Assembly (NCBI GenBank): GCA_963422735.1
Contig: OY730476.1
Location: 832,001-896,000 of the forward strand
Length of the DNA stretch: 64,000 nucleotides
Direction: 5' to 3'
Origin: Candidatus Latescibacterota bacterium
Lineage (GTDB): Bacteria > Latescibacterota > UBA2968 > UBA8231
Shown here: one piece after another, positions 1 to 64,000 of the stretch
Layout of the letters: each line of letters opens with the position of its first letter
Numbering within the stretch: the first letter of the stretch is position 1
Position numbers and translations under genes: made by a program
The notes under the pieces: generated by a model
Seen by the model: the letters and a program-made list of their open reading frames with translations, nothing else
Told to the model about the DNA's origin: nothing
Databases searched by the model: none

Positions 1-345
1 AAAGGACAGCGTCCCCCGCCACATGCGATCGTTGCACCGGTCAATGGCCCCCACCTCCTGCCCGACGACTAGGGGCGCTAGGCACTCGGCGATGATCGGC
101 TGGGTGGCGTGGCCCGAATCCGTGCGACCCAAGCCAAAGGTGCCGTCCTCGGCGATGGCTTTGACCCAGATCACCCCGCCCGGCTTGGGCATAGCCCGCT
201 CCTCGGGCGCGAATTTATCCATTGGCGTGGCCTGCTTAGGCGCCCAAAGCCATGCCTGCTCACGCAGCGGTCTAGTGCCCTCCTCGCTCGGTGGCGGGGG
301 CGATAATTCAAAGGTTTGGATAGCGACTATTTTCTTGGCGCACAA
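1..345 (-). CDS. Mandelate racemase/enolase superfamily protein, L-rhamnonate dehydratase-like, N-terminal part (runs off left edge)
   Basis: Manual translation, not in ORF track: TTG-CAKKIVAIQTF...ATPMDKF...VIWVKAIAEDGTFGLG...IIAECLAPLVVGQEVGAIDRCNDRMWRGTLSF. GAGGAG RBS 9 nt upstream. Resembles the RhmD/YfaW N-terminal capping domain. Confidence 0.7.
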   Translation of the reverse strand, partial: MCAKKIVAIQTFELSPPPPSEEGTRPLREQAWLWAPKQATPMDKFAPEERAMPKPGGVIWVKAIAEDGTFGLGRTDSGHATQPIIAECLAPLVVGQEVGAIDRCNDRMWRGTLSF

Positions 346-395
346 ACTCCTCGTCTCCTCATAAAAGAATCCATAGTCAAGCATTGCATGGCTCT

Positions 396-816
396 TCACC
401 TTGAGCCGTCATCGGGCAGACCCAAGAGCCTTTTGACCGCGGCGACCACAAAGTTCGCATCCTGTTCCGCCTGCCGTGCATCTTCTTCATTGTACTTGTG
501 CTCAAAATAAAACGCCGGTGCCCGAGCCTGGGCCAGCCATAGGGAAATCTCTTCGATTCGGTCTAGCTCCTGAGTATTTACAGGTTCCCGCTTCTGCCGG
601 AGTTGCTCGGAAAATACCGGGGCAACATCGGGTACTTTGGGATAATCTACCCCAGCACTTTCAGGCCCCCTTCAGGACAAGCTCGGCGACTTTCTGCGAT
701 CGCCGCACGGCCAGATTGGAGTCGGCTTCTCGTAGAGCACCTTGCACATCGCGCAGGTAGATGCGTTCGCCTTCGGCGATAAGCTGCTTGCCGGTCGCTT
801 GGAGGCTGTCCCTCAT
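396..816 (-). pseudogene. HEPN domain protein (MNT-HEPN toxin partner), frameshifted
   Basis: MRDSLQATG...NLAVRRSQKVAELVLKGA ends at TGA 661-663. It continues in a shifted frame as AGVDYPKVPDVAPVF...RAPAFYFEHKYNEEDARQAEQDANFVVAAV to TGA 396-398. ATGA overlap with the MNT stop. Confidence 0.7.
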
Positions 817-1318
817 AGCACCAACCCCTCGTCCGGTTTCAGATCTGGCTTTAAGTCCCAGTACCAGCCGCTGTCTCGCCGGATTTTTCGGGCACCCAAT
901 TGCCGCAGCCTGTCCTGTAACTTGTCTAAGCGATGGCGAAAAAAATGCCCTCGATCTAGGAGAATCCGCGCCTCTTCGATCATATCCAAGTAGAGCGGCA
1001 GGTTTTGGTCTGCCTCTTCTCGTGAGAAAATGACGACGTTGGGGGAAGGAAAAATGTGTGGCGCGACTAGAGCCGCCCAACAGGCTTGATGCCGCAGATG
1101 TCGCAAGATAGGTAGCAACAACTGAACCCGTTCGCGAAAGACCGGAGGGGCTTTTTCCAGCACGAGCGGCAAATCCACATCGCTTTCCGTTGTCGCGTTG
1201 CCGCGGGCTACAGACCCTCTTGGACCGAGGCGACAAAGCAGTCAAGCAACGGCTTATAGGTTGGGTAGCCGAATTTGGCCAGTCGGTAGGTCTCGTCGTC
1301 GATGGGGATAATTTTCAT
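813..1318 (-). pseudogene. Minimal nucleotidyltransferase (MNT) antitoxin, frameshifted/internally deleted
   Basis: ATG 1318 MKIIPID...LDCFVASVQEGL-stop. Second frame has GSVARGNATTESDVDL (GS..RG...SDxD MNT motif) and C-terminal WYWDLKPD. The expected hydrophobic strand before GS is missing. Confidence 0.75.
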
Positions 1319-1323
1319 AGCGG

Positions 1324-1470
1324 CTATTCCCAGCTCACGTGGCCGCTGTCGGTTGCAACGCGACACAGCTTTAGGATGGACCAGTTGTACACTTCGCGCG
1401 CTGTGATTTTTTGCTGGCGTTGCACAAAGGACACCTCGGCTGCGATCCGCTCGACATCTACGACTTTCGC
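1324..1470 (-). pseudogene. Truncated N-terminal fragment of an enolase-superfamily (MR/MLE) gene
   Basis: AGGAGG RBS, then GCG (possibly a mutated GTG start) KVVDVERIAAEVSF...NWSILKLCRVATDSGHVSWE-stop. Resembles the MR/MLE N-terminus (..V.TD.G.VGWGE). Confidence 0.5.
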
Positions 1471-1512
1471 GGGCCTGCCTCCTGAAGTTAGGTTGTCGTG
1501 GCTATCTAACTC

Positions 1513-2541
1513 TTACAATTCGAGTTGGCATCCTTGATCTGCAGCAGCGTACGCCGCCTCGACAAAGCGCATGGCCTGCCAAGCATCGTCGCCATTGGTG
1601 ATAAAAGTATTTTGCCCATGGCTGGCGGCGACAAAGTCGGCGATAAAACCCAACCCGGCCGCTCCTCCGTACCCGGGGGCCTCGCCGACGGACAGGTCAA
1701 ACTGGCGGTACTCGTCCTCGGTCCAACCTTCGGCTTGGCTCTGGACGATGAGCCGGTCGCCGCGTCCGTCCCAATCTTGCATTACCCAAGTCGCATCTCC
1801 TGAGGTCCCCCTGAAACACAAGTAGATGTCCCCGTAGCGGCGCGGCAGCACATAGCCCGCGTGGAGGCTGCCCAGCGCCCCGTTGTCCATGCAAAACGAA
1901 GCGGCGAGCACATCCTCGACATCGATGCCGGTGCCGCTCAGGGTCGCCTTGTGGGCGCTGACGCCTTTGTACTCTAGGCCGCTGATATAGCGGACCAAAT
2001 CGACCGTGTGGAGCGCCAGCCAGTGCAGGATTCCCCCACCTGCCTGTGCGCGATCAAAGAGCCAGTGGTCCGGGTTGCGCTGCCCGACGGTGCTGGTGAC
2101 CATCCGCCCCTCAATGGAGACGATGCGGCCCAAGACGCCAGCGGCGATGAGTTGGCGCGTTTTGTCGGCAATCGGATGACAGCGGTTCAAAAAGGCCGTC
2201 GCCCACAAGACCTGCTGTGCGGCGGCTATTTCGTTGAGGCGGGCAATGTCAGCGGCCGTGCGCGCGACCGGTTTCTCGGCAATGGTCGGCACGCCAGCCT
2301 GCAAAAGCTGCGCGATGAGGTCCGGGGCCTGGTCGTTGCGCGTACATACTATCGCTAATCCCAGCTTCTCGTCCGCCAGCAGCGCGTCTAGGCTGCTATA
2401 CACTTGATCGACGCCAGTGCATTCTTCATCCGTGCAGACCACCAATCGGCCCACAGCCTCGCAGTGTTGCAGCGAGGTCAGCCAGCCGCGGCTGTGGGGA
2501 TTGTCCAACCCGGCGAGGGCAGCGCATACTTTATCCGTCAT
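1513..2541 (-). CDS. Gfo/Idh/MocA family oxidoreductase
   Basis: AEKP motif, GGGILHWLALHTVD, VEDV; 342 aa. Confidence 0.9.
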   Translation of the reverse strand: MTDKVCAALAGLDNPHSRGWLTSLQHCEAVGRLVVCTDEECTGVDQVYSSLDALLADEKLGLAIVCTRNDQAPDLIAQLLQAGVPTIAEKPVARTAADIARLNEIAAAQQVLWATAFLNRCHPIADKTRQLIAAGVLGRIVSIEGRMVTSTVGQRNPDHWLFDRAQAGGGILHWLALHTVDLVRYISGLEYKGVSAHKATLSGTGIDVEDVLAASFCMDNGALGSLHAGYVLPRRYGDIYLCFRGTSGDATWVMQDWDGRGDRLIVQSQAEGWTEDEYRQFDLSVGEAPGYGGAAGLGFIADFVAASHGQNTFITNGDDAWQAMRFVEAAYAAADQGCQLEL

Positions 2542-3517
2542 GGTAGTTCACGACCTTTCTCTCCCGCGCCGAGCGGTAGATGTTTTCCAATAGCGCCACC
2601 GTGCGGCGCCCCTCGCGGCCATCCACCCGAAGCGTCGTCCCGTGCTCTAACGCCGAGACTACATCCTCGACGACATGGGTCAGCGGGTTGTCTATGGTCC
2701 GTAGCTTCTCCTCCAGCCCATCGCCAAAGACGCGCATCTCGCCCGACAGCGCAGCGTCCAGCAACACCCCTCCTTCGCTACCGTGTACCTCTGCGCTAAA
2801 ATAAGGGCTTGCCGGGAAGGTCGTCGTGCCCAAGATGCCTCCCTTGGCACCGCTTGCGAAATTCAAGATGGCCTGGCCGATATCCTCAGTCTCAATATCG
2901 TGGTTCATTATTGCGGTCTCGCCATAGACGGTCTTGGGCACGCCCATGAACCACAGCAGGAGATCGATCAGGTGCGAGCCTTGGTTAGCCAGCGAACCGC
3001 CCCCGTCCATCGCCCAAGTACCGCGCCAGCCGCCGCCGTGTTCAAAGTATTCCTGTGAGCGGAACCACTTAAAGCGCACTTCGCCGAGAATGGGCTTGCC
3101 CAACAGGCCCTGTTTGAGGGCTTCGGCGACGCGGTAATTGTTGTCAACGTAGCGGCTTTGGTAATCGACTCCGAGCAAAAGGCCTCCCTCGTCGGCCGCG
3201 GCGATCAGCTCGTCGCAGGCTTTGGTGCTGACGTCCATAGGCTTGGTGGTGATTACGTGCTTGCCGGCTCTGAGAGCCTCGACGCCTATTTGCGCGTGCA
3301 GCCCGCTCGGAGTCATTACCAGCACGACATCCACATCGCCCCGCCCCAAGGCGTCTTCAAGGGCCGTACACCACGAGCAGCCCATTTCCTCGCCTACTTG
3401 GCGGGACAAGTCCTCGTTGAGATCGACGACCACGCGCAGTTTGGCCCCAGCGGTCTCGGCCACTTGCCGAGCGCGATTGCGCCCCATGCCCAGCCCTACA
3501 ACAGCAAATCCGATCAT
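2531..3517 (-). CDS. Gfo/Idh/MocA family oxidoreductase
   Basis: GLGMG Rossmann motif, TPSGLH, KHVITTKP, WRGTWAMDGGGSLANQGSHLID; AAGGAG RBS. Confidence 0.92.
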   Translation of the reverse strand: MIGFAVVGLGMGRNRARQVAETAGAKLRVVVDLNEDLSRQVGEEMGCSWCTALEDALGRGDVDVVLVMTPSGLHAQIGVEALRAGKHVITTKPMDVSTKACDELIAAADEGGLLLGVDYQSRYVDNNYRVAEALKQGLLGKPILGEVRFKWFRSQEYFEHGGGWRGTWAMDGGGSLANQGSHLIDLLLWFMGVPKTVYGETAIMNHDIETEDIGQAILNFASGAKGGILGTTTFPASPYFSAEVHGSEGGVLLDAALSGEMRVFGDGLEEKLRTIDNPLTHVVEDVVSALEHGTTLRVDGREGRRTVALLENIYRSARERKVVNYHDG

Positions 3518-3674
3518 TTGACTAGCTCCTTTTTCATATCCAATTCAGCAAAGCGTCTATCTGCCAGCCTCTCAAGGCGTTTTGCCTGAGTTAGAAGGGT
3601 TTGGCGCAATCCCGATGAAACGTTCCTCTCGCTTATGAGCCGGGCCAAGCTGGCGATCGTACTAGCCCTTCTTG

Positions 3675-4261
3675 CTATTCTAATATCTGGATTGCGCTGG
3701 TATTATCTTGGCTCGGTGCGATATTCAGCTCATCAACAACCGGATTGAGATAATATCGGGCTATCCATTCAATGGCCGATACGCATACGGCGTCGCCAAA
3801 ACCAAATAGAGCCCTGTTCAGCGGTAGGTCTGGACAGAGCGTAAATTCATCTGCTCCCATTAGGCGGGCACATTCCCTCGGCGTAAGCAGACGAACTGCA
3901 TACTTCCCGTTACCTCCACGAAAAAGAATCTGTCGGCCACTTCCACACGCGGCGTTCTCAAACATCCGGCGATACCATCGATGCACAGTTCGGCCATGGA
4001 CCGCTTGTTCCTCACCCGGCCAAAGACCGTACCATAGGAATGCTTTCTGCCAGCGAGCATTCGGTGCCGTTGACTCATCTAGTTCAGCAGGTATTCTGCT
4101 AGTTCCTTGCTCCACCATTCCTCGACATCATCCGGCAAGTCTTCGAGCACATCTTCGAGTGTTTGGTCGTCGCCGGAATATTCCACCCCTGGCGTTCAAG
4201 GCCCATTCTCATCAGACCGATACCGGCAAAAAACTCGGCAAGCGTTTTTTTTCAGTTTCAC
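3675..4261 (-). pseudogene. C5 cytosine DNA methyltransferase remnant (internal deletion, stop, frameshifts)
   Basis: Motif I EFFAGIGLMRMGLERQGW near 4185-4236 is joined almost directly to the TRD/C-terminal part (LEDLPDDVEEWW, GIAGCLRTPR, GSGRQIL, motif IX RLLTPRECARLMG, motif X FGFGDAV). The catalytic PC region is absent, and there is an in-frame TAG plus frameshifts. Confidence 0.8.
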
Positions 4262-4379
4262 GATAAAAGCCCCCTCGTTGTCATATATCAAAATCAACCT
4301 GAGCATTGAACGGGACTATGCACCGAGCCTTTGACGCTATAGAATGCCTAAGTGCTCCGCTGTGCGACCTCGTCGCCCA

Positions 4380-5984
4380 TCAATCTTCCACCACGTGCAA
4401 CCGCTGGTTGGCGGCCAAGTCTTTGAGCACTTGCACCCCCCCGGCCGGCCAGTGAATTTCCAGTCGTTCGATGCGCTCGGCCGTTCCCAATCCGAACACG
4501 GGGTCGCGCTGACTGGTCGAGAGGAAACCCGACCCGGCTTTTACCTCCCTGACCTGCCGCCGACCGCCAGCCCATAAATACAGGCGGGCACCGATGCCGT
4601 CTCGGTTGCTCTGCCGGCCCTCCAGCGCAACTGCGAGGTAGTTGCCCCCGGCACCGTCGTTGCGCAGCAGGGCGAAGCGGCGGCCGTTGTTGGCGAGGGC
4701 AATGTCCAAATCGCCATCTTGATCTATGTCCCCAAAGGAGGAGCCGCGCACCACGTAAGAGGCTGCGAAAGCCGGGCCGCTCTCGGCGGTCACTTCGCGG
4801 AAGACGCCCGCGCGCCCATTGCGAAAGATCTGGGCCTGTTGCGCGTAGGTCACCAATTCGTCGTACGATTCAATGTTGTCGTGGACGTGGCCGTTGCCCA
4901 CGAACAGGTCGAGGTACCCGTCGTTGTCAAAGTCGAAGAAACCCGTGCCAAAACCAAGGTAGTTCAGGCTGAGGTCACCGAGGCCAGCCTTGAAGCTGAT
5001 CTCGGAGTAAAACGAGCCGTCGTTGCGATACAGCCCGTTGTTTTCCAACTGGTAGTTGGTGACGAACAGGTCGAGGTCGCCGTCTTGGTCTATGTCGCCG
5101 GCATCGACGCCCATGCCCGCTTGGCTGGCCCCGTCTGCGCTCAGCGCGGTCCCGGCCAGCAAGCCGATCTCGGCAAAAGTGCCGTCGCCTTGATTGACGT
5201 AGTGGAAATTGGGTGTCAAGTCGTTGGCCACGTACAGGTCTGGGTCGCCGTCCCCATCGAAGTCGCCAGCCACCGCGCCCAACCCATTGCCCTCGCGCTC
5301 GATACCCGCTTGGCGGCTGACTTGGGAAAAGACGCCGTGGCCCTCATTGCGGTAGAGGATGTCTGCAGTAGAAGCAAAGACCCTCGGATCGCAGTAGAAG
5401 CGCAACCCCAGGTCCTCGCGTCCGCACCAAGGCTGTTCACCCAAGGCAAAGCGGACGTACTGCGCGGCGAAGAGGTCGAGGTCGCCATCGAGATCGTAGT
5501 CGAACGCAACGGCGCTGGTCGTCCATCCTGTGTGCCCGAGGCCGGCCGCGGCCGTCGCATCGACATAACCACCCCCTTCGCGTCGGTAGAACTGGTCTGG
5601 CCCCCACGCCGTCAGGTAGAGGTCCGGGCCGCCGTCGCCATCGTAGTCGGCCGCGAGCACCCCCATGCCATAGGAGGTGCCGGGCGCACCCGCTGCGTCG
5701 GCTACCCGGGCAAAGGCGCACCCGTCGTTGCGAAAGAGCTGGTTAGAGGCTGTGCCCCGCCTCTGCTTCATGTCCCCGCTGTTGACCAAGTACAAGTCCC
5801 AATCTCCGTCGTCGTCGTAGTCGAGAAAGGCACTGCCAGCGCCGTTGGTCTCGGGCAGGTTTTTATCGGCAGAGATCCCGTTGTCGTGGACGAAGTCAAT
5901 GCCTAATTCGCGGGCTACCTCGACGAAGTGGCTCTGCCCATAGCCGGCTGCCGATAGCAGGAGCACGATAAGCAGCGCACCCAC
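4380..5984 (-). CDS. CRTAC1/ASPIC-UnbV family secreted protein with FG-GAP/VCBS repeats
   Basis: Signal peptide, repeated DxDxDGxxDL motifs, C-terminal SNRDGIGARL...GSGFLS...FGLG...IHWPAG (UnbV_ASPIC). Confidence 0.92.
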   Translation of the reverse strand: MGALLIVLLLSAAGYGQSHFVEVARELGIDFVHDNGISADKNLPETNGAGSAFLDYDDDGDWDLYLVNSGDMKQRRGTASNQLFRNDGCAFARVADAAGAPGTSYGMGVLAADYDGDGGPDLYLTAWGPDQFYRREGGGYVDATAAAGLGHTGWTTSAVAFDYDLDGDLDLFAAQYVRFALGEQPWCGREDLGLRFYCDPRVFASTADILYRNEGHGVFSQVSRQAGIEREGNGLGAVAGDFDGDGDPDLYVANDLTPNFHYVNQGDGTFAEIGLLAGTALSADGASQAGMGVDAGDIDQDGDLDLFVTNYQLENNGLYRNDGSFYSEISFKAGLGDLSLNYLGFGTGFFDFDNDGYLDLFVGNGHVHDNIESYDELVTYAQQAQIFRNGRAGVFREVTAESGPAFAASYVVRGSSFGDIDQDGDLDIALANNGRRFALLRNDGAGGNYLAVALEGRQSNRDGIGARLYLWAGGRRQVREVKAGSGFLSTSQRDPVFGLGTAERIERLEIHWPAGGVQVLKDLAANQRLHVVED

Positions 5985-5987
5985 TGC

Positions 5988-6848
5988 TTATCCCCTGAGC
6001 AGCGGCTCAATATGGTCTTTGGCCCGCAGCAAGCCTTCCTGTTGCAGCTCGGGCGTCTGCCAGAAATAGTGGTCTTCGAGTTCCACCGAAAGCACGCCGT
6101 CGTAGCCCACATCTTCGAGCCGGCGCACCACAAAGTTCCAATCCACCTCGCCCTCCCCGGGGATGGTATAGCGCCACCAACCCTCGCCGCACACGTAGGT
6201 CGAGATGTATGCCTCGCCCAAGTTGCCGGATTCGTAGAGCTTTTCCGGCATGATCTCGGTATCCTTGAGATGGACGTGCCGCACGCGGTCACCAAACTCG
6301 TGCAAGAGCCGCTGATAGTCTATCTGCAAGCGCACAAAGTGGGAAGGATCGTAGCAGATGCCCAGCCGGGGCGACGGGCACGCCGCAAAAATCAAGCGCA
6401 GACTCTCGGGCGAGCAGCCTAAATTGGGGTAGTGGGGCCGGCCGCCCGGCCAAGGTTCAATGGCGATATCGACGCCCACCTTCTCGGCGTGGGCCACGAC
6501 CCGGGGATAGACCTTGGCAAAGATCTCAAAGGTCTCGGCTTTGGACATGCTGGGGTCGTCCGGGGCAAGCACGGTAAAGAGCGTGTGGCCGCCGTGCCGG
6601 GCAATCGCGCTCAAGCTCCTCTTGATCTCGCTCAGGCCCTTGCGGCGCTTGGCCGCGTCGCGAGTGAGGACTTGGCCGCCGCCGTCCGAGGTGCCGAGGG
6701 CCAAGCCTAGCTGCTCGCAAGTGCGGGCGATCGGACGGGTCAAAGGCGGGGTATCGATCGCGCCAAAACCGTTCTCGGCGAGCCATGCGGCATAGGCATC
6801 AAAGCCGATCTGATGGGAAAATGGGGGCATGCGGGTGCCGATTTTCAT
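5988..6848 (-). CDS. Sugar phosphate isomerase/epimerase (xylose isomerase-like TIM barrel)
   Basis: IAIEPW, YDPSH, HVHLKD, PGEGEVDW, GYDGVLSVELED. Confidence 0.88.
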   Translation of the reverse strand: MKIGTRMPPFSHQIGFDAYAAWLAENGFGAIDTPPLTRPIARTCEQLGLALGTSDGGGQVLTRDAAKRRKGLSEIKRSLSAIARHGGHTLFTVLAPDDPSMSKAETFEIFAKVYPRVVAHAEKVGVDIAIEPWPGGRPHYPNLGCSPESLRLIFAACPSPRLGICYDPSHFVRLQIDYQRLLHEFGDRVRHVHLKDTEIMPEKLYESGNLGEAYISTYVCGEGWWRYTIPGEGEVDWNFVVRRLEDVGYDGVLSVELEDHYFWQTPELQQEGLLRAKDHIEPLLRG

Positions 6849-6873
6849 GGTATGTCCCTTCTATTGGGTTGGA

Positions 6874-8028
6874 TTAAATGGGTATGCGACTCTGCTTGTT
6901 TGGGTTGACCCACTGGGTTACTACCAGCGAGACAAATGCCAAGAGCGCACCGCTAATAAAGATGACCTCGTAGCCAAAAAAGAGCCAAGCGTATCCGCCA
7001 ACTAGGGGCGCGGCCACGGCTGCTACGTGGTTCATGGTCACCCCCATAGAGAGGGTGGGTTTGAGTTCGTCTAAGGGCGCGATCTTGTGCGCGTAGGTCG
7101 TCAGCGCGATCCCGCCGAAGAAAATGAGGTTGTCGATACAATAGAGCGCGTACAAACTCGGCCGGTGCTCCACGAACGCGTAGCCCAAAAAGACGAAGAC
7201 CAACACGCTATAACTTAGAGTGAGCATCCGCCGCTCGCCAAAGCGATCGACCAAACGGCCCATCCACGAAGCCGTCAAGGTGATGAGCACTTGGTTGATC
7301 AGCACTAAGACCATGGTCGTCTCCACCGGCATCCCGTGTACTTTCACGAGGGCGAAAATGGCGAAGGTGATAAACATCTGCTTGCGCAGGCCCTGGAAGA
7401 AATTCAGGACGTAGTAGAGCAGATAGCGCCGCTTGAGCACCAAGCGCTTCTCGCCTGCGGGCGCGTCCTTGTCATCGACCCAAAACAGGGCTAAGCCACC
7501 CGCGGCCGTACACGCACCGGCTAGGACAAAGACCCCCTCGTAGCGCAAAAACTCCAGCCCCACCATGCACACGCCAATCGCCGCTAGCCAAGCCAAGCTG
7601 CCGATGCTGCGCAGTTGCCCCAGCCAGCGGCCTTTGTCCGCAGTTGGGCCGTAGGCGAGGCCCATGCTCTGCTCGAGCGGAAGCCAGCAGTGAAAGCCCA
7701 AGCTCCACACCAGCGAGAACGAAGCCAACATGAAGACCGAGGATACCTCGGCGTATGCGGCAAGCCCAGCGCCCATTACCACTAGCGCAACAGCGGCAAC
7801 TTTCGGCGGGGCACAGCGGACGATCAGCGCGAGAAAAAACGCGTTGAGAAAACCAGGGACTTCGCGCAGTGCCTCGACATGGCCCAATTCGTGCGGCTCG
7901 ATGCCCAGCCGCTCGACGATGAAGTTGTTGAACAGGGTCAACTGCACCCCGAAGAATACCCCGGTCCCAGCCACGGCCACGGCCAAGAGCGCGAAGTTTT
8001 TATTCCACTCGGCGAAAGGATTGGCGAT
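6874..8028 (-). CDS. MFS transporter (start uncertain: ATC at 8028 or TTG at 7986)
   Basis: About 12 hydrophobic segments and a GRLVDRFGERRML MFS motif. The frame is open upstream of 7986, with an AAGGGGG RBS before the ATC codons. Confidence 0.85.
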   Translation of the reverse strand: MANPFAEWNKNFALLAVAVAGTGVFFGVQLTLFNNFIVERLGIEPHELGHVEALREVPGFLNAFFLALIVRCAPPKVAAVALVVMGAGLAAYAEVSSVFMLASFSLVWSLGFHCWLPLEQSMGLAYGPTADKGRWLGQLRSIGSLAWLAAIGVCMVGLEFLRYEGVFVLAGACTAAGGLALFWVDDKDAPAGEKRLVLKRRYLLYYVLNFFQGLRKQMFITFAIFALVKVHGMPVETTMVLVLINQVLITLTASWMGRLVDRFGERRMLTLSYSVLVFVFLGYAFVEHRPSLYALYCIDNLIFFGGIALTTYAHKIAPLDELKPTLSMGVTMNHVAAVAAPLVGGYAWLFFGYEVIFISGALLAFVSLVVTQWVNPNKQSRIPI

Positions 8029-8087
8029 GATGGCCCCCTTATTGATGTAGTGAATTCAAGTATGCTTCCCCCTCTCGGTCAACCGAC

Positions 8088-8116
8088 TTGACGCACAGAT
8101 AGACAGCCGTTAAGCT
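8088..8116 (+). promoter_or_regulatory. Putative sigma70 promoter for the creatininase gene
   Basis: TTGACG-17 nt-TAAGCT. Confidence 0.5.
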
Positions 8117-8150
8117 ACCGACCCCAACCAACGCAAAGGAGACTGTTACG

Positions 8151-8894
8151 ATGGCCGACGAACGCGTCTTTATTGGCGACCTGACCCGCAGGGAATTCCG
8201 CGAGCGCATCCAAGCCGGCACGATCAAGGCCGCCATCGTGCCCACCGCCGCTACTGAACAGCACAACGAACACCTGCACATGATCCACGACACCTTCCAC
8301 GCCAGCTATATGGCCGAGCACGCGGCCAAAAAGCTCCTGTCCCAAGTGGTGGTAGCCACGCCGGTGGGCATCGGCGTTTCCGAGCACTGGATGGAGCACA
8401 TCGGCACCCTGACCGTGCGGCCGGAAATTTTCTGCGAATATGTCTTCGATGTCTGCCATTCGCTCGTGCGTGCTGGCGTTGAGAACATCTTGGTACTCAA
8501 CGGCCACGGCGGCAACGTCAAACCCATGATGCGTCGCATCGACGAATACCGGGACAAACTCGGCGTAAACCTCCGCTTCCAGTCCTATTGGGACGTATAT
8601 GACCCCGATTACGTGCAGCAACACATGGAACGGGGACGCCTGCCTGGACACGCCGACGAATTCGAGACATCGACCATGCTCTACCTAGCGCCGGAGCGCG
8701 TGCAGACCGAGGCCATCGACAACCCGGCCGCCGCCTTGGGTACGCGCGCCAAGGGCGAAGCGCTAGTGGGACCAGCCGTGGACGGGGTCGCCGCGCTGTT
8801 GGAGCAAATGATCGCCGGCGAGAAAATCGACCTGCCGCCGGTGACCTTCTATCCCGAGGGCAAGCGCAACCTCGTCACCGGCGAGCCGGTTTGA
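8151..8894 (+). CDS. Creatininase/creatinine amidohydrolase family protein
   Basis: EQH..HL...HD, GVSEHW...GT, NGHGGN, GHADEFETS; AAGGAG RBS. Confidence 0.92.
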   Translation: MADERVFIGDLTRREFRERIQAGTIKAAIVPTAATEQHNEHLHMIHDTFHASYMAEHAAKKLLSQVVVATPVGIGVSEHWMEHIGTLTVRPEIFCEYVFDVCHSLVRAGVENILVLNGHGGNVKPMMRRIDEYRDKLGVNLRFQSYWDVYDPDYVQQHMERGRLPGHADEFETSTMLYLAPERVQTEAIDNPAAALGTRAKGEALVGPAVDGVAALLEQMIAGEKIDLPPVTFYPEGKRNLVTGEPV

Positions 8895-9924
8895 GCACGA
8901 CCCCTAGCGCCTCGGCCGGCGACTCGACGAGCACATCTACGGCCGCGGCGATCTCTTCGAGCGCAAACTCGTGGGTATAGAGCGGTTGGACGCGCAGCTT
9001 CCCGGCGGCCATGGCGCGCAGGCACTCGGCTAGGTTGCGCTGAGTCGGCCACTCGACGAAGACCTCGGGATACGCTCGGCCGCGCTCGTATGCTGGGTCG
9101 TGATAGCCGGGGCCGGTGCGCGCAGCACTCCGCACATCCACGTTGCCCAGCGCGGACCCAAAGCCGTGCGTTATCTGCGCTCCTCCCACGAGGACAATGC
9201 GTCCCATGCGATGCGTATCCGGCGCTTGCTTTAGGCTCTGATAGATGGCGGTAAAGGCATCGCTGGCATCGCCGCCAAAGGCAATGACGCCGAAATCCAT
9301 GCCATACCCTTGGGTGAACCCTTCGGCCTGCTCGACCACATCCTGTACGGCCGGATCGACGACGCACTCTATGCCCACCTGCTGGGCGATATCCCGACGG
9401 CGGGCAAAGCGATCGACCCCCAAGACGTGGCAGCCGCTTAGCTGGGCGAATTGGGCCGTGAGTTGGCCGACCAAGCCCAACCCGACGACGACCCCGTTCT
9501 CCCCGTACAAAGGGGCTGTGCGGCGCACTGCGTGTAATCCGGTCGCCGCCAGATGCACAGACGCGGCCTCGGCAAAGCTAACGCCCTCGGGTATGGCCGC
9601 GCACAAGTTCTGCGGCACACAAGCCCAATCGGCGTGCAGGGCGTACCCGCCCCCCATGCAGGCCACGCCCTGCCCTACCTCGAATTGCTCTACCTCGGCC
9701 CCGACCTGATCGACGACGCCGGCGTTGGCGTAGCCAAAGGGACGCGGTGGACTGTGGGGTTGGGGATTTTTCCGCATGGCCTCCACCCTCCCCAGTTCGC
9801 TCCCCGGGCTGATCAACGAAGCTTCCACCCGCATTTTTATCTCGCCGTCTCCGAGTGCGGGCATGGCTTCCTCTAAACACACCCCCTGACCGCGGCCATC
9901 AATAGCGGCGACTTTCCGCTGCAT
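8875..9924 (-). CDS. Medium-chain (zinc-binding-type) alcohol dehydrogenase family protein
   Basis: ISPGSE, GYANAGVV, VVGLGLVGQ Rossmann motif; AAGGAGG RBS. Confidence 0.85.
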   Translation of the reverse strand: MQRKVAAIDGRGQGVCLEEAMPALGDGEIKMRVEASLISPGSELGRVEAMRKNPQPHSPPRPFGYANAGVVDQVGAEVEQFEVGQGVACMGGGYALHADWACVPQNLCAAIPEGVSFAEAASVHLAATGLHAVRRTAPLYGENGVVVGLGLVGQLTAQFAQLSGCHVLGVDRFARRRDIAQQVGIECVVDPAVQDVVEQAEGFTQGYGMDFGVIAFGGDASDAFTAIYQSLKQAPDTHRMGRIVLVGGAQITHGFGSALGNVDVRSAARTGPGYHDPAYERGRAYPEVFVEWPTQRNLAECLRAMAAGKLRVQPLYTHEFALEEIAAAVDVLVESPAEALGVVLKPARR

Positions 9925-10034
9925 AAGTACCTCCTTCTCGCTCGTGCTGGTTGCGCCCCCACGGGCTGCTGTATTACTTATATACCTTGAATATTTACTT
10001 ATTCTTTTTTCTTTAGCGCACCATTCGAGGCCCT

Positions 10035-10805
10035 GTGAACGTCATCATCGCTGCAATTTTAGGAGGCGTCCTTTTGGTTTGGGGCGGGTTTTTGGGCCTG
10101 CTCCGAATTGCGGACCCCTTCGAGCGCAAACACGTGCTGATCCTCGCCGCGTACACCACCGTCGTCGTCGGCTGTGTCATAGGTTTGGTGCTCTTTATCA
10201 ATCACGATCGGCAAAAGGAGCACCGCTCTCAGCTAGAGGCGCAAATGGAGGACTTCTCCAATCGCCTCTCCGAGCTGAGCACCCGACTCATTGGCCAGCT
10301 AGAGGAAAAAGCTAATCTGACCGCCTCTGAATTCGAGATCCGATCCCTCCTACAAAACGAAGAGGATCACCACCAGCGCACCCGCAACCAACTAGCGACC
10401 CAAATAGCTCACAACAACGCGCTGCAAAACAAAATGGATGCCGAGCGCAAGGCGCGGCTGCGCTACCAATCCGACACCGACCGCAAGCTCGAAGAACGCT
10501 TCCAGCAGGAGAATTTGCGCTACCAAAACCTCGCCGATACCCATAAGCGCTCCTTGGCAAGTGTACGGGAGCAGCTTGGCCCCTTCAATAGAAAGTTGAC
10601 CCGTCTGCAAGAGCAAACCGCGACCTTGCAGCGCAATCAGCAAGCGATCATAGACAAAATCGCCGCCACCCGCGAGACCCACCAAAAACTCGACGCGCTC
10701 GCCCGCAGCCTGAGCGCCCTGTACAACGACTTGAAGCAAACCATGGCGCAAGTCGATAGCCTATATCACAAAACGCCTCCAACATCCACTGGCCCAACGC
10801 CTTAA
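10035..10805 (+). CDS. Hypothetical membrane protein: two N-terminal TM helices plus long coiled coil
   Basis: Two hydrophobic segments within the first ~55 aa, followed by Q/E/L/R heptad-rich sequence. Confidence 0.7.
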   Translation: MNVIIAAILGGVLLVWGGFLGLLRIADPFERKHVLILAAYTTVVVGCVIGLVLFINHDRQKEHRSQLEAQMEDFSNRLSELSTRLIGQLEEKANLTASEFEIRSLLQNEEDHHQRTRNQLATQIAHNNALQNKMDAERKARLRYQSDTDRKLEERFQQENLRYQNLADTHKRSLASVREQLGPFNRKLTRLQEQTATLQRNQQAIIDKIAATRETHQKLDALARSLSALYNDLKQTMAQVDSLYHKTPPTSTGPTP

Positions 10806-10815
10806 GGATCCGACA

Positions 10816-11640
10816 ATGAAACGCACTCTCATCCCTTTCATCGCTCTATTCTTTGCCGCCTGCACCAATAAAGAGCAGGAGATGCTCCTCCTCCAATTGC
10901 AAAGCGATATGGTCCGCGCCAACGCCGCCATTGACTCGCTGACGTACTCGCTCGACGACTCCAACCGCTTGCTCGACGACATGCGGGCACAAGTTGACAG
11001 CACCCAACAGGTCAACGACACGCTTCTCAAAAACGTGCAAAAGCTCAACAAGGAACTGCGGCACTGGAGCAAACTGGCCACCGAATACAAGCAGAGCAAT
11101 GCGCGGTTAAAGCGCGAAATCGAGCAGCTAAGAAGGGAAAAGCAAACGGACCGCTCCACCATCTCCCAGCTACGCGCTGAGACCGACCGCCTCAATGGCG
11201 AGCTGCTGGAAACTCATAGCAGCATCCGCCGCCAGAGTGATCACATCCGCCGCTTAGAGCGGGAGTTGGCCCAGACCAAGGCCGAACTGGACGAGGCCCA
11301 AGCCCAAGCCGCAGCGCAAAACGCGGTGTACCTCTACGCTGCCAACGAGACGCAACTCATAGAGCAGGGCTATCTCAAAACCCACCGCCCCTTTGGCAGC
11401 GGGTTCCGCAAGCAATACGAGTTGGTTAAACAGATCCGCCGCGACAATCCGGGAACCCAAGTCGCACCCATTGGCCAAACCATCGCGCTACCAGGCGAGG
11501 TCGAGGCCCTCGTCGATCACTACGGCAAGCTCAGGAAGGGGGATGACTACGAAATGAAGCGAGGCGAAGCCGGAGTGCAGGTCACGTTTCTCAACGAGTT
11601 GGCCGGTGGCACGGGCGTCTTGGCAGTACTCAAAGAATAG
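10816..11640 (+). CDS. Coiled-coil lipoprotein, possibly Cbp1-adhesin-like
   Basis: Lipobox FFAAC, ~140 aa coiled coil, then C-terminal domain NAVYLYAANETQLIEQGYL reminiscent of Cbp1-type proteins (family call from memory). Confidence 0.65.
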   Translation: MKRTLIPFIALFFAACTNKEQEMLLLQLQSDMVRANAAIDSLTYSLDDSNRLLDDMRAQVDSTQQVNDTLLKNVQKLNKELRHWSKLATEYKQSNARLKREIEQLRREKQTDRSTISQLRAETDRLNGELLETHSSIRRQSDHIRRLERELAQTKAELDEAQAQAAAQNAVYLYAANETQLIEQGYLKTHRPFGSGFRKQYELVKQIRRDNPGTQVAPIGQTIALPGEVEALVDHYGKLRKGDDYEMKRGEAGVQVTFLNELAGGTGVLAVLKE

Positions 11641-11648
11641 CTTGGCCC

Positions 11649-12068
11649 TCACCAAGTGTGGACATAGACCGCCGAGCGCACCTTTTCTCCGGCTTGGTCG
11701 GTCGAGAGCAGCGAGTCGGCAAACGACGCGTGTTTGGCCAGCCGCTCGCGGCTACCTCCTTTGAGAAATAAGTGCAAGTTGGCTTCGGGTTCGGCGGCGA
11801 GGCGGCGCACCATCCGGCGGAACTCCCACTCGCTCAAGGGGCTATCGATGGTGTAGCCATCGCGCGATAGCCCCATGCCCGCGCTCGTGTACAGCACAAC
11901 CCGGTCCCCAGACTGTGGGTCGTGGCGATGGACCCGCCAGACCGGTTGCGTCACGTTGAGAATCATAATGCCTAAGCTCAGCATCAGCATCATAATCCCC
12001 AAGAAGAGTTCCTTGCTAATATCGTGCTCTTCAAACTCGGCGGCTTGGCGCTTGAGATAGCGGCTCAC
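11649..12068 (-). CDS. Single-TM hypothetical protein, putative ExbD/TolR/MotB-like partner
   Basis: Short charged N-terminus, one TM (KELFLGIMMLMLSLGIMILNV), small extracytoplasmic domain; GTGA overlap with the MotA/ExbB-like gene. Confidence 0.55.
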   Translation of the reverse strand: MSRYLKRQAAEFEEHDISKELFLGIMMLMLSLGIMILNVTQPVWRVHRHDPQSGDRVVLYTSAGMGLSRDGYTIDSPLSEWEFRRMVRRLAAEPEANLHLFLKGGSRERLAKHASFADSLLSTDQAGEKVRSAVYVHTW

Positions 12069-12850
12069 AATTTTCTATTCCTCTCTCTGACCCAAGCGTC
12101 CTCCTGCCGGGCGAGCCGCTGGACTAGGTAATCGGCGATCTTGCGTAACGGCAAGTAGGCCAAGAGGCCGACGAGCGTGGTCTTAAAAGCCAAAACCAAG
12201 CCCTCGGCCATGGCGCTGAGCGCCTTAAACGTCTGAGTCGCTTCGTCAATCTGACTCAATTCCTGCGCGGTCAGCAAGATGCCGCAGACCGTACCCAAGT
12301 AGCCGTACAGGGGAATCCTCGCCAGATCGCGGCGCACGTGTGTCAAAGGGTCGCCGAGAAAGCCCACTAACTCGTCCACCAACTCCTCGTCCCTGCTCTT
12401 GCGATCGCTGTAGTTACCGGGTTGACGCTGCAATACCGCTAGCTTCTCCATTCTCCTGCGGCCCAAGGTATTAGGGCCGGGACCGCCTCCCCTCTCCCAA
12501 GCCCGCTCCTCGCGACGAAGATGCAAACTAATGTGTGTCAGGCTCAACAGATGGCCGCCAGCCGACCAAGCGATCAGCACGTATGAGAAGCGGCCAATCC
12601 ACGCAAAGGAACTGGCGAGATGCTGATTGATGAAGAGGTAATAAGCGGCTAGCGCTCCAACAATCAACCCGGTCAGCATACCTATACTGCTGGCGAGGAA
12701 CTGCAGGCGAGGCACGTACAGGGAGTACACTTCGTCGTGCCGGCGCATGCGCCGAGCTCGTCGCAAGTGCAAACAGCTAACGGTGACGCCGCCGGCCAGT
12801 GCCAACAGGATGCTGCTGCCTAATACTAGTTCGTCGTTCAACAGGTACAT
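12065..12850 (-). CDS. MotA/TolQ/ExbB proton channel family protein
   Basis: IPLYGYLGTVCGI...EGLVLAFKTTLVGL..YLP matches the ExbB/TolQ TM2-TM3 signature; three additional N-terminal hydrophobic segments. Confidence 0.75.
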   Translation of the reverse strand: MYLLNDELVLGSSILLALAGGVTVSCLHLRRARRMRRHDEVYSLYVPRLQFLASSIGMLTGLIVGALAAYYLFINQHLASSFAWIGRFSYVLIAWSAGGHLLSLTHISLHLRREERAWERGGGPGPNTLGRRRMEKLAVLQRQPGNYSDRKSRDEELVDELVGFLGDPLTHVRRDLARIPLYGYLGTVCGILLTAQELSQIDEATQTFKALSAMAEGLVLAFKTTLVGLLAYLPLRKIADYLVQRLARQEDAWVRERNRKL

Positions 12851-14049
12851 CCCTTCGCGCTGAAGAGCTTCCACCACAGCCGACTCACCACCCCCAGATA
12901 GAACAGCAAGCCAGTCGCAATCCCCCACAGTTCCCACGGCGCGCTGGGGCCGACGTGGATGCCCCGAGCGGACGATTCCTGTACACCCATACCCCCCGAT
13001 CCCGTAGAGCGGCCCTCGCCTTTGGCTGAGCCGCGTGCGGCCGGGGGTACGTAATCTCGGCGGCGGTCTGCTCCCCCGCTCGCCGCGCCGATCAAGACAC
13101 GCTGCGGCACGATGTGGCTCGCACCTTTAAGGGCCTGTTTTTTGGGGAAAACCAACTCGCGTTGCGCGGCGGGCAATGACTCGGTCCAAGCGAGCAATTT
13201 TTTCGCCGCGTCTATGCTTTCGACTTCGGCCAATTTGCTCGCTTTCCCGAGGGAAAAAGCCAGCCGCCCGCGGACAAACCCCTGATAGAGCACATCCTGT
13301 GTCGCGCTGCGGCGCGCTTGGAGTTTTTGTGCCAATTCATCGCGTTGCTTTTGCAGATGCACTAGACGGCTGACGACCATATGAGTCTCCATAGGCTGGT
13401 GCGGCGCCGCGCGGGCAGTGTCAGTGAGCGGGCGGCGCCGCGCTGCGCGGGCCAATTGCGCGGCGTCAAAGCTGGCCTCTAATTCGACCTCGCCAAACAG
13501 CCTCGTCCCCCAGATGACTTCGGCCCCGGGAATGTCGGGCAAGCTGTGGTTGTAAAAACGCGGCTCGGCCCGCTGGCCGGCCACCCACCAGCGGCCATCG
13601 CCGGTAGCTAGCACCTTGCGCAAGCGGCCACGGCCGTCTTGCAAGTACAAACCGGCCATAAAGCCGCTCTCGACCCGGTCGGTGTCCCAGCAATGGGCGC
13701 GCAAGACATTGGACTTGCGCAGGTACACGACGGGAATTTCGACCCGAGTTGGGGTCAAGCGCGTCTCCCCGATCCGGTGTCCATTAAGGTACAGCTCGGC
13801 TTCGTCGTCAGCCCAAAAAATCAGCAATAGTTTGGAATTGGCTGGCAATAGCCGGCTGTTCCCTTTTTGATTTGCCAATTCGCGCAGCTTGTCCCCGCCA
13901 TAGAGGCGGACCAAGGTGTCGATGCTGGCGGACACTTGGTTGTACTGCTGTCTGAGTGCCACCACGTCATCAGCCGCAGCGGCCGCGGCCCAACCGACTC
14001 CGCACACCGCCCAAGCCAACCAACACATCCATCGCGCATAGCCGCTCAT
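12838..14049 (-). CDS. Secreted/C-terminally anchored protein with a galactose-binding (jelly-roll)-like domain
   Basis: Signal peptide ending AAAAA, WADDEAELYLNG..IG...NVLRAH...GFMAGL...W pattern, C-terminal TM; ATGA overlap with the SDR stop. Confidence 0.6.
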   Translation of the reverse strand: MSGYARWMCWLAWAVCGVGWAAAAAADDVVALRQQYNQVSASIDTLVRLYGGDKLRELANQKGNSRLLPANSKLLLIFWADDEAELYLNGHRIGETRLTPTRVEIPVVYLRKSNVLRAHCWDTDRVESGFMAGLYLQDGRGRLRKVLATGDGRWWVAGQRAEPRFYNHSLPDIPGAEVIWGTRLFGEVELEASFDAAQLARAARRRPLTDTARAAPHQPMETHMVVSRLVHLQKQRDELAQKLQARRSATQDVLYQGFVRGRLAFSLGKASKLAEVESIDAAKKLLAWTESLPAAQRELVFPKKQALKGASHIVPQRVLIGAASGGADRRRDYVPPAARGSAKGEGRSTGSGGMGVQESSARGIHVGPSAPWELWGIATGLLFYLGVVSRLWWKLFSAKGCTC

Positions 14050-14816
14050 ATATTGGACTTGGATTGCCCCCCATCGACATTGATGCAGGCACCGGTCACC
14101 CATTGCGCCCGGTCGGACGCCAGGAAGGCCACTACATCGGCGACCTCCTCCGGGGTGCCAAAGCGACCAAAGGGTATATTGGCGTCAATAAATGCTTGGA
14201 TTTGCGCTGGATTTTCCTTCATCCGCCGCTCCCAACTCCCCCCGGGAAAGAGAATGGAGCCCGGGGCCACGGTATTGACGCGGATGTTCTTCTTCGCCGC
14301 TTCAATGGCCAAGTTGGCCCCTAGGCTGATCAGCGCCGCTTTGGTGGCATTATAGGCAACAGGCCCGCCGGTTTCGCGGCCAAAAATCGAAGCGATGTGG
14401 ACGATGCTGCCGCCTCCGCGCGCTTCCATTAAGGGGATCGCCGCACGGCTCACTCGCACGGCCGAGAGGAAGCTCAAGTTGATGCTGTCGTTCCACTCAG
14501 TATCGTCGATCTCGACAAAAGGGGTCCACTTCGCTCCACCGACATTGTTTACGAGAATGTCGAGCCCGCCAAAGCGGCTTTTTGCCGCCTCCGCCACAGC
14601 GACCGCGCCCTCCGGCGTCGTCACGTCTTGCGCGGTGGCCTCCACCTCTGCACCCCGGTCTACTAATTCGGTGGCCGCTTCCGCCAGCGCGTCGGCACCG
14701 CGGGCACAGATGCAGAGCCGCGCACCTTCGGTGGCCAAGGCCGCGGCAATGCGCTTGCCAATGCCGCGGCTAGCTCCGGTCACCAAGGCGACTTTATCTT
14801 TGAGTCCTAAATCCAA
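14046..14816 (-). CDS. SDR family oxidoreductase (FabG-like)
   Basis: TGASRGIG, NNVG, YNATK, NTVAPG, VDGG; TTG start with AGGAG RBS. Confidence 0.92.
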   Translation of the reverse strand: MDLGLKDKVALVTGASRGIGKRIAAALATEGARLCICARGADALAEAATELVDRGAEVEATAQDVTTPEGAVAVAEAAKSRFGGLDILVNNVGGAKWTPFVEIDDTEWNDSINLSFLSAVRVSRAAIPLMEARGGGSIVHIASIFGRETGGPVAYNATKAALISLGANLAIEAAKKNIRVNTVAPGSILFPGGSWERRMKENPAQIQAFIDANIPFGRFGTPEEVADVVAFLASDRAQWVTGACINVDGGQSKSNI

Positions 14817-14817
14817 A

Positions 14818-15804
14818 CTACACTCCTTTTTCAATGCCCGGAGCCAGCGCACCGGGGTTGGTTGCGAAAAGCGCGATTAAGTAAGCAATGCACAACACCA
14901 ACAACACCAAGCCTTTCGAGCGGTTTAACTCGTAGCCAAAGCGCATCAGCCCAAGCATCGCCAGCACGATCACCAACATCCATGGGAACATGAAATTGAC
15001 CACGTCGGCCGGAACTACCAGCGGATTGGCCAAGGCCGAGGCGCCGGCAATCCAGCAGATATTGAGAATGTCGGCCCCGAGGATGTTGCCCACCGCCAAA
15101 GCCCCTTGGCCCTTGCGGGCGGCGGTAATGCAGGTGGCGATCTCGGGTATCGAAGTGCCCAAGGCCACGACCACCAAGCCAATGACCACGTCCGGCAGCC
15201 CCAACGCCATCGCTACCACCGGGGTCGCCTCGACGATAAAGTGGCTGCTGACGACGACGCCGGCCAAACCGCCGACGAATAGCAACGCTACCAACCAGAG
15301 GCTGCGCGGAGCGGCTCCATCCTCGCCGACCTCAGCACGTGGCCGCCGCTTCTGCTCCCAAAACGAGTATATTAGGTATAAGACGAAAAGACCTACCAAC
15401 GTGCCGCCTTCCACCCGGGTCAGCGTCCCGTCGGAGGCCATGTACCAAGCTACCAGATCCACGGTGATGAGAAAAATCGCTGCCGAGCGCAGCACGACGC
15501 GGTCGATGGCAATGGCCGCGGTGGCAAAAAGCGCGGCCATGGGCAGGGCTAAGCCATCGTCGTAAATGACCGATCCCACGGCATTGCCCAGCGCCACTTC
15601 GGGCTTCTCCCCTAAGGCGGCGGTCACAGAGACTGCCAGCTCGGGCGCGGTAGTGCCGATGCCGACGATGACGATGCCGATCAATATCGGCGGGGCGCGG
15701 AGATAGCGCGCAATATCAATGGCTCCCTCCACCAGATAGTCGGCGCATTTGGCCAACAGCACGAAGGATAGGACCATCAGGCCCGCTGCCTCCCATACCT
15801 CCAT
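14818..15804 (-). CDS. Calcium/sodium antiporter (YrbG/CaCA family)
   Basis: Two alpha-repeats: GTTAPE..GNAVGS and GTSIPE..GNILGAD. Confidence 0.9.
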   Translation of the reverse strand: MEVWEAAGLMVLSFVLLAKCADYLVEGAIDIARYLRAPPILIGIVIVGIGTTAPELAVSVTAALGEKPEVALGNAVGSVIYDDGLALPMAALFATAAIAIDRVVLRSAAIFLITVDLVAWYMASDGTLTRVEGGTLVGLFVLYLIYSFWEQKRRPRAEVGEDGAAPRSLWLVALLFVGGLAGVVVSSHFIVEATPVVAMALGLPDVVIGLVVVALGTSIPEIATCITAARKGQGALAVGNILGADILNICWIAGASALANPLVVPADVVNFMFPWMLVIVLAMLGLMRFGYELNRSKGLVLLVLCIAYLIALFATNPGALAPGIEKGV

Positions 15805-15825
15805 GGTTTTAGCTCGTGGCCGTCT

Positions 15826-16698
15826 TCACTGCGCGTCTAAGTAGGAAGACAAGAGGCGCTCGGCGTTTCGATAGGCGATCTTGTCAAAGGCTTCCGCAGG
15901 TAGCTCAAGGGTGAGCAGAAAATCCATCAATTGGGAGTCAAAGTAGTCCCGACCAAAGAGCAATTTGTCCTGAAATTCGAGGAGGAAATCGCGCCCGAAG
16001 CGCCGGTCCCTTTGCAATGCACGCAACCCCGACCCGGCCGACAGATCGGCATATAGATTGCGGTACTGGCGCATCATCGGGGCCAAGCGTCCATTCGGCA
16101 GCAATGGGCCGCTCGGATAGCTCTCCTTAGCGTAGCGATCATCCCCGGAAATATGGGCCCAAAACCCAGGGGCATGACCGATGAAGACCGTCTGCGGACA
16201 GGCCACAATCGCACGTTCAAGCGCGTCGAGACTGCCGCCGTACCACCAGTTTGGGCGCGGGTAATCGCTGCGGCCATGGTCAATTGGATAGTCGAGATGG
16301 ATCGTAATGGGCAAGCGCATCGCGCCACAAGCCTCGTACAGGCGCAGTGCGTCTGGATCGTCAAATGGCAGGCGCACCTTCAGCTCGGAGGCCACCTGCA
16401 CACCGTGAATTTCGACCGCGGCCTTGAGCCGGTCTATGGCGTCGGGCCGCTTGGGATGAGGCATATAGCCGAGGACAAAGCGCTCGGGCGCTTCCCTGCC
16501 GACGGCCAGCACATCTTCTAAGGGAATCCCCAAGCCCGTAGGGGGCAACACCAAGTGATACGAAGGCGAGTATTCATCTGCAGGGACCTCCCACGAAAAA
16601 AGCCACATCTGTTCGATACCCTGCTCGTCCATGTTGCGCAGGATTTTGGCGGCGTTAAACCCGTGCCAATTGGGGTGATTATGCGCGTCAATGAGCAT
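15826..16698 (-). CDS. Amidohydrolase family protein (Amidohydro_2)
   Basis: IDAHNH, ITIH, IGHAPGFW, LLFGRD. Confidence 0.88.
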   Translation of the reverse strand: MLIDAHNHPNWHGFNAAKILRNMDEQGIEQMWLFSWEVPADEYSPSYHLVLPPTGLGIPLEDVLAVGREAPERFVLGYMPHPKRPDAIDRLKAAVEIHGVQVASELKVRLPFDDPDALRLYEACGAMRLPITIHLDYPIDHGRSDYPRPNWWYGGSLDALERAIVACPQTVFIGHAPGFWAHISGDDRYAKESYPSGPLLPNGRLAPMMRQYRNLYADLSAGSGLRALQRDRRFGRDFLLEFQDKLLFGRDYFDSQLMDFLLTLELPAEAFDKIAYRNAERLLSSYLDAQ

Positions 16699-16760
16699 TT
16701 GTTAATAATATTCTCGCGGGTAAAAACTGTCAAGATAAAGCGCAGTTTATCTATTGCGAT

Positions 16761-16798
16761 TATGAATAATTATTTTTGATTAATAATTTTTATTTATT
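16761..16798. promoter_or_regulatory. Putative tandem ARG boxes (ArgR operator) upstream of argG
   Basis: Very AT-rich island containing TATGAATAATTATTTTTG and TAATAATTTTTATTTATT, resembling the WNTGAATWWWWATTCANW consensus, 2 bp apart. Confidence 0.55.
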
Positions 16799-16831
16799 AT
16801 ATTATTTGCTTTACCCACAAAAGGACCAACC

Positions 16832-18091
16832 ATGAATATCGCAGATCTAAAAGGCCAGAAGGTCATGCTAGCCGCGTCCGGTGGCCTCGATAGCTGTACC
16901 ATCACCCATTGGCTTCAATCCCAAGGCCTAGAAGTAGTCGCCTATACCGCCAATCTGGGCCAGCCCGACGAGGAGCACATCGAAGACATACAGAGCCGGA
17001 TGCAGGCCTGTGGAGCCTCTGAGACGATCCTCGACGACCGCAGAGAGGCTATTTGCCAGACCGGTATCCAACTCGTCCAAGCTCAAGCCCGCTACGAGGG
17101 GGGGTATTGGAACACCACCGGCATCGCCCGGCACGTGACGGTGGCTGGCATGTTGCCCCACATGCAGGAGCGCGGCATCCAAGTGATGGCGCACGGGGCC
17201 ACCGGGCGGGGCAATGACCAAGCCCGCTTCCAACTGGCGGCACAGATGCTCGCGCCGCACATCGAGGTGTACGCTCCTTGGCGCGACCCAGCCTTCTTGC
17301 AAAACTTTGGCGGGCGCAGCGAAATGATCGCTTACTGCCAGGGGCACGGCCTGCCCATAACCGCCACCCCAGACAAGCCCTACTCCACAGATGCCAACAT
17401 GCTCGGGCTGACGCACGAAGCCGGCCAGCTCGAAGCCTTAGACACCGCGGCCAGCCTAATCGCACCCGGCATGGGCTGTTTCCCGCAACAGGCCCCAGAT
17501 ACAGCAGAGGTTTTTACCGTGCGCTTTGAACGAGGCGTTCCGGTTGCCATCAACGGCCGTGCCGTCGGCCCGGTTGCAGCCATCGAGCAAAGCAACGCCA
17601 TTGCCGGGCGGCACGGGGTTGGCATTGGCTTACACGCGGTGGAAAACCGCTTCGTTGGCATCAAGTCGCGCGGTATCTATGAGGCACCGGCCCTAGAACT
17701 GCTCGGCCAGTGCTACGATTACTTGCTCCAGCTCATTCTCGACCGCCGTGCACGGCGGATTTACGCCGTTGTCTCCGGGTTTATTGCCGAGCAAATCTAC
17801 CAAGGCTATTGGTTTGACACGGCGACCCAAGCGAGCTGGAAGGTCATCGAGCATTTTAATCAACTGGCGACCGGGACCCTCTCTGTATCGCTCTATAAAG
17901 GCCAAGTCGCCTTTTGCGCGGCCAGCGACGCCCCCCACTCGCTCTACAGCGAGGACACCGCCTCCATGGAGGCCATCGGCGATTTCGACCACCGCGACTC
18001 CGAGGGCTTCCTCGGCGTCTTGGGCGTCAGTGCCCGCGCACTTCATCAGGCCGGGCAGATTGCGCAACCCAGTGGCGATATAGAGGCTTAA
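16832..18091 (+). CDS. argG: Argininosuccinate synthase
   Basis: ASGGLDS, HGATGRGNDQARF, YSTDANMLG..HE, ENRFVGIKSRGIYEAP. Confidence 0.96.
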   Translation: MNIADLKGQKVMLAASGGLDSCTITHWLQSQGLEVVAYTANLGQPDEEHIEDIQSRMQACGASETILDDRREAICQTGIQLVQAQARYEGGYWNTTGIARHVTVAGMLPHMQERGIQVMAHGATGRGNDQARFQLAAQMLAPHIEVYAPWRDPAFLQNFGGRSEMIAYCQGHGLPITATPDKPYSTDANMLGLTHEAGQLEALDTAASLIAPGMGCFPQQAPDTAEVFTVRFERGVPVAINGRAVGPVAAIEQSNAIAGRHGVGIGLHAVENRFVGIKSRGIYEAPALELLGQCYDYLLQLILDRRARRIYAVVSGFIAEQIYQGYWFDTATQASWKVIEHFNQLATGTLSVSLYKGQVAFCAASDAPHSLYSEDTASMEAIGDFDHRDSEGFLGVLGVSARALHQAGQIAQPSGDIEA

Positions 18092-18896
18092 CGGCCGCGG
18101 GCAACCGGTCAAAGACTTCTCGATCGACCGGCACCATCTCGTAGTTTTTGCCTCCGGTCTCCACCACCATAGCCTCGTGCTCGGGCCGACCGATGAGCGT
18201 GGGGTTTAGGTTCAGCCACCACGGAGCGTAGCGCACGATGAGGGCGACGCGATCGCTTTCACTCCGGTTGGGGGCCACAGCGTGCCAGAGCCGGCTGTCG
18301 TACACCAAGACGCTGCCGGCCGCCCCTTCGATTTGGCACTCAGTCGGATAGGGCGCATCCTTTTCCATTCCGGGCATATCCCCAGCCGCGGGATTGCGCG
18401 GCCAACGATGACTGCCCGGCACCACGAAGGTCCCCCCCGTCTCAGCGGTAAACGGCGTCAGCATCCAGAGGGTTGAAAGGTGCAGAACCGCATCTGGATA
18501 AGGGGCGGGGATGTGCGAGGCGTTGGTTGCGTTGTAAGGCCAGTCAGCGTGCCAATAGCCCCGTGCATTACCTCGGTGATTGACCACGCAGTCGGTACAG
18601 GAAATCCGCGCCCAAGCCCCGAAAAAAGACTCGACCACATCTAGAAGCCGGCGGTCGGCCAAATGCGGAGCAAAGGATTGCACCTGATTGATGACTTGTC
18701 TGAGCTGGGCTACGCCCGGGTTGCCAATCCGGTGACCACGGCGGCGAATTGCAGCCAACTTGGCTTCGGAACGACGGCGATTGCGCTCGACTGCGGCCGC
18801 CAACTCGGCGCATATTTCCCCGATCGCAGCCGCGGGAATCACTTGCTCGATAACGCAAAAGCCGTCTCGCTCAATGCGCTGTTGATAGATATCCAC
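18027..18896 (-). CDS. Phytanoyl-CoA dioxygenase (PhyH) family protein
   Basis: WHAD, GGTFVVPGSH, GSVLVYDSRLWH...N.S..DR. Confidence 0.9.
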   Translation of the reverse strand: MDIYQQRIERDGFCVIEQVIPAAAIGEICAELAAAVERNRRRSEAKLAAIRRRGHRIGNPGVAQLRQVINQVQSFAPHLADRRLLDVVESFFGAWARISCTDCVVNHRGNARGYWHADWPYNATNASHIPAPYPDAVLHLSTLWMLTPFTAETGGTFVVPGSHRWPRNPAAGDMPGMEKDAPYPTECQIEGAAGSVLVYDSRLWHAVAPNRSESDRVALIVRYAPWWLNLNPTLIGRPEHEAMVVETGGKNYEMVPVDREVFDRLPAAVKPLYRHWVAQSARPDEVRGH

Positions 18897-18897
18897 T

Positions 18898-19797
18898 TCA
18901 TCCCCGCAAGAGCGGCGCGACGCCGGACCAAATGATTTCCAACTCGGTCAGCGCGTCGCCGTCGAGGACGGGCACGGGTGCCCGGCAGACCGCCGAGCGG
19001 ATCAACCCGCGCTTTTGCAAAATCCACTTGTAGATCGCAAGCCCGTAGAGCCGCTCGTAGTTCAAAAGCGGCAGGAGCTGATAAAAGCGCACCCGCGCCG
19101 TCGCCTCGTCGCCTGCTTCGAGGGCATCCCAAATCGCCGCCATGGCGTCGGTCACGTGACAGCCCGGCATATTGCCGCAAGCACCGCGCCGATATTCGTC
19201 GAGCAAATAGACCCCCCCTTTGCCACCCAATACGCCCTTGCAGGCCGCGCCCGCCAGCACCAGCGTGCGGCTGACCTGCCAAGGCTCGGGGACGGTCTCT
19301 TCCTTGATGTAATCGACACCCGCCAGCTCGCGACACATCCGCCCCAACAGCTCGCCGCTCATGGGCGTACCGACCGGCGCGTCGAAATTCTGCACGCAGA
19401 TTGGGATCTCGACTGCGTCTGCCAACTGCTGGTAAAAGGCGTAGCAGCCTTCTTGGTCAACGCGCAATACGTGCGGCGGCATGGACATGATCCCGTCGGC
19501 CCCCACAGCTTGGGCAAACTGAGCGAGGGCCACGGCTGGCACGGCATGGCCTGAGGTGACTGAGGCCACTACGGGTACTCGGCCAGCGGCCGCGGCGACG
19601 ACGATCTCGATCCAGCGGCGGCGTTCCTCGTCGGAAAGGGTCGAAAATTCGCTGGCATTGGCCGGCCCCACCAAGCCCGTGGCACCCGCTTCAATACTGA
19701 AGGCGACCAAGTCCTGCAAGGCCGCTTCATCCAGCGAGTAGCTATCGGTAAAGGGGGTCACTACAATCGGCATAATTCCGCGCCACGTTTCAGTCAT
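18898..19797 (-). CDS. Dihydrodipicolinate synthase/NAL family aldolase
   Basis: GIMPIVVTPF, NASEF..LSDEERR, YIKEE catalytic Lys. Confidence 0.88.
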   Translation of the reverse strand: MTETWRGIMPIVVTPFTDSYSLDEAALQDLVAFSIEAGATGLVGPANASEFSTLSDEERRRWIEIVVAAAAGRVPVVASVTSGHAVPAVALAQFAQAVGADGIMSMPPHVLRVDQEGCYAFYQQLADAVEIPICVQNFDAPVGTPMSGELLGRMCRELAGVDYIKEETVPEPWQVSRTLVLAGAACKGVLGGKGGVYLLDEYRRGACGNMPGCHVTDAMAAIWDALEAGDEATARVRFYQLLPLLNYERLYGLAIYKWILQKRGLIRSAVCRAPVPVLDGDALTELEIIWSGVAPLLRG

Positions 19798-20449
19798 GGC
19801 TATCTCCTTTTAGGCCCAGCAAAGCGGCCACTGCAAAAAGCCCATCCACCACAGCGCATTCCCCCTGTTCCAACCGACGCCGACTCTGGTGACCGGAAGG
19901 TAACAGGACGCAATGGACACCGAGCGCAGCGGCTACCTCAATGTCGTGTAGGGTATCGCCGACGAGCAAGACTTCGTCGCTTCGGCAGTTGAGGTCCGCA
20001 AGGTGCTGATGGCCGCGCTCGATTTTCCCCTCTCCCAAGCCATTGTCCACCCCGGCGACTGCGGCAAAGTGGGACCGCAACCCGTAGTGGGCGACCATTT
20101 CTTCGAGGGACACCTGGTCGTAGGCCGATAAGAGGGATTGTCCGACCCCGTTGCGGCTCAGTGCGACCAGCACTTCGCACACTCCCTCGCGCAAACGGCA
20201 CTCGCGGCGGCGCTGGCTGTAGCGGACGTTGAACTCGCCGCCCATGGCCGCAAAGTCCTCGCGCTCTAGGTCAAAACCTACGCGCTGGTAGTAGGTGTGC
20301 AGGGGAAAATCGAAGACCTCACTGTACTCGCGCAGATTGGTCGGCGCGAGCCCTCGGCGCACCAACAACTCGTTGACGATCTCGACGCACAGCCAAGCAT
20401 CGTCCACCAAGGTGCCGTTCCAGTCCCAAATTACGTGGTGCGGCTTCAT
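19790..20449 (-). CDS. HAD family hydrolase (phosphoglycolate phosphatase-like)
   Basis: WDWNGTLVDD, LSA, K, VGDTLHD. Confidence 0.9.
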   Translation of the reverse strand: MKPHHVIWDWNGTLVDDAWLCVEIVNELLVRRGLAPTNLREYSEVFDFPLHTYYQRVGFDLEREDFAAMGGEFNVRYSQRRRECRLREGVCEVLVALSRNGVGQSLLSAYDQVSLEEMVAHYGLRSHFAAVAGVDNGLGEGKIERGHQHLADLNCRSDEVLLVGDTLHDIEVAAALGVHCVLLPSGHQSRRRLEQGECAVVDGLFAVAALLGLKGDSHD

Positions 20450-20466
20450 AAATAGCGTTCGTAAAC

Positions 20467-21210
20467 TTACTCTTTGTAGGCGACTACGCGCAGACGCCAG
20501 TAGTCGGCACACCAGACTCCATCGCCGTACAATGCCGGGCGGACAGCGTCCTCCACTGCGGCCAACAACTCTTCGCGCATCGACGGGGAAATGCCCTCTG
20601 TAAGCGCATCGGCGAACATCTCCATCCAGCCGCGCAACCCGTTCTCTCCCTCTAGGGGCGTTGGACGCGGAAAGTGGCTAGCATAGGCAACGCGCAGCCC
20701 GGCTTGCTCCACGAGCCGCACGTACTCCCCCAAACTGGGAAAATACCAAGGCATTTGCGGATAAAGACCCCGCGCGGCCAATTGGTCGATCAGCCCCCGG
20801 CTGATGATTGCCACGTTCCGCGCACCGCCCAGTTCGGCGACAAAACGCCCGCCCTGCCCTAGACAGGCGGCAATACACACAAGTGCCTCTTCCGGCGGCT
20901 TGACCCAGTGCAGGGCTGCGTTGGAAAAGACTGCATCGAACGGCTCGGTAAAGGAAAAATCCCTCGCATCGCCGACGACAAAAGACAGGTCCGGGAACTG
21001 CTCGCGGGCGGCCTCGACCATCTCAGCCGACAAGTCGATGCCAACAACCTCAGTCCCGGCCGCAGCAATCTGAGCACTCAGTTGACCGGTGCCGCATCCC
21101 AAGTCGAGGACGCGTTCCCCGGCTTGGGGGGCCAAGACCTCCACCAAGTCGGCACCTGCGGCAGTGACATAGTGGTGTTTGGCTTGGTAGCGCTTGGGGT
21201 GCTGGAACAT
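20467..21210 (-). CDS. Class I SAM-dependent methyltransferase (Tam-like)
   Basis: VLDLGCGTG, FDAVFSNAALHW, ADYWRLR. Confidence 0.9.
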   Translation of the reverse strand: MFQHPKRYQAKHHYVTAAGADLVEVLAPQAGERVLDLGCGTGQLSAQIAAAGTEVVGIDLSAEMVEAAREQFPDLSFVVGDARDFSFTEPFDAVFSNAALHWVKPPEEALVCIAACLGQGGRFVAELGGARNVAIISRGLIDQLAARGLYPQMPWYFPSLGEYVRLVEQAGLRVAYASHFPRPTPLEGENGLRGWMEMFADALTEGISPSMREELLAAVEDAVRPALYGDGVWCADYWRLRVVAYKE

Positions 21211-21211
21211 A

Positions 21212-22201
21212 TTAGCCCAAGAGGTCGGCGATAACTGCGCGCTCCTCCTTGAGCTCGTCTTCGGTGGCCTTTATCTTCGCCCGAGCGAAGTCGCTCAGTT
21301 CCAAGCCCTGCACGATATCCCAGTGGCCTTGGCCGTTGCTGAGAATGGGAAAGGAGAACAGCAACCCCTCTTCAATCCCATAGCTGCCGTCCGAATAGAC
21401 ACCAGCCGAGAAAAAGTCGCCTATAGGCGTGGCACTCTCAACACTGACGATGTGGTCGAGCGCGGCATTGGCAGCCGACGCGGCCGATGACAAGCCGCGG
21501 GCGTCGATGACGGCCGCACCCCGCTGCTGGACGATTTGGATGAAGTCCTCGCGCAGCCAAGCGTGGTGGCCTATGACGTCGGATGCCGGACGCCCCTCAA
21601 TGTGCGCGTTCTCGGCATCCGGGTACTGCGTGGCACTGTGGTTGCCCCAGATGGCCATATTGGTCACCGCCGCGACCTTGACACCGGCCTTGTTGGCGAG
21701 CTGGGCTTGGGCGCGGTTTTGATCCAGCCGGGTCATGGCGTGGAAGCGGTCGCGGGGAATGCCGGCCTTATGGCCGTGGCTCATGGCAATCAAGCCATTG
21801 GTATTGGCCGGATTGCCCACCACCAAGACCCGCACATCGGCGGCGGCCCGGGCGAGAGCCTGACCTTGACCGACGAATATCGGGCCGTTTTCACGAATTA
21901 AATCGCCCCGCTCCATACCGGGACCGCGCGGCTTCGAGCCAATCAGCAGCCCCCAATTGATCCCGTCAAAGGCCACTTCAGCTTGGTCGGTGATCACGAT
22001 ATCGTCGAGAAGCGGAAAGGCGCAGTCGTCGAGCTCCATAACCACGCCTTCGAGGGCTTTGAGTGCCGGAGTAATCTCCAGCAAGTGCAGCGAAACCCGG
22101 ACGTCGCGGCCGAAAACCTCGCCCGAGGCTAAACGCGGCAATATAGCGTAGCCGATCTGGCCAGCGGCCCCAGTGACAGCTACTTTCACAGTGCGTACCA
22201 T
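21212..22201 (-). CDS. mdh: Malate dehydrogenase
   Basis: [46 protein letters not shown]. Confidence 0.96.
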
Positions 22202-22362
22202 GTATTCCTCCTAAAGGCAGTGTCGTGTTTATAACAGAGAAAATCTGCCAAAAAAATTCGCTTTGTGCAATGCAAGGCCCAGCCATTGACCCCACCTTGG
22301 CCCGCTGGTTATTCTACGGCTTCGCTTCCAACACACTGCCTACGGGCGAAAGGACAGCCATT

Positions 22363-23523
22363 ATGAGCGGCTACTTCGATCTCATCATCCAAGGGGGGCA
22401 CCTGATCGACCCTAAAAACGACCTCGACGGCCCAGCCGATATTGCCATCAAGGACGGACTAGTCTCTGCGGTTGCCGACCGAATCGAGTGCAGCTCAGCA
22501 AAGGTTATCGACGTGTCCGGCCTCTATGTAACCCCGGGCTTGATCGATATCCACGTCCACGTCTATGGGGGGTATCGAGGCTGGCTCTTTCCCGACCAGC
22601 ACGCCCTGCCCTACGGCGTGACCACCGTAGTAGATACAGGAGGTGCTGGATGGAAGGATTTTGCCGACTTCAAGCACTCCATCATTGACCCCGCTCAGAC
22701 CCGCGTCTTGGCCTTTGTCAATATCGTCGGTGCCGGCATGATCGGCCCTCCCGAACAAGACATCAGCGAGATGGACCCCGTGCTCTGCGCCGCGGCGGTC
22801 GAGCAATACCGCGAGCACGTCGTCGGCACCAAGTCGGCCCACTTCGGCGGCCCGGGTTGGGAGTCGGCTGGTGGAGCGATCGAGGCGGCTCGACAGAGCG
22901 GTTCCATAGCCATGATTGACTTTGCCCCCCAGCCCACTCGCTCGTACGAGGAATTACTCGAACGCATGAGTCGAGGGGACATCCACACGCACCTCTACGC
23001 CGCCCATATCCCCCTGCTCGACGCCGACAAAAAAGTCGCAGACTACGTGCGCCAAGCCCGACAGCGCGGCATCGTCTTTGACACAGGCCACGGCAGCGGC
23101 TCCTTCTGGTTTCGCATTGCCGTGCCCGCCATGGCCCAAAACTTCCCCCCGGATACCATCAGCACGGACCTACACAAGGCCAGTCGCATGCTGCCCAACG
23201 CCACTATGCCCATAACTATGTCCAAATTCCTGAACCTCGGCATGTCCCTCCAAGAGGTTGTCTATCGCTCGACGCACATACCGGCCGAGGTAATCAGGTG
23301 CCCACAGCTAGGACACCTCAGTGTCGGGGCCGAAGCCGACCTAGCGGCTTTCGCACTGCACGAAGGAGATTTTGCCTTCGTCGATTCGGGCCGGGCGCGC
23401 CTGCGGGGCCGACAAAAACTCGAATGCGAGCTAACGCTGAGAGCAGGCCAAGTCGTCTGGGACCTAAACGGCCGTAGCCTAGCGGATTGGGACAAGGCCG
23501 GCGAATACCGCCACCTCGCTTGA
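22363..23523 (+). CDS. Metal-dependent amidohydrolase/deacetylase (dihydroorotase-like)
   Basis: PGLIDIHVH, GVTTVVD.G, DIHTH, DTGHGSGSF, ISTDLH. Confidence 0.88.
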   Translation: MSGYFDLIIQGGHLIDPKNDLDGPADIAIKDGLVSAVADRIECSSAKVIDVSGLYVTPGLIDIHVHVYGGYRGWLFPDQHALPYGVTTVVDTGGAGWKDFADFKHSIIDPAQTRVLAFVNIVGAGMIGPPEQDISEMDPVLCAAAVEQYREHVVGTKSAHFGGPGWESAGGAIEAARQSGSIAMIDFAPQPTRSYEELLERMSRGDIHTHLYAAHIPLLDADKKVADYVRQARQRGIVFDTGHGSGSFWFRIAVPAMAQNFPPDTISTDLHKASRMLPNATMPITMSKFLNLGMSLQEVVYRSTHIPAEVIRCPQLGHLSVGAEADLAAFALHEGDFAFVDSGRARLRGRQKLECELTLRAGQVVWDLNGRSLADWDKAGEYRHLA

Positions 23524-23557
23524 GACATGGCTGCCTGCAAATGCCCTTGCAAACGAC

Positions 23558-23586
23558 TTGACGCGGCACTGCTCCTTATGTATAAT
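23558..23586 (+). promoter_or_regulatory. Near-consensus sigma70 promoter for the sigma factor gene
   Basis: TTGACG-17 nt-TATAAT. Confidence 0.7.
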
Positions 23587-23685
23587 CAATTAGTTTCGCT
23601 TATAACTATGCTACGCTTACCATTTGCACCGAGAGATTTCGGTGCTGTGGTGTGGGGATAAGACCTGCAAAGGATGAGATGCTCT

Positions 23686-24534
23686 ATGCAGAATCTGCAC
23701 GATGAGGAAAACACCCTGCGGCTCTATTTCGACGATATTGCTGAGTCCACGCCCCTTTCGAGAGAACGCGAAGTAGAACTGGCTGATCGCATCAAAAATG
23801 GCGATATGCATGCCCGCGAAGAAATGATCAGCGCCAATTTGAGATTTGTCGTCGATGTTGCCAAGAAGTACCAAAACCGCGGATTATCTCTGTCCGACCT
23901 GATTAGTGCCGGCAATCTCGGCCTCATCACGGCGGCCGACCGCTTCGACGGCACCAAGGGCTACAAGTTCATTTCATACGCAGTTTGGTGGATTCGCCAG
24001 TCCATTCTCCAAACCCTCGCCGAGCACGTGCGCACCGTGCGCCTTCCTCTCAACAAAGTCAGTTTGCTCAAAGATATTTCCAAAGCCTCGCGCAAACTGG
24101 GCCAACATCGCGCCAGTGAGCCTGACATAGAGGAAATCGCCGCTGAACTAGAAGTCCCAGCCGAAGAGGTTCTAGAGACCATCCTCAGTGCCCGCGCCGT
24201 GTGTTCACTCGACGAGTCCTTCACTGACGACGACGAGCGCAGCCTGCTCAACACCTTGGCCGACAACACGGCCGCTGCCCCGGACGCCCACATCTTGAGC
24301 GAATCGGCACGGGAGCAGCTCGAGACGGCCTTGGAAACCCTCGAAGAGCGCGAATTGCGCATTATCAGGCTCTATTTTGGTCTCGACGGCAACGAGGCTC
24401 TGACACTTGAGGAAATCGGCGACATGATGAACCTCACGCGCGAGCGTATCCGCCAGCTCAAAGAGCGGGCGCTCAGCAAGCTGCGCCATCCTTCGCGGCA
24501 CCAAGTGCTTAAAACGCTGGCTAGCGGCACCTGA
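23686..24534 (+). CDS. RNA polymerase sigma factor, RpoD/SigA family lacking region 1.1
   Basis: NLRFVVDVAKKY, GYKFISYAVWWIRQ, RTVRLP, TLEEIG..MNLTRERIRQL..RALSKLR. Confidence 0.93.
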   Translation: MQNLHDEENTLRLYFDDIAESTPLSREREVELADRIKNGDMHAREEMISANLRFVVDVAKKYQNRGLSLSDLISAGNLGLITAADRFDGTKGYKFISYAVWWIRQSILQTLAEHVRTVRLPLNKVSLLKDISKASRKLGQHRASEPDIEEIAAELEVPAEEVLETILSARAVCSLDESFTDDDERSLLNTLADNTAAAPDAHILSESAREQLETALETLEERELRIIRLYFGLDGNEALTLEEIGDMMNLTRERIRQLKERALSKLRHPSRHQVLKTLASGT

Positions 24535-24542
24535 AATTTGCC

Positions 24543-24628
24543 GGGGGGATACCGAAGTGGTCAAACGGGGCAGACTGTAAATCTGTTGGCTTATGCCTTC
24601 GCAGGTTCAAATCCTGCTCCCCCCACCA
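24543..24628 (+). tRNA. tRNA-Tyr(GTA)
   Basis: GGGGGGA/TCCCCCC acceptor stem, anticodon loop CTGTAAA, long variable arm, GTTCAAATC, encoded CCA. Confidence 0.96.
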
Positions 24629-24631
24629 CTG

Positions 24632-24667
24632 AAAAGGCCGTTCCTTTTAGGAACGGCCTTTTATTTT
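24632..24667. terminator. Bidirectional intrinsic terminator between tRNA-Tyr and hemW
   Basis: AAAAGGCCGTTCCT-TTT-AGGAACGGCCTTTT perfect inverted repeat. Confidence 0.85.
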
Positions 24668-24672
24668 ACGTT

Positions 24673-25806
24673 CTATTGTCCCTCTTCCACGACCCGGTTT
24701 AGCTCCAAGCTCAGGACGTCAGCCAGCAAAAACCCCGCCCGAGTCAAACGCAATCTCTGGCCTTCGAGCACGGCGTATCCAACTTCCGCCAAGTCGGCAA
24801 AACGCTTGCTGCTCTGCACGCGACCGACCTCCTCCTCAGTCAATTCAATCCCCTCTGTGGTACGCAAACCCAGCCATAGACGTTCCCTGCGGGCCGCGTC
24901 TGGGGCTATGGTCTCCTCCCCTACACAGGGCGACCGACCTTGGTCCATAGCGTCGAGATAGGCATTGAGATCACGTGTATTCCAAAATCGCTTCCCACCG
25001 ATGAAGCTATGGGCCCCGAGCCCAATACCTAAGTAAGGAACACCCGTCCAGTAGCCCCAGTTGTGGCGCGAGCGGTACCCAAGACGGGCATAATTTGAAA
25101 TCTCGTAGTGTTCATAGCCAGCCGCCACCAACCGAGCGTCGGTCCATTCCAAGGTGCGAGCCTGCCTGTCGTTCTCGACGGGTTCCAGCAGGCCCTGACG
25201 CTGTCGTTGGGCGAAGATCGTACCTTCTTCAATGGTGAGGCTATAGACAGAAAGGTGCTCTGGAGCCAAAGCGATAGCCCGCTCGACGCTAAAGTGCCAA
25301 TTGGCCTCTGAGACTCTAGGTACATTGGCCACCAAATCCAAGCTCACATTGGCAAAGCCGGCCGCTCTAGCCGCTACATACGCCCTTTCGACATCAACTG
25401 CGCTATGCTGCCGGCCTAAGTGCCGCAAATCGGCATCTCGAAAAGCCTGCGCGCCAATGCTTATGCGGTTGCACCCCAGAGCCTTGAGCATTGCAAATTT
25501 ATCGCGGTCAACGGTTTTAGGGTTGACTTCAACCGCAATTTCCGCGTCCGGGTGTAGCCCCAAATGCCGCTGAGCTGCCTCGAGCATCTGCCCAATTAGC
25601 GCCGGCTCGACTTGGCTGGGGGTGCCCCCGCCAAAGAACACAGTCTCCACCGGCCCCGACAAATGAGCCCAAGACTCAATCTCGCGGCATATCGCCCCAG
25701 CATATAGGCCGTGGCGATCCTCCTGGCCAACGACCGTAGCAAAGGCGCAGTAGGGGCAGCGTTGGGGGCAAAACGGTACGTGGATATAGAAGCCCAACGC
25801 CATCAT
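24673..25806 (-). CDS. hemW: Radical SAM heme chaperone HemW
   Basis: YIHVPFCPQRCPYCAF, FGGGTPS, YEISNYA, HNWGYW; downstream of lepA. Confidence 0.88.
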   Translation of the reverse strand: MMALGFYIHVPFCPQRCPYCAFATVVGQEDRHGLYAGAICREIESWAHLSGPVETVFFGGGTPSQVEPALIGQMLEAAQRHLGLHPDAEIAVEVNPKTVDRDKFAMLKALGCNRISIGAQAFRDADLRHLGRQHSAVDVERAYVAARAAGFANVSLDLVANVPRVSEANWHFSVERAIALAPEHLSVYSLTIEEGTIFAQRQRQGLLEPVENDRQARTLEWTDARLVAAGYEHYEISNYARLGYRSRHNWGYWTGVPYLGIGLGAHSFIGGKRFWNTRDLNAYLDAMDQGRSPCVGEETIAPDAARRERLWLGLRTTEGIELTEEEVGRVQSSKRFADLAEVGYAVLEGQRLRLTRAGFLLADVLSLELNRVVEEGQ

Positions 25807-25862
25807 TTACTTTTTCGGGATTAGGGAACGCAGGACCGGTGAGTACGCCTCTTGCTCATAAA

Positions 25863-27659
25863 TCAGGCTTCCATCTTGAGCGCGGCCAAAAACGCTTCTT
25901 GGGGAATTTCTACCTTCCCAAACTGCTTCATGCGCTTCTTGCCTTCCTTCTGCCTTTCGAGCAATTTGCGTTTGCGGGTCACATCGCCGCCGTAGCACTT
26001 GGCCGTCACATTTTTGCGGAACGGCTTGACCACTTCGCGGGCGATCACCTTACTCCCCACCGCACCTTGGATTACCACCTCAAACATCTGCCGCGGGATC
26101 AACTCCTTGAGCTTAGCGCATAGCTGCCGGCCCCATTCATAGGCCTTGTCGCGATGGATGATCACGGAAAGCGCGTCCAGTGGCTCGCCATTGATCCTGA
26201 TGTCTAGCCTAGACAGTAGACCGGCCCGCATCTCCAGATGCTCGTAATCGAATGACGCATAGCCCCGCGATACCGACTTGAGGCGATCATAGAAGTCGAT
26301 CACCACTTCGGCCAAAGGCATCTCAAAGCTCAGGATAGCTCGGCTACCGTCGAGATACTCGGTATTGCGGTAGTTCCCGCGCCGGTCAGTGCAGATTCTC
26401 ATCACTGCGCCGATATAATCCCTCGGCACCAAGATCTGGACGGCGAGAATCGGCTCGCGCACTTCGTCGATCTCAGCGGCAGGCGGCAACAAAGAGGGAT
26501 TATCCACGTCGATCAGTTGTCCGTCCTTGGTTAAAATCTCGTAGAGCACATTGGGGAGGGTCGTGATAATTTCGACTTGGTACTCGCGGTCGAGGCGCTC
26601 CTGTACGATCTCCATGTGCAGCAGGCCTAGGAAGCCACAGCGAAAACCAAAACCCAACGCTGGGGAGGTCTCCGGCTCATAGGAGAACGCGGCGTCGTTG
26701 AGCTTGAGCCGCTCTAAGGCGTCGCGTAGTACCTCATAGTCCTCCGGGACAAGGGGATAAAGGCCGCTGAAAACCATGGGTTTGAGCGGTTGGTACCCAG
26801 GCAACGGCTCTACTTCCGCCGCTGCTTCAACGACCGTGTCACCGACGTGAGCCTCGGCCAGCTCTTTGATCCCAGCGATGAAATAGCCGACTTCACCGGT
26901 CTCAAGTGCTTGAGCCGGTACCCGGTTTAAGACCAAGTGGCCAACCTCTTCGACTTCGTAGAGCCGTCCGGTGGAGTAGAAGCGAATTTTCTGCCCCTTG
27001 TGGATGCGCCCATCAACGACTCGGATAAAGCAGATTACACCTCGGTACTGGTCGTAGAGCGAGTCAAAAACCAAGCCCCGCAACGGCCCCTGCTGACGCC
27101 CGGTCGGCGGTGGTATGCGGTCGACAATGGCTTCCATCACCTCTTCGACCCCAATCCCCTCCTTGGCACTGATTTGCAAAATATCCTCGGCTTCACCCCC
27201 TAGCAGGTCGAGCACCTGTTGCTGCACCGCTGCGACCTGAGCAGCGGGCATGTCGATTTTGTTGAGCACCGGGACGACGATCAAGTCGCTGTTTAGCGCC
27301 AACAACAAATTACTTACGGTCTGGGCTTCCACGCCCTGTGTGGCATCGACTACCAATATCGCCCCTTCGCAGGCGGCCAAACTACGCGACACCTCATAGG
27401 TAAAATCCACGTGTCCCGGCGTGTCGATCAAGTTGAATTGGCAGATTCTACCGTCGGTCGCTTGGTAGTGCATTCGCACGGCATGGGCCTTGATTGTAAT
27501 GCCCCGCTCGCGCTCTAAATCCATGTTGTCGAGTACCTGCTCCTGCATCTGCTTGGCTGTCAGGGTCGCAGTTTTTTCAAGTAGGCGATCCGCCAGCGTT
27601 GATTTGCCGTGATCAATGTGGGCAATGATGGAGAAATTGCGAATCTGCGTGATACCCAT
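25863..27659 (-). CDS. lepA: Translation elongation factor 4
   Basis: IRNFSIIAHIDHGKSTLADR, DTPGHVDF, GFRCGFLGLLH, KCYGGDVTRKRKLL. Confidence 0.98.
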   Translation of the reverse strand: MGITQIRNFSIIAHIDHGKSTLADRLLEKTATLTAKQMQEQVLDNMDLERERGITIKAHAVRMHYQATDGRICQFNLIDTPGHVDFTYEVSRSLAACEGAILVVDATQGVEAQTVSNLLLALNSDLIVVPVLNKIDMPAAQVAAVQQQVLDLLGGEAEDILQISAKEGIGVEEVMEAIVDRIPPPTGRQQGPLRGLVFDSLYDQYRGVICFIRVVDGRIHKGQKIRFYSTGRLYEVEEVGHLVLNRVPAQALETGEVGYFIAGIKELAEAHVGDTVVEAAAEVEPLPGYQPLKPMVFSGLYPLVPEDYEVLRDALERLKLNDAAFSYEPETSPALGFGFRCGFLGLLHMEIVQERLDREYQVEIITTLPNVLYEILTKDGQLIDVDNPSLLPPAAEIDEVREPILAVQILVPRDYIGAVMRICTDRRGNYRNTEYLDGSRAILSFEMPLAEVVIDFYDRLKSVSRGYASFDYEHLEMRAGLLSRLDIRINGEPLDALSVIIHRDKAYEWGRQLCAKLKELIPRQMFEVVIQGAVGSKVIAREVVKPFRKNVTAKCYGGDVTRKRKLLERQKEGKKRMKQFGKVEIPQEAFLAALKMEA

Positions 27660-27706
27660 ACAGTTGAGTTAGTCGGTAAGGTTAGTGAGAAGGACTCGGC
27701 AAGCAG

Positions 27707-28330
27707 TCAGGATATGCGCTGGCGATATAGGCTCTCGTCTACCACGCTAGCCATTTGCCGCACATCTAAAGAAAGGGCGAGAAAGGTCTTGATCTCGTGG
27801 CTTGTGGCAAGCGGGTCGCGCAAAACAGCGGCGTAGTTGACATAGAGCACTTCCATCTGCTGGTGTTCCGCCAACCACTGCTGCATTGCGCTCAAGTGCC
27901 GACCGAAGGCGGCGGCCATTTCGGCGTCGGAAACTCGATCGCAGGGCTGTCCTCGCCGCGCTAACATCGCCCGCTGCGAAGCCAAAATCTCGTCCATTTT
28001 CCGGAGAGCGAATACGATTTTGTACCGCTTGTGGAGCGGCAATTGGTCGAGCAATTGGGATATGACCTTGACGGCTTTACCCCTCGCCGATTCAAGCCAT
28101 GCAGTGTCTTTTTCTAGCTTCTTGACCTTCTCGAATTCGTAATACCCTCCGGGATTGTCGGCGTCGGCCCCGCGGAGGCCGTCTGTTAGGGGTGGCAATC
28201 CGCCCGCAGCCAACATCTTCATCAGCATCGAGGTGCCAGACCGGGGGAGACCGGACACAATAGTTATATACTCGCCCGGCCTATGTGGAAGGGAAGCGGG
28301 ATGGGAATGCAAAGCGGAGAAAACCGACAC
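27707..28330 (-). CDS. Sulfotransferase family protein
   Basis: IVSGLPRSGTSMLM 5'-PSB loop, DNPGGYYE, EILASQ; start uncertain. Confidence 0.85.
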   Translation of the reverse strand: MSVFSALHSHPASLPHRPGEYITIVSGLPRSGTSMLMKMLAAGGLPPLTDGLRGADADNPGGYYEFEKVKKLEKDTAWLESARGKAVKVISQLLDQLPLHKRYKIVFALRKMDEILASQRAMLARRGQPCDRVSDAEMAAAFGRHLSAMQQWLAEHQQMEVLYVNYAAVLRDPLATSHEIKTFLALSLDVRQMASVVDESLYRQRIS

Positions 28331-28365
28331 ACGCTTCCAAAGCCTAGCTCCGGAAGCGTGTGTCG
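28325..28365 (-). terminator. 14-bp stem hairpin after the autotransporter gene (putative terminator)
   Basis: CGACACACGCTTCC-13 nt-GGAAGCGTGTGTCG, followed on the minus strand by GTTTTCT. Confidence 0.55.
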
Positions 28366-28392
28366 TATCCTATACTGCATGTATGGAATTAA

Positions 28393-31300
28393 TTAAAAGA
28401 CCAGACGTCCACGCAACAGGAGGCCGTGCTCAGCGATACCGGCCATGCGCTGCCAGCGTGTACTCTCAAGGCTCACTGACATCGACGAATCCACCTCAAA
28501 GCGCGTACCTAAGCGTAATTGCATTCGCTCAGGCGCTTGGGTCATTCCGCTGTACACAGTGTACACTCCCCGCCCGCCGGGCGCGGCTAGACCGTAGCCG
28601 ACCTCAGCTCTGAGCTGGCCTTGCGTGTTCACATTAGCCTGATCCGCCAACTCGGCTACGCTGCGCTCCCAAAGCGTCAGGCTGTTCGCCTGCGTACCGT
28701 AGGTCGGCATCAGCCGCAACGACAACCCCCGACCACCGGTGCCTGATGCACGCTGGATTAGCAGATGCGCCCCCCATTCTTTGTAGTCGCCGTCACCTGG
28801 GGGAGCAACCAGACTCCGCGCCATAGCTTCCAGCGTGAAGCCCCCCCCCTCAAAGCGCAGGCCACCGCCAACTTCTACGCCGGCCCCGGTCTGTCCGTCG
28901 CCACCATCTTGGCGCAGAGCGACCTCTAGCTGGGGTGTCATCTGCCCATCCATACCCACTTCATAAGCATGCGAGCCTTTGAGTGCCAGCCTCAAGCGGT
29001 TAGCACTCACCGTTTGATCGGCAATCCGGTCTCCAGCCTCGACTTCGACTTGTGCCACTGTAGCTGCACCCTTGAGACGCAACTGAGTCGGCCCGCTGTC
29101 GAGCAAGTCTCCGCTAGCCCCTACACTTGCAGTCCGCAGCGACGTATCGCTCGACTGCTGGCCTACGGTTCCCTGTTCGTCGTCAATCTCGAGGTCGCCG
29201 CGCCCTAAGCCCGCCGTCAACCATACCCCCAACCGCCCCGGCGAGAATCCGACGTAAGGATGTAGGCTCAACATTTGGGTCGTATAAGTACCGTCGACTC
29301 GCTCTTGGCCGAGCAACGGGGCGGTATAATCAAACGACCCTTGAGCCCACGACAGCGCCAAACCGGTTAGCATATCATCACCTGGCCGAGCGTCCAAACC
29401 AAGCTGAGCACGAGTCAGGTTGCCGTCCCAATCCAGCGAACCGTCGTCACTAGATAACTTGCCGTAGTCTCCCCGACCCCAAAATGCAGGACTCCCGGGA
29501 CAAACACTACATCCTCTACCGAAACCGAACGGCACCGCAAAGGACGAGCCACCTGCGACCTGTGCTAGACTGACCGGGCTATTCTCAAATATCCGGCCGG
29601 ATTGAATCATGTCGTAGAGGGTGGACTCAGCAGCAAAGCGAAAAGAACCACTCTCATTGCCGCCTCTGACCACCTGTTCAAGGCGATTCTCGATTGCGCG
29701 ATTCGTTCCATCGGCAATAGCCAACGCATACTTGGACAAGATCTGTGCGTTGAGCTCCTCAAAACGGTCCGTGGCCGATTCTTCCACTCGGACCTCGAAG
29801 CTGAGGATAGCCGCGTCGCTATCGTCCCTATTATCGTCTTCGTCGTGAGCCGTATACGTCAACGTATACGTTCCAACCTCCGTCGGCGTGCCCGAAAGCG
29901 TCAGAGCCACGGCATCGAAGCTCAGACCCGGCACCTCCGGAGCCAGGCTATACGTCAACTCGCCGAACTCGACGTTGCCGCCTGAAGCCTTTGGCAACGA
30001 CAAGTCTTCAATCGCCTCGCCTTCTATGTACGTCTGGTTAGCCACGGTCCCGTTAAAGCTGGGTGCGCCATCTATAGTTATGTAAAATCTCAACTCAGCC
30101 GAATCGCCATCGACATCCGCCACCCGGTAGCTCAGATGATACGTCCCAGTGTCAGTCGGCGTACCCGAAAGCGTCCGCGACGCGGCGTCGAAGCTCAGAC
30201 CCGGTACATTCGGAGACAAGCTATAGGTCAACTCGCCATTGCCGCCCGAAGCCACAGGCAATTCCCACGGATCCATCTCCTCATTTTGACGAAAGATTCG
30301 ATCCTCAAGGGTCGTGTCAAAGGCAGGTGTACCGTCGACTTTCAGGGAGAAGGTCACCTCCGCCGAATCGCCATCGCTATCCTCCGCCTGGTAGGTCAAC
30401 TCATACGTATCGGCTGTGGTTGGCGTACCCGAAAGCGTCCGAGTCTCGGCATCAAATACCAAACCCGGCACCTCCGGCGACAGGCTATACGTCAGCTCAC
30501 CGTTGCCGCCCAAAGTCGCAGGCAACTCCAACGGGGCCATCTCCTCCCCTTCAGCAACGGTCTGATTCGTAATAGTTCCCGCGAAGCTGGGCATACCATT
30601 CACCGCAATCGCGAAGCTCAACTCAGCCGAATCGCCATCGGCATCCGCCACTCGATACGTCAACGCATACCCCTCGGCAGCATACAAGTCATGAAGCGGC
30701 GGCGTACCCGAAATCGTCTGAGACGCGGGATCAAACGCCAGACCCGGAGGCAACCCCCCGACCAAGCTATACGTCAACCCCACATTCCCACCTGTCGCCA
30801 CCGGCAAAGCTAAGCTCACCTCATCGCCCGCCGCGTACATCTGGTCTTCTACAACCTGATCGCCGAAACTGGGCATGCCAGCCACCGCAATCGCGAAGCT
30901 CAACTCAGCCGAATCGCCATCCACATCCGCCACTCGATATGTCAACGCATATCCTTCGGCATACAACACATCCGCCGACAGATCTCCCGAAATCGTCCGA
31001 GATGAAGAATCAAACGTCAGACCCGGAGGCAACCCCCCGACCAAGCTATACGTCAACCCCACATTCCCACCTGTCGCCACCGGCAAAGCTAAGCTCACCT
31101 CATCGCCCGCCGCGTACATCTGGTCTTCTACAACCTGATCGCCGAAACTGGGCATGCCAGCCACCGCAATCGCGAAGCTCAACTCAGCCGAATCGCCATC
31201 CACATCCGCCACTCGATATGTCAACGCATATCCTTCGGCATACAACACATCCGCCGACAGATCTCCCGAAATCGTCCGAGATGAAGAATCAAACGTCAGA

Positions 31301-34300
31301 CCCGGAGGCAACCCCCCGACCAAGCTATACGTCAACGCCCCGTTACCTCCCGAAGCCGAGGGCAACACCCAATCTTCTATCGACGCCCCCCCAGAAAAAG
31401 TGACTTGATTCGCCACGGTTCCCGCGAAGCTGGGCATACCATTCACCGCAATCGCGAAGCTCAACTCAGCCGAATCGCCATCGGCATCCGCCACTCGATA
31501 CGTCAACGCATACCCCTCGGCAGCATACAAGTCATGAAGCGACGGCGTACCCGAAATCGTCTGAGACGCGGGATCAAACGCCAGACCCGGAGGCAACCCC
31601 CCGACCAAGCTATACGTCAACCCCACATTCCCACCTGTCGCCACCGGCAAAGCTAAGCTCACCTCATCGCCCGCCGCGTACATCTGGTCTTCTACAACCT
31701 GATCGCCGAAACTGGGCATGCCAGCCACCGCAATCGCGAAGCTCAACTCAGCCGAATCGCCATCCACATCCGCCACTCGATATGTCAACGCATATCCTTC
31801 GGCATACAACACATCCGCCGACAGATCTCCCGAAATCGTCCGAGATGAAGAATCAAACGTCAGACCCGGAGGCAACCCCCCGACCAAGCTATACGTCAAC
31901 CCCACATTCCCACCTGTCGCCACCGGCAAAGCTAAGCTCACCTCATCGCCCGCCGCGTACATCTGGTCTTCTACAACCTGATCGCCGAAACTGGGCATGC
32001 CAGCCACCGCAATCGCGAAGCTCAACTCAGCCGAATCGCCATCCACATCCGCCACTCGATATGTCAACGCATATCCTTCGGCATACAACACATCCGCCGA
32101 CAGATCTCCCGAAATCGTCCGAGATGAAGAATCAAACGTCAGACCCGGAGGCAACCCCCCGACCAAGCTATACGTCAACGCCCCGTTACCTCCCGAAGCC
32201 GAGGGCAACACCCAATCTTCTATCGACGCCCCCCCAGAAAAAGTGACTTGATTCGCCACAGTTCCCGCGAAGCGCGGGGGACCATCCACTTTCACAGAAA
32301 AGCTCAACTCAGCCGAATCGCCATCGATATCCTCCACTCGGTACGTCAACGCATACGTCCCCGCTACACTCGGTGTGCCAAAAAGCGCACGCCCCCCTGC
32401 GACTACGCGCAGACCTGGAATCTCCGGCGACAAGCTATACCTCAACTCACCATTGCCACCCGAAGCCAAGGGCAACGCAAAAACCCCTATCGACTCCCCT
32501 TCAGCGAAGACTTGATCTCTAACGGGCTCATCAAAGCGCGGGGGACCATCCACGGTGACAGAAAAGCTCAACTCGTCGATATCGCCATCGGCATCCTCCA
32601 CCCGGTACGTCAACTCATACGTCCCCGCTACACTCGGCGTACCAAAAAGCGCACGCCCCCCTGCGACTACGCGCAGACCTGGAATCTCCGGCGACAAGCT
32701 ATACCTCAACTCGCCGTTGCCGCCGAAAGCCAAGGGCAATGAAAAAACCCCTATCGACTCCCCTTCAGCGAAGACTTGATCTCTAACGGGCTCATCAAAG
32801 CGCGGGGGACCATCCACGGTGACAGAAAAGCTCAACTCGTCGATATCGCCATCGATATCCTCCACCCGGTACGTCAACTCATACGTCCCCGCTTCTGAGG
32901 GTATGCCCGAAAGCTTAGGAGAATCCGTATCACAAGCCAGACCCGGCACTCCCGGCGACAAGCTATACGTTAATAGGCCGTTGCCTCCCGAAGCGATAGG
33001 CAATTCCAACGGATCAATCGCCTCGCCTTCCATGTATAGCTGGTCGGCCAGGGTCGCATCTCCGAAGCTGGGCGTACCATCTACTTTCACGGAAAAACTC
33101 AACTCGTCAATATCGCCGTCGACATCCGCTACTTGGTAGGTCAGTTCATACGTCGCAGCTACTGTCGGCGTACCCGAAAGCGTACGAGACGCGGCGTCGA
33201 AGATCAGACCCGGCACCTCCGGAGACAAGCTATACGTCAACTCGTCGTTGCCGCCGAAAGCCAAGGGCAATTCCAACGGATCAATCGCCTCGCTTTCTAT
33301 ATATACTTGATCGTCTACGGTCGCTCCCTCAAAGCTGGGCGTACCATCCACTTTCAGGAAAAAGCTCTGCTCAGCGGCATCACCGTCGGAGTCTTCTGCC
33401 CGGTAGGTCAACTCATACGTCGCAGCTACTGTCGGCGTACCCGAAAGCGTCTGAATCTCTGCATCAAACGTCAGACCTAGCACCTCCGGAGACAAGCTAT
33501 ACGTCAACTCGTCTGTAGACCAAGCCGCTGGCAACACCCAAGGCTCTATCTCCTCTCCTTCGGGAACGACTTGTAGACTCGCAACAGTCCCCGCGAAGGT
33601 CAGCTCTACAGAGATAGTAAAGGTCAATGTCTCCGCGTCGCTCTCAGCCATATTCGTATCGGAATCCTCTACCCGGTACGTCAGATCATATGTCCCTGCT
33701 ATTGTTGGCGTACCCGAAAGCGTACGAGACCCAGCATCGAAAGCCAAACCTGGCACCTCCGGAGACAAGCTATACGTCAGCGGGCCATCGCCGCTCGAAG
33801 CCACGGGCAATTCCAGAACTCCTATCGCCTCGCCTGTCCGGTACGACTGATCGGCAACTGTCGCACCGTCAAAGCTCGGCATCGTATCGACCTCTATCTT
33901 AAATGTCAAGGTGGCCGTATCGCCATCGGCATCCGTCACTTCGTAGGTCATCAAGAAAATGGCAATTTCCGAAGGCGTGCCCGAAAGCGTACGAGACCCA
34001 GCATCGAAAGCCAAACCCGGAGGCAAAGGCCTCAAATTATACGTCAAATCGCCGTTACCACCCGAGGCCGCAGGCAACTCTAAGGCTTCTATCGCCACCC
34101 CTGCCGAGTACATCTGATCGGCAACCGTCGCACCGTCAAAACTCGGCTCTACATCTTCCTCTTCCACTAAAATATTGAATGTCAAGGTGGCCGTATCGCC
34201 ATCGGCATCCGTCACTTCGTAAGTCATCAAGAAAATGGCAATTTCCGAAGGCGTGCCCGAAAGCGTACGAGACCCAGCATCGAAAGCCAAACCCGGAGGC

Positions 34301-34656
34301 AAAGGCCTCAAATTATACGTCAAATCGCCGGCACCACCCGAGGCCGCAGGCAACTCTAAGGCTTCTATCGCCACCCCTACCGAGTACATCTGATCGGCAA
34401 CCGTCGCACCATCAAGGTCCGGTGTATCCTGCGCCTCAGCCACCGGGACCAACACCAAGGCGGCCGCCAGCAAGAACATACTTAGGCAAGACAGCGATCT
34501 ATCCCAAACAAATCTGTTACTAACTGCACACCCGCTCATAACTGACCCTCCAAATAGAGATTTAAGTTTTAAGTAGCGCAACTTTGTGCGCGCTATAACG
34601 CCGCCGCCGCCTCGCCGCTCTAAGGCCGCAACCACCTCAATCACCACCGCGCTCAT
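28393..34656 (-). CDS. Large autotransporter adhesin with 17 putative Ig (He_PIG/cadherin-like) repeats and a C-terminal beta-barrel
   Basis: Signal peptide ending AEA-Q; 17 repeats of LP.A.GG...LTYSL...PGL.FD...TLSGTP...LTY.V.D.DGD; autotransporter-like barrel (WGRG, LRQDGGDGQTGAGVEVGGGL) ending in Phe. Alternative start ATG 34539. Confidence 0.9.
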   Translation of the reverse strand: MSAVVIEVVAALERRGGGGVIARTKLRYLKLKSLFGGSVMSGCAVSNRFVWDRSLSCLSMFLLAAALVLVPVAEAQDTPDLDGATVADQMYSVGVAIEALELPAASGGAGDLTYNLRPLPPGLAFDAGSRTLSGTPSEIAIFLMTYEVTDADGDTATLTFNILVEEEDVEPSFDGATVADQMYSAGVAIEALELPAASGGNGDLTYNLRPLPPGLAFDAGSRTLSGTPSEIAIFLMTYEVTDADGDTATLTFKIEVDTMPSFDGATVADQSYRTGEAIGVLELPVASSGDGPLTYSLSPEVPGLAFDAGSRTLSGTPTIAGTYDLTYRVEDSDTNMAESDAETLTFTISVELTFAGTVASLQVVPEGEEIEPWVLPAAWSTDELTYSLSPEVLGLTFDAEIQTLSGTPTVAATYELTYRAEDSDGDAAEQSFFLKVDGTPSFEGATVDDQVYIESEAIDPLELPLAFGGNDELTYSLSPEVPGLIFDAASRTLSGTPTVAATYELTYQVADVDGDIDELSFSVKVDGTPSFGDATLADQLYMEGEAIDPLELPIASGGNGLLTYSLSPGVPGLACDTDSPKLSGIPSEAGTYELTYRVEDIDGDIDELSFSVTVDGPPRFDEPVRDQVFAEGESIGVFSLPLAFGGNGELRYSLSPEIPGLRVVAGGRALFGTPSVAGTYELTYRVEDADGDIDELSFSVTVDGPPRFDEPVRDQVFAEGESIGVFALPLASGGNGELRYSLSPEIPGLRVVAGGRALFGTPSVAGTYALTYRVEDIDGDSAELSFSVKVDGPPRFAGTVANQVTFSGGASIEDWVLPSASGGNGALTYSLVGGLPPGLTFDSSSRTISGDLSADVLYAEGYALTYRVADVDGDSAELSFAIAVAGMPSFGDQVVEDQMYAAGDEVSLALPVATGGNVGLTYSLVGGLPPGLTFDSSSRTISGDLSADVLYAEGYALTYRVADVDGDSAELSFAIAVAGMPSFGDQVVEDQMYAAGDEVSLALPVATGGNVGLTYSLVGGLPPGLAFDPASQTISGTPSLHDLYAAEGYALTYRVADADGDSAELSFAIAVNGMPSFAGTVANQVTFSGGASIEDWVLPSASGGNGALTYSLVGGLPPGLTFDSSSRTISGDLSADVLYAEGYALTYRVADVDGDSAELSFAIAVAGMPSFGDQVVEDQMYAAGDEVSLALPVATGGNVGLTYSLVGGLPPGLTFDSSSRTISGDLSADVLYAEGYALTYRVADVDGDSAELSFAIAVAGMPSFGDQVVEDQMYAAGDEVSLALPVATGGNVGLTYSLVGGLPPGLAFDPASQTISGTPPLHDLYAAEGYALTYRVADADGDSAELSFAIAVNGMPSFAGTITNQTVAEGEEMAPLELPATLGGNGELTYSLSPEVPGLVFDAETRTLSGTPTTADTYELTYQAEDSDGDSAEVTFSLKVDGTPAFDTTLEDRIFRQNEEMDPWELPVASGGNGELTYSLSPNVPGLSFDAASRTLSGTPTDTGTYHLSYRVADVDGDSAELRFYITIDGAPSFNGTVANQTYIEGEAIEDLSLPKASGGNVEFGELTYSLAPEVPGLSFDAVALTLSGTPTEVGTYTLTYTAHDEDDNRDDSDAAILSFEVRVEESATDRFEELNAQILSKYALAIADGTNRAIENRLEQVVRGGNESGSFRFAAESTLYDMIQSGRIFENSPVSLAQVAGGSSFAVPFGFGRGCSVCPGSPAFWGRGDYGKLSSDDGSLDWDGNLTRAQLGLDARPGDDMLTGLALSWAQGSFDYTAPLLGQERVDGTYTTQMLSLHPYVGFSPGRLGVWLTAGLGRGDLEIDDEQGTVGQQSSDTSLRTASVGASGDLLDSGPTQLRLKGAATVAQVEVEAGDRIADQTVSANRLRLALKGSHAYEVGMDGQMTPQLEVALRQDGGDGQTGAGVEVGGGLRFEGGGFTLEAMARSLVAPPGDGDYKEWGAHLLIQRASGTGGRGLSLRLMPTYGTQANSLTLWERSVAELADQANVNTQGQLRAEVGYGLAAPGGRGVYTVYSGMTQAPERMQLRLGTRFEVDSSMSVSLESTRWQRMAGIAEHGLLLRGRLVF
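30575..32260. repeat. Tandem 843-bp near-identical duplication (3 Ig domains per unit) with nested ~279-bp repeats
   Basis: GTTCCCGCGAAG recurs at 30575, 31418 and 32261; identical shadow ORFs are offset by 843 and 279 nt. Confidence 0.92.
32271..32890. repeat. 264-bp tandem Ig-domain duplication
   Basis: AGCGCGGGGGACCATCCAC at 32271, 32535 and 32799. Confidence 0.85.
33902..34411. repeat. 276-bp tandem Ig-domain duplication
   Basis: AATGTCAAGGTGGCCG at 33902 and 34178 with near-identical downstream sequence. Confidence 0.85.
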
Positions 34657-34825
34657 GAGTACTCCTCTCCCTTAGCGATCCTTAACAACAATAGCTTAAC
34701 TGAAGAGCATGTAGAGAAGCCTGAGATCATTTTACGTACTCAATACAAAATACGCATCTAATACCCAAGATGCAAGAGCATAGTTTCTAAACTCCATGGC
34801 CTATCAGCACCTAGCGACAAAAAGG

Positions 34826-35299
34826 TCAAGGCCGTGCAAAAAGAGGAATATCATGGCGCAACTCGGCTTCCAACTTGCAGTGGCAAGATGGGCAAACCGA
34901 AATCAGATGTTCCAGCTTATTGGCTCCCACATTGGAAGAGAAACTGCGATAGGGAATTTTGTGATGTACGTCGAGCTGGCGCCCCAGTTCTTCTTCGCTG
35001 ATCCCGCATATCTGGCAGATGAAGCCGTCGCGCGTCCGCGCCTTTAGCGCTTGAAGCACCCAATTGGCACCCCGCCGCTTGGAAATCGCCCCCAAGCAAA
35101 CCTCTAATGAGGGCATGGCCTCTGTCCAAGCCCGCCGGCAGGACGCATCACAAAAATGCAGTTGCGCTTGGCCCGCATACCAAGCCGGCACCTCAATCTC
35201 TAGCCGACAATATGCACAATGCGTAGCGATCCGCTCATTTTCGCCAGCAGGGCACCGATCGCCAAAATCAAACCCCATCTGATCACTAGAAGAAGACAT
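34826..35299 (-). CDS. HNH endonuclease with N-terminal Cys-rich zinc finger
   Basis: CAYC...FC..SC; RDGFICQICG...LDVHHKIP...N..EHLISVCPSCH. Confidence 0.85.
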   Translation of the reverse strand: MSSSSDQMGFDFGDRCPAGENERIATHCAYCRLEIEVPAWYAGQAQLHFCDASCRRAWTEAMPSLEVCLGAISKRRGANWVLQALKARTRDGFICQICGISEEELGRQLDVHHKIPYRSFSSNVGANKLEHLISVCPSCHCKLEAELRHDIPLFARP

Positions 35300-35438
35300 G
35301 ATAAACCGCAGGGCTAATTTTATACGGGATTATGGTCTGGTCTGGTCTCATCACTCACCTCTTTTACTGGTCTTATCCCGACTTTTTGAACGAGGCACAT
35401 AATGAAAGTCGAGCTAAAGAGACCTCAGAAACCCCGCC

Positions 35439-35467
35439 TTGCCCCCTCTCCCCACTTCCTATATATT
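35439..35467 (+). promoter_or_regulatory. Putative promoter for rpsT
   Basis: TTGCCC-17 nt-TATATT. Confidence 0.45.
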
Positions 35468-35495
35468 TAGCAGCTTTAATTAAAGGAGCGCAAAA

Positions 35496-35750
35496 TTGCC
35501 CAAACTTAAAGCTGCCAAAAAGCACCAAGCCACTAGTGCCAAAGCCTATGTGCGCAACCGTGCGCTTCGCTCGCGAATGCGCACGGCCCTTAAAAGAGTC
35601 CGTCAAGCTCCGGATAAAGCCTCGGCCGAAACCGCTCTGCAAGCGGCGATCTCGATTGTCGACCGGACTACCAGCAAAGGCATTATCCACAAAAATGCCG
35701 CCGCCCGCTACAAGTCGCGATTGAGCCATCTCGTGCAGGAGATGGCCTAG
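35496..35750 (+). CDS. rpsT: 30S ribosomal protein S20
   Basis: RNRALRSRMRTALK...KGIIHKNAAARYKSRL; TTG start with AAGGAG RBS. Confidence 0.95.
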   Translation: MPKLKAAKKHQATSAKAYVRNRALRSRMRTALKRVRQAPDKASAETALQAAISIVDRTTSKGIIHKNAAARYKSRLSHLVQEMA

Positions 35751-35759
35751 TATTTGACC

Positions 35760-36677
35760 TCATTCAAAGGCACGAGTGCTCAAATAGCGCAATCCACTGT
35801 CGCAGAGGATCGTCGCGACTCGAGCACTCGCCCCCAACTCGCGAGCAACTTGGGCGGCGATATAGGCATTGGCTCCGGCTGAAATCCCCACCAAAAGCCC
35901 TTCCTCTCGCGCCAAGCGGCGGGCCATTTCATAAGCGTCGTCGTCGGTAATGACCCGCACCTCGTCCACAACCTCGAGGTTAAGGATCGACGGCACAAAA
36001 CCCGCGCCGATGCCCTCTATATAACTAAACCCAGCTCCCCCCCCTGAAAGCACGGGCGACCCGGCAGGTTCGACGGCGATCACCCGCACTGTGGACAAAG
36101 CTTCCTTGAGCACCTCGCCGACTCCGGTCAACGACCCCCCAGTACCTACACCAGCCACAAAGGCATCGACTCGGCCCTCTAGCTGTTCTAAAATCTCGCG
36201 GCCGGTCGTACGGCGGTGTATCTCAGGGTTAGCTGCGTTCATAAACTGCTGTGGCAAGAAGTAATCTGGATGCTCGCGCTTGAGTTCAAGCGCTTTATCG
36301 ATAGCACCCCGCATGCCCTCGGCCGCTGGCGTCAGTACGACCTCGGCACCGTAAGCCTGCATCTGTAAGCGGCGCTCACGGCTGGCCGTATCGAACATGG
36401 CGACGATGAGCTTGTAGCCTTTGTAGGCAGCCACCATGGCCAAGCCAATACCGGTATTGCCGCTAGTCGGCTCAATGATCGTACCGCCCTCGGACAGCAG
36501 ACCCTCATCTTCTGCGGCTTCGATCATCGCTAGAGCGATGCGGTCCTTGACACTGCCACCGGGATTGGTTGCCTCCAACTTGCCCCACACCTCGGCGGCA
36601 TCCTCTCCGACGACTCGACTGAGGCGGACCATAGGCGTAGCCCCGATTAACTCCAGCACATTGTGGGCACGTTTCAT
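35760..36677 (-). CDS. cysK: Cysteine synthase A
   Basis: NPGGSVKDR (PLP Lys), PTSGNTG, QQF.N.ANP..H, GVGTGG, IEGIGAGFVP, RYLS. Confidence 0.88.
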   Translation of the reverse strand: MKRAHNVLELIGATPMVRLSRVVGEDAAEVWGKLEATNPGGSVKDRIALAMIEAAEDEGLLSEGGTIIEPTSGNTGIGLAMVAAYKGYKLIVAMFDTASRERRLQMQAYGAEVVLTPAAEGMRGAIDKALELKREHPDYFLPQQFMNAANPEIHRRTTGREILEQLEGRVDAFVAGVGTGGSLTGVGEVLKEALSTVRVIAVEPAGSPVLSGGGAGFSYIEGIGAGFVPSILNLEVVDEVRVITDDDAYEMARRLAREEGLLVGISAGANAYIAAQVARELGASARVATILCDSGLRYLSTRAFE

Positions 36678-36692
36678 CCTGTACGGTAGTCC

Positions 36693-36971
36693 TCAACTGC
36701 CACCGGCAATGGCCGGAACGATAGAGACGCTGTCGCCGTCGTTGAGAGGTGTGTCCTTGCCGTCGAGGAAGCGGATATCCTCGTCGTTGACGAAGATATT
36801 GACGTAGCGGCGGATCTCGCCTCCATCGTCGAGCAGTTTCTCGGCCAAGCCCTCGTAGGCGCCTTCGAGCCCATCTACCAACTGACTAATAGTCTCCGCC
36901 TCCAGCGCGACCTCGGCCTGATTGTGGGTCAATTTCCTCAACGGCGTGGGAATGTGAACAGTAATCGGCAT
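36693..36971 (-). CDS. MoaD/ThiS family ubiquitin-like sulfur carrier (CysO-like), C-terminus GG-S
   Basis: IPTPLR...NIFVNDEDIRFL.G.DTPL..GD.VSIVPAIAGGS; GGAGG RBS. Confidence 0.9.
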   Translation of the reverse strand: MPITVHIPTPLRKLTHNQAEVALEAETISQLVDGLEGAYEGLAEKLLDDGGEIRRYVNIFVNDEDIRFLDGKDTPLNDGDSVSIVPAIAGGS

Positions 36972-37053
36972 TTCATCCTCCATTTTGGTTAATGTAGTTA
37001 AATATTTGCTGCCCTGCCGCCCGTATTTTATCGATTTTTAGGAAGAGGCTTTA

Positions 37054-37548
37054 CTAAACTATTTCAACACCCGTTTCGGCGTAGCGGTTGCCGTCCCAAG
37101 CAAAACATTTGTAGCCTTGCACTTTCCGCTGGCTGCCTATCTTCTCGCCGCATACTGAGAGCACCAGATAAATCGCGTCCGGATCGTCCGGATAGTCGCC
37201 CGCCTCTCGGGTGTTGAATATCCAAGTACGCCTCTCGTCTTCGTCCGAGAAATAGGCCGTGCAATCAATGTGAGAATGGTAGCAACCCGAGACCCGGCCA
37301 CCGGCCTTCTCAGCCGCCTCCGAGATGCTTAACTGCTCGCTTGCGTCAATCAGATAGGCCGTGCTTGCATCGCGAGGATAGTGCTGGGGATCTTCTTCGT
37401 GCCTCTGCTGCTGTACATTAGTACAGGCATGGGCATCGGACACCCCGCCCGGCACCTTCTCGATCAACAGACCGCAACACTCGTGTGGGTACTCGGCCAA
37501 GGCTTGGGCGCAAATTCGTTCAAAGTCCCTGCGGGCGATGCGCAGCAT
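37054..37548 (-). CDS. M67 family JAB/JAMM metallopeptidase (Mec-like)
   Basis: YPHECCGLL, YHSH...YFS.ED JAMM motif. Confidence 0.9.
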   Translation of the reverse strand: MLRIARRDFERICAQALAEYPHECCGLLIEKVPGGVSDAHACTNVQQQRHEEDPQHYPRDASTAYLIDASEQLSISEAAEKAGGRVSGCYHSHIDCTAYFSDEDERRTWIFNTREAGDYPDDPDAIYLVLSVCGEKIGSQRKVQGYKCFAWDGNRYAETGVEIV

Positions 37549-37567
37549 TCAGCCATCCTTTCGCTTA

Positions 37568-37708
37568 GAGGCTGTTGAGTTAAAACGAATATCGGGGAAA
37601 TTGAGCAATTTTGCGGAGTTTCAGCCCTCGGAAGACCTCCAAAATGGGGCTTATACGGCTGAAAACCAACCCTTCTCCGTAGATTATTCCGAATAACTCA
37701 ACAGCTTC
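37568..37708. mobile_element. 141-bp MITE-like element with 15-bp terminal inverted repeats
   Basis: Left end GAGGCTGTTGAGTTA, right end TAACTCAACAGCTTC (1 mismatch); flanked by TA on both sides (TTAG/CTAG context); no transposase. Confidence 0.75.
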
Positions 37709-38625
37709 TAGTTGATGCCATCAAGAGCCAGCCGCCACATGGGCGTACTCATGTACTTGTCGCCGCCATCGCAAAATATCGTCACCACCACCCCCGTGTA
37801 TAGCTGACGAGCAACTTCCAGCGCGGCCCAATAGGCCCCGCCCGCAGACTGGCCAACAAGAATCCCCTGTTCGACCGGTAGACGCAGTGCTGTATCGTAA
37901 GCATCATCGGTATCTATCGGTATTTTGTGGTCGAGGAGGGTCTCGTCGTAGATGCCCGGGACAATTGAACTCTCCATGTGCTTAAGGCCCTCAATGCCGT
38001 GAAACGGCTCGGCCGGCTCAGCGGCAATGATCTGGATGGTCGGATTGAGCTCCCTAAGACCTCGGCCGGTGCCCATCAGCGTACCGCTAGTTCCGATGGT
38101 GGCGACAAAATGAGTGACACGGCCCTGGGTCTGCTCCCAGATTTCGGGCGCAGTAGTGTCGCGATGGGCATGCCAATTCGCGGGATTGTTGTATTGGTCG
38201 GGCTTGAAGTAGCGATAGGGATCGGCTTCGTATATCTGCCGCGCTTTCCGTATGGCTCCATCGGAAAGATCCCCTGGGTCGGTGTACACCACTTCGGCAC
38301 CATAGGCGGCAAGGATGGCCTTGCGCTCGCGGCTGACATTAGCCGGCATGGCCAATTTTACCCGATAGCCCTTAGCCGCACCGATCATCGCGTAGGCAAT
38401 GCCGGTATTTCCAGAAGTGGAATCCAAAATGACCTTGCCCGGCCTTAGTGAGCCGTTCTGCTCGCCGTCCTCGATCATCCTCCGCGCCGGCCGGTCTTTG
38501 ACCGACCCCCCGGGGTTGAAGAACTCCAGCTTAGCATAGACTTCCACCCGCGGCGGAATCTCCGGATCTCTCAGCCGCAAAAGCGGCGTATCGCCAATCT
38601 GTTCGACGACTGATAGGCCAGCCAC
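37708..38625 (-). CDS. cysM: Cysteine synthase B/CysM-like PLP enzyme
   Basis: NPGGSVKDRPA, STSGNTG, DQYNNPANW.AH, GTSGTLMG, IEGLKH, DKY; GTG start after AAGGGGAG. Confidence 0.8.
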   Translation of the reverse strand: MAGLSVVEQIGDTPLLRLRDPEIPPRVEVYAKLEFFNPGGSVKDRPARRMIEDGEQNGSLRPGKVILDSTSGNTGIAYAMIGAAKGYRVKLAMPANVSRERKAILAAYGAEVVYTDPGDLSDGAIRKARQIYEADPYRYFKPDQYNNPANWHAHRDTTAPEIWEQTQGRVTHFVATIGTSGTLMGTGRGLRELNPTIQIIAAEPAEPFHGIEGLKHMESSIVPGIYDETLLDHKIPIDTDDAYDTALRLPVEQGILVGQSAGGAYWAALEVARQLYTGVVVTIFCDGGDKYMSTPMWRLALDGIN

Positions 38626-38689
38626 AAAAATCTCCCCTTCACGATTAAAAGAACCAAAAACCACCATGTCAACCAACCCCGCCCCTTTC

Positions 38690-38718
38690 TTGACACCCTC
38701 CAAGCTACCTTCTACCTT
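38690..38718 (+). promoter_or_regulatory. Putative promoter for aspS
   Basis: TTGACA-17 nt-TACCTT. Confidence 0.5.
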
Positions 38719-38764
38719 ATCTTTTTCCCACCTGCGATCCAACCTTACTGTTTAGGTGTAACTT

Positions 38765-40549
38765 ATGGAAGAACCGAGCGAAGGCTTGGGCCACTGGGAG
38801 CGCACGCACGACTGCGGCACTCTCACAGATAAAGACATCGGTCAGCGCGTCCTGCTGATGGGCTGGGTCTGGCGCCGCCGCGACCACGGCGGCGTTATTT
38901 TTATAGACCTCCGCGACCGCTACGGCATTACCCAAATCGTCTTCAACCCACAGCGCGACCCCATCTCCTATCAACAGGCCGACCGCTTGCGTAGCGAGTA
39001 CGTCATCGCCGTACAAGGCGAAGTCGAGGCCCGCCCCGAAGGCATGATCAACCCCCAGTTGCCCACCGGGACCATTGAGGTCAACTGCGATCAGCTACGT
39101 GTCCTCAACCGCTGTCTGACCCCGCCTTTTCTCATCGAAGACCAAACCGATGCCGGCGAGGAAATCCGTCTCAAGTATCGCTACTTGGACCTTCGGCGAC
39201 CCCGTATTCAAGGCAATTTGCTACTCAGGCACCGGGGTTACCAGATCGTGCGTCGCCTGCTCGACGAGCGCAGCTTTATCGAAGTTGAAACACCGTTTCT
39301 GACCAAGAGCACTCCCGAAGGGGCCCGAGACTACCTCGTCCCCAGCCGAGTCCATCCCGGGCAGTTTTTCGCCCTGCCCCAATCGCCTCAAACTTACAAA
39401 CAGCTCTTGATGATCGCGGGCTATGACCGCTACTTCCAGATCGTTAAGTGCTTCCGCGACGAGGATTTGCGCGCCGACCGCCAGCCCGAATTCACTCAAA
39501 TCGACATCGAGATGGCCTTCGTGCGCGAGGATCACGTCATGGCCATTGCCGAGGATCTAACCCGCGCCCTCTTCGCTCAGCTACGCCAAATCGAGTTACC
39601 CAATCCCTTTCCACGACTCACTTATCGCGAAGCCATAGAGCGCTTCGGATCCGACAAACCCGACCTGCGCTTTGGCTTAGAACTTAAAGATGTAGCGGCA
39701 GCAGGGCGCACTTCTCAATTCCAAGTCTTTCATTCCGCTCTCGAGAGTGGTGGTCAGGTCAAAGGCTTAAATGTCAAAGGCTGCAGTGGGTTCTCGCGCG
39801 GACAAATCGACGATTTAATTGCCTTCGCCCAAGGGCTGGGTGCCAAGGGACTCAGTTGGATCAAACACACCGACGCTGGCCTCGAATCCTCCATCGTCAA
39901 ATTCTTCCCCCAAGCGGCTCAAACCCTGTTGATCGAGGCCCTCGAATCCGCTCCTGGCGACCTACTGCTCTTTGTCGCCGATCAGCCCAAGCTGGTTGCC
40001 CGGGTACTCGGAGCACTGCGTTTGGAGCTCGCCCAGCGCCTCTCACTAGTGTCCGATGATTCTTGGCAGCCCCTCTGGGTCAGCCAGTTCCCACTTCTAG
40101 AGCGCGACGAGGAAGTCGGCCGTTTTACAGCCGTGCATCATCCCTTCACAGCCCCCCTAGAAGAGGACCTCTCCCTGCTGGATAGCACTCCCGCCGACGC
40201 TAGGGCGCGGGCCTATGACTTGGTCCTCAATGGCAATGAGATTGCCGGGGGCAGTATGCGAATTTTCCAGCGCTCAGTACAATCCCGCCTTTTTCAACTC
40301 TTAGAAATCAGCACCGAAGAAGCCGCGGCCAAATTCGGTTTCCTCCTCGAAGCCCTCGATTACGGGGCCCCACCACACGGCGGGATTGCCTTTGGCTTTG
40401 ACCGGCTGATTGCCCTGCTCACCAACGCAGATTCAATCCGAGAAGTCATCGCTTTCCCCAAGACCAATAAGGCAGTAGGCTTGATGGAAAACGCCCCTTC
40501 TTCCGTCGATTTGGGCCAGTTGCACGAATTGGGGATTCGGCCTGCCTGA
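38765..40549 (+). CDS. aspS: Aspartate--tRNA ligase
   Basis: RRDHGGVIFIDLRD, STPEGARDYLVPSR, FRDEDLRADRQPEFTQID, PPHGGIAFGFDR. Confidence 0.97.
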   Translation: MEEPSEGLGHWERTHDCGTLTDKDIGQRVLLMGWVWRRRDHGGVIFIDLRDRYGITQIVFNPQRDPISYQQADRLRSEYVIAVQGEVEARPEGMINPQLPTGTIEVNCDQLRVLNRCLTPPFLIEDQTDAGEEIRLKYRYLDLRRPRIQGNLLLRHRGYQIVRRLLDERSFIEVETPFLTKSTPEGARDYLVPSRVHPGQFFALPQSPQTYKQLLMIAGYDRYFQIVKCFRDEDLRADRQPEFTQIDIEMAFVREDHVMAIAEDLTRALFAQLRQIELPNPFPRLTYREAIERFGSDKPDLRFGLELKDVAAAGRTSQFQVFHSALESGGQVKGLNVKGCSGFSRGQIDDLIAFAQGLGAKGLSWIKHTDAGLESSIVKFFPQAAQTLLIEALESAPGDLLLFVADQPKLVARVLGALRLELAQRLSLVSDDSWQPLWVSQFPLLERDEEVGRFTAVHHPFTAPLEEDLSLLDSTPADARARAYDLVLNGNEIAGGSMRIFQRSVQSRLFQLLEISTEEAAAKFGFLLEALDYGAPPHGGIAFGFDRLIALLTNADSIREVIAFPKTNKAVGLMENAPSSVDLGQLHELGIRPA

Positions 40550-40585
40550 AAACTTATAGGCAGGGTAGATTTTCACTTGTTCTGC

Positions 40586-40613
40586 TTGACATCCACTATA
40601 GGTCGCCTATATT
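40586..40613 (+). promoter_or_regulatory. Putative promoter for the lipoprotein/LysM operon
   Basis: TTGACA-16 nt-TATATT. Confidence 0.45.
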
Positions 40614-40690
40614 TGTGCCAATATCCCGTATATTCTATATATTCTAACGATCACTGTTTGATCCTTAAGCCTAGGTGGAGGAATTATTTA

Positions 40691-40975
40691 ATGAGCGGTC
40701 TTTCCACTTTTTCCAATTTGAGATACTTAGGCGTCGCCTTGTCGGTAGTGGCTTTGTCTCTCGTCGCTAGCTGTTCGCGCGTTCCGTCGCAGGAGGACAT
40801 GGAATACCTAGAACAACAGCGGCAAGCCACTCTGGCCGCCGAAGTAAAAGTAACCGAGCTACAGGCCGAAAAAGCACAGCTCGAGCGCGAACTCGCCGAG
40901 CGGCAAGTCACCAAAAAAGCACTTGAAGACAAATTAGCCGCTACTAAAAACAACCTCGCCAACCAAGCTAAATGA
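40691..40975 (+). CDS. Small coiled-coil lipoprotein
   Basis: GGAGG RBS, lipobox LVASC, heptad-rich C-terminus. Confidence 0.75.
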   Translation: MSGLSTFSNLRYLGVALSVVALSLVASCSRVPSQEDMEYLEQQRQATLAAEVKVTELQAEKAQLERELAERQVTKKALEDKLAATKNNLANQAK

Positions 40976-40989
40976 GAAAGGGTTCGACC

Positions 40990-41820
40990 ATGAAGAAGTT
41001 GTCCGTTGGTGGGTTGGCCTTAGCACTGCTAGTCCTAGCGAGCGAAAACACTGCTGCTCAAGAGCAGAAGATGACCTGTGAGGAGTACATGGCTCTGGGG
41101 AACGAGCTCGTCAACCGTGAGGCCGCGGCCAACACCCAAATCGAAGAGCTAAACGCCCAGATTGAAGCACTTAATATGCAGATTGCCCAGCTCGACCGGG
41201 CCAACGTTGACCTCAATGCTCAGATCCTCGCGGCAGTAGGCGATTCCGAATCCGAAATCGCGGCCTTTGGGCGCGAGCTCGACGCTATTATCGCCCAGAT
41301 CGAAGGCCTGATGGTACTAGCTCCAGAAGTACTCATTATGCGGCGCGGTGAAGTCACGACCATCGACTCCCGAGTCGCCGAGCTCAAGCGGAGCAATATG
41401 GCCGCCCTGCCCGAAATGGTGGACAAGCTATCTACCATTGGCCAGATGCTCGCCGAGCTCAAAGCGCGCATAGCTCAACCCGTGGTCATTGACTACAAAG
41501 TCGTGCGGGGCGACAACATGTGGAACATCTCTAAAAAAGAACAAATCTACGACGATCCCTATATGTGGCCCCGCATCTACCGGAAGAACAAGGATCAAAT
41601 CAAAGACCCGGATTTAATCTACCCCAACCAAGTCTTGGCCGTGCCGTTCGGGGTAGCCGAAAATCAGTACTTGGTCACCCGAGGCGACTTCCTCTTCAAA
41701 ATTGCCGCCGAGCTTTACAACAATGCCGGCAAATGGCATAAAATCTACGAGGCCAACAAGCAGCAAATCGTCGCGCCAGATTTGATTTTTCCTGCTCAAG
41801 TCCTCGAAATTCCCCAGTAA
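40990..41820 (+). CDS. Secreted coiled-coil protein with two C-terminal LysM domains
   Basis: YKVVRGDNMWNIS...WPRIY..N...I.DPDLIYPNQVL and YLVTRGDFLFKIA...WHKIYEAN...PDLIFPAQVL. Confidence 0.9.
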   Translation: MKKLSVGGLALALLVLASENTAAQEQKMTCEEYMALGNELVNREAAANTQIEELNAQIEALNMQIAQLDRANVDLNAQILAAVGDSESEIAAFGRELDAIIAQIEGLMVLAPEVLIMRRGEVTTIDSRVAELKRSNMAALPEMVDKLSTIGQMLAELKARIAQPVVIDYKVVRGDNMWNISKKEQIYDDPYMWPRIYRKNKDQIKDPDLIYPNQVLAVPFGVAENQYLVTRGDFLFKIAAELYNNAGKWHKIYEANKQQIVAPDLIFPAQVLEIPQ

Positions 41821-41855
41821 TTACAACTACTTGATTTAAATAAATTTCAAGACTT

Positions 41856-41907
41856 AAAGGGGTTTGATCTTTCCCGGGCTTAAGGGAGGGATTTCAAACC
41901 CCTTTTT
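41856..41907 (+). terminator. Intrinsic terminator-like hairpin after the LysM gene
   Basis: AAAGGGGTTTGA...TCAAACCCCTTT followed by T-rich sequence. Confidence 0.65.
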
Positions 41908-41932
41908 GTATTTTTGTCCAGCTACCAAGGCT

Positions 41933-42889
41933 ATGAAGGACATTTCCATCGCCGGCATCGATCGCCGATCCCTCTTCGGGCGCAACGATCAACACTTGGC
42001 TCATCTCGAAAAGAGATACGGCATTCGCCTAGTCGCCCGCGGCGACAAGCTCACGCTTAAAGGATCCGACACTTCGGTGCGCGAGGCCGATGGTTTCCTC
42101 AGTCACCTCATAAAACGCATGCGCCACGGCCCGCCCCTCGAAGCAGCCGAGCTAGAGAACTTGATTCACTGTAGTCCGACCCTACCCAAGGGAGATCACA
42201 GCACCCTCCCAAACCCCGTAGCCCATACCTATAAGACGGCCATCTACGCCCGCACCGAAGGCCAAGCGAAATATCTCGCCGCTATCGACAACAACGACGT
42301 GGTCTTCAGTATCGGCCCAGCCGGCACCGGTAAGACGTACATAGCGGTGGCCATGGCCGTTGCCGCGCTGCGGCAAAAGCAAATCTCTCGCATCCTGCTC
42401 GCCCGACCCGCTGTCGAAGCCGGAGAGAAGCTCGGTTTTTTGCCCGGCTCTTTTGAGGACAAGGTTGACCCCTACTTGCGCCCGCTCTACGACGCGCTAC
42501 AAGATCTCATGGAACCCGAGCGACTGCGGCGGATGCAGGACATGAAAATTATCGAAGTCGTGCCGCTGGCCTACATGCGCGGCCGCACCCTCAACGATTC
42601 GTTTATTATCCTCGACGAAGCCCAAAATACTACACCACAACAGATGAAGATGTTTCTCACCCGGCTGGGCAGCCACTCAAAGGCTGTAGTTACCGGCGAT
42701 GTTACTCAGACCGACCTCAGCGATGACCAGCCCTCGGGCTTGGTCGTCGCGCCCAAAATTCTGACTAGGATCGCCGGCTTGGCCTTTGTTCGGCTCAACG
42801 AACGGGATGTGGTACGCAATCGGCTCGTGCAGAAGATCATCAAAGCCTACGACAGCTATGAGGAAGCCCACGCCTCGGCCGATCCATGA
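41933..42889 (+). CDS. phoH: PhoH family ATPase (YbeZ-like)
   Basis: GPAGTGKT, RPAVEAGEKLGFLPG, YMRGRTL, DEAQN, TGD..Q.D. Confidence 0.93.
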   Translation: MKDISIAGIDRRSLFGRNDQHLAHLEKRYGIRLVARGDKLTLKGSDTSVREADGFLSHLIKRMRHGPPLEAAELENLIHCSPTLPKGDHSTLPNPVAHTYKTAIYARTEGQAKYLAAIDNNDVVFSIGPAGTGKTYIAVAMAVAALRQKQISRILLARPAVEAGEKLGFLPGSFEDKVDPYLRPLYDALQDLMEPERLRRMQDMKIIEVVPLAYMRGRTLNDSFIILDEAQNTTPQQMKMFLTRLGSHSKAVVTGDVTQTDLSDDQPSGLVVAPKILTRIAGLAFVRLNERDVVRNRLVQKIIKAYDSYEEAHASADP

Positions 42890-45126
42890 ACGCGCTTAAA
42901 TTAAAGTGGTTTGGCTCCAAACGCCGCAGCAATCAGCCCAGACCTTGGCACCTGCATAGCTCGTGGGTGTTCCGCATCGCTTTGGCCGGCCTAGCTATCG
43001 GCCTGCTCACCTACCTATCGCCCTACCAGCGTCCCTACAATGTCGCCCAGCTACGCGTCGGCAGCGTCTCTCAAGAGCGCATCGAGGCTCCTTTTCTCTT
43101 TCGCGTACCTAAAAGCGATGCCGAATTGGAGCGTGAACGCCAAGCTGAGACTGCCGAGATTCCCACCATCTTGCGCCGCGGTCCCCTAATTCAAGAGCGG
43201 CAGCTAGCCCAGCTAGACTCGGTCTTTGCGGTGATGATCCCAAGAATCCGGGTCCAGATGGCCGACTCGCTCAAGCGACGCGAACTCCAACGCGCCCTAC
43301 CTCGAGTCATTGGTTTGCTCTCGCTCGATGCCCTTTCGACCCTCATCAACGTTCTCTCCACGGCCAGCGAACCTTATGTACACGATTTCCAAGCTATCTG
43401 TCGGCAGATTCTGGCCAGTTACTATGCCGCGGGCATCATCGCCTCCAAACAACCGATTCTCCTAAGCCCCTCGCCCCAAGTCCGCCTCGACGACCGGGAA
43501 CAGCACATAGAAACCCTCTATAGCGAAGAAAAGCTCAAACAAGGCGAATTGATCTCGCGCCTCCAAACTTATCACACGATCGCCGACCGCGACGCGGTCC
43601 AAGCCGTACACGAACTCCTGAGCCTCTTTGTGGTCCCCAATCTGACCATTGACGAGCCAGAAACCGCCCGCCTCAGGAACGCGGCGCGGCGCGGCGTGGC
43701 CAGCATCAAGCGGATCTATGCCCAAGACGACCTCATAGTCAACAAGCACGCCACCGTCACTGCAGAGCATGTCGACGCACTCGACGCACTGGCCGCCCGC
43801 ATCGCCCAAGAGCAATCTCAACATCCTATCAAGCGCCTAATCCAAGTGGCTGCGGCCGCGACGATCTCCGGACTCCTAATCTTCGTCTTCGGCTACTTTC
43901 TCGCCACGCACGAACGCGCTGTTTTTGACCAGCCCGGCCAGCTCATCCTCCTAGCTATCCTGACCGTTGCCATAGCCGCCGCGGCCTCCTATATCAAAAC
44001 GCACGACCTCTCCCCCTATTGGGTGCCGATCCCCCTCGCCGCCATGCTAGTGACGATCCTGCTAACGCCACAAATTGGCTTGGTGCTCTCGTTTGTGCTC
44101 GCACTCTTTGTCGGCAACCTCTTTGCCGACTTCTACGTAGCCATAATCTGCGCTCTAACGGCGGCCATAGCCGTCTATGCGGTGCGGCACGTGCGCCACC
44201 GCAATCAGTTCTATCGCCCCATGATCTTCCTGCCGATATCTTATGCACTGCTCATCGCGGCGGCGGACCTGTTGCGCTTCTTCCCGGTCGAACAGATATA
44301 CGCTCACATCCTGCCCGGAATCGTCATCGGCGTGGCAGCCCCCATCCTCACCATCGGCCTGCTACCGATCTTTGAAAGCTTCTTTCACATCACCACGGAT
44401 ATAACCCTGCTGGAACTGTCGGATCCCAACCGGACCTTGCTCCGCCAATTGGCTATCCGGGCACCGGGGACCTATACTCACAGCCTGATTATGGCCAACC
44501 TCTCCGAGAGTGCCGCCGAGGCCATTGCCGCCAACCCGCTTTTGGCCCGCGTCGGCTGCTATTACCACGATATCGGCAAGGTGAGCAAGCCTGAGTACTT
44601 CAGCGAAAATCAGGGGTTGCAAGGCGGGCGCAACCCCCACGATAATCTGATGCCCTACCTAAGCATGCTCATCATAGCCTCGCACATCCGCGAGGGGCTC
44701 GAGTTGGCCGAGGAACACGGCCTTCCTCAATCCATCTGCGACCTGATCTCCCAGCACCACGGCACTACCGTCATCGAGTACTTTTACGAGCGTGCCGTGG
44801 AATTGGGCGACCGGAGTGTGCGAGAAGAAGATTTCAGGTACAACGGTCCCAAGCCCCAGACCAAAGAGGCCGGCATCCTGATGTTGGCCGACTCGGTCGA
44901 AGCGGCAGCCCGCACCCTCGCCGAACGCACACCCAGCCGGATGCGCCAGCTAGTGCATAAAATTATCCAGCAGAAATTCACCACTGGCGAACTCGACGAG
45001 TGCGCTCTGACTCTGCGGGATTTGCTCAAAATAGAGGACAGCTTCATCCGAGTGCTGATGGGCGTCCTACACAGTCGGATGGAATACCCTTGGCAGAAGG
45101 CCAATCGCAAATGGCAGACCGTCTAG
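42886..45126 (+). CDS. 7TM-HD family phosphohydrolase (PgpH-like cyclic-di-AMP phosphodiesterase)
   Basis: Large extracellular domain, multi-TM region, APGTYTHS, YYHDIGK, HHGTT, MLADSVEAA. Confidence 0.9.
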   Translation: MNALKLKWFGSKRRSNQPRPWHLHSSWVFRIALAGLAIGLLTYLSPYQRPYNVAQLRVGSVSQERIEAPFLFRVPKSDAELERERQAETAEIPTILRRGPLIQERQLAQLDSVFAVMIPRIRVQMADSLKRRELQRALPRVIGLLSLDALSTLINVLSTASEPYVHDFQAICRQILASYYAAGIIASKQPILLSPSPQVRLDDREQHIETLYSEEKLKQGELISRLQTYHTIADRDAVQAVHELLSLFVVPNLTIDEPETARLRNAARRGVASIKRIYAQDDLIVNKHATVTAEHVDALDALAARIAQEQSQHPIKRLIQVAAAATISGLLIFVFGYFLATHERAVFDQPGQLILLAILTVAIAAAASYIKTHDLSPYWVPIPLAAMLVTILLTPQIGLVLSFVLALFVGNLFADFYVAIICALTAAIAVYAVRHVRHRNQFYRPMIFLPISYALLIAAADLLRFFPVEQIYAHILPGIVIGVAAPILTIGLLPIFESFFHITTDITLLELSDPNRTLLRQLAIRAPGTYTHSLIMANLSESAAEAIAANPLLARVGCYYHDIGKVSKPEYFSENQGLQGGRNPHDNLMPYLSMLIIASHIREGLELAEEHGLPQSICDLISQHHGTTVIEYFYERAVELGDRSVREEDFRYNGPKPQTKEAGILMLADSVEAAARTLAERTPSRMRQLVHKIIQQKFTTGELDECALTLRDLLKIEDSFIRVLMGVLHSRMEYPWQKANRKWQTV

Positions 45127-45563
45127 ATAGGCCCCTTCACATAGTCCAAGACGCGGGCCTCGCCCCCCTGCATGCAGACGTGCTCGCTGCCCTGCACCAG
45201 ATCGCCGCGCAAGTCGCCTACACCCACGTGCTGCCGGACGCGGTTCAGCTAGTCCTCATCAACGACGACTACATGAGCGACCTCAACACCACCTATCGCA
45301 GCAAGGAGGGCACGACGGACGTCTTGTCTTTCGACTTAGGTACCATACCTAGTCAGGACAGTAGCGGTGAAGTGTACATTTCTCTACCCCAAGCGCAGCG
45401 ACAAGCCGCCGCGCTCAGCGTCCCTCCCTTAGTGGAGCTAGCCCGCCTGTTGGTACACGGGCTACTTCACCTAGCGGGTTGGATGCACAATACGCCCGAG
45501 CAACTAGCTGCTATGGAACGCGAAACAGACCACTTCCTTACCACAGCCTCCCTCTCTCTCTAA
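45111..45563 (+). CDS. ybeY: rRNA maturation RNase YbeY
   Basis: LN..YR.K...TDVLSF, GEVYIS, HGLLHLAG..H. Confidence 0.92.
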   Translation: MADRLDRPLHIVQDAGLAPLHADVLAALHQIAAQVAYTHVLPDAVQLVLINDDYMSDLNTTYRSKEGTTDVLSFDLGTIPSQDSSGEVYISLPQAQRQAAALSVPPLVELARLLVHGLLHLAGWMHNTPEQLAAMERETDHFLTTASLSL

Positions 45564-45600
45564 GCGGCCTTGGCCGGCCGCTTAACTGAAAGGAGCCTTT

Positions 45601-46911
45601 TTGGACTTATCCTCCGCCGCGTACGCCGCATTGGTCGGCGCGATCAGCCTCGCCTGGCTCTTCTTGGTAGCCAGCTATGAGACTGCCTTTGCCATTCTCT
45701 CCAAATCCGTGCTGGAGAAACTGGCCGAAAGCGGCGTATCGCATGCGCGTGCTATGCTCCGCATCTACGAGCCGCGCCTGCGCCTGCGCCTGATGACCCG
45801 CCTCGGCGAGGCCATCGGCGTCACCGTCCTCGCATTCTCCCTGTTCTTTCTCGCGGATGCCATCCTATTACCGTACGCCCTTCCGAGCTATCTCCCTGCG
45901 GCAACAGCTTTATTGGGTGCGTTAGGGCTTTTCATGATCGTGGCGACACCCCGCCGCATTCGCTTTGACGAAGAAGGCGACGAAGCACGTATACCCTTCG
46001 TCGCCTTGGCCTATGCGCCGGTACACGCGCTGCTCCTTCCTCTGACCAACCTCCTCGAACTCCTCAGCAGCTTTGATTACAGCGACGAGGACTTTCGCGC
46101 TGAAAAGGAAGAGGAACTGCGCAGCATCGTCGAGTCAGAAGGCGAGTCTGGCGTACTCGAGGAAGGCGAGCGCGAGATGATTGAGAGCGTCTTTGGCTTC
46201 CACGACCGCATCGTCCGCGAAGTCATGGTCCCTCGCGTCGACATGGTCGCCATCGACCAATCGGCCTCTCTGCAAGACTTGCTCAATCTCATTAGGGACA
46301 AGGGCCACTCGCGTCTGCCCATCTACCGGGAAAGCCTCGACCACATCCAAGGGCTAGTATACGCCAAAGATCTGCTGCAGATCTTGGTGTCCCGGCCCGA
46401 AGTCAATCTAGCGACGCCCATAGACCAACTACTGACCAGCCAAGAGGGCGATCTGAGTTTTACCCACGAGCCTTATTACATCCCTGAGACCAAGAAAATC
46501 GACGTCCTGCTCAATGACCTGAGAGCCAACAAAATTCGCCTCGCCATCGTCCTCGACGAATACGGCGGCACGGCTGGCTTAGTCACCACCGAGGACCTCG
46601 TCGAGGAAATCGTCGGGGAAATCCAAGATGAGTACGACGAGGAAGAGGAGTTGCACCACTGGCAGGTTCCCGGCGAAATACTCATCGCCAATGCCCGCAT
46701 CGACATAGGCGATCTCAACGAGTTGCTTTCCACCGATCTGCCGAGGGCGGGCTTTGAAACCCTCGGGGGATTTATATACGACCACTTGGGGAGCATCCCC
46801 GCGGAAGGCTTGGTCTTCAAGGTCGATCATCTAGAGCTCGATATCCTCAAGGTCGAGGGTCAGCGCATCGCCCAAGTCAAACTCCGGCGCTTGACCCCCG
46901 TCGGCGATTGA
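45601..46911 (+). CDS. Hemolysin/CorC (CNNM-CBS-CorC) family protein
   Basis: N-terminal TMs, VREVMVPR, HSRLPIY, AIVLDEYGGTAGLVT.EDLVEEIVGEIQDEYD, TLGGF. Confidence 0.92.
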   Translation: MDLSSAAYAALVGAISLAWLFLVASYETAFAILSKSVLEKLAESGVSHARAMLRIYEPRLRLRLMTRLGEAIGVTVLAFSLFFLADAILLPYALPSYLPAATALLGALGLFMIVATPRRIRFDEEGDEARIPFVALAYAPVHALLLPLTNLLELLSSFDYSDEDFRAEKEEELRSIVESEGESGVLEEGEREMIESVFGFHDRIVREVMVPRVDMVAIDQSASLQDLLNLIRDKGHSRLPIYRESLDHIQGLVYAKDLLQILVSRPEVNLATPIDQLLTSQEGDLSFTHEPYYIPETKKIDVLLNDLRANKIRLAIVLDEYGGTAGLVTTEDLVEEIVGEIQDEYDEEEELHHWQVPGEILIANARIDIGDLNELLSTDLPRAGFETLGGFIYDHLGSIPAEGLVFKVDHLELDILKVEGQRIAQVKLRRLTPVGD

Positions 46912-46961
46912 GAGGGTTGCGCCAGACTGCCCCATCCTTTAGATTATTACCAATAGCTTGT

Positions 46962-47038
<77 letters not shown>

Positions 47039-47044
47039 TCTTTT

Positions 47045-47075
47045 CAGGGAGTCGCTCGCGGCTTCCTGATTTTCT
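47045..47075 (+). terminator. Terminator-like hairpin after tRNA-fMet
   Basis: TCAGGGAGTCGC-TC-GCGGCTTCCTGA-TTTTCT. Confidence 0.6.
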
Positions 47076-47402
47076 ATGCCTATCTACAATAAGGTTCCCG
47101 ACAATCCCACCTCTGCTCCGGCCGAGCGCATCCGCCTCGACGAGCGCTTTGTATCCTTGCTCGTCGCCGAAGACGCCCAAGATCGCCTCGAAGCCCAAGA
47201 GCTACGCCAGCTCGTCCACCGCGCCCTCCAAGCCCTTTCCGACGACGAGATGCGCGTCATTCAGCTCCGCTATCAGTACAAAAAATCGCCCGGCCAAGTC
47301 GCGGCGCGCATGGGCCTTTCTCGCAATGCGATGGCTGCGCTCGAGCAGAGCGGGTTAGCAAAATTGCGCCAAGGCCTCGAGGATTGGCATCGAGGCGTCT
47401 GA
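47076..47402 (+). CDS. Small sigma70 region-4 (HTH) domain protein
   Basis: ALQALSDDEMRVIQLRY...S..QVAARMGLSR......E.SGLAKLR matches sigma region 4; no region 2. Confidence 0.7.
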   Translation: MPIYNKVPDNPTSAPAERIRLDERFVSLLVAEDAQDRLEAQELRQLVHRALQALSDDEMRVIQLRYQYKKSPGQVAARMGLSRNAMAALEQSGLAKLRQGLEDWHRGV

Positions 47403-47403
47403 A

Positions 47404-48927
47404 TTGCAGCAGCGGCTCTCCCCCCTGCTGGCCCCGGCCCTACTCTCAGGCCTGTTCTTCGCAGTTAGCATCCCCAAATTCGATCAGTACTACTTCGCTT
47501 GGATTTGCCTGCTGCCGCTCTTTTTGGCTCGGCACTGGCTGCCTGCCCAAAGCCACTTCGCCCTCGGGCTGGTCGCCGGCCTCGCCTGGTCTACCGGACG
47601 CACCTACTGGATCACCGAGACCTTGCAATTGTACGGTGCCCTCTCCTTGGCGACTGCCGTGGCAACGAATGGGCTGCTCATTGTATACATGGCCCTGTAT
47701 CTGGCCTGTTTTGTCGCAGTGTGCCGCCGCCTAAACTTTTCCTCCCCGCTCTTTGCTTGGTCGGCAGCCGGCGTCTGGGTCATTTTGGAGTGGATGCAAA
47801 ACTGGATGTTGAGCGGCTTTCCCTGGCAGCTATTAGGCTACTCGCAGTACCTCAACCTACCCCTCCTACAATGGGCTGCGATAACCGGCGTCTATGGCCT
47901 GAGTTTCCTCATTGTCCTATTCAACGCCGCGTTGGCCCAAGCCCTCTCGCACCGCGCCTTCATCCCCTATCTGAGCCTGCCTCTTTTCCTGCTGGTCGCC
48001 GTTCATCTATGCGGCTTATATCGGCTGCACAACGTGCCGGATCCGCCATCCGCCACCCTAAAGGTCGGCGTCGTTCAAGGCAATATACCCCAAGACCGCA
48101 AGTGGAAGGTGGACCGGCTAGTTTGGACGGCTCGGCACTACGCCGCACTCACCCGGGACTTGGCGGCCGCGGAAAAACCAGCGCTGATCATCTATCCCGA
48201 GACGGCCCTGCCGCTCTATTTTGGCGACCCCTTGTACGCGGCCTATGTCGATTCGATAACAGCCCTAGCACCGGAGCTAGATACGCCCATGTTGGTGGGC
48301 AGTCTCAAGGGCGATTCGCAAAATCGCACTGCTCCAGTCTATAACCGGGCCTTCCTGCTCAATGCTCAAGGGGAAGTAGTCGATTACGCCGACAAGGTGC
48401 ACTTGGTGCCTTTTGGCGAGTTTCTGCCCTTTCCGGGTATCTTTCAGTATTTGGGGGGGCTTACGGCAGAAAGCGGCATCTTCGCCCACGGGGAAAGGCA
48501 CAAAGTACTGAGGCTTCCGCGCAACAATACCTCATTCGGGGTCTTTATTTGCTACGAGTCCATCTTTCCGGAAATAACCCGTGCGCTGATGGCCCAAGGC
48601 CCGGACTTTCTGGTCAACACCACCAACGACGCTTGGTTTGGCAGCACCGCGGCCCCGCACCAGCACTTTGCACAAGCTGTCCTGCGAGCCGTAGAAAGCG
48701 GGCGGGCCGTAGTCCGCGCCGCCAATACCGGCATTTCCGGCCTAATCGAGCCGAGCGGGCGCATTGCCTATCGCACACCGCTTTTTGCCACCGTGGGCTT
48801 TGCAATAGACGTGCCCTTGTACCAAGGACAGACGATCTACACGCGCTGCGGGGATTGGCCGCTCATGCTCTGCGCCCTCGCGCTAACGCTGGCCGCCGCC
48901 CGCAAAAATCGGCACCGCCCCTCCTAA
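47404..48927 (+). CDS. lnt: Apolipoprotein N-acyltransferase
   Basis: GFPWQLLGYSQ, VQGNI, YPET, K.HLVPFGE, ICYES, TNDAWFG, RAVESGR, RAANTGISG. Confidence 0.95.
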   Translation: MQQRLSPLLAPALLSGLFFAVSIPKFDQYYFAWICLLPLFLARHWLPAQSHFALGLVAGLAWSTGRTYWITETLQLYGALSLATAVATNGLLIVYMALYLACFVAVCRRLNFSSPLFAWSAAGVWVILEWMQNWMLSGFPWQLLGYSQYLNLPLLQWAAITGVYGLSFLIVLFNAALAQALSHRAFIPYLSLPLFLLVAVHLCGLYRLHNVPDPPSATLKVGVVQGNIPQDRKWKVDRLVWTARHYAALTRDLAAAEKPALIIYPETALPLYFGDPLYAAYVDSITALAPELDTPMLVGSLKGDSQNRTAPVYNRAFLLNAQGEVVDYADKVHLVPFGEFLPFPGIFQYLGGLTAESGIFAHGERHKVLRLPRNNTSFGVFICYESIFPEITRALMAQGPDFLVNTTNDAWFGSTAAPHQHFAQAVLRAVESGRAVVRAANTGISGLIEPSGRIAYRTPLFATVGFAIDVPLYQGQTIYTRCGDWPLMLCALALTLAAARKNRHRPS

Positions 48928-50030
48928 ACCGGACAATCGGGAATATCGACCCATCTCCGCTCGGCCGCCGCCTGGAGAATGGAGTCGGCAACGGCCTGCG
49001 CTCGCATCCCATGATAAAACGAGGGTACGCAATCGCGCCCCTCGCGGATGGCACTGACGAATTCCCAAGCTTGGTCGTAGCGGAAGGTCTGCACGGGATC
49101 GCCGACGGACGGATCGCGCGGCGCATTAGGCCGCTTGAGGAACTCTGTGGGCACCGGTCGGCTCTGATAGGGTTCGCCGCGGGGGGCAAAGAGCACCTCG
49201 TGGGGCGCATGCAGTCGATAGACGACCGAGGCATCCTCCCCGTTGAATTCGGCCAAGTCGTGGTCGCCCTTTGGGCCGTAGCCCTTGCTCAGCTTGCCCA
49301 TCTCAAAGACGCCCGTGGTGCCGCTGGCAAATTCGGCGATCCACGCGATCCAATCTTCCACGTCCTGCGGTGGGCACGGCTGGCCTTCGCGGGTCTGATC
49401 CCGCGGCACCAACTGCTTGGCCGCGCTGCACACAGCCTCTATCGGCCCCAGCAAATCCTCGGCAAAATCAAGGCGGTGAATGCCCATATCGCCCAGCTCG
49501 CCCGACCCGGCGTAGCGCTTGTATTGCCGCCAGCCAATGGCCCGCTCTCCCCAGTCTTGCAGGCGCTGGAAACGGGCGTGGCGAATCGGCCCCAAAGCCT
49601 TGGTCTGTACCAAGTGGCGGATGTAGTTCATGGCCGGCACAAAGCGATAGGTAAACGCCGTCATGTGGCGATGCCCCGACGCCTTGCCCCGGGCGTATAT
49701 TTCCCGAGTTTGGGCAAAGTCCATACCTAGGGGCTTTTCGCACAATACGTGGCAGCCGGCACCTAAGGCTTGGACGATCAGCTCGTAGTGGTAGACATTG
49801 GGCACGGCGATGCAGACCGCATCCGGGGACACCGCATCTAAGAGCACCTCCAGCCGGTCAAAAGCGGCCGCAATGCCCCATTCCGCTTGCCGCTTTTGCC
49901 GCAGCGTTTCGTTTGGCTCGCATATTCCAGCGATTTCGACCTCGGGAATCAGCCGCAGCCCTGGATAGTGTACCCCCGCACAGACGCCGCCTGTGCCCAC
50001 CAGCCCTACGCGCAGTGCATCTTGGTTCAT
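48924..50030 (-). CDS. Gfo/Idh/MocA family oxidoreductase
   Basis: VGLVGTG, HVLCEKP, GELGDMGIHRLD. Confidence 0.92.
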   Translation of the reverse strand: MNQDALRVGLVGTGGVCAGVHYPGLRLIPEVEIAGICEPNETLRQKRQAEWGIAAAFDRLEVLLDAVSPDAVCIAVPNVYHYELIVQALGAGCHVLCEKPLGMDFAQTREIYARGKASGHRHMTAFTYRFVPAMNYIRHLVQTKALGPIRHARFQRLQDWGERAIGWRQYKRYAGSGELGDMGIHRLDFAEDLLGPIEAVCSAAKQLVPRDQTREGQPCPPQDVEDWIAWIAEFASGTTGVFEMGKLSKGYGPKGDHDLAEFNGEDASVVYRLHAPHEVLFAPRGEPYQSRPVPTEFLKRPNAPRDPSVGDPVQTFRYDQAWEFVSAIREGRDCVPSFYHGMRAQAVADSILQAAAERRWVDIPDCPV

Positions 50031-50956
50031 ACGACCTCTTTCATTTGCATTTGCATTTGCCTCTCTGCCTCAGCCAGCTTATCGACGAGTTCGTGCAACC
50101 TCGGCAGGTCCTCAGCGGCCACATCCTCGGCAAAAGGTATCACCGGCCCCCCGGCCAGCCCGACCCGCTCCATAGCCGCGTGCAGTGCCGAGCCACTATA
50201 GCGCGCCGCCCGCTCACCGCGCAGATTCTCAAACGGCACCATCTGCTGCCGAATCTCCTCCGCCCCAGCGCACTCCCCCGCCGCAAAGCACTCTAGGAGT
50301 GTCAGGCTCATGCCAGGGACAAAGTTGGCCATCCCCGAGCTAAACCCAACCGCGCCGGCTGCCATATAGTCGATACAGGGATCCTCGGCCATGCCGCAGA
50401 CCATGGCCGCGCTCTCCCCAGCACCGGCGACGATCCGCCGGAACGCCCCTAAGTCGTCAACGGCGTATTTAAGCCCCACCACTTCGTCCAGCCGACACAG
50501 CGCCACTACCTGCTCAACCGGCATGATATCCAAACGGCGCTGATATAGTATCGTGGGCAACTGGGTCTTCTCGGCAATGGCGCGCAGGCCGACGGCAACG
50601 CCTCCGGCTGAGGCCGGCCCGACGATGGGCATAATCATTACCCCGGCAACGCCCAAAGAGCGGGCAATCCGCCCCATTTCCAGTGCCCGACCATACCCCG
50701 GCCCGATCCCCGGCACCACCAACGCCTCCCCGGCTGCCGCCTCCACAAAGGCCCCAACGACGGCCTCGTATTCGTCTAAGGTCATATCGTACACCAGACC
50801 CGTGCCGCACGCCGGCATAATAAAATCGACGCCCCGCTCGCAGAGAAAGCGCACATTGCGGCCAATCCCCGCCAAGTCAATGCCCCGTTCCGCGTCGCGG
50901 GGCGAGATCGCCACAACCAGCACGTTGTGGCACTGTTCCTTTTGCAACATCCGCAT
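50027..50956 (-). CDS. Dihydrodipicolinate synthase family protein (KdgD-like aldolase/dehydratase)
   Basis: CGTG, ILYQR, VVGLKYAV, GAVGFSSG.ANFVP. Confidence 0.85.
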   Translation of the reverse strand: MRMLQKEQCHNVLVVAISPRDAERGIDLAGIGRNVRFLCERGVDFIMPACGTGLVYDMTLDEYEAVVGAFVEAAAGEALVVPGIGPGYGRALEMGRIARSLGVAGVMIMPIVGPASAGGVAVGLRAIAEKTQLPTILYQRRLDIMPVEQVVALCRLDEVVGLKYAVDDLGAFRRIVAGAGESAAMVCGMAEDPCIDYMAAGAVGFSSGMANFVPGMSLTLLECFAAGECAGAEEIRQQMVPFENLRGERAARYSGSALHAAMERVGLAGGPVIPFAEDVAAEDLPRLHELVDKLAEAERQMQMQMKEVV

Positions 50957-50974
50957 AGTATTCTCCTTTATCTG

Positions 50975-51346
50975 CTAGGCCCAGACAGTCTCGGTAGAGG
51001 TTGTGGCGTGTTTATTGTAGTGCTCCAGATAGTCCTCACGGGGCGGGGTAAAAATGTCGAGGATTCGGGCCGGCCCTTCTTCGACGACACCCCAGTGGAC
51101 CACGTTCGGCGGAATCAAGAAGGCGTCGCCCGGGCCAGTGACGCGCTCCTCAGCCCCAATGCGAAAGCGGAAGCGCCCGGCCAGCACCAAGCCAGCCTGC
51201 TCGTGCGGGTGGCTGTGCTCGGGCACTTCACAACCTTCTTTCATGTCCAAAAACGAAAGCATCAGCCGCTCGCCAGCCACCAAGCCGCTGTTGATTTGGG
51301 GAAAAAGCTCTACAGCCGCAAGTTCTGCGGGATTGATAAAGGGCAT
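50975..51346 (-). CDS. Cupin domain protein (KdgF-like)
   Basis: PEHSHPHEQAG, IPPNVVH, LDIFTPPREDY. Confidence 0.9.
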   Translation of the reverse strand: MPFINPAELAAVELFPQINSGLVAGERLMLSFLDMKEGCEVPEHSHPHEQAGLVLAGRFRFRIGAEERVTGPGDAFLIPPNVVHWGVVEEGPARILDIFTPPREDYLEHYNKHATTSTETVWA

Positions 51347-51355
51347 AGTCTCCTC

Positions 51356-52687
51356 CTATTTGACAAAGCTCCGCAACCACGCATCGCCGCGATAGCGCGG
51401 CCACAGCGTAACAAAGCGACCAACCATCAGGCCGCTATAGGCCATCCAAGCACCAGCTAACTCCCAATCCAACCAGTATATAAAAACCAACGCCGAAGGG
51501 AAAAACACTCCAAAGGTGGCCAGCGCCATAGCCTTGAACAGATACCCCATATCGCTAGCGCCAATAAAAATTCCGTCAAAGACGAAGACCACGGCGTTCA
51601 ACGGTTGGAGCAGAGCGATGAGTACATAGAGCGCGCCGACCTGTTCTACGACTTCCCGATGCGGAGTAAACAGCGCGGCAATAGGCCCCAAGGCCGCCAA
51701 GTAAGCCAAGCCAAACCCCGCTCCCAAACCCAAGCCCCAGCAGATGATCCGCCAAGCGATTTGCCGGGCCTCAGAAAAAAGATGTCCCCCTAGGCAGCGG
51801 CCAACTAGCGTCTCAGCGGCGTGGGCAAAGCCGTCCACGGCGAAGCTAGTCAGCCCCCAGAACTGCAAAATCACGGCGTTGGCCGCCAGCGGTGCTTCGC
51901 CCATCCGTGAGATCATGCCGAGCATAAAAAAACCGGCAAGCTGCAGACAGAGGGTGCGGCCGAAGAGGAAGGCATTGGTCTGCAGCAAGCGCTGCATCGC
52001 GTGCAAGTCCCACAGCCTTGTAGGCCACTCCCGTAGATAGGAGCGGTAGCCGTAGAGCAATAAAAAACCCCCGGTGGCCAACGCCGCCGCATTGCCCAGC
52101 ACAGAAGCCCAAGCCGCCCCTTCGACGCCCAGCTTGGGAGCACCCAACTTGCCGTAGATAAGCGCGTAGTCCGCACCGATATTGACCAAGTTGGCAACGG
52201 TCGTAACCCAGAGGGGCGCTATGGCATTGGCAGTTCCGAGAAAAAAGCCGTTGAGCGTCATAACGCTCAGTGCCAGGGGTGCTTCCCACACCCGGATGGC
52301 GAAGTAGCGCAGGCCCCAGTGCTGGACTTGGGGAGACCCGCCGGCCCACTCGAACCCAATCCGGCCGATCCAACCGCCAGCCGCCGCGATCCCCACGCCG
52401 AGGAAGACGGCCACGATTAGCGAGCGGTAGAGCACCCCCGCGCTCTGGCGTCGATCCCCGGCCCCGCAGTACTGGGCCACCAAAGCCGTAGTCCCCATCC
52501 GCAGAAAGGCCAAGCACCAGAATATGGCGTTGAAGATCAAACTGGCCGTAGAGACCGCGCCCATAAAGGCCACTTCCGGCAAATGACCGATCATCGCGGT
52601 GTCGGCAATGCCGATCAGAGGCGTAGATAGGGCAGTGAGGATATTGGGGATGGCGAGGCCGAGGATCCGTCGGTCGAGTGGCTTCAA
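51356..52687 (-). CDS. MATE family efflux transporter (DinF-like)
   Basis: LAIPNILTALSTPLIGIADTAMIGHL, FLRMGTT, DGFAHAAETLVG, DGIFIG. Confidence 0.92.
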   Translation of the reverse strand: MKPLDRRILGLAIPNILTALSTPLIGIADTAMIGHLPEVAFMGAVSTASLIFNAIFWCLAFLRMGTTALVAQYCGAGDRRQSAGVLYRSLIVAVFLGVGIAAAGGWIGRIGFEWAGGSPQVQHWGLRYFAIRVWEAPLALSVMTLNGFFLGTANAIAPLWVTTVANLVNIGADYALIYGKLGAPKLGVEGAAWASVLGNAAALATGGFLLLYGYRSYLREWPTRLWDLHAMQRLLQTNAFLFGRTLCLQLAGFFMLGMISRMGEAPLAANAVILQFWGLTSFAVDGFAHAAETLVGRCLGGHLFSEARQIAWRIICWGLGLGAGFGLAYLAALGPIAALFTPHREVVEQVGALYVLIALLQPLNAVVFVFDGIFIGASDMGYLFKAMALATFGVFFPSALVFIYWLDWELAGAWMAYSGLMVGRFVTLWPRYRGDAWLRSFVK

Positions 52688-52992
52688 TCCTCCGCCTCAG
52701 GTCGCCAGCCAAACCGGTTCAAGTCGATGCGTTGCGCTGTAAAGACAACGCCCTCGCTGGCCAAAAGCTCGTATTGCAACAGATGGAATTTGCCGCCGCT
52801 GCGCGGCGAGACCTTGCCTTGGGCGTTAATGATGCGGTGCCAAGGTAGATCCCATTCCTCGGGCATCCCCGCTAGAGCAAAACCTACTTGCCGCGCCCGC
52901 CCCGGATAGCCGGCCAAGGTCGCGATCTGCCCGTAGGTAGCTACCTTGCCGTAGGGCACACAGGCGATGGTATCGTAGAACGCCCGGCGCAT
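52684..52992 (-). CDS. Alkyltransferase-like protein (ATL/YbaZ, MGMT family)
   Basis: VPYGKVATYGQIA, ARQVG, PWHRI (Trp replaces the catalytic Cys); alternative start 53025. Confidence 0.88.
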   Translation of the reverse strand: MRRAFYDTIACVPYGKVATYGQIATLAGYPGRARQVGFALAGMPEEWDLPWHRIINAQGKVSPRSGGKFHLLQYELLASEGVVFTAQRIDLNRFGWRPEAED

Positions 52993-52999
52993 GGGGCTT

Positions 53000-53224
53000 T
53001 CAGCAGCTAGGCGCTGCGGCCTCATCGCGCCCTTCCAAAAAATCTAGGGCCTTGGCATAGCTGCGCTTCCCCAAGTAGTGGCGCAACATCCGCGGGATTT
53101 CGTTGCCCAGCTCTTGGCCGAGTTCGTCAAGCTGCCGCAGATGATCGGCAATCGACTCGGCCTCGCGGTTGTCGATGGCCGCCATCAGCGCTTGCAATGT
53201 GGTGTGCAATTGATCTAGTGCCAC
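53000..53224 (-). CDS. Small helical hypothetical protein
   Basis: 74 aa, packed in the operon between the cupin and ATL genes; MLRHYLGKRSYAKALDFL. Confidence 0.65.
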   Translation of the reverse strand: MALDQLHTTLQALMAAIDNREAESIADHLRQLDELGQELGNEIPRMLRHYLGKRSYAKALDFLEGRDEAAAPSC

Positions 53225-53227
53225 AAC

Positions 53228-53950
53228 TCAGGCCGCCATGATGAGGTAGGAAAGCCACTCGGCGTGCGGATTGCGAATCGCGTAGCGCATGCCCGGGGGC
53301 AGGTGGATCATATCCCCTTCCCGAATCTCCTGCGCGTCTCCGTCGGCTTCTAAGGTGCCGCTGTTTTCCAGCACGTAATAGACCTGCTCCAGCTCTGTGC
53401 AGCATTGCTCAACCGTCCGTCCGCGCGGCTGGACGGCCTCGCGGTCGATGCAGCGCAGCCCCTGCGTAAAGCCCACCCCCTCCTCGCCGACCGGGCCTAG
53501 CTGGTGCCAGCGCACCGCGCCCGCGCCGTCTCCCACCGCCGGTACGTCGCGCCAGTTGCGGATGGCAAACTCCCCGCTGTTGGCCGCGATTCTTTGGCTG
53601 ATCACGTGGTGTTCGAGCCAGTCCTCGCTGGTGTCGTTAAACATCTGGTGGTGGACGCCCGACGGCAGGTACACCGCGTCGCCCTCCTGCACGGGGAAGC
53701 GCTCCTTGTCAAAGAGCACGTGGCCGCTGCCCGAAAGCACGTAGTACACCTGTTCGAGGTTTTCGTGCTTGTGGTAATCCGAGTTTTTGCGGCCCTGTAG
53801 CGCGTGGCGGGCAAAGCCCTGTAGGCACTTAAGGCGATGGCGCGGATCAGGGTCGTCGTCGCCATCGCGGTCGCGCAGCCCGCCCCAATGCACAGCACTC
53901 AGGTGGGCTATGTTAGGTTGGACGTCGCGCCAATTGATGATGTAGGCCAT
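53228..53950 (-). CDS. Bicupin domain protein
   Basis: Two cupin repeats: H.HENLEQVYYVLSG..GD.VYLPSGVHH and LEQVYYVL..GDMIHLPPG. Confidence 0.85.
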   Translation of the reverse strand: MAYIINWRDVQPNIAHLSAVHWGGLRDRDGDDDPDPRHRLKCLQGFARHALQGRKNSDYHKHENLEQVYYVLSGSGHVLFDKERFPVQEGDAVYLPSGVHHQMFNDTSEDWLEHHVISQRIAANSGEFAIRNWRDVPAVGDGAGAVRWHQLGPVGEEGVGFTQGLRCIDREAVQPRGRTVEQCCTELEQVYYVLENSGTLEADGDAQEIREGDMIHLPPGMRYAIRNPHAEWLSYLIMAA

Positions 53951-53968
53951 GTCTCATTCCTCCTAGGT

Positions 53969-54760
53969 TTACAAAGCGGCAATTTGGCGCATTCGCGCCC
54001 CGAGATCGACGAGCTCCTCGCGGCTGCCGCCCACTTCGTGAATCAGCGTGGAATCGTATCCCACTGCCCGCAGGGCAGCCATGATCGCCGACCAGTCTGT
54101 ATCCCCTTCGAGCAGGTTGACGAAGCTGTGCTCGCTACGGCGAAAATCCTTGAAATGCACCTTTTTGATGCGCGGTCCCAACTCGCGGATCCAGTGCTCT
54201 GGATAGCCATAGGCCATCATGTTAGCCGTGTCGAGGTAGATACCTACCCACTCGCTGCCGATTTCATCGACGAAAAGCCGAGCTTCGCGCGGGCTGAGCA
54301 GGAATTTGTTCCAGACGTTTTCCAAGCCAATGGCCACCCCCATTTCCCCGGCCAAGGGGGCTGTGTCGATCAACGCGTCCCGCAACCTGTCCCAAGCCTG
54401 CTGATAGGTTCCTTCGACTTCTAGTTGGCCCGGGTGCAAAAGCACCCCATCGACCGACAGCGCGCCGGCGATCGCGAGCGAGCGCCGCAAGCACTTGAGG
54501 CACCGCTCGCGCTCGCCGGCATCGCGGCTGAGCAGGTTGCCGCGCTCTGGATACCAGACAATGACGCTGCCGATTTCAACGCCGGCGTCCTCGCATTGCT
54601 GCCCGACCTGCGCGATCTCATTGGCACTCATGTTCGGATCTAGGTCCTTGCCCTCGGCAAAGACCAACTCCACGGCTTGGTAGCCGGCGTCCTCGCACAA
54701 CCGCAGCGTGTCCTCCAGCGACGTGTTCCCCAAAACGATCTGCGTGATCCCTACTTTCAT
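53969..54760 (-). CDS. Sugar phosphate isomerase/epimerase (hexulose-6-phosphate isomerase-like)
   Basis: GLENVWNKFLLSP, YLDTAN, VHFKDF, LLEGDTDW. Confidence 0.9.
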   Translation of the reverse strand: MKVGITQIVLGNTSLEDTLRLCEDAGYQAVELVFAEGKDLDPNMSANEIAQVGQQCEDAGVEIGSVIVWYPERGNLLSRDAGERERCLKCLRRSLAIAGALSVDGVLLHPGQLEVEGTYQQAWDRLRDALIDTAPLAGEMGVAIGLENVWNKFLLSPREARLFVDEIGSEWVGIYLDTANMMAYGYPEHWIRELGPRIKKVHFKDFRRSEHSFVNLLEGDTDWSAIMAALRAVGYDSTLIHEVGGSREELVDLGARMRQIAAL

Positions 54761-54892
54761 AGCACACCTCTATTGAATATATCTAACGCGCTCAGTATGT
54801 TATGGGCTATCACATTCAGCCCGCAATTCGCTTTACGCCGACCCCTTCGGTCGGCGGCTATAACGTTTTACCCCTTCAACGAGGAGAGCAAA

Positions 54893-55825
54893 ATGGCAAA
54901 AAGAAAATCCGCCAAAAGCAAAAAGGGCAAAAAGGACTTTCATATCGGCTTTGTCGGCGTGGGGCGCATGGGGGCCAACATGGCCCGCAACTTCAACGAC
55001 AAGGGCTTCAACATCTCGGCCGTATTCGATGCCAACGGCCGCGCCGCCCGCAGCCTAGCCAAAGAGCTTGGCTGCGCTGCCCCCAAAACCCTGGCCGAAG
55101 TTACGGCCCAATCGGACGTGGTCGTTACCGTGGTCACCGACGACGCGGCCATGCGCTCAATTTTTGCCACTTCTGGCGACTCCCTGTTGGCCAATGCCAA
55201 AGGCACGACCTTTATCAACTGCGCCACCATCTCGCCTGCGGTCCACGTCGAAGTAGAAGAGCGCGCTGCCGCGGTCGGTGCTTCCTCCCTCGAAGGCTGC
55301 ATGGCCTCCAGCATCACCCAAGCGCGCCAAGGCACGCTGTATCTGATGTGCGGCGGCAAGCGCAGCGTCTTCAACCGCGTCCGGCCCATTCTCGACGCCC
55401 TGAGCGTCGATCTGCGCTATATCGGCACTGCCGGCCAAGCAGCCCAAGTCAAGGCCCTCGTCAACATGGTCATGAACATCAACACCGCCGGCTTGGCCGA
55501 GGGGTTGGGCCTAGGACAAGCGCTCGGATTGGACCTGAAAATGCTAATGAAGGTCTTCTCCCAGACCGGCGCTAACTCGCGCGTCCTAGAAACCGACGGC
55601 GAGGACATGACCATCCGCGACCACGAGTGTTATTTTTCCGCGGACCACGCGGCCAAGGATTCTGGCATCGCCCTCGCTCTGGCCCGCCAAAATAAGCTCA
55701 GTCTGCCGCTGGCGCAGGCGACCAAGCGCCAGTACGACAAAATGAAAAAACTGGGCCTCGGCGACTACGACAAATCGGGCATTGCCGAGCTGACCTTTCC
55801 CGGTCGCAAAGGCTCAAAACAGTAG
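54893..55825 (+). CDS. NAD(P)-dependent beta-hydroxyacid (3-hydroxyisobutyrate-type) dehydrogenase
   Basis: IGFVGVGRMGANMA, VKALVNMVMNIN, AAKDSGIA; GAGGAG RBS. Confidence 0.9.
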   Translation: MAKRKSAKSKKGKKDFHIGFVGVGRMGANMARNFNDKGFNISAVFDANGRAARSLAKELGCAAPKTLAEVTAQSDVVVTVVTDDAAMRSIFATSGDSLLANAKGTTFINCATISPAVHVEVEERAAAVGASSLEGCMASSITQARQGTLYLMCGGKRSVFNRVRPILDALSVDLRYIGTAGQAAQVKALVNMVMNINTAGLAEGLGLGQALGLDLKMLMKVFSQTGANSRVLETDGEDMTIRDHECYFSADHAAKDSGIALALARQNKLSLPLAQATKRQYDKMKKLGLGDYDKSGIAELTFPGRKGSKQ

Positions 55826-55870
55826 CTGCTTTCCGAGGGGCAGGTCGCCGCAGACTTGCCCCTTTCTTCG

Positions 55871-56878
55871 CTAGATGCGCCCGTGCCGGATGTCCACCAT
55901 CCGCTGGGTCAACTCAAACCGCAGCCCTTCCCCACTAAAAAATCGCACGAACTCATCGACCATCACCGAGAAATAGCGGCCAAATGTCTCGGGCGCATAC
56001 CAAGCTATGTGGGGGCTGACAAAAACGTTGGGCAGGTGGCGTAAGCAGCTATTGGGGGGCAGCGGCTCTGGGTCGAAGACATCGAGTCCGGCGATTAGCT
56101 CGCCCCGTGCGAGCCGCTGCGTCAGTTCCTCGTAATCCACGACCGGCCCGCGACAGCAATTGATCAAAATGCGGCCGCGGCCCAGCAAATCGAGCGCTCG
56201 CGCACCGATCATTTTTTCGGTCTTGGGCGTGTGTGGGACTTGGACTACGAGGATGTCGGCGTGTTGCAACACCTCGTCGAGCGAGCCGCGCACAATGCCC
56301 AATTCAGCGACCACTTCCTCGGGCAAATACGGGTCGGCGACGCGCAGCTTCACCCGAAAGGGGCCTAGTAATTCGACCAAGTGCTGCCCCACGTGCCCGC
56401 AGCCGACCAACCCGACCTTCTTGCCGGTCAATCCGCCGTGGACAAAGTCGTCGTTGCCCGCCTGCGCCCACTGCTCCTCGCCCGCCATCATCTGCCGATA
56501 GACCGCTGCCCCATTGCGCAGGCACAACAGCATCAGGGCCAAATCCCACTCGGCCACCGGCGCGGCCGAGGCGATATTGTCGGTATCCACGGCCAGCACA
56601 CCGCGCTCCCGAGCGGCCGCCAAGTCGATGCCCGTGCCAAAGCGATCCCCGCTGACGCCGGCGATCCGCAAGTCGGGGGCCCCTTCAAATACCGCTCGCG
56701 TCAGTTCGGGCAGCCGCCCCCCGAGGCGGATCGCGCCTTCACAACCAGCCAACGCCTCAATAAGAGCCCGCTCGGACAGGCACTCCGTCGGCTCGACGAT
56801 CTCGACCACTTGCCCTAAGCGCACCAAGTCCTCTGGCTGCGCATAACCGTGTGGATCCACCAACACTTTAGGTTTCAC
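55871..56878 (-). CDS. D-2-hydroxyacid dehydrogenase family protein
   Basis: VGLVGCGHVG, INCCRG, GLDVFDPEPL, SPHIAW. Confidence 0.92.
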   Translation of the reverse strand: MKPKVLVDPHGYAQPEDLVRLGQVVEIVEPTECLSERALIEALAGCEGAIRLGGRLPELTRAVFEGAPDLRIAGVSGDRFGTGIDLAAARERGVLAVDTDNIASAAPVAEWDLALMLLCLRNGAAVYRQMMAGEEQWAQAGNDDFVHGGLTGKKVGLVGCGHVGQHLVELLGPFRVKLRVADPYLPEEVVAELGIVRGSLDEVLQHADILVVQVPHTPKTEKMIGARALDLLGRGRILINCCRGPVVDYEELTQRLARGELIAGLDVFDPEPLPPNSCLRHLPNVFVSPHIAWYAPETFGRYFSVMVDEFVRFFSGEGLRFELTQRMVDIRHGRI

Positions 56879-57137
56879 CTATCACCTCCTCAATGCACAC
56901 AAGTATCCAGCCGCGCAATTCCCAATTCCCATCAGCCATTGCCCGCCACGTCCAAACGGCCACTAGTCGGCCAGTGCCAAAGGTTTCCATCCGACTTCTA
57001 ACATTAGGCCCAGTGCCGGCACCGCTCGGAGAGGGTGATCATGAAACCCACCGGGCCAAGACCCGGAAGCAGTTTTGATCGCCGCCACTGGACCACAAAC
57101 GTTTTTGTGTTGCTCGGCTTCCCGCGGCCTATCCTCA

Positions 57138-58154
57138 TCACTCATGCGTCGCCAACCAATCAACGACGGCCTGTCGCCGCGCCGCCTGTGTCTCTAGCCC
57201 TGCGGGTAGCTGGTACAACTCCCAAGCAATCGGATGCTCCAAGGTCTCGCCTACCTGCAAATAGACCCAAGGGCTTAACAACTCTAGTTCGGTGTAATCC
57301 GGGCAGGTATAGACCTCGGCACTCAGACCCCCGTCCGGGTAGCGCTGGGTCGCATCGCGGCGAAAGAACTCGGCCATGACTACGTCGCCGACAATGCCTG
57401 CCAGCCAGCGATCCGAGTCGGCCCCGGTCTTCTGTGCCTCCACCGGGTCGGGCACGAAAATCCCGATGTCACCCTCGATGGTAAAGTTGCGCATAGCCGC
57501 GCTCTCGGCAAAGCCAAAGGGGTGATAGCGCAGATCGAAGTGGCTGTGCGGGTTGAGCGGATAGAGGGTCTGCTCGGGCGGTTGGATCTGGGTGACGTTC
57601 CAAATGGTGTAGCGCAACGGCTCGACCTTGGCCGCGGCCAGCTTTTCGATCCGCTGGTGGATTTCCACGCGCGTACCCCGTTCCGCCAAGCGAATCTCGC
57701 GCACGCTGCGCGCCCCATTGTATTCGCTCACCGGGCTGGTGATCACCAGCCCCTGTGGCAGCAACTCAACCTCGTGTACTGCGCCGTCGAAAGCGTGGTC
57801 GGGCGGCCAAGAGTGTCCGTTGATTTTGACAAACTCGCTCTGCTGGTTGGGCCAGACCTTGTCGCCGCCGAAATTGGTCCACGCGTACTGGCCTTCCTCA
57901 TCAACATTGGGTTGGCCGTCGGGCAGCACCTGACCGTGCAGCTTGGGATCGGACCAGAGGATGTTTTCGCCCCCGATGAATCCGTAGTACATGATGCGAC
58001 CGATGGCCGGCACCACGACCACGCGCACATCGGGATTTGCAATTTCAATCGAGTTTGCCCAGCCCTCGTACTCTATTTCCTCGACTGCGACTTGGGCCAT
58101 AACGGGCGCGGCCAGCGCCAGGACCCACCCAATACTCCGTTGCAACTTGCACAT
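57138..58154 (-). CDS. Secreted DUF4380-like (galactose mutarotase-like) protein
   Basis: Signal peptide, VVPAIGRIMYYG, NFGGDKVWP, WPPD, YPDGG.SAEVY...YTELELLSP. Confidence 0.7.
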   Translation of the reverse strand: MCKLQRSIGWVLALAAPVMAQVAVEEIEYEGWANSIEIANPDVRVVVVPAIGRIMYYGFIGGENILWSDPKLHGQVLPDGQPNVDEEGQYAWTNFGGDKVWPNQQSEFVKINGHSWPPDHAFDGAVHEVELLPQGLVITSPVSEYNGARSVREIRLAERGTRVEIHQRIEKLAAAKVEPLRYTIWNVTQIQPPEQTLYPLNPHSHFDLRYHPFGFAESAAMRNFTIEGDIGIFVPDPVEAQKTGADSDRWLAGIVGDVVMAEFFRRDATQRYPDGGLSAEVYTCPDYTELELLSPWVYLQVGETLEHPIAWELYQLPAGLETQAARRQAVVDWLATHE

Positions 58155-58276
58155 GTTCGTTCTCCACTGATTAACGGATGTTACGCACTTGGTATGAAGT
58201 GTGGTTCGCGGTCCGCGGTTGGTTTGCCCGCCTCATGGTGTGGGGCGGTCCTGGCCACCAACCACCGGCCACTAAA

Positions 58277-59407
58277 TCATCTGAGTGCCGAAACGCCGCC
58301 GCCTTTGAGGGCACGGGCGACTTCCTTTTCAACATCGCCTCGCGTGACCATGGTGGTATCGCCGATGCACTCCTGCACCAAGATGCCGTGGGCGGCCCCC
58401 CACTGCACGGCGTCGGCAGCTCCCCGGCCGTCGAGCAGCGCTGCGACCACGCCCGAGGCAAAGGAATCGCCACCGCCGGTGCGATCGGCGATTTCGATGT
58501 TTTCGCGCACGGCCGCCTCGTAGATTTCGCCCTCCTCGACATCGAAGAGCACCGCGCCCCAGTTAATGCGATCTGCCGTCAGCGCACCGCGCAACTGGGT
58601 GCCAATGTACTTGAGGTTCGGATAGTCATTGGCGACTTGGTGCAGCATCTTGGTGTAGGTCGCCAACCACTGATCAAAGCTGGCGTCTTTGGCCACCTTT
58701 TCGGCTTCGTAGCCCAGCGCGTCGTCAAAGTCGTCTTGGTTGCCGACGAGGAACTCGATGTGCGGCACAATAGCGCGATTGATCTGGCGGGCGCGCTCTT
58801 TGTCCGGCTCGACTTTGGAGCGATAGTTCAGGTCAAAGGAGCGGCCGGCGCCATACTCGCCAGCTTTCTGCATAGCCTCTAGCGCCAGCGCAGCCGTCTT
58901 CTCCGAGAGCAAGGTATAAATCCCGCCGGTGCTAAACCACCGGGTCCCCAACGCGCCGAAGAGATGATTCCAGTCCACATCGCCCGGTCCGATCTCGCGC
59001 ACCGGAGTATGGGCGCGATAGTACTCGGTCACCGAAGGCAATAGGCCCTTGCCAGCCCAAGTGAAGTTGATCCCGTTGTGTAAGGTACCTTTGGCGTCGG
59101 TGCTGAATTGGCCCTTGTCGCCGTTGTCAAACCAGATGATATGCCCGGTGTCCAGCCCAGCCTCGCGCAGTTGGTTTTCGATGTTGCGACCGATCCCGTC
59201 GTCAACGAGGGCCGTGATGACAGCCGCGCGCAAGCCGAAGCAATAGCTTAGGCCCTCGGCGACATTGGTCTCGCCGCCCCCATGCCAGATCCGGGCCGTG
59301 CGCGCCCGAGCCGTGGGCACTTGGCCCGGATCGATGCGCATGAGGACTTCGCCTAGGGCGATGGCGTCGTAGCGCGTCTGGTCTGCTGATTTGAGTTGGA
59401 TGCTCAT
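58277..59407 (-). CDS. PfkB family sugar kinase (KdgK-like)
   Basis: GGGETNVA, SFDLNYRS, GNQDD, DRTGGGDSFASG. Confidence 0.9.
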   Translation of the reverse strand: MSIQLKSADQTRYDAIALGEVLMRIDPGQVPTARARTARIWHGGGETNVAEGLSYCFGLRAAVITALVDDGIGRNIENQLREAGLDTGHIIWFDNGDKGQFSTDAKGTLHNGINFTWAGKGLLPSVTEYYRAHTPVREIGPGDVDWNHLFGALGTRWFSTGGIYTLLSEKTAALALEAMQKAGEYGAGRSFDLNYRSKVEPDKERARQINRAIVPHIEFLVGNQDDFDDALGYEAEKVAKDASFDQWLATYTKMLHQVANDYPNLKYIGTQLRGALTADRINWGAVLFDVEEGEIYEAAVRENIEIADRTGGGDSFASGVVAALLDGRGAADAVQWGAAHGILVQECIGDTTMVTRGDVEKEVARALKGGGVSALR

Positions 59408-59447
59408 GGAACCATTTTCCTCCTTGATTTTTGTATGGTTTTCTCGG

Positions 59448-60314
59448 TCATAGCTGCACCCGCACCCGGCTTTTTTTCTTTAGGGATTTCTCCAACGCCT
59501 CCAGCACCGCCACCGGCCCCAGCATGGTCTGCGCGGTCTCGTCGGTTTTGCCCGTGCGGAACATGGCGCAAAAATCGCGGACGCCGCTTAGATACTGGCT
59601 TTCGTCGAATGTGATCGGCTCGTCGATGCGGCCCTTTTCGCCAATGGCGCTTAGGTGAAAACCGGGAGAAGCACCCCCCACCAAGCTCAGGGTAGCCACG
59701 CAGCCGTCGCGGTAAGTGAGGCTGGCCGTGTGGTTGGCCCCGGCCCCGCGATGGATCTCGGCCCAGCGCATATCCGTGCCGAGCAGGCGCAGCACCATAT
59801 CCACTTGGTGAATGCCATAAAAAAAGACGCCGCCCCATTTCGACTTGATGTCGCAGGGGCCAGTGGCGACCACGGCCTGAATGGGGCCGAGCCGGTGCAT
59901 CTTTTGGGCAAAGGCCCGGTACGAAGCCTGTTTGGGCAACGTCGAAAAAGAACAGACCGGCACACCCAACGCCTCGGCCCGCGCCAAAAAGCGCTCTCCC
60001 TCGGCCTGGCGATAGCAGAACGGCTTGTCGATAAAAAGCGGGATCTTGGCCTCCAGCAGCGGCCAAGCCGCTGGCAGGTGTTCCTTACCGTGGCGATGAT
60101 CGACCACCGCCCCATCGACTTGGCCGATCAGTTCTTCAGGTGTGCGGACAATGTGCGGAATTTGACCAGCGGCCGCAGCGGCTTGCGCGTATTGGGCGGT
60201 CTCGCCCCACACGTGGGTCACCCGCACCCCTCGCACCCTTTTTTCGACATTGAGTACCTTGGCGATAGCTGCTGTGTGGCTGTTTTCCGCCCCGACGATG
60301 CCGATGTTTAGCAT
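59448..60314 (-). CDS. Gfo/Idh/MocA family oxidoreductase
   Basis: IGIVGAENSH, PLFIDKP, FFYGIH. Confidence 0.85.
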   Translation of the reverse strand: MLNIGIVGAENSHTAAIAKVLNVEKRVRGVRVTHVWGETAQYAQAAAAAGQIPHIVRTPEELIGQVDGAVVDHRHGKEHLPAAWPLLEAKIPLFIDKPFCYRQAEGERFLARAEALGVPVCSFSTLPKQASYRAFAQKMHRLGPIQAVVATGPCDIKSKWGGVFFYGIHQVDMVLRLLGTDMRWAEIHRGAGANHTASLTYRDGCVATLSLVGGASPGFHLSAIGEKGRIDEPITFDESQYLSGVRDFCAMFRTGKTDETAQTMLGPVAVLEALEKSLKKKSRVRVQL

Positions 60315-60315
60315 C

Positions 60316-61140
60316 TTATTCCTCACCGAACGGCCACAGCTTCAACACCGTCTTGCCCAGCACCCACTCCAGATCCTCCGGCGCGATGAACTTCATCTCG
60401 TCGCGCACCACCGTCAGGGGCTCGGAGTATTCGGCTCTCGACAGGCACACTGGCCAATCCGTGCCCCACATGATGCGCTGCGGCCCAAAGGTCTGATACA
60501 CTTCCTCGACCATCTCATGCGTATCGGCCCAGGGGTAGCCCTGCTTGGAGAGCGACCAAGTGTGGCTGATCTTGACGTACGCGCACGGGTAACGGGCCAT
60601 ATCCATCAGCAATTGCCGCTCTTCCGGGTTGTCGGGATGAGCACTGGCCATGTGGTCAATGCAGCAATCCACATCCGGATAGCGGTCGAGAATCCGCGCC
60701 AAGTCCGGCAATCGGCTCGTCCCGGTCAGGATCAACATCGGGATTCCCAAATCCTCGGCTCGTGCAAAAATCGGGTCCATCCCCGGGCCTTTAAACCAAT
60801 CGCCGCTTTCGTCGCGCGACGGCGAGAGCCGCATCCCGTGCAGGCCGTGTTCCTCTGTCCACATCGAGATATGGTCGGCTGCGGCCGGGTCTTCGGGATT
60901 GATGCGCCCCACGGCCATGAAGCGGTCGGGATACTGCTTGATGACGTGGGCGACGTAGCTATTGTCCCAGCGGTAGTGGATGACCTGTACCAGCACGGTC
61001 TTTTCCACGCCGTTGGCGTCCATCAGTGCCAGTAGGTCTTCCGCTGTGTGGTCTTCGGCGGGCGGATTGGGATTTTCCGCCGGCCAAGGAAAGGCCGGAT
61101 CGTTGATCCATACGTGTACATGAGGGTCAATGATGCGCAT
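60316..61140 (-). CDS. Amidohydrolase family protein (L-fucono-lactonase-like)
   Basis: IIDPHVHVW, VLVQ, IDHMA, VKIS, RIMWGTDWPV. Confidence 0.9.
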   Translation of the reverse strand: MRIIDPHVHVWINDPAFPWPAENPNPPAEDHTAEDLLALMDANGVEKTVLVQVIHYRWDNSYVAHVIKQYPDRFMAVGRINPEDPAAADHISMWTEEHGLHGMRLSPSRDESGDWFKGPGMDPIFARAEDLGIPMLILTGTSRLPDLARILDRYPDVDCCIDHMASAHPDNPEERQLLMDMARYPCAYVKISHTWSLSKQGYPWADTHEMVEEVYQTFGPQRIMWGTDWPVCLSRAEYSEPLTVVRDEMKFIAPEDLEWVLGKTVLKLWPFGEE

Positions 61141-61303
61141 GAAGGGTTCCTTTCTGCGAAATGGTTCGCGATAAAATGCTAAAAAGGACCGGAGGCGTCC
61201 AGAAAGGCTTGTTCAATCACTCTACGCCCGCGCTTGCTCGCCCGCCCACCGCCGCCTAGATTTGCCCGCATTCGCCGCTACTCCACACCCCAGGAGCCAC
61301 CCC

Positions 61304-62872
61304 TTGTTCGACTTGATCATTCGCAACGGCACCATCATCGACGGCACCCGCGCCGACCGCTATCCCGCCGATGTCGGCCTCCGCGCCGACCGCATCGCGG
61401 CCATCGGCGACCTCGGCGACACCCAATCACAGCACAGCATTGACGCCCAAGGCAAAATCGTCGCCCCGGGCTTTGTCGATGTCCACAACCACTCCGACGG
61501 CTGGCTCTTGCAGCAGCCCAACTTCCTCCCCAAGACCCTCCAAGGCTTTACCACCGAAGTCCTCATGGCCGACGGCATCTCCTACGCCCCGGTTGACGCT
61601 GCCACTCGCGCCCACTGGCTCTACTACATGCGCGCCCTCAACGGCCTGATGCAAAGCCACTACTCAGGCTGGGAGAGCCTCGCCGACTACATGCAGCTAC
61701 TCGACGGCCGCACTGCGCAAAACACCATCGCCCACCTTCCCTACGCCCACCTGCGAGCCATGGCCTGCGGCTGGGATCGCCGCGTCCCCGACGACGCGCA
61801 GATGGAAGAGATTCTCGCTGGGGTCGAGCGCGGCATGGCCGAAGGCGCGGTCGGCCTTTCGACCGGCCTCGACTACATCGCCGAATGCTTTGCCACCACC
61901 GACGAACTCGTCGAAGCCTGCACCGCTATGGCGGCCCAACAGGGCCTCTACGCCACCCACGTGCGCTACAAAAAGGGCACCCTCGCCGGGGTGCAGGAAG
62001 CCGTCGAAATCGGCCGGCGCGCCGGCGTCCCAGTCCATATTTCCCACTTCAAGGGCACCTCGCCCCAGCAAATCGACGAACTGCTGTCGTACGTGGACCA
62101 AACCGCCGTTCACGAGGTCGATTTCAGTTTTGACGTCTATCCCTACCTGCCCGGCTCGACCATGCTCAACTTCATGTTGCCCTATGAGGTGTGGGAAGAC
62201 GGTCCATTGGGCGTCCTGCCCAAACTCAACGATCCTGCGCTGCGCCGCCGCTTTGCCCGCGTCCTCGACCGCTACGCCAATCCGCTCAACCGGATGACCA
62301 TTGCTTGGCTGCCCGGGCGAGACAACGCCGGCTTTATCGGCCGCACCTTAGACGAATATGTCCAACAGGCCGACGCACCCCCAGCCGACGCGCTTTGCGA
62401 CCTGCTGATCGAAGAAAATTTGGCGGTTCTCCTCGTCTTTCACCACGGAGACGACGCTTTGGTGCATCCCTTCCTGTCGCACGACAAATACATGATGGGC
62501 AGCGATGGGATTTACTTTCCCGACGGTGCGGTTCACCCGCGTTTATACGGGTCGGCTGCTCGCTTGTTGGGACCTTGCGTGCGCGACCACAAGCTCTTCT
62601 CACTCGGAGACGCGGTGTACAAGCTGAGCACCTACCCGGCATCGCGGTTTGGACTTATGCAACGGGGGCAAATCGCCGAAGGCTTCTACGCCGATTTGGT
62701 CGTCTTTGACGCGGAGACTGTTGCGGATCGCGCTACCTACGCCGACCCCCACCAGTACTCGGTCGGCGTCGAGCACGTCCTCGTCAATGGGGTTCCCATC
62801 GTCCGCAACGGATGCGCGGTCGAGAGCTTGGGGCCGACTTGGCCGGGCCGCTACCTGAAGTTCAAGGCCTAA
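61304..62872 (+). CDS. N-acyl-D-amino-acid deacylase (D-aminoacylase)
   Basis: APGFVDVHNHSD, GLSTGLDY, HISHFK, GSDG, HPRLYG, ADLVVFD; TTG start after AGGAG. Confidence 0.9.
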   Translation: MFDLIIRNGTIIDGTRADRYPADVGLRADRIAAIGDLGDTQSQHSIDAQGKIVAPGFVDVHNHSDGWLLQQPNFLPKTLQGFTTEVLMADGISYAPVDAATRAHWLYYMRALNGLMQSHYSGWESLADYMQLLDGRTAQNTIAHLPYAHLRAMACGWDRRVPDDAQMEEILAGVERGMAEGAVGLSTGLDYIAECFATTDELVEACTAMAAQQGLYATHVRYKKGTLAGVQEAVEIGRRAGVPVHISHFKGTSPQQIDELLSYVDQTAVHEVDFSFDVYPYLPGSTMLNFMLPYEVWEDGPLGVLPKLNDPALRRRFARVLDRYANPLNRMTIAWLPGRDNAGFIGRTLDEYVQQADAPPADALCDLLIEENLAVLLVFHHGDDALVHPFLSHDKYMMGSDGIYFPDGAVHPRLYGSAARLLGPCVRDHKLFSLGDAVYKLSTYPASRFGLMQRGQIAEGFYADLVVFDAETVADRATYADPHQYSVGVEHVLVNGVPIVRNGCAVESLGPTWPGRYLKFKA

Positions 62873-62873
62873 G

Positions 62874-63392
62874 TTAGAATACATCTGCAAGCGGCATTTT
62901 CCATCCAAGCACCACATCGCCGCCGTCGAGCATGTCGCCTGCGGTGAGAATACAAATATCGTCGGGAGCGCGGTAAACCGCTGCCGTGCGTTGAGGGGGG
63001 TTGATCACAACGACCATCCGAGTGCCTGCCCGCAGCCAGTCGGACACTTTTTCTTCTACTTCGCTGTACCGATCATTTGGCGAAATGACTTCAACGGCGA
63101 GGTCGGGTGCGCCGGGAAAAAAACCTTGATCTTCTGCTGTAGCTTCAGCGCGTTTCCTCGACACAAAGCTGACGTCGGGCGCGGTGTCAATGATGAAGCC
63201 GGTTTCGCCCAAGCCATTTTTTGCAACAAATGCTTCGAGACAGCTACCGATTTTTGCGGCAATGCGTCCGTGTCTTCTGCCAGCGGGTGCCATCTGGCGC
63301 AATTTTCCTTGTACGAGTTCGCAGCGATAGCCATGGTGCGGCATCGCCAGCAACTCATCGGCGGTCATCTGGGCAGCCGTTTGTAGAGCCAT
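62874..63392 (-). CDS. Uma2 family (DUF820) endonuclease, apparently with small in-frame deletions
   Basis: ELVQG..MAP...HG, ETGF, APDVSFV, APDLAVEVISPND, L.GGDV. Confidence 0.85.
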   Translation of the reverse strand: MALQTAAQMTADELLAMPHHGYRCELVQGKLRQMAPAGRRHGRIAAKIGSCLEAFVAKNGLGETGFIIDTAPDVSFVSRKRAEATAEDQGFFPGAPDLAVEVISPNDRYSEVEEKVSDWLRAGTRMVVVINPPQRTAAVYRAPDDICILTAGDMLDGGDVVLGWKMPLADVF

Positions 63393-63467
63393 AACAGGAC
63401 CTTTGCTGTTCTGGTTGGGCCTAGAACCCAAGTCAACTCTTCTGCGTCAGCAGAGCATCAAGCCCCT

Positions 63468-63842
63468 TCAGTATTCGCTCGTCGTCCCCCCATTCCAACA
63501 CTCAGCCGTCTCGCCCTTGGGATTGAGAAGCGTGGCCGAGCGCTTGCCCAGCTTGATCCATACGGTCTTACCCACATAGATCCAGCACCAAGAGCAATGC
63601 TCTTTAGGGTCGAGCAACCAGACGGCCCCGTCCGGCAACCGCACCAACAACCGCCCCTCGGCAAAGCGGCGCATCAAGTGCGCTTCCACATAGCTGCCTT
63701 CTGCCAACAGGGCCGCAGCCTTGGGCGAGGGTTCCGGCGCGGGGGCCGGTGCTGAGACGAGCGCGCATCCTCCAGCCAGTAATGCGCCGACGAGGGCACC
63801 GCAGATCCTCCGTACGCGGGAATTACTTGTTACAATATCCAC
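63468..63842 (-). CDS. Hypothetical lipoprotein (start uncertain; 5' end overlaps the repeat array)
   Basis: RRICGALVGALLAGG-C lipobox, Pro-rich linker, small beta-rich domain with CSWC. Confidence 0.65.
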   Translation of the reverse strand: MDIVTSNSRVRRICGALVGALLAGGCALVSAPAPAPEPSPKAAALLAEGSYVEAHLMRRFAEGRLLVRLPDGAVWLLDPKEHCSWCWIYVGKTVWIKLGKRSATLLNPKGETAECWNGGTTSEY

Positions 63843-63949
63843 GATAAACCTGTCCACAGGTGCAGGTCCCCGCACGCGGGGATTGCTTGATCATCGCCGA
63901 GTGGGAGACCGCCAACCGGATGCAGATCCCCGCACGCGGGGATTGCTTG
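63800..63949. CRISPR. CRISPR-like mini-array: 3 hairpin repeats (29-30 nt), 2 unique 31-nt spacers
   Basis: TGCAG(G/A)TCCCCGCACGCGGGGATTGCTTG at 63861-63889 and 63921-63949; degenerate CGCAGATCCTCCGTACGCGGGAATTACTTG at 63800-63829; no cas genes in window. Confidence 0.6.
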
Positions 63950-64000
63950 GCATACAGTTTGCGACATTCTTCCACACTCCTTATCATCAGATCAATTAAC

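Follow-up and report, generated by a model that had tools for sequence, protein, structure and literature searches.

The array at positions 63800-63949 of the window (the whole 64,000-nt stretch analysed, G000:C1:832001-896000 of a one-contig genome) is probably a real CRISPR-derived array, with a repeat built on the hairpin of the type I-E repeats of congeneric genomes, that survives as an inert relic of type I-E character or as an ectopic mini-array. It lies directly upstream of a complete type III-B locus and it belongs with the relic or mini arrays found beside cas loci, a class that is already known.

On the plus strand, the array consists of a degenerate repeat copy of 30 nt (63800..63829), spacer 1 (63830..63860; 31 nt, 41.9% G+C), repeat 1 (63861..63889; 29 nt, with G at position 6), spacer 2 (63890..63920; 31 nt, 64.5% G+C) and repeat 2 (63921..63949; 29 nt), the last being the reference copy, with the core TCCCCG-CACGCGGGGAT. 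Repeats 1 and 2 start 60 nt apart and are identical at 28 of 29 positions, with a single A/G difference, and none of 100 shuffled sequences gave any match of this kind. The spacers have 9 of 31 positions in common (counted by eye), which is about the random level. Each intact repeat forms a hairpin of approximately 10 bp with a bulge (-15.1 kcal/mol on the plus strand; z -2.8 and -3.4), and the A-to-G difference keeps its pair as G-U on that strand with equal folding energy, whereas the degenerate copy is without such a fold (-3.2 kcal/mol, z +0.6). The initial annotation of the window had described two 29-nt repeats with one mismatch, a third degenerate copy, two unrelated 31-nt spacers and a hairpin within the repeats; its coordinates and sequences are correct, and the hairpin is borne out in both intact copies. 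No further repeat is found in the 86 nt that follow 63949, after which cmr2 begins.

Relative to repeat 2, the degenerate copy has four substitutions and one extra base. When the 4.95-Mb genome was scanned in full on both strands, with a tolerance of up to five substitutions, one insertion and one deletion (6 edits in total), three sites only were returned, all of them in the mini-array, and the third copy is therefore taken as real and in register with the array. Neither the repeat nor its 14-17-nt core occurs anywhere else in this genome. A REP-type or IS-end palindrome, scattered singly, had been named at the outset as the finding that would speak against an array; the repeat resembles REP-type elements in being a GC-rich imperfect palindrome, but it is not dispersed, and this candidate was rejected. 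A coding tandem repeat was also discarded, given that the spacers are unrelated and that the segment is missing from relatives; in addition, the plus-strand open reading frame at 63721-63999 overlaps a conserved lipoprotein gene. The arrangement is that generally expected of CRISPR arrays, namely direct repeats of 23-55 nt with unrelated spacers of much the same length between them, and there are cas genes nearby, those of the type III-B locus 86 nt away, which is of a type not cognate to the mini repeat. Other repetitive sequences in the genome include a tandem repeat of 16 units of 72 nt that are 91% alike (G000:C1:3412685-3413852), which is not CRISPR, and several heptamer tandem repeats.

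Type I-E arrays are among the closest counterparts of this arrangement. Seven I-E loci were retrieved, of which six belong to the genus and the seventh to a different genus in the family; in every one the repeat measures 29 nt and the period 61 nt. The mini-array (29-nt repeat, 60-61-nt period) is laid out in the same style. When the plus-strand core TCCCCG--CACGCGGGGAT is aligned with TCCCCGCACACGCGGGGAT, the I-E repeat of G096, a genome from the same family but a different genus, there are 17 identities and a 2-nt gap in the loop; the score of 14 was reached by 0 of 2000 shuffles, while the minus-strand mini repeat scores 10, a value reached by 16 of 2000. The match is confined to the hairpin core. 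Both flanks and the loop length differ. Neither in the I-E repeat nor in the III-B repeat is there a counterpart to the outer bases of the mini repeat (seven at the 5' end, six at the 3' end), and the initial annotation had likewise found the flanks unfamiliar. Thus, with respect to the I-E arrays of congeners (29-nt repeat, 32-nt spacer, Cas6e hairpin), the mini-array is alike in repeat length, period and the 17-position core on the plus strand, but it has a loop 2 nt shorter, unrelated outer bases, only two spacers, and neither a leader like those of congeners nor I-E cas genes were found with it. Its flanks show no likeness to the leaders or trailers of the congeners' I-E loci. None of the congener I-E loci examined adjoins the lipoprotein gene, so that synteny gives no support to a former I-E locus at this place. 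Away from the main I-E arrays of congeners there are an extra two-repeat mini-array (L073:14404-14495, genome G008) and solitary repeat-like sequences (L074-L076). Regulatory mini-arrays have been described at such places in I-E loci.

A reading outside CRISPR has to be weighed here, in which the intact copies are two 26-nt imperfect palindromes that act as protein-binding sites or as RNA hairpins and control the lipoprotein and cmr promoters, which diverge. Almost all of the repeat can pair with itself, in a stem of 10 bp that has a single bulge, and the copies lie between divergent genes, with a promoter-like site a short way downstream of them. Moreover, a single hairpin similar to the mini repeat core, GGTCCCCGC-GTTG-GCGGGGATC, is found in a second intergenic region of the divergent kind, which has a cupin/nucleoside-hydrolase operon on one side and an aldo-keto reductase gene on the other (G000:C1:4581517-4581534; L085:4517-4534), although by our own estimate one such hairpin is approximately what chance would give for a GC-rich palindrome. 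This reading leaves out the third copy, which does not fold and nevertheless sits in exact array register, and the two intervening segments, both of 31 nt and unrelated, which together with the 29-nt repeat reproduce the geometry of the I-E arrays of the genus; the core also matches the I-E repeat, and no regulator gene is evident beside the array. We regard it as unlikely.

The type I-E system is present in the lineage. Of 30 other genomes that belong to the genus, 9 have Cas6e, and therefore I-E is within the gene pool of the lineage; at the level of the family, 13 of 75 other genomes have it. It is in none of the four relatives that bear the cmr operon. In this genome, which is 95% complete and assembled as one contig, searches for Cas6e, Cas7e, Cas6f and Csf2 gave no matches (TIGR01907 and TIGR01869, for the cognate Cas6e and Cascade, 0 matches), so that no marker genes of types I-E, I-F or IV were found, and there is a single cas1. 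The proposal that this is an array in the style of types I-E/IV thus holds for the I-E geometry and the hairpin, and does not extend to I-E or IV genes. Given that neither Cas6e nor Cascade was found in the genome, the mini-array is probably inert as an immune array. Apart from the III-B locus and the mini-array, the only other CRISPR material in the genome is a decayed type I-C remnant (G000:C1:3166089-3169450; L003:10089-13447), composed of cas3, a shortened cas5c and an array of four 37-nt repeats. Its cas5c covers only profile positions 1-173 of 203 and runs straight into the array, and there is no cas8c, cas7 or cas1 beside it; a comparison of its repeat with the mini repeat gave nothing that stands out.

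The neighbour on the right is a complete type III-B locus, organised as a plus-strand operon that begins 86 nt from the last repeat, outside the window. Its positions are given here in L001 coordinates, which are window coordinates minus 63000. The order is cmr2/cas10, cmr3, cmr4, cmr5, a cmr6-cmr1 fusion, a Uma2-family gene, a CARF-HEPN gene (profile TIGR02710), cas1, cas2, the array and cas6 (L001:13118-14023). The cmr2/cas10 gene (L001:1036-3645, plus strand) encodes a GGDD motif and has its ATG at window-equivalent 64036. The initial annotation had supposed that an effector could lie just outside the window and had recommended a search for cas genes to the right, and that search led to this cas10/cmr2 and to a locus with both cas1 and cas6. 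The array had also been called an orphan; as regards position it is not one, and the term applies only to the cognate cas genes, of which none were found.

Some features of this operon deserve mention in their own right. The cmr6-cmr1 fusion (L001:6012-8327) is an open frame of 771 aa in which residues 121-294 match the Cmr6 profile and residues 321-499 the Cmr1 profile, and a match of fusion length is also seen in four relatives. The Uma2-family gene (L001:8180-9205), a putative restriction endonuclease gene, lies between cmr6-cmr1 and the CARF-HEPN gene; it occupies the same place in three of the four relatives with the orthologous operon, and for this reason it may be a conserved III-B accessory. 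A second Uma2 gene within the window (62874-63431, minus strand) gave no BLASTP match to it. In the III-B array, one spacer occurs twice in tandem, as two identical 77-nt repeat-spacer units (L001:12934-13087).

The III-B locus has its own adaptation genes and its own array (L001:12079-13125), made of 14 repeats of 37 nt that end in ATTGAAAC, and this repeat differs from the mini repeat in length (37 vs 29 nt) and in the last four bases. It matches Rfam CRISPR-DR10 on the plus strand, below the family threshold. The local alignment of the two repeats has a score of 9, reached by 2.8% of shuffles, which rests mostly on CCCCGC...GGGGATTG, including the first four bases of the tag. This score and the difference in length ruled out that the mini repeat is a member of the III-B array or a decayed form of its repeat; decay from the resident repeat is also contradicted by the two intact copies, which agree with each other and not with it.

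The 86 nt that separate the array from cmr2 (63950..64000 and on to window-equivalent 64035) are AT-rich, with 40.7% G+C vs 58.9% in the window, which agrees with the first description of the right flank. They carry a sigma-70-like match, TTGCGA-17-TATCAT, at 63959-63987 on the plus strand, pointing into cmr2; it is the one promoter-like site in L001:600-1200, where shuffled sequences have a mean of 0.2, and its -35-like hexamer lies 9 nt downstream of the last repeat. A transcript from this site would not include the mini-array, and within L001:600-1200 there is no plus-strand promoter-like site upstream of the array. None of the sequencing runs listed for this stretch is recorded as RNA; contigs of one run, guessed to be of RNA, map only at L001:1008-1343, within cmr2 and immediately before it, and such contigs cannot show starts, strand or absence.

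The cues to the orientation of the mini-array conflict, and they do not favour the minus strand. That strand, with the leader on the right, had been preferred initially, and two cues do fit it: the copy that has degenerated is the leftmost one, and the AT-rich flank is on the right side. Three others point to the plus strand: the loop fits the I-E repeat better on this strand (the core score of 14 vs 10), the 8-nt tail after the stem begins with ATTG, like that of the resident repeat, and the A/G difference between the repeats retains a G-U pair only in plus-strand RNA.

If the plus strand is the transcribed one, the array would have the same orientation as the operon and its array, and a functional mini-array that serves the III-B system can be envisaged: its transcript would be cut by the resident Cas6 or another RNase, and the products would be crRNA-like RNAs with an 8-nt AUUGCUUG tag, used by Cmr for defence or for the control of host or cas transcripts. 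The distance of 86 nt from cmr2 agrees with such a role, as do the near identity of the two intact repeats, the pairing that their single difference retains on plus-strand RNA only, and the stretch CCCCGC...GGGGATTG held in common with the resident repeat, the first four tag bases among it (the score of 9 matched by 2.8% of shuffles); regulatory mini-arrays beside cas promoters are also known in types I, II and V, according to the portion of the literature considered here. On the other hand, the resident repeat is unlike the mini repeat in length, in the loop and in the final four bases of the tag, the plus-strand promoter that such a transcript calls for was not found upstream of the array in L001:600-1200, and four of four relatives with the orthologous operon are missing the array. 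Shmakov et al. 2023 (PMC10120712), in the part of their work that concerns type III mini-arrays, found no functional evidence for them. The spacers weigh on the same side, since no full or partial target exceeded shuffled controls in the 17-kb locus or in the genome, and altogether this role seems rather unlikely.

As for the targets, the best spacer match in the genome itself was 17/18 at E 0.28, for spacer 2, and none went beyond chance; against phage and plasmid collections nothing fell below E 0.03. The searches of host, phage and plasmid sequences suggested by the initial annotation thus gave no match above chance, with E values of at least 0.03 in the phage and plasmid collections. Full-length ungapped matches were not above those of shuffled spacers, either in the 17-kb locus or genome-wide. 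In the 17-kb locus, the best such match was 19/31 for each spacer, and 53 and 149 of 200 shuffles reached it. No partial complementarity of a spacer to a cas or toxin promoter, a characteristic of regulatory mini-arrays, was found above the shuffled level in that locus. Three other public runs include contigs over the array, and these do not differ from it by a single letter, possibly because they come from the same strain; they have little bearing on spacer turnover.

The comparison with relatives places the array in this lineage alone. Within the genus, four of 30 other genomes have an orthologue of cmr2 (70-77% identity); the search of 131 genomes of the class gave no further one, and none of these four has the mini-array upstream of cmr2. 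In G018, G043 and G007 the lipoprotein gene is still the neighbour of cmr2, and between the two lies a promoter region (TTGACG...) that is conserved and shorter; the fourth (G006) has a different gene upstream of cmr2 and the same promoter as the other three. In the present genome, approximately 220 nt, from about 63800-63816 to 64035, take the place of the lipoprotein start codon with its ribosome-binding site, of the intergenic stretch that the relatives conserve, and of roughly the first eight codons of cmr2. Since this segment is specific to the lineage and the relatives are without the array, the mini-array entered or arose within this lineage. When the segment (240-260 nt) was compared by BLAST with 40 relatives and 167 genomes of the phylum, just chance matches in coding regions were obtained. 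A solitary hairpin in the same intergenic region of G007 bears a loose likeness to the repeat, with 7 of 15 flanking positions alike by our own count, and was not counted as homologous. The III-B arrays of the relatives have close variants of the 37-nt repeat, in 28-66 copies within the stretches retrieved, compared with 14 in this genome.

The lineage-specific segment also reaches into the gene on the left. The lipoprotein-like open reading frame has a maximal extent of 63468..63875 on the minus strand and contains an LAGGC lipobox; its 5' end runs through the degenerate copy and spacer 1 and into repeat 1. The orthologues in G018, G043 and G007 have an ATG start with a strong ribosome-binding site and no array, and the gene described here has neither that ATG nor that site. 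Spacer 1 carries a possible GTG start (63842-63840, minus strand), and the gene must start at a GTG within spacer 1 or repeat 1 or else be defective. The degenerate copy overlaps, on the minus strand, the codons for the N-terminal part of the lipoprotein signal peptide; in that frame it reads SNSRVRRIC, a charged signal-peptide start, where an intact repeat would give SNPRVRGSA, and the degeneracy of this copy may be due to its use as coding sequence.

Searches for the repeat beyond this genome found no array with it, and whatever they hit were single sites due to chance. The core with a free loop plus the right flank had 12 singletons and no arrays in 185,579 species genomes, and these were terminator-like hairpins or coding sequence; the left-flank pattern had 23 singletons in metagenome contigs, in coding sequence; and in viral contigs there were no sites for the flank pattern and four singletons for the core pattern. 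The whole repeat at up to three mismatches occurs in none of the 30 other genomes of the genus, which answers the suggestion that related genomes be searched for it, and the exact 17-nt core is in none of 167 other genomes of the phylum. These patterns are strict, each requiring one exact flank or the exact core, and diverged relatives of the repeat could therefore be missed. In Rfam the mini-array matches no family, its sole match being a chance snoRNA at E 1.7, and this blank is without weight because genuine I-E repeats of a congener matched no Rfam family either.

The initial annotation had contemplated, on the basis of the unfamiliar repeat, an unusual new CRISPR subtype or a non-Cas RNA-guided array. 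The whole repeat did go unmatched in Rfam and no array with it appeared in the collections scanned, but the weight of the first of these observations is nil for the reason just given, and the array has two spacers only and no relatives. The genes within 13 kb to the right make up a standard III-B locus with its own 37-nt array, and those to the left code for the lipoprotein, a Uma2-family protein and enzymes of metabolism. As no gene in the neighbourhood is left unexplained, an undescribed subtype or a non-Cas guide system is very unlikely, and this proposal is without support.

The type III mini-arrays are also among the known elements that come closest. Shmakov et al. 2023 (PMC10120712), in the sections devoted to these elements, report mini-arrays beside 10-14% of type III loci and describe them as not conserved, without targets and judged to be degraded. 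The array studied here resembles them, as they are characterised in those sections, in being short, adjacent to a III-B locus, unconserved in close relatives and devoid of a detectable target. The elements of that study were found by their likeness to the repeat of the locus itself and near its CRISPR array, whereas the present array has a heterologous, I-E-like repeat and stands at the other end of the locus, immediately before cas10. Regulatory mini-arrays (the cas-regulating RNAs of types I and V, and the long tracrRNA form of II-A), in the accounts drawn on here, are similar in having one or two spacers and an adjacent cas promoter; in those same accounts their spacers are partly complementary to a cas or toxin promoter and they are conserved in related loci, and neither is the case here. 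A third point of comparison is provided by neo-CRISPR arrays that result from off-target integration by Cas1-Cas2 (Nivala et al., 2018, as cited in bioRxiv 10.1101/148544). As far as they are described there, the likeness lies in a repeat unique to one site, in the ruler length of I-E and in very few spacers. With regard to the differences, no relative has the pre-integration state, and no I-E Cas1-Cas2 is left in this genome.

Most likely, then, the mini-array was made by a type I-E adaptation machinery that has since been lost from the lineage, and two routes to its present form can be proposed. The first is that it would be the truncated end of a former array of I-E type that was brought in and then mostly deleted. 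Deletional decay of the kind that this route needs can be seen at the I-C remnant, and this remnant, together with the III-B array of 14 repeats vs 28-66 in relatives, is a sign of CRISPR decay in the genome. It would, however, require an I-E lineage with an odd repeat, which the scans did not find, and the plain remnant of an ordinary I-E array is unsupported, since the flanks are unlike those of congeners and no array with this repeat is found elsewhere. The second route is that of an ectopic, or neo-CRISPR, array, founded by I-E Cas1-Cas2 where a hairpin happened to be similar to the I-E repeat; this route would explain the unique flanks and the lack of any such array elsewhere better than the first. 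By either route, the DNA of the array would now amount to the region upstream of the cmr promoter plus the 5' end of the lipoprotein gene, and to nothing else.

There are two further observations that this explanation does not easily accommodate. The identity of 28 in 29 positions between the intact repeats is high for an old relic that is not under selection, and counts against it; and the array abuts the cas10 promoter, having replaced the ancestral promoter region, a location that would also suit a regulatory role. The alternatives keep some probability because of this near identity, of the contact with the cas10 promoter and of the tag start shared with the resident repeat. One more specific proposal, which we consider improbable, is that the array replaced the ancestral cmr promoter region and now works as a control element of the III-B operon. 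It might do so through crRNA-like RNAs with an altered tag starting with AUUG, loaded on Cmr for the control of self transcripts, or through protein-bound hairpins that gate the cas10 promoter.

If the control-element proposal were true, the array would be to type III what the cas-regulating mini-arrays are to types I, II and V, with a heterologous repeat of I-E style, and if it regulated or fed the III-B complex it would bear on whether type III systems have crRNA-like autoregulators. Should its origin lie in off-target integration, the array would be a neo-CRISPR array that arose in nature, and to our knowledge few of these have been documented. As a relic, which is the reading that we prefer, it would be a small and clean example of the decay of a CRISPR locus and of the reuse of its debris, in which the DNA of the array has become the 5' end of a lipoprotein gene and the sequence that precedes the cas10 promoter.
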